DNA of 64,000 bases, from positions 124,001-188,000 of the forward strand of contig NW_027590142.1 in the NCBI RefSeq assembly GCF_964213995.1. Direction: 5' to 3'. Positions within the stretch are counted from its first letter, which is position 1; the number at the start of each line of letters is the position of its first letter. The position numbers and the translations under genes are program-made. Origin of the DNA: Mustelus asterias. Lineage: Eukaryota. This document shows, one piece after another, positions 1 through 64,000 of this stretch. The notes under the pieces were generated by a model, which was given only the letters and a program-made list of their open reading frames with translations, was not told the origin of the DNA and ran no database searches.

Positions 1-140
1 ATTAGGATGTAGATAGGCTGGAAAATTGGGCGGGGATCCTGGATTCAGGATTCAATCCTGGACCGGGGAGCGGCGCGGGCTTGGAGGGCCGAAGGGCCTG
101 TTCCTGTGCTGTATTGTTCTTTGTTCTTGTTGTTCTTTGA
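1..140 (+). mobile_element. CR1 LINE 3' UTR/tail fragment
   Basis: Ends ...GGGCCGAAGGGCCTGTTCCTGTGCTGTATTGTTCTTTGTTC, the same terminus as other CR1 copies here (e.g. 40740-40790). Confidence 0.7.
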
Positions 141-519
141 GTGCTTCCTCTCAGAAGCGGACCCTTCTTACCTCCTAATCTCACAATGTCCAATAAGAGC
201 ACCTCGCATTACTCCTAACTCTACTGAGTACAGGCACATACTACTCAACGTTCTTCGTAAGAGTACCCGTTTTGCCCAAATGAGGATCAAGAGAGTGAAA
301 GTTAGCTGAACCCGTACCAAAGCATGTATATTTATTCACACATATTGAGAAAAAAAACTTTGCAGAATAATCTATGCGTGATCTCATGTATGTTCTCGTC
401 CAGTTGCAGCAGAGAAAATAGAAAGGGAAGAAGTTATATCATCGTCACGAGAGAAAATGCACTGAGCGATTGTGCTTGACGGCAGGCAAGCCCCCAGAGC
501 CTGGCTGCCTTCGTGTCAA

Positions 520-1900
520 TGACCTTAAATTGTATGGCGTTGGAGAGAGTGCATCCATTTGCTACAATATTCTCAAATTTACTGGATGTGGATGTGGTTC
601 CAGTGAATATCAAAAATGTTAATGTAACATCCTTATTCAAAAAGGGGGGAAGCAAAAGTAGGAATCTATTTGTTTAACATCCATCATTGGGAAATTGTTC
701 GAATCAATTTTAAAGGAAGTAATAGCAGGATGTGTAGGAAGTGAAAATGCAATTCACCAGCCCCAGCACGGTGTTATGAAACGTAAACCGTATTTTGCTT
801 GAGATCTTCGAAGATGCAAATAGTAAAATGGGTAATGCAGATCCTGTAGATGTAGACCTGAAGTCCAAAATGTATTTGTAACGTGCCATGCAAAATGATA
901 ATACACATGTTTACTTAACGTGATATTCGGGATGATTTATAAGCTTGGATAGAGGATAGATTAACCAACATGAAGCAGAGATTCGGTCTAAATGGGTTAT
1001 TTGTGTGTTGTCGAGATGTATCGAGTCGGATGCCACAGGGATCAGTCCTCCAGCTCCATTTCTTTATGAACCATGTTAATTAATTTGATGCACGCATTGT
1101 AGATATCACCGTCAATTTACGGATGACACAAAGATCGGTGGGAGTCTAAGGTGTAACAGTTAAATAAGAAACTAAAAATTGAATAGGTTTAGGGTAAATT
1201 AATGTGGCAAAATTTGGCAAATGGAGTTTAACATGGATGAATGTGAGGTTATCCATCTTGGTAGGAAAAATATACAAAGGCAAATTATTTTCTCATTGGA
1301 GAGATACTTCGGAGTGTTTTGGTGCAGAGGGTTCTGGGTGTTCGTGTATATGATTCACAGAAAACTAATATGCACGTACAGCAGCTATCAATGAGGGCAA
1401 ATAGAGTCTTGGCATTTAGTTTAATGGAATAGAATATAAAAATAGCAATGTGGTGCTGCTACTATACAATGCATTAGTGAGACGGGACTTAGCATATTGT
1501 GCACAGTTTTGGTCCCGTTTATGACGATGGATGCAATTGCATTGGATGCACTTCAGAGAAGGTTCACTCGTTTGATTCCAGAGATGAGGGGTTTGACCTA
1601 CGAAGAGATTTGTCAGTTTAGGCCTATGCACCTTCCAGTTTAGAAGAATGAAGGGCGATCTAATTGAGGTAATCAATATGATCAGAGAGATTGTCAAAGT
1701 AGACGTGCAAAGCATGTTTCCTCTTTTAGGGGGCAATGAGGAACAAGAGATCCTAGTTTTAGATGATGGTTTACTGCAGAGATGAGGAGCAATTGCTTCT
1801 CTCAAATGGTCGTGAGTCCATGCAATTCATTACCCATTCGGCTTCGAGCAAATTAAAGGAAGAGGGTTACAGATTTTTAATTAGAATGGGTTTGAAGTGC
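520..1900 (+). mobile_element. Old, degraded CR1 LINE (ORF2 RT region)
   Basis: Decayed matches to CR1 RT motifs (PQGSVL, ADDTK, YCAQFWS) with many stops and frameshifts. Confidence 0.75.
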
Positions 1901-1914
1901 TATAGGAAAGGGGC

Positions 1915-2230
1915 AAGAAAGAGAGAGAGAGAGACAGAGAGAGACAGAGAGAGAGAGTATGTGTTGAGCAGGGAGTCTTTGTCTGTCGGTGTGTCTGCCT
2001 GTGTGTGAGGGCCGATGTGAGTGTGTGCGTCTGTGTGATAGTCTTTGCGAAAATGCGTGTGCATTCGTAAGATATTCTGCGTTCCTTCTGTTTTTGTCTG
2101 TTTGTGTGCATGTGTGTGTATATGTGTGTGCAGGTCTGTGTACGACAGCATGAATACGACAGAGAGTGTGTCTGAATATGAGATGCACAAATGTGAACGC
2201 ATGTTTATGCACATGATTCTCAGTATCTGT
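1915..2230. repeat. (GA)n/(GT)n low-complexity tract
   Basis: Visible dinucleotide runs; the ORFs here are low-complexity artefacts. Confidence 0.8.
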
Positions 2231-2887
2231 GTGAAATTTAGTTTGTAAAACAGAAGCATATTGTCATTTGGAACATAATCACTTGAACCATCCTATCCCT
2301 TCTGGATGTTAACAAAGTCAGGAATAATTGAAGTACCATTTTGGCTCTGTATTTATTGTGTGTTAGGGAACCGTCCACCTGTTTCTGCGGAATAAACAGT
2401 GAAACATTCCCTGATAAATGCTTGTGAAATTTGTTGAGGTAATTGGGTGCAAGTTTTGATTGCAACTAATTTGCTTTCTCGGTTTCACAGTAACTTATAG
2501 AATTATAGACAAAGAGCTGCAAAATTGGGTAGTTTGTTTATCCCTCATTTCTGACCCAGCAAGGACACAATGTGAATCAAGGCTGTTAAGATATAAAACA
2601 TAAAATATGTGCCTAAAAAATTGTGTTTTCAAACTTTAAAGAACCATTGTGTGAAATTGAGGCAACTAAATTGAAAATATTAAAATATCTTTAACAGCAT
2701 CCATTATGGAAGATTAAACATTGACAATGTCTGTCAGAAGAATTAGAGGGCAGAAAAATTGACCCATTTCCATTCCGATTGGGACAAAAATCTGATAGCT
2801 GGATCAAATGTACAGATTGCTGTCTACAGTGATTCCAACTTCAATCACTTGACAATATCTCCAATGGATAATGAGAAAAATCATTCT

Positions 2888-2989
2888 TGGGCGGCACGGT
2901 GAGACAGTGGTTAGCACTTCTGCCTCACAGTGCCAGGGACCCAGGCTTGGGTCACTGTCTGTGTGGAATCTGCAAGTTCTCCCCGTGTC
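2888..2989 (+). mobile_element. HE1-like tRNA-derived SINE, 5' half (split by CR1 insertion)
   Basis: GGGCGGCACGGT...GGTTAGCAC head as in the full copies; the sequence resumes at about 4813. Confidence 0.8.
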
Positions 2990-4812
2990 ACAGAACATAG
3001 AACATTTCAGCGCAGTACAGGCCCTTCGGCCCTCGATGTTGCGCCGACCAGTGGTACCAATCTAAAGCCCCTCTAATCTACACTATTCCAATATCATCCA
3101 TATGTTTATCCAATAACCACTTGAACGCTCTCAACGTTGACGAGTCCACCACTGCTGCAGCCAGGGCATTCCACGCCCTTACTACTCTCTGAGTAAAGAA
3201 CGTACCTCTAACATCTGTCCTATATCTTTCACCCCTCAATTTAAAGCTATGTCCCCTCGTGCCAGCCAACACCATCCGACGAAAAAGGCTCTCACTATCC
3301 ACTCTATCCAATCCTCTGATCATCTTGTATGCCTCTATTAAGTCACCTCTTAACCTTCTTCTCTCTAACGAAAACAACCTCAAGCCCCTCAGCCTTTCCT
3401 CATACGATTTTCCCACCATACCAGGCAACATCCTGGTAAATCTCGTCTGCACCCTTTCCAACACTTCCACATCTTTCCTATAACACGGCGACCACAACTG
3501 TACGCAATATTCCAAATGCGGCCGCACCAGAGTTTTGTACAATTGCAGCATGACTTCCTGGCTCCGAAACTCAATCCCTCTACCAATAAAAGCTAACACA
3601 CCGTACGCCTTCTTAACAACCCTATCAACCTGGGTGCCAACTTTCAGGGATCTATGCACATGGACACCCAGATCCCTCTGTTCATCGACACTACCAAGTA
3701 TCTTACCATCAGCCCAGTACTCTGTATTCCTGTTACTCCTTCCAAAGTGAATCACCTCACATTTTTCCGCATTAAACTCCATTTGCCACCCCTCAGCCCT
3801 GCTCTGCAGCTTATCTATGTTCCTCTGTAACCTGCCACTTCCCTTCGCACTGTCTACAACTCCACCGACTTTAGTGTCATCTGCAAATTTACTAATCCAT
3901 CCTTCCACGCCCTCATCCAAGTCATTAATAAAAATGACAAACAGCAGTGGCACCAAAACAGATCCTTGCGGTACACCACTAGTAACTGAACTCCAGGATG
4001 AATATTTCCCATCAACCACCACCCTTTGTTTTCTTACAGCTAGCCAATTCCTGATCCAAACCACTAAATCACCCTCAATCCCATGTGTCCGTATTTTCTG
4101 CAAAAGCTTACCATGGGGAACCTTATCAAACGCTTTGCTGAAATCCATATACACCACATCAACCGCTTTACCCTCATCCTCCTCTTTGGTCACCTTCTTA
4201 AAGAACTCAATAAGGTTTGTGAGGCACGACCTACCCTTCACAAAACCGTGCTGACTGTCCCTAATCAAATCATTCCTTTCTCGGTGATTATAAATTCTAT
4301 CTCTTAAAATCTTTTCCAATACTTTGCCCACAACAGAAGTAAGGCACACCGGTCCCTAGTCCCCTTCCTGAACAAGGGGACAACATTTGCTATCCTCCAG
4401 TCTTCTGGCACTGTTCCTGTAGACAATGACGACACAAAGATCAAAGCCAAAGGCTCTGCAATCTCCTCTCGAGCCTCCCAGAGAATCCTAGGATAAATCC
4501 CATCCGGCCCAGGGGACCTATCTATTTTTACCCTTTCCAGAATTGCTAACACCTCCTCCTTATGAACATCAATCCCATCCAGTCCAACAGCCTGCATCTC
4601 AGTACTCCCCTCAACAACACTGTCCCTCTCCAGTGTGAATACCGACGAAAAATATTCATTTAGTGCCTTTCCTATCTCTTCAGACTCCACGCACAACTTC
4701 CCACTCCTGTCCTTGACTGGCCTACTCCTGTCCTTGACTGGCCCAGTCCTGTCCTTGACTGGCCCACTCCTGTCCTTGACTGGCCCACTCCTGTCCTTGA
4801 CTGGCCCTAATC
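2990..4812 (-). mobile_element. Young 5'-truncated CR1 LINE with a 423-aa open RT C-terminal frame (3078-4349), nested in a SINE
   Basis: QHGFVKGRSCLTNL, YMDFSKAFDKVPH, GVPQGSVL, FADD and RPHLEYCVQ motifs; tail TGTTCTATGTTCTGT; small internal deletion near 4350. Confidence 0.92.
4700..4807. repeat. 21-bp tandem repeat x5 (CCCACTCCTGTCCTTGACTGG) at the CR1 5' truncation
   Basis: Five near-identical units counted directly. Confidence 0.9.
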
Positions 4813-5040
4813 TTCTGTGTGGGCTTCCTCCGGGTGCTCCGGTTTCTTACCACACTCCAATGATGTGCGGGTTAGGAGCATTGGCCATGGTAAATTGTCC
4901 CTTCGTGTCCCGGGATGCTTGGGTTAGAGGTAATAATGGGGTAAATATGTGGGGTTATGGGCATAGGGCCTACGTGGGATTGCGGTCGGTGCAGACTGGA
5001 TGGACGGAATGGCCTCCTTCTGAACTGTAGGGATTCTATG
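4813..5040 (+). mobile_element. HE1-like SINE, 3' half
   Basis: Continues the SINE body (CCTCCGGGTGCTCCGG...) to the CTGTAGGGATTCTATG tail. Confidence 0.8.
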
Positions 5041-6606
5041 AGCCTACAGTGCTGATATAAAAGGGAGAACGCACCAGCGAGTTCCTGCTGGAAACTTTAA
5101 TCACGGATGATGTCACTCAGTATTCACACTTCAGCAACAGAACAGCAGGTGCAGCTGTGAAGTTGCTGAACTTTTAAAAATAAACTTTTGTTTCCCTGAG
5201 TTTGACTTGCTAATATACCTCATGCCCTCTCTTTTCTGGACCCACTTTCAGCCCCCTGCACTTTGTCTGCTCTGCTCAGATTTTAAGGCAATGAGCTCTC
5301 AATAGCTGAATAAACATCTTTTACTTAGCCTCCTACCATCTTGCATACTCTTCGACATTCCAGGGGCTCGTGGTTTGTGCAAGTACCATTGTTCTGAATT
5401 CGCAATCATTTTGTCCTGACCCCGAATTATCTTTAGCTTGCTGTTTCCATTTGAATGACACAATGTTAGTTTCCAAAGACAAATAACTCTCTTGCTCCAG
5501 TAACATTTTGATTATGGTTTTCCGAAAAATAAACGAGATCTTTTTGGTTATCATTATCAGTATAATCTCCTCCCATTGTTACTCATTCCACATTCACATT
5601 TCCATTCCTTAAAACAAAGCCGTTGGGGTCATATTTTCAATTCACCTGTTTACACTTTAATGGTGGTGAATGCATTCTCGAATCTGAAAGTTTTATTGCT
5701 TCATTTAATAGATATCATGCTCCAGGGAAGTGTCGCTGGGGGAAGGAATTCATTACAAAAGAAATTGGTAATTTCCTGGAACTGGCTGGAAAAGAGATGT
5801 GGGTAATTAAAGAAGGTAATTCATAAAAACTTTGAAAAAAAATCAAATTTATGTCAGTAGATGAATAGCAACATGTGAACATGTGTTCAACTAACTTATA
5901 AAATGGGCAGTAAAGTATTCTATCCGAATTTCAAGCAGCAAGAAAATATACATTTTTTTTCCAGAAATCTGTCAGCCCCAATTTATTTTCCTCATCCTAA
6001 AGATATGTAAAACTATTGGATTAGAGAATGTGGAAAACCTGCATTCCTGATTTGCGGATGTAAGGGTTAACAGCGCACAAACAGGATATAGAGTTGTTTC
6101 CATGGAAATGCAGTATTCGTTCGATTTTTTAAAAATGCAGTGTATTTGAGTGTGTCATTTGCAGAAGCAGGTAACTGTAATTTCCCAAAGAAAACGAAAT
6201 CTTGCAGGCATATCTGACCAGATTTCAAACTCAAGCATGAATGACACAGAGAGACTGTAACAGACAAATCAGAAGATGGCATAAAATCTCAGAGCTGAAT
6301 GTATGAAGACACAATGTGCATTAGAAGGTGATTTTTATTTCTATTTCAATCTGAACTCTCGTTCGAATGATTGAGATAGCAGAGTTTCTAACCCCACGCC
6401 GACCTTTTGTGAATTTGAGTTTTGACTGTCCTAATATTGAATGTCGAAGAAATATGAAGTCAAAAAATGAAATAATTTGCATCATCCATCCCATTGTAAA
6501 ACTTGCATGAGCGCACATATGTGTATGTATATATGAGTGTTGAGTATGACTGCGCTTATCAACTATTTTAGAACTTGAGGTACAACTTTTCCTTTTAGAG
6601 GAAAAT

Positions 6607-6947
6607 AGACAGCACGGTAGCACAGTGGTTAGCACTGCTGCTTCACAGCTCCAGGGTCCCGGGTTCGATTCCCGGCTCGGGTCACTGTCTGTGTGGAGTT
6701 TGCACATTCTCCTCGTGTCTGCGTGGGTTTCCTCCGGGTGCTCCGGTTTCCTCCCACAGTCCAAAGATGTGCGGGTTAGGTTGATTGGCCAGGTTAAAAA
6801 AATTGCCCCTTAGAGTCCTGGGATGCGTAGGTTAGAGGGATTAGCGGGTAAAATATGTGGGGGTAGGGCCTGGGTGGGATTGTGGTCGGTGCAGACTCGA
6901 TGGGCCGAATGGCCTCCTTCTGCACTGTAGGGTTTCTATGATTCTAT
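6607..6947 (+). mobile_element. HE1-like SINE, full length, young
   Basis: tRNA-like head with A/B boxes (GGTTCGATTCC) and ATTCTATG tail; near-identical to copies at 11527, 15229 and 48028. Confidence 0.88.
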
Positions 6948-7044
6948 GAAAATCAGCATATTAGCTGGAAGAATAAACTTGCAAAGAAATATTTACATCT
7001 TATGTACATTGGAAAAATAGTGAAATACGAATTTCACTGCAGTT

Positions 7045-7180
7045 AAATGCGAGGTCACACACTTGGAAAAAATATTCTTAGGAACATTAACATACAGAGG
7101 GATCTGGCTGTGCAGGTCCACAGTTCCCGAAAAGTGGCAACACAGGTGACCAAGGTGATTAAGCAGGCATATGGCACCAC
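7045..7180 (+). mobile_element. CR1 RT fragment
   Basis: Translates QRDLAVQVHSSRKVATQVTKVIKQAYG. Confidence 0.65.
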
Positions 7181-7569
7181 ACTACCAGAAGGACGTGGAA
7201 GCATTGGCGACAGTGCAAAGAAGGCACACAGGGAACAAGTGATTCTTGATCTGACAGTGAACATCGACTGTCTAAAATATGTTGCTGCTTCCAGTCTTAT
7301 ATCACAGAGTAAACTCAGATCAGAGGCAGCTTCAATTATTGGGAAATTGAGTGGGTGTTTCTCAGTGCTGCGATTGGCTAGTCACCCTGAAGTGACGTAA
7401 CTTGTACCCTAATTGTTGTTTCTTGAGGGTTTAATGTGGCTGACTCTCACCAGTCACGCTCTATCCCTGCTTTCTGTGTCTTCCTCACTCTCCTGTTCTG
7501 CCTCACATCAACAGTTATACTGTTTCTCCCTCAGTTTAACTTGCATTACGATGAACTCGATGTCTATAA

Positions 7570-8685
7570 CTAAGTTAAGAGCCCATGGTGTTAAGGGTAA
7601 GATCTTGGCATGGATTGAGGATTGGCTGACTGGGCAAAAGAGAGAGAGTGGGGCTAAAGGGGTATTTTTCAAGATGGCAGTCGGTGACCAGTGATGTGCC
7701 TCAGGGGTCAGTGCTGGGACCACAACTTTTCACAATATACATTAACGATTTGGAGGAAGGAAGTGAAGGCACTGTTGCTAAGTTTGCAGATAACACAAAG
7801 ATACGTCGAGGGGAAGGTAGTATTGGGGAAGCAGGGGAGCTGCAGAAGAACTTGGACAGGTTAGGAGAGTGGGAAAAGAAGTTGTAGATAGAATAAATAT
7901 GGAAAAGTGAGAGGTTTTGCACTTTGGAAGGAGGAATGAGGCACAGACTATTTTCTGAATGGGAAAATGCTTAGGAAAACAAAAACACAAAGGGACTTGG
8001 GGGGTTTTGTTGAAGATTCTCTTAAGGTTCAGTCGGCAGTTCGGAAGGCAAATGTAATGTTAGCATTCATGCCGAGAGGACTAGAATACAAGAGCAGGGA
8101 TGTACTTCTGAGGCTATATAAGGCTATGGTCAGACACAATTTGGAGCATTGTGAGCAGTTTTGGGTCCCATATCTATGAAGGATGTGCTGGCCTTGGAAA
8201 GGGTCCAGAGGAGGTTCACAAGAATGATCCCTGGAATGAACAGCTTGTCGTATGAGGAACGGTTGAGGACTCTGGGTCTGTACTTGTTGGAGTTTACAAG
8301 GTTGAGGGGGGATCTTATTGAAAATTAGAGGATACTGCGAGGCCTGGAGAGAGTGGACGTGGAGAGGATGTTTCCACGAGTAGGAAAAACTAGAACTAGA
8401 GGGCACAACCTCAGGCTAAAGGAACTATCCTTTAAAACAGAGATGAGGAGGAATTTATTCAGCCAGAGAGTGGTGAATCTGTGGAACTCTTTGCCGCAGA
8501 AGGCTGCGGTGGCGAGGTAGTTGAGTATATTTAAGACAGAGATAGATAGGTTCTTGATTAATAAGGGGATCAGGGGTTATGGGGAAAAGGCAGGAGAATG
8601 GGGATGAGAAAAATATCAGCCATGATTGAATTGCAGATGGGCCGAGTGGCCTAATTCTGCTCCTATGTCTTATGGTCTTATGGTC
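7570..8685 (+). mobile_element. CR1 LINE 3' portion (subfamily with TCTTATGG tail)
   Basis: VPQGSVLGPQLFTIYINDL and FADNTK motifs; tail TCTTATGGTCTTATGG. Confidence 0.85.
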
Positions 8686-9414
8686 GATATCTTTCGTTCA
8701 GTTGGTCTTTCTAATTAAGGTGAAAAGTGAAATAGATCATTTTAAATCAGTCTAAGGAACAGGACCATTCAGTTCATGGGTATAATTAATACTTACAATT
8801 TTACATACACAGGAGAAAAGTAGTCACCCAACTCCATATCACAATGCCATTCCAGTGGGATTGCTCTTTTACCGGTCAAGTACTGAATTCAGTCAGTCAC
8901 TGTGTTTACTCAGAAAGTATGTGACAACATTGAGTGTGCTTTCGATATTAGATCACTTTTAAAAGGTGTCCCCTGATAGAATGTTTAAAAGTACAGAGTT
9001 AGGAATATATTCATTCAGGAGCTCTGCGGGTTTGTGTGAATCGGATCGGGAAATGATTGGATTTAACCCGGGAGCAATATGGCCAGCAAAATTTCAAACT
9101 TATCAACGGTGACAAAGGGAGGTTCATCATGGGCACATTCGTTATGAAATTCAATCCCATGTAGTTTCCTGACACTGAATTTTTGATGATCGACCTGGTC
9201 CAGTTTTTGTATGAGACCTGTGGGACTTTAAATTTACTGGGGCCTTCGTGCACAGAAATACACGGTGTGTACCACCTCTCTTCATGTCTATATTCTCCCC
9301 CAGTCCCACAAGTTTCTGAGAAATCTGGGCTGCTCGAATTATGTTGTTATGTATCTACAATTTTGAATTGCTCCAGCAAACATAGCCGTTCCCTCGGCTT
9401 CATGTCCTGCAATA

Positions 9415-9965
9415 TCTTTCAAAAAGGGTGGTGGTGACCCACCTTATCGAGTCGCTGCAGTCCTTTTGGTGTTGGTGCTCTCACATTGCTATACATATGC
9501 GAGTTATCTTGTATTCATCACATTGCAGCAAAGGAATTCTGGTATTGGTCCAAGTTTTCATGGTGGTGACTTGTAATGGAATTGTACTGTCTGGTGTTTA
9601 CATGTCCCAGTTGCCTTCTTCCTTTCAGGCGGTGGAAGACGTATGTTTGGAAAATGGTTTTGCACAGTCAGTTTTTTGATAATCCAAAATGTTTCTAATG
9701 CGCACTGGCGATGGAGGGTGCGCATGTTTGAGGTGTTGTATGATGTGTCAGTCAAGAGTGTTGCTTTGTCCTCGATGATGTTGAACTTCTTGAGTTTTGT
9801 TGGAGCTACACTTATCCTGTAAAATAGAAGTACTACATCAAACTGAAGAATTGGGACTTCGGGATGGTCGTCAGGCTTTGGAAATCAGGAGATGAAGTAA
9901 TCACTGCATCTGACCTGCTCTTACCTACAGGATATATACAACTGGTCCAGTTCAGTTTCTGAAAA
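9415..9965 (-). mobile_element. Degraded LINE remnant (second family, L2/CR1-group)
   Basis: Similar to the 12275-13230 and 32255-32620 remnants. Confidence 0.5.
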
Positions 9966-11526
9966 ATATGTCCAACATCTACTTATATATTCCTTCATCT
10001 ATCCAGCTTTCTAAACAAATGCCTTGGATCGAAGTAAGAACTTCAAAATAGACAGAATCCATTCACATGGGAGGCCAGTCAGTGAAATGCAGCAGTAGTC
10101 ACTCTATTGCTCTATGTGCAAGGTATATATATAGCTTCTGTCGACTGGAAATTAACTAACATAACGCCATTTTAAAATAAAAAGTGACCAAGAGCTCGGA
10201 ATTATATTCCTCATATTGTTCCTAACTCTGTATTTGGAAACATTTTTAGGTGATCATTAAGTTTATATGATTTCTGGCATGCAAACGAGTCCACTTGATT
10301 CATCAATAAGGTTCAGAAAATATTATGTGAGAAATATCTGCTCATTTTCTTCACATCTTTGAAAAAGTTATGCAAATATGTAAGGAAAATGGATTAGACA
10401 TTATTCACTTCGACTTCCAAAAGAAAACTTGATGAGGCATCACACAATATATTTATTCATGAAATTAAAGCCTTTTGCAAGAGAGATATTCAACTAGATT
10501 TCGATAAGTTCAAAGGATCAAAAAGAAGGTATGAATTCTCCACTTTGAGCTGCGTTGTGGAGCAGTGGCTTACACGCTACAGTTGCTGAATGGTTAGTTC
10601 AAAAGATCAGTTGGCAGCACACACATTCATTTCTATCTCCTCGCATTCTGGCATCGTATTAATACCAGCCCCGCTGACCACTTCTACCGTGCAGTAGATC
10701 AGCTATCAGTACAGTGCTGGGATTTCCATATTTAAGGGTGTCACTAAATATTTTCCACTTCACAGACACGAACTGTAAATAGAGATTGGTCTCTATTGAA
10801 ATTCAGTCGTGCTTTCAGTATTTTCTATTCAACAGGACACTTGCATTTCTGCCAGCCTGTTCTGTTAAGCTATGAATATCCGTTATTCTGCCTTGTATAA
10901 CTATTTATTTTACTGCGGACATATCCAGAGATTTTGTTACACAGAGGCTAACATGCAGAAGGCCCTTATCTCTGTGACAGAATCTCTGGGTTGGAGTTTT
11001 GAACTTGATAAGGACAGCAGGTGCATCCATAACCGCGCCAAACTAGAGGATTATAAACGTGAAAATCCATCCAGAGGCATGTAGTAAGAGCGGGCGAGGT
11101 TCCTGCTCAGCCATATTGCAGATGGGAATGGAAAGTCATTGTTGCGCTTCGCCGAGCTCCATCATGGACCAACCCAATTAATGATCATGGTTGATATTGC
11201 CCTCTTCAGGCATGGTACGTGAAAAGGGAAGAATGTACACATTTTCTGTGTGCATGTGCATGCGCGCGCGCGCGTGTGTGTGCGTGTATACATATACACA
11301 CTTCTTTGTACCTGCATTTTAATATAACTTATATATGAAGACTACCGACCACACAAAGTCTGTCTTTTTTATCAACAAGACCTTTTTTAAAAAAACTAAG
11401 ACTGCATTAATTTGGTGTAATGACACAACATGTTTTCAAGAAAAGTGATAAATGTTGTCGTTTTTATTGACAGATCGTCAAACCAACTACAATATATAAT
11501 ACAATATGACACAAGTACCATACATT

Positions 11527-11866
11527 GGGGCGGCACGGTAGCACAGTGGTTAGCACTGCTGCTTCACAGCTCCAGCGTCCCGGGTTCGATTCCCGGCTCG
11601 GGTCACTGTCTGTGTGGAGTTTGCACATTCTCCTCGTGTCTGCGTGGGTTTCCTCCGGGTGCTCCGGTTTCCTCCCACAGTCCAAAAGATGTGCAGGTTA
11701 GGTTGATTGGCCAGGTTAAACATTGCCCCTTAGAGTCCTGAGATGCGTTAAAGGGATTAGCGGGTAGAATATGTGGGGGTAGGGCCTGGGTGGGATTGTG
11801 GTCGGTGTAGACTCGATGGGCCGAATGGCCTCCTTCTGCACTGTAGGGATTCTATGATTCTATGAT
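11527..11866 (+). mobile_element. HE1-like SINE, full length
   Basis: Near-identical to the 6607 copy. Confidence 0.88.
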
Positions 11867-12035
11867 TGAATGATGGCGACAAGACGTTCCATTTAAAACC
11901 ACATTTCTTTTGCGCATGAAACTTATATGCAGATACATATGCTGTTGTCGTTTTCTCCCTGCCATGAAATTGGTTATGACATAAAGAATCCATCCGAACA
12001 CTCGGGCCGTCCATGGCCGCCACTAACAAGCTATG

Positions 12036-12054
12036 AGACAGTAGAGGGCGCTGC
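12036..12054 (+). promoter_or_regulatory. Candidate CTCF site
   Basis: AGACAGTAGAGGGCGCTG is close to the CCASYAGRKGGCRS core; motif match only. Confidence 0.4.
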
Positions 12055-12274
12055 AATTCCCCTTTTGATACTGATAGGAGGATGAATGAAGAGAGATATG
12101 GCCCAGCAGCGAGGAAATAATTTAAGAAACCAACAATCAGAGCCCCAAAATAATCAGGTTTTGGATGAATACCTATCAATAACAACGTGAGAGTCACGTC
12201 ATAAATTGAATGAGTAGGCAAATGTGACGTTCACAGCCATCCGTCTTTGAACAGCTGAATTCAACTTTATTTTC

Positions 12275-13230
12275 AATTCAACCGTGTGACATGGGCGTCT
12301 CTGGCTGGCCAACATTTTTTGCCCATCAGCAGTTTCCCTTGAGAAAGTGGTGATAAGCCGCCTTCTAGAAACGCTGCATGGCACGTGCCATGTGTTGACC
12401 CACAATGCCGTGAGGGAAGGAATTCCAGGATTGACCAAGTGACTGCGAAGGAATGGCCATATATTTCCAAGTCAGGCTGGCGAGTGGCTTGGAGGGGAAC
12501 GTGCAGATGGTAATGTTCCAATATATCTGTTGCTCTTGTCCTTCTGGGTGCATTTCATCATGGGTTTGACGGTGCTGTCTAATGATCTTTGGTGCATTGC
12601 TGCAGTGCACCTTGTAAATAATACACACTGCTGCCACTGATCATCGGTGGTGAAGGGACAGGATGTTTGTGGATGTGGTGGGGATTAAGTGGGATGCATT
12701 GTCCTTGATTGTGTCAAGCGTCTTGACTGCTGATGGACCTGCACCCATCTCGGCAAGTGGGAAGTATTCCATCACCCTCCTCGCTTGCGCCTTGTAGATA
12801 GTGGACAGGCTTTGGGGAAATAGAATCATAGAATCTTACAATACAGAAGGAGGGCATTCGGCCCATCGAGTCTGTACCGACCACAATCCCACGCATAACC
12901 CCTTGAAGTTACCCTAGCTAGTACGACGAATACTAAGGGGTAATTTAGCATAGCCAATCCACCTAACCTGCAGATCCTTGGCCTGTGGGAGGAAACCGAA
13001 GGACCCGGAGGAAAGCCACGCAGATACGGGAAGAATGTGAAAACTCCAAACGGACAGTTACCCGAGCCAGGAATAGAACCTGGGTCCCTGGCTCTGTGAG
13101 GCAGCAGTGCTAACCGTGCTGATAGAAGATGAGTTACTTGCCGCAGTGTTCACACCCTCTGATCTGGTCTGTGTTTATGTGGCGAATGCAGTTGGGTTTC
13201 TACTGCATCGTAACCCCAAGGATGTTGACT
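12275..13230 (-). mobile_element. L2/CR1-group LINE 3' remnant interrupted by a SINE
   Basis: Minus frame reads TIYKAQARRVMEYFPLA...KTLDTIKDNASHLI, typical of a LINE RT C-terminus. Confidence 0.65.
12820..13118 (-). mobile_element. HE1-like SINE (older)
   Basis: Reverse complement of the SINE body and tail (CATAGAATC...GCAGCAGTGCTAACC). Confidence 0.8.
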
Positions 13231-13627
13231 GTTATTATGCACATTAAACATGTAATAGTCGTTATCATCCCCGCATCAGGCAGATAACACAACTGGTCTG
13301 GAGACAAACAGAGTTATTGCAAACTCATGAATGTAACAGATAATTAGACATTTACAAAAATGGGTTTGAAATGACTGACCTGAACAATAAGTGAAGCTGC
13401 TTAGACTTATCAGGGAATTCCTTCAGTGCAGAAGGTGGCCATTCGGCACATCTAGTCTTACCTTTATATAAACTTCTGAACGAATTATAGCTATTCTGGA
13501 TCTCGAATTCACTGTCTTTCAAGCATTGTCTTAGAATGCAGTTGGATAAACATAAAGCTGAGAATCTATCTATACTATCAGATGCGTTAGTGGTGGGGTC
13601 AGGGGAGGGTTTGAAAGTGTTACACAG

Positions 13628-14635
13628 TTAAGCAGTGCAACAGCACGGTCTCCAGGTAAAGTTCTGGGACCTGAAAATATACAGCAAGGGATTGAGAAAG
13701 GCAGTGAAGGAAGTGAGAACCCACGTGTAAAATTGAACATTGCATCGGTAAAATGCTGCGCCTGGATTCGATAGCTCCAACAGATCTTTGACCCCAAAAT
13801 ACAATTCTGGAATGTGATAAGGGGCAAAGCAGAAAAGCAGAAGAGCCAAAATTCCCGCAATTGTCTTCAACACTTTCATCTTCATCAGCTTCATGGATTC
13901 TTTCCCTGTCCCCACTTCAATCAGCTTCTTTGATGTCAGGGCATAGCAGATAAATAGGATCAGGACTGGGACGGCAAACGCCATTACTTCAGAAATAAGA
14001 ATGAAGACTTTCCATGGTCTCCACTCTGTGGACATTTCCTTGCATGAATCTATATTTGACACTATTGTTCTCGCTATTAAGATCTCCGCTAGACTTAGAG
14101 CGAAAATTGCCAGCCAAGTTACAATGGACAGCACAACATAATATCGGTGCCTTCTCCAGGAGTGAGACCTGATGGGATGGACAATAGCGATGTACTGATC
14201 AACAGCAATGCATGCCATGAAAGGTGGGTTACCATAAAGGTTGATTACATACAAGAGATTAATAAAATCTACATATTGATCTACAAGCATTGAGAGAGTG
14301 TCTACAGTTAGAGCAATAATGTCAAGGGCGGAAGCAAGAATGACCAAAAGGTTAGTGATGGTTAAGTCAAGCAGGAGTATATCCGATGCTGACGAGAGTT
14401 TCTTTAATCTTATGATATGCCACAATGCAATTGCGTTCCCACCAATTCCCAATACAACTACTAAGCTAAGGAGGCAGAAAAAGATGGTCAATTGAGGCCA
14501 ATCCAATGGTTCAAAGCTGCTGTCAATTCCGGGCACGAGACTTGTATTTCCACTCTGATTGGATGTGTTGATCTCCGGCCAGCGGGCGGCGACTGTTGTA
14601 TTCCAGCTCACAAAAGTACTCATTCGATGTGACAT
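13628..14635 (-). CDS. Single-exon rhodopsin-class GPCR, delta group (P2Y/LPAR/PAR-like), 335 aa
   Basis: Seven hydrophobic segments; GN in TM1, NLYG..FMACIAVDQY in TM3, AIVHP, CFAPYH in TM6, NPLLY in TM7; N-terminal NxS/T sequons; C-terminal CCC; splice acceptor ttttag near 14656 just upstream of the ATG. Confidence 0.9.
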   Translation of the reverse strand: MSHRMSTFVSWNTTVAARWPEINTSNQSGNTSLVPGIDSSFEPLDWPQLTIFFCLLSLVVVLGIGGNAIALWHIIRLKKLSSASDILLLDLTITNLLVILASALDIIALTVDTLSMLVDQYVDFINLLYVINLYGNPPFMACIAVDQYIAIVHPIRSHSWRRHRYYVVLSIVTWLAIFALSLAEILIARTIVSNIDSCKEMSTEWRPWKVFILISEVMAFAVPVLILFICYALTSKKLIEVGTGKESMKLMKMKVLKTIAGILALLLFCFAPYHIPELYFGVKDLLELSNPGAAFYRCNVQFYTWVLTSFTAFLNPLLYIFRSQNFTWRPCCCTA

Positions 14636-15228
14636 CGCAAAATGAAGAGCACTGGCTAAAATATAAAGTTATATCATACAATTACAGTTGATAATACAGT
14701 GAGATTATACAGTAAGATTACTGCTTGTTAAGTTTTATGTTTTGTCTCCAAATCGCCAATGTTTTTGATAGGTACAGTCTGGGAAATGCTCTGCTCAGAA
14801 ATCTATGGATACCAAAGGACACGAGACATCCCAGTGCCAGCAGCATGCAGAATGGCAAAAATGAAGCAGAACCAGAAACGTGTAAATCTGCAAGTATATC
14901 AATGGGAAGAGGATAAGCAGGGAAAGAGTAGGGCTCAGTAAGGACTACGGGGAAACCTGTGGGTGGAAGCAGAAGATATTGGTAGGGTGTTGAGCGAATA
15001 TTTCACATCTGTCATCACCCACGAGAATGATGAGGAAGATATGGAAGTCGGGCAGAGAGATTGTGAGGCTCTGGAGGAAATTATTTCAGGGAGTGACAAG
15101 GTTTTGGAGTTATTGGCGGTCGTAAAAGTGGACAAATCTCCAGGTCGAAATACACTGTGTCCCAGCCTGTTGTGGGAGACAAGAGAGGAATTTTCAGGGA
15201 CTCTGGCCCAAAATTTTAATTTTAATTC

Positions 15229-15570
15229 AGGGCGGCACGATAGCACAGTGGTTAGCACTGCTGATTCACAGCTCCAGGGACCCGGGTTCGTTTCCCAGCT
15301 CGGGTCACTGTCTGTGTGGAGTTTGCACATTCTCCTCGTGTCTGCGTGGGTTTGCTCCGGGTGCTCCGGTTTCCTCCCACAGTCCAAAGATGTGCGGGTT
15401 AGGTTGATTGGCCAGGTTAAAAATTGCCCCTTAGAGTCCTGAGATGCGTAGGTTAGAGGGATTAGCGGGTAAATATGTGGGGGTAGGGCCTGGGTGGGAT
15501 TGTGGTCGGTGCCGACTCGATGGGCCGAATGGCCTCCTTCTGCACTGTAGGGTTTCTATGATTTCTATGA
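15229..15570 (+). mobile_element. HE1-like SINE, full length, nested in CR1
   Basis: Near-identical to the other young copies. Confidence 0.88.
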
Positions 15571-15689
15571 ATTACTCTCTGGCCAGGGGAGGTCATGATG
15601 TGGAGATGCCGACGTTGGACTGGGGAAACACAGGAAGATGTTTAACAACACCAGGTTAAAGTCCAACAGGTTTATTTGGTAGCAAAAGC

Positions 15690-15726
15690 CACAAGCTTTC
15701 GGAGCCTGAAGCTCCTTCTTCAGGTG
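15690..15726 (-). ncRNA. Minimal type I hammerhead ribozyme in the Penelope terminal repeat
   Basis: CAC-CUGAAGA-A-GGAGC(uucag)GCUCC-GAAA-GC-UU-GUG: core boxes, stem II, palindromic stem III and 3-bp stem I. Confidence 0.7.
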
Positions 15727-18214
15727 AGTGGGAATTCTGTCCACAAACAGGGCATAGAAAGACACAAACTCAATTTACAGAATAATGGTTGGAATGTGAA
15801 TACGTACAGCTAATCAAGTCTTAAAAGTACAAACAATGTGTGTAGAGAGAGCATTATGCCAGGTTAAGGAGATGTGTATTGTCTCCAGACAGGACAGCCA
15901 GTGAGACTCTGCAGGTTCAGGCAAGCTGTGGGGATTACAGATAGTGTGGCATGAACCCAATATCCCGGTTGAGGCTGTCTCATGTCTGGAACTTGGCTAT
16001 CAGTTTCTGCTCAGCGACTCTGCGCAGTCGTGTGTCGTGAAGGCCGCCTTGGAGAACGCTTACCCGAATATCAGAGGCCGAATGCCCGTGACCGCTTAAG
16101 TGCTCCCCAACAGGAAGTTTACAGACTTGCCGGGTGATTGTCGAGCAGTGTTCATTCATCCGTTGTCGCAGCGTCTGCATGGTTTCCCCAATGTACCATG
16201 CCTCGGGACATCCTTTCCTGCAGCGTATCATGTAGACAACATTGGCCGAGTTGCAAGAATATGTACCCTGTACCTGGTGGATGGTGTTCTCACGTGAGAT
16301 GAGGGTATTTGTGTCGATGATCCGGCACGTCTTGCAGAGGTTGCTGTGGCAGGGTTGTGTGGTGTCGTGGTCACTGTTCTCCTAAGGCTGGGTAGTTTGT
16401 TGCGGACAATGGCCTGTTTGAGGTTGCGCAGTTGTTTGAAGGCAAGAAGTGGGGGTGTGGGGAAGGCCTTGGTGAGATGTTCGTCTTCATCAATGACATG
16501 TTGAAGACTCCGGAGGAGATGCTATAGCTTCTCCGCTTCGGGGAAGTACTGGACGACGAAGGGTACTCTGTCCACCGTATCACGTGTTTGTCTTCTGAGG
16601 AGGTCAGTGTGGTTTTTCGCTGTGGCACGTCGGAACTGTCGATCGATGAGTCGAGCGCCATATCCTGTTCTTATGAGGGCATCTTTCTGCGTCTGGAGGT
16701 GGCTGTTGCGATCGTCCTCATCCGAGTAGATCCTGTGTATACGGAGGGCCTGTCCGTAGGGGATGGCTTCTTTTACGTGTTTAGGGTGGAAGCTGGAGAA
16801 GTGGAGCATCGTGAGGTTATCCGTGGGCTTGCAGTACAGTGAGGTGCTGAGGTGACCATCCTTAATGGAGATGCGTGTGTCCAAGAATGCAACCGATTCC
16901 GGAGAGTAGTCCAAGCTGAGTCTGATGGTAGGATGGAACTTGTTGATGTCATCATATAGTTGTTTCTGTGATTGTTCACCATGAGTCCAAAGGAAGAAAA
17001 ATCGGTTGAAGGTCCTGTGCGGACCTGTGCATGAAGATGTTGGCATATTGAGGTGCGAATATGGTCCCCATGGCTGTTCCGTGTGTCTGGATGAAGAACT
17101 GGTTGTTGAAGGTGAAGATATTGTGGTCCAGGATGAAGCGGATGAGATGTAAAATTGCATCTGGAAACTGGCAGTTGTCGGCGCTGAGCACTGAGGCCGT
17201 TGCAGCAATGCCATCATCGTGGGGGATGCTGGTGTAGAGTGCCGAGACATCCACTGTGACGAGGAGCGCTCCTGGTTCAACTGCTCCATCTGTGCCGAAT
17301 TTCTGTAGGAAGCCCGTAGTGTCGCGACAAAAGCTGGGGGTTCTTTGTACAATGGGTTTTAGGATGTCTTCGACATAGCCGGAGAGGTTCTCGCACAGGG
17401 TCCCATTGCCCGATACGATGGGACGGACGGGTGTGTTTGCCTTGTGTATCTTCAGGAGGCAGTAGAGATCTCCAATGCGGGGCGTACGTGGGATGAGAGC
17501 ACGGAGGGTGCTACCTCAAACAGACCATTGTCCGCAGCAAACTACCCAGCCTTCAGGAGAACAGTGACCACGACACCATACAACCCTACCACAGCAATCT
17601 CTGCAAGACGTGCCGGATCATCGACACAGATGCTATCATCTCACGTAAGAGCAGCATCCACCAGGTACACGGTACATACGTTTGCAACTCGGCCAACGTT
17701 GTCTACCTGATACGCTGCAGGAAAGGATGTCCCGAGGCATGGTACATTGGGGAAACCATACAGACGCTGCGACAACGGATGAATGAACATCGCTCGACAA
17801 TCGCCAGGCAAGACTGTAAACTTCCTGTTGGGGAGCACTTAAGCGGTCACGGGCATTCGGCCTCTGATATTTGGGTAAGCATTCTCCAAGGCGGCCTTCA
17901 CGACACACGACGGCGCAGAGTCGCTGAGCAGAAACTGATAGCCAAGTTCCGCACACATGAGGACAGCCTCAACCGGGATATTGGGTTCATGCCACACTAT
18001 CTGTAATCCCCACAGCTTGCCTGGACCTGCAGAGTCTCACTGGCTGTCCTGTCTGGAGACAATACACATCTCTTTAACCTGGCTTAATGCTCTCTCGACA
18101 CACAATGTTTGTACTTTTAAGACTTGATTAGCTGTCCGTATTCACATACCAACCATTATTCTGTAAATTGAGTTTGTGTCTTTCTATGCCCTGTTTGTGA
18201 ACAGAATTCCCACT

Positions 18215-18251
18215 CACCTGAAGAAGGAGCTTAAGGCTCCGAAAGCTTGTG
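18215..18251 (+). ncRNA. Minimal type I hammerhead ribozyme (second, inverted repeat)
   Basis: CAC-CTGAAGA-A-GGAGC(ttaag)GCTCC-GAAA-GCTT-GTG. Confidence 0.7.
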
Positions 18252-19879
18252 GCTTTTGCTACCAAATAAACCTGTTGGACTTTAACCTGGTGTTGTTAAA
18301 CTTTTCACCGGGGAGGTGCCAGAGGACTGGAGGACAGCTAATGTGATCCCGTTATTTATGAAAGGTTGCAGAGACAAGCCAGGTCTCTGGTTGGGAAACC
18401 AATGGAGAAGATTGTAAAGGAGGGAATCTATCTCCATTTGGAGAGGAAAGTTTGATCAGGGATAGTCAGCAAGGGTTGTCAGAGGGAGTTCATGCCGAAC
18501 GAATGTTTTTGAATTTTTTGAGCATGTAACCAAGTGTATAGATGAGGGTAGTGCGGTTGGGATAGTTTACATGGAGTTCAGCAAAGCCTTTGACAACGTC
18601 TCACATCGGAGACTTATTAAGAAGGCAAATGCACATGGGATACAAGGTGATCAGCTCAGGTGGATTCATAAATGGCTTAGCGGAAGGAAACAGAGGGTGA
18701 CGACAGACGGCTGCTTTAGTGACTGGAGGCCAGTGACCAGTGGCGTACCACAGGAATTCATGCTGGTCTCCCTATTGTTCGTCAGTTATATAAATGACAC
18801 AGATGACTATGTGGGGATAGGATCAGTATGTTTGCGGATGATGCAAAACTTGGCCGTGCGGTTAACAATGAGGCTGAGTGTCTTGGGACACAGGAAGATA
18901 TAGACGAGATGGTCAAATGGCTAGATAAGTGACAGATAGAATTTAACCCTGAAAAGTGTGAAGTGGTACACTTTGGAAGGAGTAAATTGACACGGAAGTA
19001 TCCGATGAAATGTCTGACGCTGGGTAGTTTCGTAGGACAAAGGGACATTGGTGTTTGTCCATAGATCTCTGAAGGCGAAAAATTAGGTTAAAAGAGTGGT
19101 GAAAAGGCATATGGCACATTCGCCTTCATCAATCGGGGTATAGATTACAAAAGCAGAGAGTTCATGATGGAGTTGCACAGAATTTTGATGAGGCCACAGC
19201 TGGAGTACTGTGTGCAGTTCTGGTCGCCACATTATAGGAAGGACGTGATCGCACTGGAAGGGGTGCAGAGGAGATTCACCAGGATGTTGCCGGGGAAGGA
19301 ACATTTAAGTTAGAAACAGAGGTTGGATAGGCTTGGGTCGTTTTCTCTCGGACAGAGTAGACTGAGGAGCGACCTGATTGAGGTGTTCAAGGTGATGAGG
19401 GGCATGGACAGTGTGGATAAGGAACAGCTGCTCCCCTTAGTTGAAGGGTCAGTTAAGAGGGGACACAAGTTAAAAATGAGGAGTGGGAGATTTCGGGGGG
19501 GATTTGAGGAAAAGCGTTTCTTACCCAGAGGGTGGTTACAGCCTGGAATGCACTGGCTGTTAGGGTGATGGGAGCAGATTGTCTCACATTCTTTAAAAAA
19601 AGTACCTGGATGTGCACTTGGCGCGCCATAATATTTACGGGTATGGGCCAAGTGGGATTAGGTGGGCAGGTCAGGGCCTTTAATGCGTCGCTGCGAACTC
19701 GATGGGCCGAAGGGACTCTTCTGCACTGTCGTATTATGTGATTCTGTGACTTTAGTTATTCAAGAACTGAAAGGAAAGTCATCTTGGATGTTGGAAAGTG
19801 AGCTATCTGGAAAATCTGGTGTAGTTCTAAATTTCTCCTAAGTTTTTCTGTTCTCTGATTTCTGTTTGTTACTCTCTTC

Positions 19880-20820
19880 TCTAATGGCGATATGGCTACA
19901 TGGACTGTTGTCTCCCGAATCTCTGTTTCATCCTCTGCCTCAGTCTCTTTCCCTCAGGAAGATAACTGCTCAATGTCGATTTTCGTTCGCCTTTACATTT
20001 CAGGCATTTGCAAACTGATCGGCCTCTCAGTGCGATCCAGTCATGAAAATAGTGACATTATGACTCGTGCATATCAGTTCCTCACTTCAGGAAGAATTGT
20101 GCGCACTGCCCTGCGTCGCTCAATGCCTGTCTCTCAAGAAGACAACTGTATATTAACCAAACTCTCTCAGAGTGCCTCCTTAGGGGAGAGTTTTGAACAC
20201 TGGCTGATTTATTCTCACAGGGAGATTTATTTGTGTTAGCCTACCTGCTCCCTGGAGAAATAGTTACGTACTGGTCTCTCTCCGTGCCACTCTTGCAGAA
20301 AAATAGCCGCACACATATGGTTGGGTCTCAGCCCCACGCTCTCATGCAGATACCTATCTGTAGACTGACAGCTATTTCCCAGCCCCTCTCTCTCTCCCAG
20401 GGATATATCTGTAAACTGACTGTTGTCCCTCAGTCCCCCCTCTCTTTCAGGGAGGTATATGCACGGTGACCTGTGTTTTTCAGAACCTCTCTCTCTCAGG
20501 AAGATATCCATACACTGACTGGTTGCTCTCAGTCCCCTTTCCCTCACGGAACTACCAGTGCACCGACTGCTGCCTCTCAGACTCTCTCTCTGAGGGTGAA
20601 ATCTATGCACTGAATGGAGTCTGTCAACCCTCTCTCACTCTGTTCCCTGAACGGTGTCGCACAATCTTCTCTGTCAAGGAGATACCTTCACAATGGCTGG
20701 AGATTTTAGGTTTTCTCTCTCTATTGGAGGTATTGAACACTGTCTGTAAGGTCCCTCTCTCACATGAAGTTACCTTTACGCAGACTGTTCTTCCTCAGTC
20801 TCACTGCTTTAGGAATAAAT
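19880..20820. repeat. Degenerate ~45-50 bp tandem repeat
   Basis: Recurrent CTCTCTCAGGRAGATA...CACTGACTG..CTCTCAG motifs. Confidence 0.55.
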
Positions 20821-21058
20821 GTGCATATCGTTTTCTATGTTTCTTTCCACACACGCAGAGGCGAACATCTGTATAGTGGCTGGTGTCAATGTTTTCCTGT
20901 ATTTCTTCACACTCACGTGGTCTCTCTCATGAAAACCATCAGGTCACATTCCTCATGTTGTGAATCGTTACTGTTGAGAACTGTTCAGAGCGGCAGATTT
21001 TTCCTTGACAAGATCAACAATCAAATCTAACACGTGGAACGAAAATCTCCAGGATATC

Positions 21059-21194
21059 NNNNNNNNNNNNNNNNNNNNNNNNNNNNNNNNNNNNNNNNNN
21101 NNNNNNNNNNNNNNNNNNNNNNNNNNNNNNNNNNNNNNNNNNNNNNNNNNNNNNNNNNNNNNNNNNNNNNNNNNNNNNNNNNNNNNNNNNNNNN
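21059..21194. other. Assembly gap (136 N)
   Basis: Run of N. Confidence 1.
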
Positions 21195-21754
21195 TGTGTG
21201 TTTCATGCTGCTTCTTCTTCGTTTAATCTTCTTTCTGTTAATCCCTAATACAGTGTTTAATTTGCCTCATACTTCTGCTCTTTACTCTCAATCGCATTCT
21301 CTACACGGCCATCCACATTCTCTGCTGACCAATCTATTTCTCCATTCGGCCATACTTTCTCGCTATAATTGACACTGCTTATTTGCCCACTTTCAAACTC
21401 TGCGTGTTTCTATGGCGGTTCCAATTTCCACCTACCTTTCTCTTCGTGGCTCTCGTACTCCTCAGGACTCAAGTAATATGCTCTTTTTTCTGGAACTGTG
21501 CTGAGGAAATGGAACAGATGATTCTGTTTAATTGTGAAAAATCGGTTTGACGGAATGTAGAATTGAAAGTGAGACCTTTCAGGGACATATTCGCCCGCCT
21601 ACCAAGTGGAACTGTTGGGATCACACCTATTTATATTTCCTGAGCTGTTGTTTGCCCAATAACTCTGTCCATGTCATACGCTTCTCCAGCACCTCCCAAT
21701 AATAACTTTGGATGTCATTGCTGATATGCATCCGAAAGTGTTTCAAATATTGCA

Positions 21755-22400
21755 ACACAGGTGGAGAAGGTAATCAAGAAGGCATACGGCATGCTTACCT
21801 TCATCGGACAGAGCATTGAGTTTAAAAATTGGCAAGTCATGTTGCAGCTTTTTAGAACCTTAGCTAGGCCGCACTTAGGATATAGTGTTCAATACTGGTC
21901 GCCAAACTGCCAGAAGGATGTAGAGGCTTAGGAGAGGGTACAGAAAAGATTTACCAGGATGTTGCCTGGTATGGAGGGCATTAGCTATAAGGAGAGGTTG
22001 GAGAAACTTGGTTTCTTCTCACTGCAACGACGGAGCTTGAGGGATAACCTGATAGAAGTCTACAAATTATGAGGGGCATGGAAAGATTGGATAGTCTGAA
22101 GCTTTTTCCCAGGATGGACGAGTCAATTATTAGGGGGCATAGTTTTAAGGTGCGAGGGGCAAGATTTAAAGGAGATGTACGAGGCATGTTTTTTTACACA
22201 GAAGTTGATGGGTGCCTGGAACTCGCAGCCGGGGGAGGTAGTGATGTATACAGGACATCTTGGCAAATACATGAATAGGATGGGAATAGAGGGATCCGGT
22301 CTCCGGAAGGGTACAGGGTTTTAGTTCAGTCGGGAGCACTGTCAATGCAGGCTTGGATGGCCGACGGGCCTGTTCCTGTGCTGTAATTTTCGTTGTTCTT
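21755..22400 (+). mobile_element. CR1 LINE 3' fragment
   Basis: QVEKVIKKAYGML region through to the CCTGTTCCTGTGCTGTAATTTTC tail. Confidence 0.85.
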
Positions 22401-24319
22401 TGGACTTTTGGCCTGGGGCCCAGTACAGTGCAGACAGAGGGGATACAATCAATTATCTGGGATAGTTATTAAATTGGGCACGAGCTCAGGCTTTTACTCA
22501 ACCCTCCAGCATCCCTGCAGAGCAATCCCACTCCCCACATCTCCTGGATCAGTTGCTCAATCTATGACCAAAAACTGAGGGTGAACGGATTGTCTCTCTG
22601 ATGGGAGGGGTGAGTGTAGTTGCTCAGATCTTATTGTCACAAACTTTGTGAACCGAGTCCACGGCAGCCCTAAAGCAGACATTTTATAATTAAAAACCCG
22701 CATTCCCCGTCCCACCCGACAGAAAATCAAGTGTCAGTGCAGACACATATGTTCATTTTATTTACATCTATTATTTCGCTTCAAACTGTAGTTTCCAATT
22801 GCAGCATATCACTTCACAACACAGAGTGAGATCTATTCTCCATCATACTTAACCCCCACTATATTTTCAGAGACACTGATACCCGTGCTTGGCGTGCAGT
22901 CGATCGGATGTCAGCAGACACTAAGATTTCCATATCCTGAGTGTGACATGGAACATTTTCCATGTTGCCAACATGAACTGCAAACAAACATTGAACGACC
23001 TTGGCAATATTTAAATTATTTAATGTAATTCATCCGCTGTGGAAGGTGCTTCTTAACTCTATTGTTTGTTCCTCTCTTATTTGTTAATTCCAATGTAAAT
23101 TAATTTTTGCATCCCAGTCTTTTTCTTTCCCTCGGTCTTTTCCTCACTCTCACTACCACCCCTGCCCCCTTACTCTTTAGCTATGTACCAATCGATTTCA
23201 ATGGGGGCTTTGAAGTGCCTAGGAAAACCTCATTCTTACTATCACCTGTTTAGGCATATCTATCCGTTTATCAATCAGTATGGATCTCTGAAAATACACA
23301 TATTTTCTCATAAACCTGCGATACTTTTCGTGCATATGGACGTTACAGACATTCACACATTGCTTCCTAATGCAGTAGCATCTATGTCAGTACATGTATG
23401 TCTCTATCTTCTCGGCTAACTGTTCGAATCCCGATTTATTTCCACCCAGGACCGAGAAGAGAAAGTCAAGTGCAAAGTCGACCACAATAACTCCGGTCTC
23501 AATTGTGCTAGATGTTAAAAAAATGAAAGACTCCACAAAGTGTCTGTAATGAGTAATTAATTTCTTAATTCAGATGCTAAACTTTGCAAACCAATTGTCA
23601 AGAAAAAACGCTAAATAGAAACAAGGCGAGAAAACATCCTAATCCATAGTGTACACTATTTACTTGAGGATAGAATCCTTACTTAGCCTCTTGCTATGCT
23701 AATCAGATGATAAGTAGCAATATGCGTTAAAGCCTCCATCACGTAAATACCCCGGATGATCTCTACTAAAACGACGCCAGACTGAAGGAGACATTGCGAT
23801 GGTTGTTTCTCTCGAAAACCTCCAAACATTCAAACCTGAACAGGTCGTATATATCCAGAGGGTGCCTGCCTACTTGCAAATCAGTCATTGGAACCTAAAA
23901 CTGTCGGATTTTGGAACAGAAGCAGACCAATCAGCACTTTATTCTGCTCGAAAAGATCATGGCAAGTTTTGTTCTTATTTCACATCTACTATCCCATCTG
24001 TTCTCCATATCCCTCTACTCCCTTGCCGATGAAAACATCTATTCAACTCAGCCTCGAATAAAGGGTTATGGGCATGAGAGGGGCGAGGGGAGTGGAGTTG
24101 AGGATTGTCGTATCTAATCAGTCATGATCTCATTAAATGGCGGATCACATTCGATGGGCGAATGATATTTTAAGCTCCATTTCTTATGGTTAAGTACAAT
24201 GACCAAGCCATATTGCTTTCTGAGGACGAAACTTTTAAATGCCAATGACACTCTGAGGGAGAAAAAAGTTCTCAGCTTCGTCTGGAACGGAAGACCTTTT
24301 ATATTTAAACAATATCCTC

Positions 24320-24676
24320 TAGAATCATAGAATCATCATGCAATCTCTAAAGTTCAGAAGGAGACAATTCAGCCAATCGAGTGTGCACCGACTTTATAAG
24401 AAGCATTTCACCCAGTTCCTCCATTTCGCCGTATCCTCATGAGCCAGCGTGGTTGCAATGGTTAATCCTGCTAAACTGCATATTCGGGGCAAGTTAGCAT
24501 GTTGACTAACCTGCGCATCTTTACACTGTGGGAGCAAGCCGGAGCACCCAGAAGAAACCCACATAGACAATGGAAGAATGTGCAATTTCCACAGAGACAA
24601 ACACCCAAGGCCGGAATGGAATCAGGGCCCCTGGAGCTCTGAGGCAGCAGTGAGAACACTGTGCTACCATGCCGTC
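24320..24676 (-). mobile_element. Diverged HE1-like SINE
   Basis: Reverse complement of the SINE head, body and tail. Confidence 0.75.
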
Positions 24677-25479
24677 CAAAGCGGTGCAGTCTTCATAACT
24701 TGCATTTATTTTGACACTCCACCATTAACTCTTTAATTTTCATCTATTTTCATCTAAAGTAAATGCAAAATTTTATTTGTGATATCCGTAATAGCAATGC
24801 GCATCTATGTAGCTCCTTGAATGGAATTAAGAAGCTCACAATCCTTTAAAGGGGCATTTTTTAAAAAATGACGAAGTGACCCACTTAAAATGGATAGTCA
24901 GGAAGAGGGGCAATGGAGTAATGGAATTGAAACGAGACGAATAATAATTAAAGTCGAGGTAATCCGCTGAGAAGCCGGGATCGATTCCCACCGTGGCACA
25001 TGGTAAAATTTGAATTCAAACAGAAGTTTAATGATGATCTTCAAAACATTGTCGATCGATGTAAAAACCCAACTGATTCAGCAATAAGCTGACCTACACG
25101 TGACTCCTGGATCCAGGTCTGCAGTTGAATCTCAAATGCCCTCTGAAGTGGCCAGTCAATGCAAGGGCAATAAATGATGTACAAAATAAAAGTTTGAAAG
25201 CTTCACTGAAATTGAAAATATGACGCCCAGTTGGTCATCTGGCTCCGGCCACCTCACGACCAACAACGTTCTTGGTTATGGGGCCACCATCTACCCTAAC
25301 GCTTTTCCGATCATGTGACTGAGAGGATAGTCTCATCTGTGATTCTCTCTTGCCACTACATACACAGTATGCAATAAAGGCAGCGAACATGTCGAGCTTG
25401 AGCGGTTAAATAAAGGCCACTGAGTCTCTGGGCGTAATGGGTTGCATCCTAAATGACGAAGTTGCAGAGATAGTGAATG

Positions 25480-27065
25480 CATTGATTCTAATCTGTCAAG
25501 GTTCCTTAAAGTCGCGAAAAGTCTAAGAAGATTGGAAAACTGCCAATGAAACACTCTTATTCAGAAAGGGAGGGAGACAAAAACGGTAACTATCTCCCAG
25601 TTAGCTTGACATCTGTTGTTGGGAACACGTTAGAATCAGTTATAATGAATGTAGACTCTTTAGAATTACCTACTATATTCAACCACAGTCAGTACGGCAC
25701 CATAATGTGGAAATCGTGCCTCACAAATGCATTAGAAACCTTTGAGATATTAACGAGCAACATAGATAAAGGGGAACCAGCATCTTTAATAATATTTGGA
25801 TTCCCAAAATGCTTTTGATAAGGGACCACACAAAGGGTAACTTTATAGGGTAAGTGCAAGTAATAGGGAAGGCAAAATGAATTTGGCCTTTACTTCAAAA
25901 GGGATTGAGTGTAATTATAAGGAAGTCTTGCTAAAATTATGCCCTGGGGTTAATATATTAACATGGAAAGAAAAATGAGTAACGGGTAAGAGAAAATAGG
26001 GAATTAATAACAGAAGAAAGAGAGTTGGGGTAAAAGGGGCATTAAGAGGTTGACAGCCTGTAAATAGTGGAATGCCACAGGGAACAGTGCTGGCTCCACA
26101 AGTATTTACAATATTTCATGAGTGGGAAAACGGAAGTGGATGTACTATTGCCAAGTATGCAGATAACACAAAAATAGGCCTAAAGGCAAGGGTGAGGATG
26201 CCAAGTGTTCAGAGAGGGATTCAGACAGGTTAAGTATGTGAACAACAACTTGGACGATGGAATATAATATAGGAAAGAGTGAACTTATGATCTTTAGCAG
26301 GAAAAATGAACGAGAGACAGATTATTTAAATGGCACAAATACTACAGAATGCTGAAGCAAAGAATGATCTAGAGGTCTTGGTTATATATCGCAAAAGGCT
26401 AGCACAAAAATTTGGCAAGTAATAGGGAAGGCAAAATGAATGTTGGTCCTTACTTCAACAGGGATGGAGTATAATTATAAGGAAGTCTTACTAAAATTAT
26501 GCAAGGCACCAGCAGAACATACTTAGAATACTGTGAACAATTTTGGTTCCCTTATGTAAGGAAAGATTGGACGTAGCATTGGATGCAGTCCAGAGAATGT
26601 TAATTGAAGTCGCTCGGAATATGGAGGGATGTTCTTACGAGAAGAGGCTGGCTTTGAACTTATTGGCGTTTAGAAGAATTAGAGGTGACATTACTGAGCC
26701 ATAGAGGATTCTCAGAGTTTTTTTTATTGGGTAAGTGCTGAGAGTTTGTTTCTCCTTGTGAGAGAGTCTGGGACCAGATGGCATAATCTGAAAGTGAGGA
26801 GTCGCCCATTAAGACAGGGATGAAGAAAATAAATCTCTCAGAGGGTATTGAATCTGCGGAATTCCTTGCCGTAGAGAATGGTATGACTGAGGTCTTTAAT
26901 TATGTTCAAGGCTGAGATAGACATATTTTTAATAAGTAAAGGCATCTGGGAATAAGGTGGGAAAGTGCAGTTGATGATTATCAGATCACTCATGATCTCA
27001 CTGAATGACGGAGCAGAGTCAATGGACCGAATGGCCTACTTATGTTGCCACGTCTCATGGTCCTG
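25480..27065 (+). mobile_element. Old CR1 LINE
   Basis: GNYLPVSLTSVVG, KSCLTN, GMPQGTVL and YADNTK remnants. Confidence 0.8.
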
Positions 27066-27069
27066 TGGT

Positions 27070-27540
27070 ATTACATTTCCGGGTCGCTGTAGGTATGCGA
27101 TATCTCCCATCCATAAGTGAAGGTGTGAAGAACACAGGCCTTAAAACAATCAGTTTAGTCTCAAGGATCAGGTTGGTGTTATCCCATGCACATTCCAGGA
27201 GTTGGACGAATGTGGCAGCTGATTTCCCTATGTGATCATCGAGCTGCACATACTGGGTCTGGAACCATTGCCTCCAGGTCGCTGAATTAGCTAATCAGTA
27301 AAAGTGGGCTTTTGCTTAGCATGATCAGGCGCTGAGATGTAACACCTTGTCCCATGACCATAGATTTCCTAACGGTTACATTTATAGTGAAAAAGTTACA
27401 GGCAAGTGAGAGAAAACATTTATTTCCACGTGAGTGGCTAACAGTGGCGTCAGTGTAGAGGACAGAATGCGATTTTGTATTTGTTTTGAATCGCGAAAGA
27501 TTTTAGAACTTGTTGTCTGACCGAGTCAGATGCGTACTGT
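27070..27540 (-). mobile_element. RTE-clade LINE remnant
   Basis: Minus frame HIGKSAATFVQL..CAWDN..L.LETKLIV resembles an RTE/BovB RT C-terminus. Confidence 0.55.
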
Positions 27541-27790
27541 AAATGTTATGATGTCACATTTACAATACGCAGAAAATATATCTAGCTAGACGCACGGCTA
27601 AGTTTGAAGAGAATGCACGAACGTTAAGTTCGCCTTCATTGCTTTATTATCGCATCGTTGGCCCAAACAGGGTAGGCCTGTTTATAATTTACATCAGCAC
27701 ATTCTCTCTGAGTAAAATGAGGATAATGTGAAAGTGATATTTACTTAGACTCTGTCGATATCCGAATCATGTTCGCATTTTTTCAGCATG

Positions 27791-28754
27791 TCACGAGGCA
27801 CAGCAATGAGTTCTCCATTGGAAGTTCTGGGACATGAAAATGTACGGCACGGGATTAAGGAAAGCAGAGAAGCAAGTGAGGGCCCAGGTATAGATCTTAA
27901 CATGGCATAAGTAAAAGAATGCTGCTCGATTCAATGGATCCATCAGGCCCTCACTCAAAAAATACAGTTCTGGGATGTGAAAAGGGGCAAAGCAGAAAAG
28001 GAGAAGAATCATGATTCCTGAAATGGTTTTCAGCACTTTTGTCTTCATCAGCTCCATATATTTCTTCCCAGATCCTGCTTCCGTCAGCTTCTTCACTGTC
28101 AGAGCATAGCAGATCAATAGGACCAGAACTGGCACAACAAATGTCATAGCCTCACAAAATAGCATGAACATTTACCGAGATCGCCTCGTTAAAATATTAT
28201 CCTTGCACGTGATACTTTCATATGCGGTGTTTCTTGTAAAGTGAAAGGCCGCCAGAGTCATGGCTAACACTGCCAGCCATGTTACAATGGATAGGGCGAC
28301 GTAGTATTGGGGCCTCCTCCAGGCATGGGACCTGATGGGATGGGAAAAGCGAGGTACCGGTCAATAGCAATGCAGGCCATGAATGATGGATTGCTTTTAA
28401 TGTTGACTAAACCGATGAGCAGATGGGTGTCAAGAAGTAGCTTCGTGAACTGACATCCAGGGATCAAGTGAATAAGATAAAATATAGAAGCCAAGATAAC
28501 CAAGATGTTGGTGATTGTTCGGTCAAGCAGGGGAACATCAGTCGCTGAAGAAACTTTCCTCAGTCTTGTGACATGCCACAGTGAAATTGAATGCCCAGCA
28601 ATGCTCAGCACGATAGTGAAGCTGAGGAGGCAAGGGAGGACGAGCGTTTCAATTTATTCAGTTGCTCCGGGTCTCTCAAAACTGGCATTGCCAGTATGAT
28701 TGGCAGAGTTCATCATCGTCCAATGATTGCATTCCAGCTCACAAACGTCGCCAT
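27791..28754 (-). pseudogene. Disabled paralogue of the P2Y/LPAR-like GPCR
   Basis: Starts MATFVSWN (vs MSTFVSWN); FMACIAIDRY, CFAPFH and NPVPY motifs; early in-frame stops, a 1-bp frameshift near 28347 and a TAA at 28172-28174. Confidence 0.9.
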
Positions 28755-29239
28755 TTGGTGTTTCGTCAAATAATAAAGAACAGTTGTTCAAAACCGTGGG
28801 GAAATGTGCAGATAGATAGCTTGACGAATAAAAATTGGGGAAATGAGAAGATAGATTGTCGATAGATTGTTAAAAAAGCACTCCAAAATTATTGATCTTT
28901 GAAGGGCGCAGTTGAACACCTTAATTTTATCTCAGTCGTTCAGACTGAATGAAGTTCGTCTGCGAAACTGGTGGGAAGTCAATAGATGTGAAAGATTTCT
29001 ATGGTGCTACTCTGCAAAACTGCATTGATCAAATTGGAATTGAATCCTGCAACAAGACAGATTTGATTAAGTGCATTAATTCATTGAAACTAATACTACA
29101 TTATAAGAAATAAAGCCAGTTATATGGAAACAGTCTATTATCTCAATCCCACATTCTCCAGAATATATTAATATATTTTAAACGCATCAACATATTGCAG
29201 CTTCCTTTCTGTCACGGTGATATCTGTACGCTGACTGTG

Positions 29240-30040
29240 TGAACAAAGGACAAAGAAAATTACAGCACAGGACCAGGCCCTCCGGCCCTCCAAGCCTGCA
29301 CCGGCCATGCTGCCCGACTGAGCTAAAACACGCTATCCTTTGGGGGCCGTACCCCTCTATTCCCATCCTATTCATGTATTTGTCAAGACGCCCCTTAAAT
29401 GTCACGATCGTATCTGCTTCCACTACCTCCTCCGGCAGCGAGTTCCAGGCACCCACCATTCCCTGTGTAAATAATTTGTCTTGTACATCCCCTTTAAACC
29501 TTGCCCCTCGCACCTTAAAACTATGCACCCCAGTAATTGACTCTTCCACCTTGGGAAAAAGCTTCTGACTATCCAATCTGTCCATGCCCCTCATACTCTT
29601 GTAGACTTCTATCAGGTCACCCCTCAACCTCCGTCGTTCCAGTGAGAACAAACAAAGTTTTTCCAATCTCTGCTCATACCTAATGCCCTCCAAACAAGGC
29701 AACGTTCTGGTAAACATTTTCTGTACCCTCTCCAAAGCCTCTACATCCTTATGGTGGTGTGGCGACCAGAATTGAACACTGTATTCCAAGTGCGGCCTAA
29801 CCAACGTTCTATAAAGCTGCAACATTACTTGGCATTTTTTAAACTCAATGCCCCGGCGATGAAGGCAAGCATGCCGTATGTCTTCTTGACTACCTTCTCC
29901 ACCTGCATTGCCACTTTCAGTGACCTGTGTACCGGTACACCCAGATACCTCTGCCTATCAATACTCTTAAGGGTTCTGCCATTTACTGTATATTTCCTAT
30001 CTCTATTAGACCTTCCAAAATTCATTACCTCACATTTGTT
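29240..30040 (-). mobile_element. CR1 LINE 3' fragment
   Basis: LVRPHLEYSVQFWSP and LRGDLIEVYK motifs plus tail. Confidence 0.88.
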
Positions 30041-32254
30041 CCGATTTGTAACTTTCAGTCCCCTCTCCTTCGAGTTCATATCTGCACCCTGCCTGGTATC
30101 TCTGCGGTGTTCTCTCTCTCTCTCTCTCCCTTTGAGATATTGCTGTATACCTTGGTTTCTCTCAGTCAACTGTTCTAAGAGAGAGAGGTGAACAATCCCA
30201 TTTATCGCTCTATTTTGGCACATATATCCTTACTTTGGCTCGCATATATCAGTCTGCCTCCACTAGTAAGCTACTTACACAGCCCAATCTCAACACAATT
30301 ATCCCTCGCTCTCCAAGTCCCCGTCAGCACGTTTCATTCCCCAATCTGCATTCGCTACTCTCACGACCCGACTTTCAAATCCCACATCCTTACTCTCTGG
30401 TCGCTTATTTACACTCTAATTCCTTCATCTCGACTGCTTATTTTCTGATTTCCAGTCCTTACTCTTCAATCCCCATTCTTTATTTCATTATTCCAGACAT
30501 CTACTGATCCATTTCCCGCTCCTATTCTTGACTATTGCATTTACCTGTAGCGAACCTGGCCTCTGTCCATTCAACTGCTGGAATTGTCACTCACCTTTTA
30601 CTCTTTCCCAATTTCTAAGTTTTAGGGTGAAGTAATTGTGTCCTTACCTGTAAACTGATGCTGAATCAATGAATGTCGGTTTGAACTCAGAAAGGAATGT
30701 ATTATTATTACTGAGGGTCGGATTGAGTACAGGAGCAAGCGAGAAGTGAGAAGCTTCAGGCAGCCCAGCATTCAACTGCCAACAAATACAAACAGCTGTG
30801 ATGATTGGCGGCTTTTTATTATTCCCGAATTCCAATTGGTGTAATTAATGTGCTGGTCCACATCAGTCGGAAGTCCGGCTCCCCCCACTATTCTTCTGTG
30901 ATTGTATTCTTAATGTGTACCTGTAGAAAATTCATTATTGATTAGAATGGTTTTGTTTTCCACACTCATCTTTTGCAAGTAGCGTCAAGTTCATACCACC
31001 ACAGTTTGCAATTCTCTGTCCGAGTGGACACATTTCGGCTTTGGATCAGGCAGTGAAACTGTAGAGGTAAGCACAGACTCATTCGATCGGGATAGACTTC
31101 TACACTCCCTCATGGGGAACTGCTTGTGATGGAGGGATGGTTATTGACGTTATCCCAGAGCCCTGGACCAATGCCTGAACAGGAATGTGCAAGTGTCCTC
31201 TCTGCAACTGTTAAGTTGGTGGGCCCGCACACGAAAACCTATACATAAGCCTGGTATCAGTGAAATCTCCATATTTCTCACACCAAAACCCCAGAAAATT
31301 ATTACAGGTGTTTCTCCTCTGTCAAACACTGCAATGATTCAGGTGTGGGTGTCTATTGATCTATTTGCCACCTGACTCCCAAATATTGTTACGGACCTTA
31401 ATCCCCAGTCTCACCGTGCAGCAGATCGAATTTGAATCCACACTACAATTTCCATACCCTGGTGATGACTCTCATATGTTTCATATGGTCTGAACGTGAA
31501 CGGCAAACAGGACTACATTTCTATTCAAGGTCAATAAATGTCCATTCTCGATTTTTGCTGCAGTCAACATGGCATTGCGATGGTTTTACCCGTCCAAACA
31601 TTGTTTACGATATGTACAATGATTGAGAATAGATGAAGCATTTATTCACTCAAGGTCCAAAAGGCGATGTGGGAGCCCAGTCATCTTTAGTAATTCAATA
31701 CACTCTCTGATAGCTCCTGTAACCTGAACGCAGGCTCATGTAGCCTACCTTATGAAACGGCGATTGGGCCAGTCACACCCGGGAACTTTAGGTTCATTAA
31801 TTTGGCATCCTTAATAAGATCTATTTCTGGGACAACACTATCTTCCAGAGAATTAAACTGTCCTGTCTCCTCCTGTGTCATAACTGTCTGCCACATGGCT
31901 ACAGTGAGTACAATTAAAACTTATTTCCGTTTTTGTGAAACTATTTCGGAGTTCACCACCAACTTATCAAGGGCACTTGAGGATGGGCAATAAATGCTGA
32001 CTTGCAAACGATGGTGATATCCTAGGAGTGATTTTTTACCTGGAGAACTATACATTGTAACTCCGATGCTGAATTATCAAATGGAAGAGAACGCGTTGCT
32101 GAGAAAGTCAGATCTTCGAGAGCGGCTTTCATACATAACAGCATATTCTTTTATGAGAGTGTGTTTTCCCTCATGTGATAATTCAGCATCGGAGTTACAA
32201 TTTATGGTGTTCCGTTTAAATAAATCACTCTTTGGGGATGAGCATAATTGTTAA

Positions 32255-32620
32255 GTCAGCATTTATTGCCCATCCGCAATTGCCCTTGAGAAGGTGGTGA
32301 TGAACTGCCTTCTTGAACCGCTTCAGTCCACGTGTTGTAGGTACATCCACAGCGCTGTGAGGGAGGGAATTCGAGGATTTTGACCCAGCGACATGAAGGG
32401 ACGGCGATAACTTTCGAATTATGCATGGTGAGTGACATTCACTTGAAACTCCTGATGCTGCTTATCCCATGAATCTGATGCCCTTGTCCTTCTATGCGGC
32501 AGAGGGTCACTGTTGAAGGAACACCTCCGACGTGATCTTGGAGCCACAGAATTCGCGTGGCCGGCCAATTTATGTTTTTGGCCAATTGTAAGCCCAATAT
32601 GTTGATGGTTGGAGATTCAG
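32255..32620 (-). mobile_element. L2/CR1-group LINE 3' remnant
   Basis: GAGAAGGTGGTGATGAACTGCCTTCTTGAACCGC shared with the 12340-12380 region. Confidence 0.6.
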
Positions 32621-33811
32621 CGGTGGTAATGTCAGTTTTTTTATGAGTCAATCAATAGCTGAATCTTCAATGGTTCTGGCAGAGGCTGCGGCTGCAGTTC
32701 CTCCAATTCAACGGGAATGGTTGTCAACTCTTAGCAACATAAAGGGCTTCTGAACTATCTTGAGAGCTCCCGAGCCTGGGGAAAGTACCGAGACATAAGG
32801 TAAACTTAAGGTAAAAGTAGCATAGTGAGGTTGGTGGGCATATGGCTGTGTGGGTGGACGTGATGATTAAAAGGGGTTCGAGCAAAAGAAAGCTTAAATA
32901 TCAGCTATAACCATTCAGAGAAGTTCTGCTGAGCCCGCATGTAAGACGTTAATTCTTCTCCCTCTTAACTTGATACGATCTGTAACCAACCGATAGCCTG
33001 GAGCTGAACTTCAGTACATTAGAATGAAAAGCTTTGATCCTCACCAAACAGAATGTCGGAAAACCAAGAGGGCCAGTCCAGAATGCTCAGGAAATGCGCA
33101 TATCATCGGCAGCCTGTGGAAGACCATAATTACATGAAGGTGGACAGGAAGCTCAGGGCGTGAAAGTCTGAAGGTCACTGGTAGATACCTGGGGTTATGT
33201 TCAGTGTGTACAGGGAGATATTATCAGAGTGAATGGAGCAGGGAGAGAGAATCCCTTGGGTGATATTCAGTGATTCCAGGTGGCGTCAGAGGCAATGATG
33301 CTTATTGGGAATAATGCATAATCGGAAAAGGAATCATAGAGACAGTGTTAATTGGTACAAAAAGGAAAGCTTGAAGTCGGCAGTCACTGTGTGTTCACCA
33401 GAAAGTTGAGCGTGTGCATGTCGAGTAGAACAGGGGGAGCAAAATGTATCTTCATGTGTTTCGGAGAAAATGCGAATCTGGAGTCTCTGTATCAGAATAA
33501 ATCCCTTTCTCCGGGAATATTTCCCATGTTTTCTATTTATTTGTTGTTCCCACATCGGGAAATTGCTGCGCTTTCTCCCCTTGTATATATCACATGCCCC
33601 AAACTCTGGTAATCATTTTAAAATGTCGACTCGATTATATGTGTGTGCAAATAATGTCCCAGTCGCTAGGTTTCACCCCATAGTTAATACCTCACTGTTC
33701 TCTCCGTGTTTTATATCTAGCCTGTGGCTTGTCTGACTTGGAATTTTTAATCGGCAATAGGGAGAAAGATTTAATCTGATAACCAACGCTGCAACGACTT
33801 TTTTAGTCATC

Positions 33812-34304
33812 GAATCATAGAATCTTAGAATACCTACAAAACAAAAGGAGACCATTTGGCCCATCGGGTCTGCACCGACCACAATCACACCCTGGCCCGT
33901 TTCCCGTAAAACAACGTATTTACCCTACTAATCCCTCTGACACTCGGGGCAATTTAGCATGGCCAAACAAGCTAAGCCACATATCTTTCGAGTGCGTGAG
34001 GAAACCGAAGCACCCGGAGGAAACCCACGCAGACATGGGGAGAATGTGCAAACTCCACATAGACAATGACCCAAGGCCGAAATTGAACCCGGACCCATGG
34101 TGCTCTAAGGCAGCAGAGCCAGTAGGACAGAGTAAAGGAAGTTTTCTTCTTCAGGAGGCACGGTGGCACAGTGATTAGCACTGCTGCTGGTGACTCGCAA
34201 GAGGAAATGCATGGAGTTATGGGGATAGGGCCTGGGTGGAATTGTGTATGGTGCAGAATCGATGGGCCAACTGGCCTCCTTCTATATTGTGGAATTCTAT
34301 GATT
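33812..34304. mobile_element. Head-to-head pair of HE1-like SINEs (minus copy 33812-34120; deleted plus copy 34155-34304)
   Basis: SINE tail motifs face outward at both ends. Confidence 0.7.
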
Positions 34305-34540
34305 CTCCTTTTTAGTGTGCTACATCGGCCTCTGATGAAGCAGAGCCTTTTTTTGTTTTGAAATACCTGCCACTCGTCAGTGACAGACCAGTTTATGATG
34401 GAAATCACCAAGATTCCCCTCACTGTTCAATCATTCTCTCGCTGGCGTTTATCATAAAATGAAGTAGTCTTTTTACTGTGAGACTTCTTACTGTGCCCGC
34501 CGGCATCACGGTTATCATAAGAAAGGCAGCGGTAAAGGTG

Positions 34541-34559
34541 GGTCGCTAGGTGGCGCAGT
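34541..34559 (+). promoter_or_regulatory. Candidate CTCF site 3' of the IgM cluster
   Basis: GGTCGCTAGGTGGCGCAG matches the CTCF core; motif match only. Confidence 0.45.
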
Positions 34560-35119
34560 GACTCTGTCACTGAAGGATCTTGTGCTCAAACACATCCCAG
34601 ACAGGACTGGGGAAAACACCTGTCTGGGAAAAGGGGGTAACCGTGTAATCGGAAAAATGGAGCGGTGCCGATGGACTTTAGATAAAGGAGTAAAGCAAAG
34701 CCAGAGTGAGGTAATTTTTATTCAAGATTTATTTTAAAAAATCAGGGAACATTTTACAGAAAAGTTTACTTTAAAGTTCACAAAATTGAACATAACGATT
34801 TCGTTCCACATTGAGAACGGAAGACATGAACTCTGAGCTGTCCAATATATGTACAACTGTAGCAGACACATGAAACAGAAAACAGGAGCTCAACGTATTG
34901 GGAAATGAACAACTGTGGATAAATAACGAGAAAACTCATTTATTTATACATTAAATTTCAACTACAGGGAAACTATTAACTACAGTTCACATTACAACAA
35001 AAATTATCTCGCATATTTCATATTGAAAACTGGAGTACCGACCACGGTTGTGTAAATTGCAGGTGCGGAATGATAAACTGTGATAACTGGAAGCACCGAG
35101 AGCAGATATTGTATTTGTG

Positions 35120-36430
35120 TCAAAGAACAAAGAACAATACAGCATAAGAACAGGCCCTTTGGCCCTCCAAGCCTGCACCGATCATGTGTTCCTAACTCGA
35201 CCATCCGTTTGTATCCCTCTATTCCAGTCTGCTCATGTGGCTATCTAGATAAATCTTAAATGATCCTAGCGTGTCCGCCTCAACCACATTGCTTGGTAGT
35301 GCATTCCAGGCCCCCACGACACTTTGTGTAAGATACATCCCCCGCATATCTGAATTGAATCTTGCCCCCCCTTACCTTGAACTTGTGACCCCTTGTGTTT
35401 GTCATTTCCGACCTGGGAAAAAGCTTCCAACTGTTCATCCTATCTATGCCGTTCATAATTTTATAAACTTCTATTAGGTCGCCCCTCAATCTCCGCCTTT
35501 TCAGGGAGAACAACCCTCGTTTACTCAATCTGACCTCATAGCTAATACCCTCCATACCAGGCAACATCCTGGCAAACCTTTTCTGCGCTCTCTCCAAAGC
35601 CTACACGTCCTTCTGGTAGTGTGGCGACCAGAACTGGACGCAGTATTCCAAATGTGGCCTAACCAACGTTCTATATAACTGCAAAATCATATGCCAACTG
35701 TTATACTCTGTGCGCCGTCCAATGAATGCAAGCATGCCATATGCCTTCTTCACCACCTTTTCCACCTGTGTTGCCATCTTTAAGGATCTGTGGACTTGCA
35801 CACCCAGATCCCTCTGTGTGTCTATACTCCTGACGGTTCTGCCATTTATTGTATAGCTCCCCCCTGCATTAGATCTACCAAAATGCATCACTTCGCATTT
35901 ATCTGGATTAAATTCCATCTGCCATTTCTCCGCCCAATTTTCCGGCCTATCTATATTCTGCTGTATTCTCTGACAATGTTCATCACTATCCGCAACTCCA
36001 GCAATCTTTCTGTCGTCCGCAAACTTATTAATCAGACTCGCTAAATCTTCTTCCAAATCATTTATATATATCACAAACAGCTGAGGTCCCAGTACAGAGC
36101 CCTGCGGAACATCACTAGTCACAGACCTCCAATCAGAAAAAGACCCCTCCACACTACTACCCTCTGTCTTCTATGACCAAGCCAGTTGTGTACCCATCGA
36201 GCTAGTTCACCTTTGATCCCGTGAGATTTAACCTGTTGCACCAGCCTGCCATAAGGGACCTTGTCAAATGCTTTACTAATATCCATGTAGACGACATCCA
36301 CGGCCCTTCCCTCGTCAAGCATTTTTGTCACCTCCTCAAAAACCTCAACCAAATTTGTGAGGCATGATCTCCCTCGTACAAAACCATGTTGTCTATCGCT
36401 AATGAGACTATTCAGTTCTAAATGTGTCAT
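35120..36430 (-). mobile_element. CR1 LINE inserted in the 3' UTR of membrane IgM
   Basis: QHGFVRGRSCLTNL, PQGSVLGP and FADD motifs; begins about 55 bp past the TM2 stop. Confidence 0.9.
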
Positions 36431-36485
36431 ACCGAGATTTTAGTCATCAGCTGAAGGAAATCTATAGCATCCAAAATTCAACCCA

Positions 36486-36494
36486 TCACTTGAT
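36486..36494 (-). CDS. IGHM: IgM TM2 exon (IK-stop)
   Basis: ttttccag|ATC AAG TGA, 128 bp downstream of TM1; gives a KIK cytoplasmic tail. Confidence 0.8.
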   Translation of the reverse strand: MK

Positions 36495-36622
36495 CTGGAA
36501 AAGAGACATAAAATAATGAAACAGATGTTTATGTTCTGGGAAATTTATGTTGGAGTTTTTAATCAATGAAATTTTGAGATTTTTCTGTCAGTTTGACGTG
36601 TGAGTGAATTGAATCATCTCAC

Positions 36623-36744
36623 CTTCACCAGAGTGACAGCAGTGTTGTAGAAAATGCTCAGGGAGAACAGGAAGATGAATGTGGAAGCGGTTGTACAGAT
36701 GGTATCATCCTCATTGCCTTCAGTCCAGATGCGGTGTGTGGAGT
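36623..36744 (-). CDS. IGHM: IgM TM1 exon
   Basis: ctctag|..DSTHRIWTEGNEDDTICTTASTFIFLFSLSIFYNTAVTLVK|gtgag; CART-type TM, phase-compatible with the Cmu4 internal donor at 41596. Confidence 0.92.
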
Positions 36745-37289
36745 CTAGAGGACGGATATAAAATCAGGTTATTTAATTTATCCAGGGAATCTTGTTGTTC
36801 TTCTTATTTTCCCTTTTCTCTTTATTAAGTCATTAACTTATCCTCTAATTTAGTTTTCAAAATATATTCACTATTAAGTTCAGGACACTCAGTAACCGAT
36901 CTCCATAACTATCGTCATACCGGTTCTTCCCTTACATTCCACAGACAGGCTGTGTCGAAACACACAGCATTATATCTTCAGTAGCAGTTTGTTTCGAACA
37001 GTTTGGCACTATCTCTTACTGAGGAATGTTATGATTGATATCGAGGAACATTCACGATCGATGATAATTGTTTTAAACTATGATAGTTGCTGTGTAAAGC
37101 TGGGATGTGAGTTTCCATCTTATTTGCTTATTTATGATGGAAATGCTTAGTATATCATTAACTTAATTCGCTTTCTCAGGAAGAACAGTGGTTCCACATA
37201 TTTGTCGGATCATTGTATAATACGGGCAGCTATCGGTGGATATATCTACTAAAAACGTTACGGTTGAATTTTACTTTTATCGATTGCCT

Positions 37290-38290
37290 GCCGTTTGTGT
37301 TTAAGATTTCGCGTTTGTGTATTGTGTGCATGAGCATCTATTTGAATTAATCTGCGTGTATGAGTGTTAATGTACGTGCTCATGTGCCTCTGCGTATTGA
37401 TTTGTGTACTTGTGTGTCTGTGTGCATATTTTATTCTTCTGTCATTGTGTATCTATGACTGCATTGTTTTGTGAAGTCTATGTTTATTGATGTCTCTGTT
37501 CATGCGTGTGCATGCGTTCACGCATGCTTTATTTGTTGATCCTTCTTTTGCATGACACATATCTACCAGTCTATTCATGTTTTCTTCCCTTTCTGTCCCT
37601 GTCAGTCAGTGTGTTAGTGTACGAACTTAAGAGATGATAGTTCTTTAAAACTATGTGTTGTTGTGGGTTTATGGTTCCATGCCTATTAATGTGTGTTATG
37701 GAATTTATTTCTGTATGAGTATGTTAATGCTTGCGTCTACATGTGTACATGTGAACGTTTTGCTCCCTGTTCATCTGTATGTTTCTGTGTCCGTGTATAT
37801 TCGGTTCATCTACCACCATGTGTGTCCATGAAAGGGCATTAATGTTTATGACAGTGTGTCTTTATGTTTATATTTCTGTCATCGTGAACGTGTGCTAATC
37901 TACCTGTATTTGTATGAGTATATGTTTGTGTATTTGTGCGTATCTGTATGTATGTGTGTCTGTCTGTATTTGTGTATATGTATATATGTGTTTGTGTGTG
38001 TGTGTGTGTGTGTCTGTGTACCTGTTCGTGTATGTGCATGTTTGCGTGTGCTTTCATGTATGTGTGTGCGTTTCTGTGCGCGTGTGCATACGTATTTGAG
38101 TGTTAGTGTGTATGCCTTTGTTTCTGTGCCTGTTTGTGCAAGTGTGTGCCTATGTGTGCATTTGTGTATCTGTTTGTATGAATGTGTGTGTCTGTGTGTG
38201 TGTGTGTGTATACGTATCTTTATTTGTGTATGTGTGTCATTGTGGGTGGGTGTCTTTGTGTCTGTGCATAGTTTGTCTATGTACGTATAA
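37290..38290. repeat. (GT)n-rich low-complexity tract
   Basis: Visible GT/AT repeats. Confidence 0.8.
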
Positions 38291-38629
38291 ATGCAAAATT
38301 ATGTTCTGTAAATATATATTTAATAGACTGTTTAGCATAATGGAAGTTTATAATCTGTGGCCAGTAAACCAGAAGCCACTTGCTACAGTTCACAACTGAG
38401 CTCATATTGTTGAGAGCCGTTCCCTTCCAAACACTCTGCTTGGGGAGAGGGAGGTTAATGAGCTCATAGTTCCCCTTCTCTGGCCAGTGAAGCAATTTCC
38501 GGTTTGATTCTATCCACTGAAGAGGTGGAATTACACTGGGTTACATAATCACATTCCTCGTCTTTTCATTGAGGAAGTGGGGGTACATGGGTTGTATCAT
38601 CGCATTCCCATCTTTTCATTGAGGAATTT

Positions 38630-50784: not shown

Positions 50785-51900
50785 AGGGGCGGGGAGAGTG
50801 TGTGTGAGCGACAAAAAGTGTGAAACTTAGACAGAATGGATATGTGAGTGTGTGTGAGTGAAATAACCGTTGAGATAACATGTGCCTGTGATAGGTGGAG
50901 TGTTTGAGAGATACGTTGCATATACATGTGTGTCCGTGTGTGAGAGATGTCGAGACTGTGTGTGTGTGAAAGGGAGGGTGTTTGTGAGAGACAGTATTTG
51001 AGAGCAAGATTGTGCATCTGTGAGACAATGTGTAAGGAAGTGAGCGTGTGAAAGAGAGAGAAATATGTGCCTATGTAAGAGAATGCGTGTGCAAGTGTTC
51101 GTATGAGAGAGAGTATGTGACTGAGTGTGAGACGGAATGAGAGTACAGAAGAGGGAATGTGAGAGGGATAGTGCATGTGTGTGCGTGTGTGTGTGTGAAT
51201 GAGTGTGAGACGGAATGAGAGTACGGAAGAGGGAATGTGAGAGGGATAGTGCATGTGTGTGTGTGTGTGTATGTGAGGGATAATGTGTACGTATGACTGT
51301 GCTTATGTGAGAGACTGTGTCTGTGTGTAAGAATGTGTGTTACAGTGTGTGCATGTTCTATGTTTGTGAGAGAGTGTTTGTGAGAGAGCCAGTGTGTGAG
51401 AGCAAGAATGTACAGGTGTGAGATAGTGTGTGCAAGAGAAATAGAAATATATGCGTGTGTGCGTGAGAGAGAGAGAGAGAGATGCGTGTCCAAGAGGAAT
51501 TGTGAGAGAGCCTGTGTGAATAAATGTGAGACAGCTTGAGCGTGTGTGACAGAGTGTGGGAGAGAGAGTGCATGTGAGAGTGCGTGTGCGAAAGTGTGAG
51601 ACTGTGCTTATGTGAGAGTGTGCGTCTGCGTGTAAGAGAGAATGTGTGTGGGTGTGTGTGTGTGTGAGTGCTTTTGTGTATGGGAGTGTGAGAGATTGAT
51701 TGAGAGAGCGAGAATATGTATGCATTTGTATTTGAGAGTGTATGTAGAACGTGAGACAGAGAGAATGTCTATGGGTTTGTGAGAGAGATCGTATGAGAGG
51801 GTAAGTAAGTCTGAGTATGTATGTGTGCATGTGTGAGAGAATATGAGAGTGTATATGTGTGTATTTATGTGTGTGAGAATGTGTGATGTGTGTAAGTCTC
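49880..51900. repeat. (GT)n/(GA)n microsatellite-rich tract
   Basis: Includes a perfect (GT)n run at about 50732-50782 and a ~80-bp local duplication. Confidence 0.9.
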
Positions 51901-52079
51901 TAGCTGGCTGATTCAGTTTGGAAAAGCACCCTCACTCCACACAAACTCACCCACTCACACAGTCAGTGGGAGTGATATGTGAGCACAATACGGACTGCGG
52001 GTCAAAGGTTAGAAAAACAGTTAAATCTTTCACAAGTCAGTCACAATGAATAATTTCCTCTTTCCTCAATGAGCGAAAC

Positions 52080-52520
52080 TTGTTAAAACTCAAGAAATTT
52101 GACACAATCCAGGGCTAAGTCACCCATAAGGTAACGCTCAGGTAAGGTAGCCCATAAGGTTACCCGCCCCCTCATTCATCCTATTCATTTTCTCCATCAT
52201 TAACAAGCAGTATCAGCAGTGTGTATTATATACAAAATGCACTGCAGCAACTCACCAAGGCTCCATAGAAAACATTGTCCAAACCCGCTGCCTTTACATC
52301 CTAGCAGGGCAAGGGCGGCAGCCACATATGAACACTACCACCTGCAAGCTCCCCTCCGTCCTGACTTGAAACAATATCTCAGTTCCTTCACTGTCGCTGG
52401 GTGAAAATCCTGGAACTGCCTGCCCAACAGCACGGCGGATGCCTGCAGCATATGGACTGCAGTTATTCAAAGATGCTTCATATCAACACTTTCTCAAGGA
52501 ACAATTCGGGAAGATTAAAA
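52080..52520 (+). mobile_element. L2/CR1-group LINE 3' remnant
   Basis: CIIYKMHCSNSPRL motif shared with the 12365-12637 ORF. Confidence 0.6.
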
Positions 52521-53216
52521 ATTCTGGCCGAGCAAATGACTCTAAAATACCTTTAGAAGATTAAAAATAAGATGCAAATGAATTTGACCCTCCAACTGTC
52601 CTACTAAACAGGTTAGGGACTGCTCTAGTATGGAGTACAATATAGTAAATCTCACTTTCCATTTGCTCATCGAGCATTCCCAAGGCAGGTACATCACTGC
52701 TTAAAAATCACCCAATTCTCCCGCTCCAGTCTGACGTTTCTGCTCTCTCTCTCATGGTAACATTATGCTTTAGGGATCTAATTTCAGAGACGCCAAATCA
52801 AACATCAAGTCAAACTGTCACATTTCTCACAGGTACAAGTGTATTGAAGAAATAAATCAAATTTCACTCCCTGAAATACAGGCGAAGGAACCAGAAGATT
52901 TACAACCAGTCAGGCAGATTCCTGGCACCAACACGGTGACCACGCGGACAACAGACACATTACGGTGCAACAATCGATTTCCCAGCAGATATGTCTGTTC
53001 AATCTGTCAATTTCATTCAAACTGTTCGATTCTAATTGATTAATGAACAACTTACAACAACAGAAAATCAATAACCTCTTTTAAATAAAACTGATATTCA
53101 TTCCAAAACTCCTGTCAATTTTTAATTATTTCTCTGTCTCACTTCTCGAAAACTAAGTAAAAATGTAATTTCGCTGAAAATGAGCAATCGAAAATAACAG
53201 ATTCAGGACAATTCCA

Positions 53217-54343
53217 TGTCCCTAACAGAGATACAGTGACACTGTAACAATTCAATGTCCCTAACAGAGATACAGTGACACAGTAACAATTCAGGGTCCC
53301 TAACAGAGATGCAGTGACACTGTAACAATTCAATGTCCCTAACAGAGATACAGTGACACTGTAACAATTCAGTGTCCCTAACAGAGATACAGTGACACAG
53401 TAACAATTCAATGTCCCTAACAGAGATACAGTGACACAGTAACAATTCAATGTCCCTAACAGAGATGCAGTGACACAGTAACAATTCAATGTCCCTAACA
53501 GAGATACAGTGACACAGTAACAATTCAATGTCCCTAACAGAGATACAGTGACACTGTAGCAATTCAATGTCCCTAACAGAGATACAGTGACACTGTAGCA
53601 ATTCAATGTCCCTAACAGAGATACAGTGACACAGTAACAATTCAGTGTCCCTAACAGAGATGCAGTAACACTGTAACAATTCAATGTCCCTAACAGAGAT
53701 ACAGTGACACTGTAGCAATTCAATGTCCCTAACAGAGATGCAGTGACACAGTAACAATTCAGTGTCCCTAACAGAGATGCAGTGACACAGTAACAATTCA
53801 GTGTCCCTAACAGAGATGCAGTGACACTGTAACAATTCAATGTCCCTAACAGAGATGCAGTGACACAGTAACAATTCAGTGTCCCTAACAGAGATGCAGT
53901 GACACAGTAACAATTCAGTGTCCCTAACAGAGATGCAGTGACACAGTAACAATTCAGTGTCCCTAACAGAGATGCAGTGACACTGTAACAATTCAATGTC
54001 CCTAACAGAGATACAGTGACACTGTAGCAATTCAATGTCCCTGACAGAGATACAGTGACACAGTAACAATTCAGTGTCCCTAACAGAGATGCAGTGACAC
54101 TGTAACAATTCAATGTCCCTAACAGAGATACAGTGACACTGTAGCAATTCAATGTCCCTAACAGAGATGCAGTGACACAGTAACAATTCAGTGTCCCTAA
54201 CAGAGATGCAGTGATACAGTAACAATTCAGTGTCCCTAACAGAGATGCAGTGACACTGTAACAATTCAGTGTCCCTAACAGAGATGCAGTGACACAGTAA
54301 CAATTCAGTGTCCCTAACATAGATGCAGTGACACAGTCACAAT
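53217..54343. repeat. 39-bp minisatellite, about 29 copies (TGTCCCTAACAGAGATRCAGTGACACWGTARCAATTCAR)
   Basis: Unit starts at 53217 and 54309 are 28 x 39 bp apart; there are no unique spacers. Confidence 0.97.
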
Positions 54344-57304
54344 TAAACAATTAAACAAACCAAGAAACATGGACGTTGAAAATCATTACCTGATTCGATC
54401 TAATTTCTTAATTAAATGTAATCAACAAAATAATCAAGGCAAAGCACTTTATCGAGCTGAGCACAGCTGAGTAAAGAAATGTTTTGTTTCTGAATTCAGT
54501 TCTGATACAATTAAATATTCTCTAAAACGGGTGATATTTTGCAGGCCAGTGCAATATTCAAGGTCTTTTGTTTTGAATTAATATTATATTGTAAGTTATT
54601 GTTATTTGTCAGTTCGTTCTCCTGTTAGCTGATTTGTACTCTGTAATAAAATGAGTTATCAATCATTCAAAACGTGCTTCTGCCTCCAACATTGTTAAAT
54701 AATTAGGTTACAATTAAATCTTAGACAATGTTGAACAATAATTTCAAATTACTGAATGGAAACATTCAGACATCTGTCATTCATTTACTTAAATCTAATC
54801 ACATTGTAATATTTTAACTTTTTAACCTTTACTACAAATGTCTTATTATAACCTACAAACGTGTTAAAATGCATAGTTCTGAATTTCTATAGGCGGTAAC
54901 GGCCTGACAGTTTGAAATCAATCATACTGCTTCCTAGATTTAATAATTTAGAGCATCCAAATAACTTAATTACTGAACATATCGTTTAATTAAAGAAGAT
55001 CTGAATTAAACAGTGCAAACACAAAGAGGACAATTGATTCAAATCCTCTGTAACACTAAAACATGATGCAGAATACAAGTCCAGACTTTTTTTTCATTAT
55101 AATATTTAATAAGAACATAAGGTTCAGATAGAATCAATTCTTCTGTTCCGTTATTTATTCTTCCCATAATTCTATCCTGTGTTCAGCAGTAGTGGGAGAC
55201 AGAATGTTATTATTAAGTGAAGAGCTAAGATTACTTTTATAATATATATAATATTATTATAATATTTTATATAAATTAATCTTTTTGCATTTCAAGCATT
55301 AACTTCTCCATCTTTAGCCAGTTTCTATTGACACTTTACTACAATTTAATTTACTACAATTCAAACATAATCTAATCTAATGAACAATTACTTGAGTGTA
55401 AGCGAATTCCACCCGTCAGAAATCTCTGTTCAATCTGCCAAATTTATTCAAACAGTTTGATTCTAATTTATCAATGATAAAATTGCAACAACAAAAAAAT
55501 CAATAAACTATTTTAAATTAAACTGATATTCATTTCAAAACTCCCTTCAATCTTTAAATATCTCTCCCTGTCTGTCTCAAATCTCGAAAACTGGGCAAAA
55601 ATGTACTTTTTCTGAAAATGAGTAATGTCCCTAACAGAGATATAGTGGCATAGTGAGAATTGTAATTCATGATTTATTTTAATTCTTAAGCATCAGTTAA
55701 CACTAATAAGATACTATAACATGTATTTATTTTATTTTTCCGAAATCTGTTTGTTTTATCCCTACAAGAATTTTCAAACGCAGATTTATTTTCATTTAGC
55801 CAGAAAACGTGTCACTGCTCATTATCACTGAGCTAAACAATACAGAAACAATTGAGCAACCACAAACAGTTCAACAAATTTTAAGATTAGATTAGGGATT
55901 AATTATCGTGTATCCAACTATAGATTACTTGGAAGGAATAATGTGGTTGCGCCTGCACAGAAAGAATGTAACAATCGGATACATAAATTGCCAAATAGCA
56001 ATGTCTTATTTTCCGAAACTCATATTTAAGTGAATGCGAACTTAATCAAGGAGATAACGATTAATGCAAAGTATCTTGTTAAACTGAGCGCTGCTGTGGA
56101 AGCAGCATGTTATCATTGAAATAGTTTCTGGAATTATCACAAAATATTTCCAGCACAGAATTTTTTCTGGTCATGTTAATTGTGTGCAAAGCACAGCAGA
56201 ACTAGTAGAAGTCATTAATGCTAAATGATATTAATACAAAATAATCTTTGGTGAATGTGGTGAATGGTGAATATTACTGATTAATAATTGTTTGATTCAT
56301 ATTAATTTTACTATCAAACTTGTTAATGAGAAGTTTGTGACTGCAGCAACGACTTACTGTCCGAATGAACTTTGTAAGTCATGATTTATTTTAATTTGGA
56401 AGCGTTAGTTAAAATTTATAAAAACGCTGTAATGTCTCTATCTTTTTCCCAAAACCTGCCTGTTTTCTCTCTACATGGATTTTCAAACTCATAGATTGTT
56501 TGCTTTCAACCAGAAAACGTGTAACAGCTCAGTACCACCGAGATTAAACAATGCAGAACAATGCTGAAATGCCAAACCATTTCACACATTTTAAATATTC
56601 ACAGTGGCCGAACCACAAAATCTCCTCAAAAGAAACACTCCAAAACAGATCACTGAGGGATGGAACCCCGTTTCACGGAATAGCAGCTCAATTATTCATT
56701 CAACAGAATCAAATGGAACATTGCAAGAACATCTCAATGTTGAATTCAGCAAAACAGCTCGTCACCAAATGCATGAATCATTAACCTAAACAGAAATATG
56801 GAATAATAGCAATAACGTTGCGCGGAGGTGGAATATGTCCGACAAATTAGTATTGAAACTTTAACACATTTTATTTATATTGGGTCAAATTTCAAACATA
56901 TTTAAACATCTGGGAAAAACTTCAGCCATCAGATATCACCGAGGTTAAACATTGCAGATACCCCAAACAGTGATTGCAGTGGCAAACTATGTTCTGAACG
57001 AGCGGCGTGATCTGCAATTATCACTTACGATAAAAAAATACAAATGCAATAAAGCATGCCCGATTTCTGTCAAGCAATTTAACACCTATAGACTGTTTGT
57101 ATTCAAGCACAAAGCGTATAACAGATCAGTGTAACCGACTTTAAACAATGCAGAAACAATGCTGAATCGAAAAACCATCTCACACGTTTTACTTATTCAA
57201 AGTCACCCAGATACAAAATCTCCTCACCAGAAATGCACATCACTGAGCGACTGAACTCCGTTTCATGCAGGAGCAGCTCAATTCTACAAACACTTTCAAC
57301 AGAA

Positions 57305-57775
57305 TCATAGAACATAGAACAGTACAGCACAGGAGAGGCCCTTCGGCCCACGATGTTGTGCCGAGCTTTATCTGAAACCAACATCAAGCTATCCCACTCC
57401 CTATCATCCTGGTGGCTCCATGTGCCTATCCAATAACCGCTTAAATGTTCCTAAAATGTCTGACTCCACTATCACTGCAGACAGACCATTCCACACCCCA
57501 ACCACTCTCTGCGTAAAGAACCTACCTCTGATATCCTTCCTATATCTCCCACCATGAACCCTATAGTTATGCCCCCTTGTAAAAGCTCCATCCACCCGAG
57601 GAAATAGTCTTTGAACGTTCACTCTATCTATCCCCTTTATCATTTTATAAACCTCTATTATATCCCCCCCCCCCTCAGCCTCCTCCGCTCCAGAGAGAAC
57701 AGCCCCAGCTCCCTCAACCTTTCCTCATAAGACCGACCCTCCAAACCAGGCAGCATCCTGGCAAATCTCCTCTGC
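57305..57775 (-). mobile_element. CR1 3' fragment in the J-C intron
   Basis: FFTQRVVGVWNGL motif and CATAGAACATAGAAC tail. Confidence 0.85.
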
Positions 57776-58314
57776 AAATGCAACATTGCAAGAAAATCTC
57801 AATATAAAATCCAGCCAATCCGCCCGTCACCAAAGTAACTAATAATTAAAATGAGCACAACAACGACATAACAAAAGCAGCATTGTGATTAAGTGGAACA
57901 TGTTCATAATATTAATGCAGAAACTTTAACACGTTTTGTTAATATTGGGTTAGACGTCAAACACTTGTGCAGTTGATGGTACAACTCGCAGCCACTATAT
58001 GTCACCGAGATAAAACATTGCAGAAACGCCGAACTGTTTAACAGAAGGTAGGTACTTAAAGTAACCCAACCACACAATGTCCTCAGCAGATAAACACCAA
58101 ATCACAACAGAGACTGAATCACTCACCTTTTGTCAATTATCAGTAGAATTCTATAACCCCCATTTTAAGCAGAATCACATGAAACATTGTAAAGATTTTC
58201 AGCACATAATCCACCAAACCACATTTCAGTGAACAAGTGAATTAATAAAATCGAGAAAAAATATAAAACAAAAACTCAAGTAAAACACTTACTAAATAAA
58301 TTTACGGTCCTTAC

Positions 58315-58362
58315 CTGCAGTCACCGTCACCATGGTCCCTTGTCCACAGTAATCCATGGCGT
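58315..58362 (-). CDS. IGHJ: JH segment (AMDYCGQGTMVTVTA); W of WGxG replaced by C
   Basis: Follows a 23-RSS and ends at GCAG|gtaag. Confidence 0.93.
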
Positions 58363-58401
58363 CACAGTGTCACATTCCCTGGGCTGGCTCATACAATAAC
58401 C
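58363..58401 (+). promoter_or_regulatory. JH 23-RSS
   Basis: CACAGTG-23 bp-ACAATAACC. Confidence 0.93.
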
Positions 58402-58708
58402 ATCCCTGCGCAAAATAGACAGAAATCCACCATTATTTTAAAAATTCACAAGCCAGAGGGTAAGTAAATCACTGCATTTTCATCAAATTATTATTGTATT
58501 TGTGGACACTGTTCGCTCTACATAAATGACCCGAATACTTTATATTTCACAGAGTATCACATGATCATATTATTGAAAACACCAACTGATCATTGAATAT
58601 TAATTCTCGCTATTATTGCAGTGTTAGACATCAATAATACAGCACTGTAAATAATGTTGGATTGTGAACCAGAGCACTGACACAGCCTCGGTCAATTAGT
58701 GCTGAGGG

Positions 58709-58736
58709 GTTTTTTGTATTGACAGTAACTGTTGTG
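58709..58736 (-). promoter_or_regulatory. D 3' 12-RSS
   Basis: CACAACA-GTTACTGTCAAT(12)-ACAAAAAAC. Confidence 0.85.
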
Positions 58737-58753
58737 CCACCCAGTTGCTGTAT
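58737..58753 (-). CDS. DH segment ATACAGCAACTGGGTGG (12/12 RSS)
   Basis: 17 nt between two oppositely oriented 12-RSS. Confidence 0.9.
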
Positions 58754-58781
58754 CACAGTGAGACACGCCCGCACAAAAACT
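58754..58781 (+). promoter_or_regulatory. D 5' 12-RSS
   Basis: CACAGTG-AGACACGCCCGC(12)-ACAAAAACT. Confidence 0.95.
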
Positions 58782-59149
58782 GCACTCACTCTCTGTTCAG
58801 TACTGCCGCTCAATATTCACTACAAATAGACCAATATTTCTGAGCAATTTACAATTTATGCAGCAGTTTATAAAACACAATCCAGAAACATCTCCTCCAA
58901 GTATCAGAAATATTAAAACGAGCATTATATCCCAGGTCTGCAATTGCAGAAACTGTTAACGGTAAATATAAATAGAGTGAAAAGCACCATTATGTCTGTG
59001 GGTTTGCTCGGTTTAATGTTTAATTTTCTCTAAGTTAGGTTTGTCAGAAGCGGTTTGTGTTTTAGTTCTGATCACTGTCATTAACATTACACTTAAAACA
59101 GTTATTGACAATCAGGTTATGATGGAAGTTGCTGCACTCCCTCTCGAGC

Positions 59150-59188
59150 TGTTCTTGTTGAGGTCCAGCCCTGGTTCCTCTTGCTGTG
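59150..59188 (-). promoter_or_regulatory. VH 23-RSS
   Basis: CACAGCA-23 bp-ACAAGAACA directly after YYCARD. Confidence 0.88.
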
Positions 59189-59496
59189 GTCTCTTGCACA
59201 GTAATAGATGGCGGTGTCTTCAGTCTTCAGGCTCATCATGTCCAAAGCGAAGATATTGTTCGAAAGGTCTTTGGACGGAGTAAATCGGCCCTGAATCTGT
59301 GGGTCATAGTAGGTGGTGTAAAATGAACTTCTGTATCCAACCAACCACTCCAGCCCCTGTCCGGGAACCTGTCTAATCCAGTTCATCCAGTTGCTGCCAA
59401 GATCGAAGCCACTGGTTTTACAGGTCAGTCTCAGGAAGCCGCCGGGACGCCCTGTTTCTGCCTCCAGCTGAGTCAACACAATCTCCGACTGGACAC
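59189..59496 (-). CDS. IGHV: IgM VH exon (open frame)
   Basis: tttacag|VQSEIVLTQ...LTCKTSGF...[13 protein letters not shown]...RFT...[11 protein letters not shown]. Confidence 0.97.
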
Positions 59497-59623
59497 CTGT
59501 AAAAACATGTCAAATTACCGAGGATTAATCTTGGTGAAATGATTGCTGACTCTGGGTCATTCCAAAGGTAGGCTAATTCTGATACAGTAACAGTGAGAGA
59601 CGTGGACAAGAAAAACTAATCAC

Positions 59624-59635
59624 CGGATAAGAAAG
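59624..59635 (-). pseudogene. IGHV: 3' remnant of the VH leader exon, truncated by the ERV
   Basis: CT TTC TTA TCC G|gtgatt splices over a 127-bp intron to give FLS-G-VQS, the usual end of a shark VH leader; the LTR begins immediately upstream. Confidence 0.8.
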
Positions 59636-60401
59636 TGTAAGGGAAATTGTACTGGATATTGTATGAGTTTAGTATGGAATTCAGATTCATAGGTTTTAGT
59701 GAAATAATAAAGCAGATTTAGATAAGTAGTGAAAATGGATATGTAACCTAAAATAACTTCGTGTGACCTAATATAATCAAGTGTAGTCGATATGATCAAA
59801 GTGGAGAAACTAGAGAAGTAATATAGCAATCACTAATTAAGGAAAGCAGACAATAGTCACTTAAGAAAACAAGGAAGACTGCTCGGTGGTTCAACTTAAT
59901 AGTGGACCATAAACCAGCAGAGAGAATGTCTTTTCTGCTAAACACATTAGTGGACCATAAATCAGCAGGGGGATGTCTTTTCTTCTAAACACTTTCGGCC
60001 TTAGCTTACAAACCCACGATTATTGTACAAACAGAAAAGTTCAGATAAGAGCAAGAGTTATAACCACCATGGTTTAAGAAACGAAGAGATATAACAGTGA
60101 ACGACCGATTGCAAAGAAAACAGATAAAGGGTCAACTAAAAATAATGGTGGCCAAAGAAAGAGCGGGCTGTAGGGTAAGATTACAACCAAGGACAGGCAG
60201 TAAAAGGGAGATAAGGATCTTGAGATAGGAGGCTGAAATGTACATAAAAGAGTGTAAGCCCAAGGGCTCTTTGGAGTGTTCCGGACGTTCCCGGCTTTGT
60301 CTCTTGTGCTGAGAAATAAAGTCTTTTGCTTGAAAGATCGCTGCTCAGACTCTCTGTTTTAAACCGATGTGAACGAATTGTCGTCCTGGGGAACCACGAC
60401 A
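59636..60401 (+). mobile_element. 5' LTR of an endogenous retrovirus
   Basis: TGT...ACA termini, a 48-bp U3 direct repeat (59900/59948), TATA-like CATAAAA near 60243, AATAAA at 60315-60320, followed by a PBS. Confidence 0.82.
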
Positions 60402-60405
60402 AAAT

Positions 60406-60425
60406 TGGCGCTGCTTAGCAGGGTT
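60406..60425 (+). promoter_or_regulatory. Primer binding site, tRNA-Ser-like (imperfect)
   Basis: TGGCGCTGCTTAGCAGGGTT, 4 nt after the LTR, resembles the complement of tRNA-Ser(UGA/CGA) 3' ends. Confidence 0.6.
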
Positions 60426-61619
60426 GGTGAGAGATCGCCCAGAAAAGCATCTGGAAGGAGTGGCGGAGACGGTGGTCCAACCGGAACCGAGAGGTCCCCA
60501 GCCGGCCTTCTGTCAACAAGGTAAGCAGACTTGCATGCATGTAAATCCTTGGTGTCAGAAAGGGGTTTTCTCGAGGCCCGGCGCACCCGGCTCTCTGCTG
60601 GTCCTGGATCTCCCCAACCCAAAAAGATATCCTGCACAGGTAAAACCAAATTGTGTAAAATTTTTTTGAGAGACTGAGTCTGATCTGAAGAGCAGAATTT
60701 TTGCATGCAAAAGCGCGCTGCGAATACTGTATTGTCTGTGAATGGGTAAAAAGTGAGACGGGAAAAAGGCCGAAAGCTAAAGTAATGCAATTAGGTTAAG
60801 TCAAGCGGTTTGGAGCGGGTTTTTCAGGTCACGACTTGCCCAGAAGAGAGTAAGTGTGGGAAAATCTGCCAGTCCAAACCTACCCAGGACCTCGGGTAAG
60901 GGACGTCAACCGAGAGGGAGAGAGATCAGTGAGAGATCACTCTCTGACCTAATACAGTAGCCAAAAGCACAGGAGTGGATTTTAACCACAGGAAAGGGGA
61001 GTAGCAGCTAGAATAGAGAAAGTAAAAGACCAATTTGAACAAACTGGTCTGAGAAAACAGCGTGAAGGACAGAAATAAGAGAGAGAGTCGGAATATAGGT
61101 AGGGTAATAACTAACAACTTGAAAAATTACCCTGACAAAACTGCCTGGTGACAAGATTGAAAATAACTAATCTTTGAATAATAAAAAAAAACGGAAGCAA
61201 CACTGGATTGGAAAAAGATTACACACATAATTAACTTAGAGGAGATAAAGAATGAGTGGCCGTATGTAAAATGGGAAAGAGTAGTCGATAGGAATTGGAT
61301 AGACGAAATAAAATTGGAAACCCTAGAGAAATTAATAAAGGGATCTGACCGATACAGGATTCTTATACACATAGACGAGCAAGTGAAAACCTACTACCCT
61401 CTGGCCCGGGAGAGGAAAATAGTGCCGGGACAGGGGACTACGGGGAAGTGGATATCAGGACCCCGGTTAGAATTACAGATATTGGCAAAAGAAATCCAAA
61501 GGAAAGGTAAACAGGGGACTGAGCACGGAAAAACAATACAGCAAGTAATAATCACTGTAATACCTAACTCTGACGGACTAAGTGACAAAAATTGCGACAG
61601 TGATCCAAAAAGACGAGTA

Positions 61620-63657
61620 ATGGCGCACCAAGTTAAGACACCAGTGGAGATATTAGGGGATAAGTTCCCAGCCCTTAGGGGAGATATAGAACACGTCTCT
61701 AAAAAATGGGCCAAAAGAACAAATAAGACCGATACACAGTGGCCGGAGGAAGGCACATGGTCCATAGAGAGGTGTGAGGACCAGAAGGGAATGATAAAGA
61801 ACTATAAGATTAAGGATAAATCGAGCAAAAGAGGGGAAAAGCGAGAAAAGGAGTTAGAGATATTAGCCCTATTCCAACAAGAAGGGAAAGAGAGAAGAGG
61901 GGTATGGAGGGGAGGTAGGATGCAGATGCCAGTACAACTTGAGGAAAAAGCAAAATTGGAAGATCCAAACGTAGCCCCACCCCCATACTTAGAGAAACAG
62001 AGCTCCACGGGACTGTACCCAGTTATATCAGGCACAATGAATTTTGAGGGAGAATATGACATAGAACAGATGACGAAGGAGGAATGGGCATGAAAGGAGG
62101 GAGAAAAGAAACAAGGTATAGAGGAAGCAGCTAGGAAAACAGAAGAGGTTTTGGAGGAGCTGAATCTCAGGAGGAAGGAGTTAGAGGATGAAGTAAAGGT
62201 GGTAGAACTTTTGGAATGGGCAAAGAAGGTAATGGAAAAGGAAAAAGAACGAGAAGAGGGAGGAGAAAATGTTAGAAATAAATATGAGGGGAAAACAGGA
62301 AATGATTTTTGCGAGTATGCAAGTGAGACATCACAAGGATGGAGGTGGAAGCACCCAGAGGAAGGTAGAATGGCGAGAGAGACGGAAGGAGAAACAGAAG
62401 AGAGTAGTGAAGACGAAGGGAGGCAATCAATGTTAGGGGTGCAAAGAAAATCAAGGCGGGAAAGGCACCCACCTGTAAAGTTTCCAGATGTGGATAGGAG
62501 AGGGAAAAGGGTATTCCCGGTGATTCTGAAGGGTGGCAGACCGCAGTATATCCCTTGGTCAGGTCAGGATTTGCCTAATTTAATTAATGAATTACCCAAT
62601 ATTTTGGATGGGGCTGGAAGGTGGATTGGACAGTTGGAGGCGGGAATGGTGGGAGGTGACGAAGGTGCTAGGAATGGACCAAATGGCGGAAGTAATGAGA
62701 CGTGCTGGCATCCCGACCGCAGCTTATGACCCAGCGGTGGATGGGACACTAATGGACCAGTACCGCCAAGACATCTGGCAGGCACTGTGGGATATGTACC
62801 CCAATCGAATGGATGTAAAAACCCTAAAGGGAGAGCCACTGGGTGAGGAGGAGAATGCAGCGGTGTATGTGGAGAATCAATTAAAAAGGTGGAGAAGGGA
62901 CACGGAGAGGGACATTCTAATAGACCCACTGACCAACTCCATGTTCCGGGCTGCAATCCTAGAGGGCTTGCCAGCCCCAGCTAAGACAAGGCTGGAGGAA
63001 GTGGTGGGCTTGGACTCAAAAAATTACCGAGAGTTTGTGGATTATGTTGCCCATGCAGTAGAGAGACATCGCAAAGATGAAAAGAATGCAGACAAACAGC
63101 TGAAGGAGGTACAACGTAAACTCCTTCAGGCACAGTTGGAGGAGATCAAAAGCAAGGATAAACTGAAGGCAAAAGAGGATCTCGCACCCAGAAAAATAGC
63201 ACCAATGATGGTGGAGCAAAAGCCAGAGGAAATACCTGCACTAATCAAAGGGGGGAGCGGAGATGGAGGCCAGCCCGTCATAACCTATAACATTTCTGCC
63301 TTCCCACTGTCCATGAACCCAGGAGCCTATGGCCTAAATTATCAAAACCCATACGCCCTGCAAAGTCAGACTGACTGGAATAGAAATGGGAAAGGACAGG
63401 GAGGTGGTAGGCCACCCTATCAGAATCAGAGAGGACAGGGACAGGTTAATCATCAGACTCCGAGACAGGGACCACTGCCTGGCCCTTCAGGTGTGTGTTG
63501 GGGGTGCGGGGAGGCAGGGCACATAAAAAGGAATTGCCCGCGGAATTTCCCCAGACAGGGAGAAAACCAGCAGCAGACAGGCCAACAACTGATCCAAGGA
63601 TCGCCAAACAGCATCCCGATGTTTCAAGGGCCGGTAAACCATCAGAATTCCCCATAG
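61620..63657 (+). pseudogene. gag: Class I ERV gag with an in-frame TGA (62091-62093) and a frameshift near 62655
   Basis: WPEEGT matrix motif, PPPY and LYP late domains, capsid-like region, CWGCGEAGHIKRNC zinc knuckle. Confidence 0.88.
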
Positions 63658-64000
63658 GGAGGCCCAGAGAACCCCGAAATGGTAGGACAGCACGTACAGA
63701 TAACAGAAACTGCAGAGCAGGAACCTATAGTTAACGTTAGAGTAGGAGGGATCGAGGTCCCCATGATGATAGACACCGGCGCCACATGTACGTGCATGCA
63801 AACGAAATATGCGGATCACTTACCATTGTCAAACCAGTTTGTAAAAACTGTGGGGTTCTCGGGGAAAGTAACATTAGCTCGAATGACGACGCCGGTGCCT
63901 GTTACCATTGGAAATAAGACAACCCATGTACCTATTTTAGTATGTGATAAAACTCCTTTAAATCTATTGGGAAGGGATGCAATCCTAGGTTTAGGACTGA
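63658..64000 (+). CDS. pro: Retroviral aspartic protease, in frame after the gag TAG (readthrough); truncated by the window end
   Basis: ...EPIVNVRVGGIEVPMMIDTGATCT...NLLGRDAILGL: DTGA and GRD motifs. Confidence 0.9.

Follow-up and report, generated by a model that had tools for sequence, protein, structure and literature searches.

A Penelope-like element family of Mustelus asterias with a recurrent insertion site in CR1 and a candidate spaced-palindrome target

Introduction

The integration of Penelope-like elements (PLEs) is poorly understood, and the target biases that were found described for them concern AT-rich DNA, microsatellites and rDNA. The layout of PLEs itself has already been published (PMC8557442; PMC3846280). 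In the published description of the Neptune/Nematis-type elements, which carry a C-terminal endonuclease (EN+), a CX2-5CxxC linker is tied to microsatellite targeting, and the same source presents the PLE-X elements of spike mosses, which target 28S rDNA, as EN-minus, devoid of a GIY-YIG domain and target-restricted (PMC8557442). The account given of PAc, the Poseidon element of Anolis carolinensis, reports that both strands are cut and extended, with two adjacent internal starts of reverse transcription that define the tail, and it includes a hammerhead near the ORF start and a predicted dimer (PMC11167929). According to this account, PAc prefers ATT and AT-rich DNA, and its starts lie 111-118 nt into the ORF and are non-homologous to the cut DNA.

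No paper describing a palindromic PLE target, or PLE targeting of CR1, was found in the literature outside subscription papers, Repbase and supplements. Non-LTR elements of the Tx1 clade carry an APE-type endonuclease. Transposon targeting is described for several of them, with Tx1 inserting into Tx1D and Tx1-Mar, together with SINEU-3, into Mariner-N4, and up to 90% of the Tx1-type target-specific copies are reported to be flanked by their target (PMC4494074). The PLE analysed here resembles the Tx1 elements of that report in being found repeatedly within another transposon family, but differs in that about 2.5% of its copies lie at the site concerned and about 10% lie in CR1, which equals background (PMC4494074). 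Similarly, it enters a precise position in a multicopy sequence as PLE-X does, whereas, unlike PLE-X as described, it has a GIY-YIG domain and is dispersed (PMC8557442).

The PLE family and its protein

The 3.68-Gb genome contains 33,803 occurrences of this PLE's terminal 18-mer. An intact ORF of 893 aa was present in 19 of the 20 copies retrieved, the encoded proteins being 99.4-100% identical, and the family is young and probably active. The single ORF codes for a reverse transcriptase (RT) and, C-terminally, a GIY-YIG domain preceded by a C-x4-C-x2-C linker; the linker and the CCHH residues are seen in the query and in most of 45 homologues. The full protein matched RVT_1, and GIY-YIG fell below the threshold there, though its motif is visible in the alignment. 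The nearest named homologues are shark proteins, and the 120 homologues listed include no named references of the Neptune/Nematis clade. Of 150 N-terminal matches that were scored, most fall within open frames about 912-913 codons long, and several are arranged in tandem at 3,097 bp.

As in other EN+ Penelope-like elements, the copies display a terminal repeat (pseudo-LTR), partial tandems (period 3,097 bp), an inverted 5′ arm and a one-sided tail of 30-40 bp. In 72 of 100 copies the inverted arm does not reach the tail, and the end of the element lies at the ORF start codon. The partial tandems, the inverted 5′-truncated arm, the one-sided tail, the single ORF with RT and C-terminal GIY-YIG and the upstream CX2-5CxxC linker are all shared with the Neptune/Nematis-type elements as published, a likeness of ORF layout and motifs rather than of position in an RT tree (PMC8557442).

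The terminal repeat contains a hammerhead-like core (15685..15735 on the minus strand, mirrored at about 18210-18255 on the plus strand of the window defined below). An Rfam search for a ribozyme in the PLE gave 0 matches. The core is a by-eye match to what we take to be the consensus of the hammerhead core motif, and its stem-loop II differs among copies yet stays paired. Many fold-back points cluster just past this core, about 130-140 nt from the end. In some copies the PLE end reaches 12 to over 200 nt into the ORF, past the usual tail, which implies that reverse transcription now and then starts further along the RNA.

Two insertions at the same CR1 codons

Two insertions of this family into CR1 are found in the window, that is, the whole stretch of 64,000 nucleotides that was analysed (contig NW_027590142.1, positions 124,001 to 188,000). 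At site 1, an insertion of 2,712 bp on the minus strand (15594..18305) consists of a 5′-truncated body (about 15594-17509), corresponding to the EN and part of the RT, and of a head-to-head inverted arm (about 17510-18305) without the last ~40-nt tail. Its coding parts are 92-94% identical to the young 893-aa unit and include an RT match (Pfam RVT_1, E 4e-6) and two GIY-YIG pieces (E 3e-5 and 4e-4). On the plus strand, the insertion is preceded by the left half-site CTGGC (15579..15583) and a 10-bp left copy of the duplication (15584..15593), and followed by the 12-bp right copy (18306-18317) and the half-site GCCAG, the stretch 18306..18322 corresponding to the CR1 codons T-G-E-V-P-E. At site 2, only the tail end of the PLE is present, as a 69-bp terminal fragment on the minus strand (39250..39318). 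It lies on the plus strand between the half-site CTGGC with the left duplication (39233..39249, duplication 39238-39249) and the right duplication with the half-site CCCAG (39319..39335, duplication 39319-39330), and this duplication is a perfect 12 bp. The initial annotation had taken the duplication to be shorter at site 1 than at site 2; the 12 bp of site 2 stand, and at site 1 the shortness concerns the left copy, which probably is the 12-mer minus two bases.

The hosts are a degraded ORF2 fragment (copy 1, 14935..19480, plus strand, ends approximate) and a copy of the main young subfamily comprising the ORF2 linker and RT (copy 2, 38640..40676, plus strand, ends approximate). APE-like and RT sequence is seen in the host family, which by its motifs is presumably CR1. 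A SINE-like insert (about 15230-15569) also interrupts copy 1, some 24 bp upstream of site 1. That one PLE had entered the same nucleotide of two different CR1 elements, as the initial annotation proposed, agrees with what was found: both junctions read GGGGAGGT|CATGATGTGGAGATGCCG (15586-15611 and 39242-39267) at the codons G-E-V|P-E-D-W, a combination with only these 2 matches in the window against a chance expectation of 0.03. The inserts are, as it had stated, unlike in length, and the hosts, which share 67% identity over 321 bp, belong to different CR1 subfamilies. The homologous CR1 site near 4410 (4396..4435, minus strand) is indeed uninterrupted; its left half-site is weaker, with TTG replacing CTG, and it scores 9.2 against 14.4 with the target matrix described below. 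An older terminal fragment of the PLE, about 75% identical (45758..45878, minus strand), has no CR1 context that could be seen, again as first reported. Within the CR1 near 4700 lies a short tandem repeat (~4700-4770).

A genome-wide hotspot in CR1

Collection of the junctions genome-wide showed that the preference for this CR1 site is a strong, nucleotide-precise hotspot. GGGGAGGT precedes 452 of the 33,803 PLE ends, and all 30 junctions sampled from these fall at the CR1 codons G-E-V|P-E-D-W, several subfamilies of CR1 and of the PLE being represented. The main CR1 subfamily has 1,461 empty sites; its antisense inserts number about 300 when the exact end is required (31 in the first 100 of 964 rows, by eye) and 503 when the end is relaxed; a further 181 lie in the opposite orientation and share the same duplication, so that the antisense orientation is not fixed as had been supposed from the two window sites. 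Occupancy of the hotspot in this subfamily is thus about 25-32% over both orientations, or ~27,000-fold over the per-base rate, figures that are estimates because the patterns for empty and filled sites differ in stringency. Seen from the PLE, about 675 antisense and at least 181 sense copies at the hotspot make up about 2.5% of the family, and 1 of the first 100 junctions lies there.

These insertions are independent events, as the initial annotation had argued for the two in the window. All 40 measurable hotspot inserts differ in length and fold-back points, and the most similar pairs still have different inversion junctions. On a tree of the host CR1 copies, occupied and empty labels were no more clustered than in shuffles (26 changes vs 24.8); this tree holds 52 of 82 rows, 30 having been dropped for less than 200 nt of upstream CR1 match, and is star-like and poorly resolved, with 1 of 49 inner branches well supported.

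A spaced palindrome as the target signal

The target signal of the PLE was found to be a spaced palindrome, CTG-N16/17-CAG, around a duplication of 12-13 bp. The sample took the first 100 junctions on contig 1 and another 74 picked by a single base at -30. For 102 of these 174 the target could be rebuilt, with a duplication mode of 12 bp; the other 72 may fit the motif less well. Centred CTG-N16-CAG was present in 21 of 101 targets and N17 in 12, any other spacer occurring at most 3 times. With no registration applied, CAG peaks at +2 (26) and CTG at -5 (36). After registration by EM, which inflates half-site counts, the C, A and G of the half-site were present in 182, 185 and 136 of 200, and the half-site carries 4.55 bits of information vs 1.6-1.8 in 5 random controls. 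Synergy between the half-sites was considered and rejected, both CAG being found in 33 targets vs 34 expected. The rebuilt targets are non-repetitive spaced palindromes and display no insertion bias towards microsatellites, a statement that covers the rebuilt part of the 174 junctions. In its palindromic target and its clear 12-13 bp duplication, this PLE is unlike the Neptune/Nematis-type elements as described (PMC8557442).

Along one CR1 copy, a symmetric matrix built from 100 sites other than the hotspot places G-E-V|P-E 1st, +383 2nd and +443 3rd, and it gives 14.4 and 15.6 for the two window targets. In a held-out test with 20 young copies, 19 of them with an intact ORF, 15 of the 18 rebuilt targets exceeded the 95% null, and none of these 18 lies at the hotspot. 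Off-site PLE inserts in 90 CR1 hosts followed the same ranking, with 10 at +383 (55 uninterrupted), 2 at +443 (63 uninterrupted) and 3 elsewhere. The initial annotation had regarded GGGGAGGT as the signal. However, this 8-mer recurs identically 200 bp further downstream in CR1, where 4,312 copies genome-wide are empty and 0 carry an insertion (the 90 hosts likewise have 0, 72 of them being uninterrupted there), and therefore GGGGAGGT is not the signal. The initial annotation had itself raised the possibility that it is part of the PLE consensus; its final GT also matches the element's own continuation. Over the whole sample, 69 of 174 junctions match this continuation by at least 3 nt vs about 5 expected.

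The second CR1 hotspot lies +372 to +387 from the first, at the codons W-x-G-Q-R-R-Q-R. Two CR1 copies, L040 and L089, have deletions with breaks at +372 and +378, which may be failed cuts, and another copy (L065) has an internal inversion at +160 from the hotspot. A recurrent PLE insertion site is also present in the abundant SINE-like repeat that occurs at window position 15230-15569.

Proposed mechanism

The reading that we consider probable is that the PLE inserts at the centre of CTG-N16/17-CAG and that the CR1 site is hot because it is a near-optimal copy of this target. The PLE endonuclease would likely cut the palindrome on both strands, two endonuclease domains, probably as a dimer, each reading a CAG/CAT half-site 2 nt beyond its own nick. 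Dimeric two-nick cutting is here inferred from the symmetry of the target. The nicks, 12-13 nt apart, would leave 3′ overhangs of 12-13 nt, one of which may serve as primer for reverse transcription from the RNA stretch surrounding the start codon of the ORF, aided by 2-4 nt of microhomology, while the other may prime some 35-45 nt deeper in the terminal repeat, giving rise to the inverted arm. Outer-start microhomology of at least 3 nt to the RNA start window was observed in 30 cases vs about 13.6 expected. For the second start, the expected and the control strand gave 29 each at this threshold, i.e. no strand-specific signal. In several CR1 subfamilies, the half-sites would come from conserved codons, CTG for Leu and CCA G for Pro-Glu, and 3-4 nt of each hotspot overhang would agree with the first RNA start window.

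Priming at both ends, as proposed here, fits the in vitro behaviour reported for PAc, whereas the outer start at the first codons, the microhomology of 2-4 nt and the CTG-N16/17-CAG target set this PLE apart from PAc as reported (PMC11167929). The spaced palindrome and the fixed stagger of 12-13 nt may be regarded as genomic evidence for two-fold symmetric cutting and both-end priming, and the latter would explain the head-to-head arms and the one-sided tail of the PLE class. With regard to the CR1 site, conserved codons can make a shared hotspot without evolved targeting, at which a considerable fraction of the copies of another element is knocked out.

CR1 preference and alternative explanations

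An overall enrichment of this PLE in CR1 is absent. CR1 flanked 11 junctions among the first 100 and 7 among the further 74. In comparison, it was present in 93 of 1,000 windows taken at random and in 133 of 993 weighted by the matrix, flank and background shares being both lower bounds because the CR1 library consists of relatives of one reference. The resulting 18 of 174 falls below the 20% of flanks that serves as a criterion of target specificity in the published account of Tx1-type elements (PMC4494074). The idea put forward in the initial annotation, that the PLE is a dedicated parasite which recognises GGGGAGGT in CR1 and has CR1 as its niche, draws on the 452 junctions, the uniform sample of 30 and the ~27,000-fold excess over the per-base rate, but has become very unlikely given the untouched 8-mer at +200, the ~97% of copies found elsewhere (the site takes 1 of the first 100 junctions and 0 of the 18 young full-length targets) and a CR1 flank share equal to background. 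The hotspot is likely to be mostly a by-product of the target signal and not a hunt for CR1. That the insertions descend from one ancestral PLE-in-CR1 chimera, or a few, multiplied through CR1 retrotransposition, duplication or break-induced gene conversion, is exceedingly improbable. The precise common junction and the poorly resolved, star-like host tree would suit such copying, but the inserts differ in length, fold-back and inversion junction, occur in both orientations and in several subfamilies of PLE and CR1, each having a duplication of its own, and lie on hosts whose occupied and empty labels are unclustered (26 changes vs 24.8 in the 52 of 82 rows kept). Guidance by RNA, in which the PLE tail would pair with a CR1 site that it resembles, starts from 9 of 11 bases alike by eye between the PLE end and the CR1 site; we hold it to be highly unlikely, since a perfectly matching site in the PLE's own tail was hit only 3 times in 33,803 copies, the best PLE-to-CR1 match (26.3 bits vs 20-28 in 20 shuffles) falls off the site, and the resemblance is missing at the second hot site.

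Of the initial annotation, which is partly supported as a whole, the part that survives is an excess of about 5-25-fold over motif-matched sites at young CR1 copies, which is unexplained. The matrix predicts an occupancy of 4.6-5.5% for the hotspot vs about 25% observed, and leave-one-out calibration gives about 1% for scores of at least 12 (from 8 insertions and 14 background sites). Where the same core lies outside CR1, the sites are occupied at about 0.8% in one orientation vs 17% at CR1, where the 0.8% depends on a right half present in 2 of 19 rebuilt non-CR1 sites (95% CI 1.3-33%) and the CR1 shares, 45 and ~70 of 100 rows, were read by eye. Regional co-accumulation (1 PLE end in 30 kb of non-CR1 flank vs 7 in 200 kb of background, at low power) and a shared CAGAGG sub-motif (in register at 0 of 19 non-CR1 left-matched sites, by eye) were both rejected as causes. 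Half-site synergy, RNA homology and copying likewise failed to account for the excess. A tentative possibility is that the palindrome is required and that a bias towards young CR1 copies, arising from longer-range sequence, from open or unmethylated chromatin soon after insertion or from a tethering protein, raises its use about ten-fold. Besides the residual excess, this bias is favoured by the second CR1 site being filled in 7 of 26 copies chosen only by an empty first site, by occupied hosts reaching further upstream than empty ones (median ~830 vs 340 nt, 21 vs 30 copies, P=0.015) and by the signature of the oldest PLE subfamily, which is found in 0 of 40 cases at the hotspot vs 25 of 174 (P=0.002); exposure of the site has therefore been shorter, not longer. 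Against it stands the absence of overall CR1 enrichment. Further, the SINE site is itself about 5-fold above the matrix prediction (2 of 100 junctions), and therefore part of the gap is model error; primer microhomology may contribute 2-4-fold. At +383, the exact 18-mer end is present in only 2 of 10 inserts, the like-for-like excess is about 3-4-fold and none of the first 100 junctions is found. A bias of this kind is compatible with the palindrome explanation as an added layer. More speculative, and rather doubtful at present, is the combined picture of a PLE with two half-sites and a staggered cut that is also drawn about ten-fold to young CR1, representing an emerging transposon-on-transposon niche; if this ten-fold draw were true, ORF2 would be disabled in at least a quarter of a co-active LINE subfamily.

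Other features of the window

The window also contains immunoglobulin heavy-chain constant exons and a V segment (41534-45309 and 59117-59509), and two GPCR-like genes (13628-14668 and 27791-28653), the second of which is apparently broken. Gag-like ORFs with a zinc knuckle, listed in several frames at 61185-63657, would belong to an LTR element or provirus, and a long array of 33-bp tandem repeats with open frames extends over 53139-54350.

Follow-up and report, generated by a model that had tools for sequence, protein, structure and literature searches.

An antisense endogenous retrovirus in the leader exon of a shark IgM heavy-chain minicluster: a probable case of insertional pseudogenisation

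The immunoglobulin cluster and its surroundings

The minus strand of the 64,000-nt stretch of Mustelus asterias DNA analysed here (contig NW_027590142.1, positions 124,001 to 188,000; hereafter the window) holds one IgM heavy-chain cluster composed of V, D and J segments, four C1-set exons with a secretory tail, and two transmembrane (TM) exons (Table 1). The organization is that of a minicluster: one VH with a 23-RSS and one JH with a 23-RSS lie within about 2 kb, the four C-mu exons with their secretory tail and the TM exons are homologous to those of shark IgM, and no second V is present anywhere in the window. The best named relative is the IgM of Triakis scyllium (BAJ20180.1), with 80% identity in V and 84-92% in the four C exons; Scyliorhinus follows at 74-91% and nurse shark at 62-86%. 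This similarity points most likely to a carcharhiniform host.

Nurse shark IgM genes are described as VH-D1-D2-JH-C-mu miniclusters that form Groups 1-5, together with pseudogenes (PMC2435157). The window cluster resembles shark IgM miniclusters in its single V, single J, four C-mu exons, secretory tail, two TM exons and segments about 400 nt apart, and differs from them in its single D, its provirus-cut leader and its J without Trp. Moreover, its J-C intron (45228-58314) spans 13.1 kb, roughly double the nurse shark length of 6.3-6.8 kb (PMC2435157). Within TM1 (36700-36623, minus strand), Cys is found where four of five shark references have Trp, and Ser replaces a conserved Phe (F27S).

The J-C intron contains long simple-repeat tracts (46300-52000) and a minisatellite of 29 copies of a 39-nt unit (53208-54344; 94% matches) located between two diverged flank copies (52981-53188 and 55412-55626). 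Just downstream of J, several diverged repeats with a period of approximately 600-1,000 nt occupy positions 55640-58100 and could contain the intronic enhancer or a switch-like sequence. The same J-C intron harbours, on the plus strand, a gene for tRNA-Pro(TGG) (47883-47972) that is itself interrupted by 18 nt of intron at position 37/38; aragorn recognized it when introns were allowed and mis-called it as tRNA-Gln without that option. tRNA-Pro is not known to be among the usual intron-bearing tRNAs of vertebrates. Downstream of the IgM cluster lie an open single-exon gene for a rhodopsin-family GPCR (13628-14668, minus strand; Pfam 7tm_1, E 9e-31), an assembly gap of 136 N (21059-21194) and a paralogue of this GPCR split over three frames (27794-28784, minus strand; 41-58% identical to it). 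Finally, a 232-aa protein labelled Aeromonas veronii proved to be 90% identical to shark C-mu 4, which is probably host contamination of the bacterial record.

Table 1. Features of the IgM cluster and of the retroviral element, by position in the window
Feature	Position	Strand	Remarks
TM2 exon	36486..36493	-	I-K-stop
TM1 exon	36623..36744	-	open, bordered by AG and GT; 60-74% to membrane IgM of sharks
C-mu 4 exon and secretory tail	41534..41925	-	tail ends ...DTVNSCQ and stop; AATAAA just downstream; 91% to Triakis IgM
C-mu 3 exon	42413..42721	-	open; 92% to Triakis IgM
C-mu 2 exon	43644..43949	-	open; 84% to Triakis IgM
C-mu 1 exon	44928..45227	-	open; 88% to Triakis IgM
JH, AMDYCGQGTMVTVTA	58315..58362	-	Cys replaces Trp of WGxG; GT donor intact
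J 5' RSS, 23-nt spacer	58363..58401	+	0+1 mismatches to consensus
D 3' RSS, 12-nt spacer	58709..58736	-	3+1 mismatches
D core, single, 17 nt	58737..58753	-	no stop in any of the three frames; candidate D1-D2 join in the germline
D 5' RSS, 12-nt spacer	58754..58781	+	0+1 mismatches
V 3' RSS, 23-nt spacer	59150..59188	-	2+2 mismatches
VH exon	59189..59496	-	open; both Cys and FR2 Trp; Pfam V-set E 2e-12; 80% to Triakis IgM V
Leader intron, 127 nt	59497..59623	-	GT...AG
IgM VH leader exon, 12-nt 3' remnant	59624..59635	-	match to Triakis leader end
5' LTR, 766 nt	59636..60401	+	TGT...ACA; TATA-like box TACATAAAA at 60241; AATAAA at 60315
PBS-like 18-mer led by TGG	60406..60423	+	4 nt past the LTR
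Splice-donor-like AG/GTAAG	60519..60525	+	5' leader region
gag region, broken	61185..63657	+	capsid C-terminal fold; one CCHC knuckle; TAG at 63655-63657
Aspartyl protease (DTGA)	63658..64000	+	Pfam RVP E 1e-11; in frame after gag TAG; runs off the window

The retroviral element and its junction with the leader exon

Upstream of V, the plus strand carries the 5' part of a retroviral element. Neither a second LTR nor a solo LTR was detected in the window by blastn, and the window ends inside pro, so that any 3' LTR, TSD, V promoter and leader ATG would lie beyond it; since a single LTR copy is at hand, the ends of the LTR rest on landmarks rather than on a second copy. Its U3 contains two diverged copies of a unit of about 48 nt (59893-59995), which resemble an enhancer duplication. 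The PBS-like 18-mer may resemble the 3' end of a tRNA-Ser; Rfam returned no matches in 57500-64000, and the tRNA gene of the window is unlike this 18-mer.

The gag region bears a premature stop (62091-62093) and a frame change within 62605-62654. Over 356 aa, its 3' half shares 87% identity with a protein of another shark (Scyliorhinus torazame XP_072328578.1), and a teleost relative reaches 27%. Upstream of the match to the first Met of the Scyliorhinus Gag, 145 codons are open and in frame (61185-61619, plus strand) without a Pfam match, possibly as an N-terminal extension or a small upstream ORF. This gag family is widespread, as 159 proteins of a 50%-representative library match at E <= 1e-10, one of them at 95%. 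Gag and pro share one frame in which TAG separates the zinc knuckle from DTGA, an in-frame layout described for gamma- and epsilonretroviruses (PMC13517186).

The best match of a structural model of the capsid piece (pLDDT 78, pTM 0.51) is the CA-CTD of MLV (Z 9.8, rmsd 2.8, 87 aligned), which takes ranks 1-2 among 48,161 chains; a Copia retrotransposon comes third (Z 8.6, 1.2 below MLV) and PEG10 reaches Z 8.2. Foldseek returned nothing at E <= 0.001, and the capsid-piece sequence gave two matches in the PDB, both non-significant and unrelated. Pfam recognized no capsid family on the gag pieces of the window; a weak Gag_p30 was obtained on an Astyanax relative (E 0.013), and the Atlas neighbours of the Scyliorhinus Gag homologue, which are rows of the homologue and not of the window gag, carry Gag_p30/p24 and belong to retroviral Gag clusters. 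RVP is the best Pfam model for the protease, and lentiviral proteases appear among its best 60 of 177 PDB matches, a comparison that does not classify the element.

In its LTR, PBS-like site and splice donor, in a gag that has a single CCHC knuckle, in its in-frame TAG-pro and, putatively, in an MLV-like capsid fold, the element resembles the class I epsilon-like ERVs described from fish (CmiERV II/III, the ZFERV/SSSV group, clade Mu; PMC4422223, PMC4977317, PMC6001957). It is unlike the named ones in that no named virus is found among its matches, so that the assignment reaches class I and no finer lineage, and in that its gag is broken twice. We consider it most likely to be a class I (epsilon-like) ERV lying antisense to V, known here from its LTR-to-pro part. 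Epsilon-like ERVs are known in a chimaera (PMC4422223) and, more generally, from cartilaginous fish (PMC4422223, PMC6001957).

Across the junction, the minus strand reads ...CCTTACA, then CTTTCTTATCCG (12 nt at 59635-59624), then GTGATT, with the GT donor at 59623. These 12 nt comprise the final two bases of a Thr-type codon, codons for F, L and S, and a phase-1 G that splicing completes to Gly. The spliced product (TFLSG/VQS) equals the end of the Triakis scyllium IgM leader letter for letter, and F-L-S plus one residue before V-Q/L-S also occurs in four of nine named shark or chimaera V proteins. The leader intron ends with TTTTTACAG, after which the V exon opens with GT GTC CAG TCG GAG ATT from 59496 (minus strand). 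F-L-S followed by a base and GT is found at 5 of the 128,000 strand positions of the window, and F-L-S followed by a base and GTRA at only two sites; the second of these, at 52707, is a chance match within the J-C intron with no adjoining V. Leader similarity stops exactly at the TG of 59636, upstream of which the codons read N-F-P-Y where L-S-L-L-L is expected. The leader/LTR junction is real and well beyond chance. Hence the Triakis match and the LTR landmarks bear out the preliminary description, which placed the last 12 nt of the leader and its donor against the TG of a 766-nt antisense LTR.

Since a Triakis-type leader would make the exon 46 nt long, approximately 34 nt would be missing from it, and a six-frame search did not find the 5' half of the leader in the 64-kb window. 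The preliminary description had also pointed out that an alternative intact leader splicing to V would speak against disruption. Within the window, no alternative signal peptide was found for V. The sole candidate was an in-frame ATG at 59690 on the minus strand of the LTR, which reads into the leader remnant (59690-59625) and could splice to V. It was rejected because its product, with 22 polar residues and a best 8-residue hydropathy of 0.36 (versus 2.39-3.27 in all eight shark or chimaera leaders compared), has a non-hydrophobic N-terminus, and because such an ATG is expected in 21% of shuffles.

The single D segment and the condition of the cluster

V, D and J are unjoined and have kept their RSS (spacers of 23 for V, 12/12 for D and 23 for J), with gaps of 435 and 374 nt between them. 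No other RSS pair at <=4 mismatches, as a hidden second D would require, was found between V and J, where a lone 24-spacer RSS match at 58548 was observed (background 0.31 per kb). D1 segments have a 12/23 RSS layout and D2 segments a 12/12 one; a single D with 12/12 signals fits a D1-D2 join because the 12/23 rule would leave exactly that. The normal spacings of the segments fit it as well, and the D core and its spacers may resemble a D1/D2 hybrid. We infer that the single D is probably the product of an independent, RAG-type germline D1-D2 join. Alternatively, D1 may have been lost by deletion, or the cluster may be of a one-D type. In canonical clusters, two D segments are found at a spacing of about 400 nt (PMC2435157), and 1-3 D per cluster have been described (PMC4279169).

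Joined Ig clusters of elasmobranchs include IgM1gj and the NS4 light chains, and the germline joined forms given are VD-J, VD-DJ, VDD and VDJ (PMC2193156, PMC5192425); in the literature surveyed, V-DD-J figures only as a somatic intermediate of thymus and spleen (PMC2435157). Like germline-joined clusters, the window cluster lacks one segment and one spacer and retains its outer RSS, the outcome expected of a RAG join. Unlike them, it has V and J unjoined, so that only D-D would be joined (V-DD-J), and unlike IgM1gj it keeps C-mu 2. The earlier suggestion of a germline-rearranged cluster thus needs qualification: V, D and J are separate and retain their RSS, whereas the presence of one D instead of two fits a D1-D2 join.

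Neither a stop codon nor a frameshift occurs in the 1,792 coding nt of the Ig exons, and every border is GT/AG. Changes at otherwise invariant sites amount to 3/38 in V (0-4 in 10 references), 1/9 in J (0-2 in five references), 2/173 in C (0-24 of 170-194 in eight references) and 2/20 in TM1 (0-4 in five references). The references were named shark proteins picked from 15 and 52 matches, chimaera, skate, tetrapod and unnamed rows being left out, and some of them may themselves be pseudogenes. Relative to these references, no excess decay of the Ig exons was shown. The VH framework carries P10L and A73P (numbering from the V of VQS), and the anchor Trp of J, present in all five references, is Cys. 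The latter is the one telling change, and is consistent with either post-insertion decay or an earlier lesion. With two lesions in gag, the probability of finding none in the Ig exons is 0.22, which is uninformative on the order of events.

A functional cluster would carry an intact leader exon and a J with WGxG; here the leader is reduced to 12 nt and Cys stands for Trp. The cluster has likely lost its own heavy chain, given that the window contains no leader 5' half and that the ATG of the LTR provides no signal peptide, and we regard the locus as a probable case of insertional pseudogenisation of a redundant IgM cluster. The knockout of a whole minicluster had been proposed. As regards the heavy chain of the cluster itself, this likely stands; 'whole' may overstate the case, since the cluster retains intact C and TM exons and, switching from one cluster to another having been reported (PMC5192425), the C exons might still be used.

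Origin and meaning of the disrupted cluster

The explanation that we favour, with a probability of roughly 0.6, is that an antisense class I ERV split the leader of one redundant IgM minicluster, whose loss was tolerated, the D join being a separate event. Insertion of an ERV into an exon cuts the remainder of the host gene off from its promoter and its start codon. In the present case, a class I (epsilon-like) ERV would have integrated in antisense orientation about 12 nt before the end of a leader exon of approximately 46 nt, in a cluster that would have been intact or nearly so when hit and would have undergone only point changes since. The promoter, the ATG and the hydrophobic core of the signal peptide would then sit several kb away, behind the 3' LTR and without a donor of their own, so that no normal heavy chain could be produced. 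Because sharks carry 15-200 such IgM clusters (PMC2435157), the loss would have been tolerated and the cluster left to drift. The single D would stem from a separate germline D1-D2 join, and the two events need no common cause. Against this explanation, the J without Trp and the V changes P10L and A73P could predate the insertion, and the far junction lies outside the window, as do RT and env.

The cluster could indeed have been crippled already, in which case the ERV landed in a pseudogene and knocked out nothing. The J Trp-to-Cys change against Trp in five of five references, P10L and A73P at otherwise invariant sites of V, F27S in TM1 and four mismatches each in the V RSS and the D 3' RSS all point that way, and nurse shark is reported to have three IgM pseudogenes beside 9-12 functional clusters (PMC5192425). 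Ig exons free of stops and frameshifts, splice sites that are all GT/AG and counts of private changes that stay within the reference range for every exon nevertheless make this an unlikely, if credible, account. A highly improbable one is that the junction does not reflect a clean integration: the leader 5' half could have been deleted, LTR-LTR recombination could have fused two loci, or repeats could have been misassembled. The window stops in pro, leaving the TSD outside, and the N gap at 21059-21194 indicates an assembly that is not gap-free; the break is nonetheless base-exact at the TG start of the LTR within the exon, no N or filler lies near it, and a 5' junction that arose by integration would hold regardless of any later rearrangement on the far side. 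Least probable of all is an origin from a Gypsy- or Copia-like LTR retrotransposon in place of a retrovirus, a reading that would change the label of the element and not its effect on the Ig gene. The window, ending in pro, contains neither RT nor env, Pfam finds no capsid family on its gag pieces, and Copia (Z 8.6) and PEG10 (Z 8.2) come close behind MLV in the fold comparison. However, the in-frame gag-TAG-pro arrangement, the 5' splice donor, MLV folds at ranks 1-2 of 48,161 chains, RVP as best Pfam protease model, the weak Gag_p30 of the Astyanax relative (E 0.013) and the retroviral Gag clusters of the Atlas all argue for a retrovirus.

A further account, which we hold to be improbable, links both events: in the germ cells or early embryos of sharks, IgH promoters would pass through a transiently accessible state, perhaps through B-cell tissue attached to the gonad, and the same clusters would draw both RAG-made joins and retroviruses that integrate at the transcription start, the present cluster being a germline V-DD-J whose C exons possibly serve as switch acceptor. 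If true, ERV insertions would constitute a second, RAG-independent record of germline Ig accessibility. The insertion lies within the exon that adjoins the V promoter, the cluster concerned also shows a single 12/12 D, and gammaretroviruses prefer promoters for integration. In addition, the epigonal organ, a B-cell tissue, is attached to the gonad (PMC5192425), and ZFERV, a fish epsilon-like ERV, is transcribed in thymus (PMC4977317). Against this account, the joining of Ig genes by RAG in germ cells of sharks is already established, and is described as infrequent and old (PMC2193156). Clusters joined in part or in full are frequent in some sharks (PMC5192425), which makes co-occurrence cheap, and young mouse and human ERVs, albeit of other classes, were found to insert in late-replicating, repressed regions (PMC4911145). 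Insertions in redundant clusters also escape selection, which counts for chance. Assuming uniform insertion, a genome of 3-4.5 Gb, 15-200 clusters and 1,000-100,000 LTR insertions, from under 0.001 to 0.3 leader-exon insertions are expected per genome; for Ig exons and promoters taken together the figure is 0.01 to 14, and any such insertion would have been flagged alike. At ERV counts as low as those reported for elephant shark (100-700 insertions; PMC4977317), the exact leader spot would be rare by chance, which leaves room for a promoter bias; chance is then not a comfortable explanation for it. Yet the ERV adds little on germ-cell openness, because every ERV enters through the germline and a single event was picked after the fact. 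The proposal that this locus was open in germ cells is accordingly unsupported, resting on n=1, with the D-D join and the insertion undated and unordered.

The components of the favoured explanation are all of known kinds, namely an IgM minicluster pseudogene, a class I fish ERV and a probable partial germline join. In the literature searched, outside of which lie key subscription papers, we found no earlier description of a shark Ig cluster that carries an ERV. The locus is most likely the accidental loss of a spare copy, and not proof of openness in egg or sperm cells.

As such, it offers an unusually clean and datable example of the death of a shark antibody cluster. The two LTRs of the provirus would serve as a clock for the loss of the cluster, and would set an upper or lower bound on the probable germline D-D join. 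Because its V exon and every C exon are open, annotation would list the cluster as functional. The way in which RAG gains access to Ig genes of germ cells is an unsettled question (PMC2193156), and the present insertion is one data point toward a genome-wide test of ERVs at IgH promoters or joined clusters. Enrichment of ERVs at such sites across many genomes, if true, would matter more than any single insertion, because ERVs would then be an independent marker of germ-cell access.
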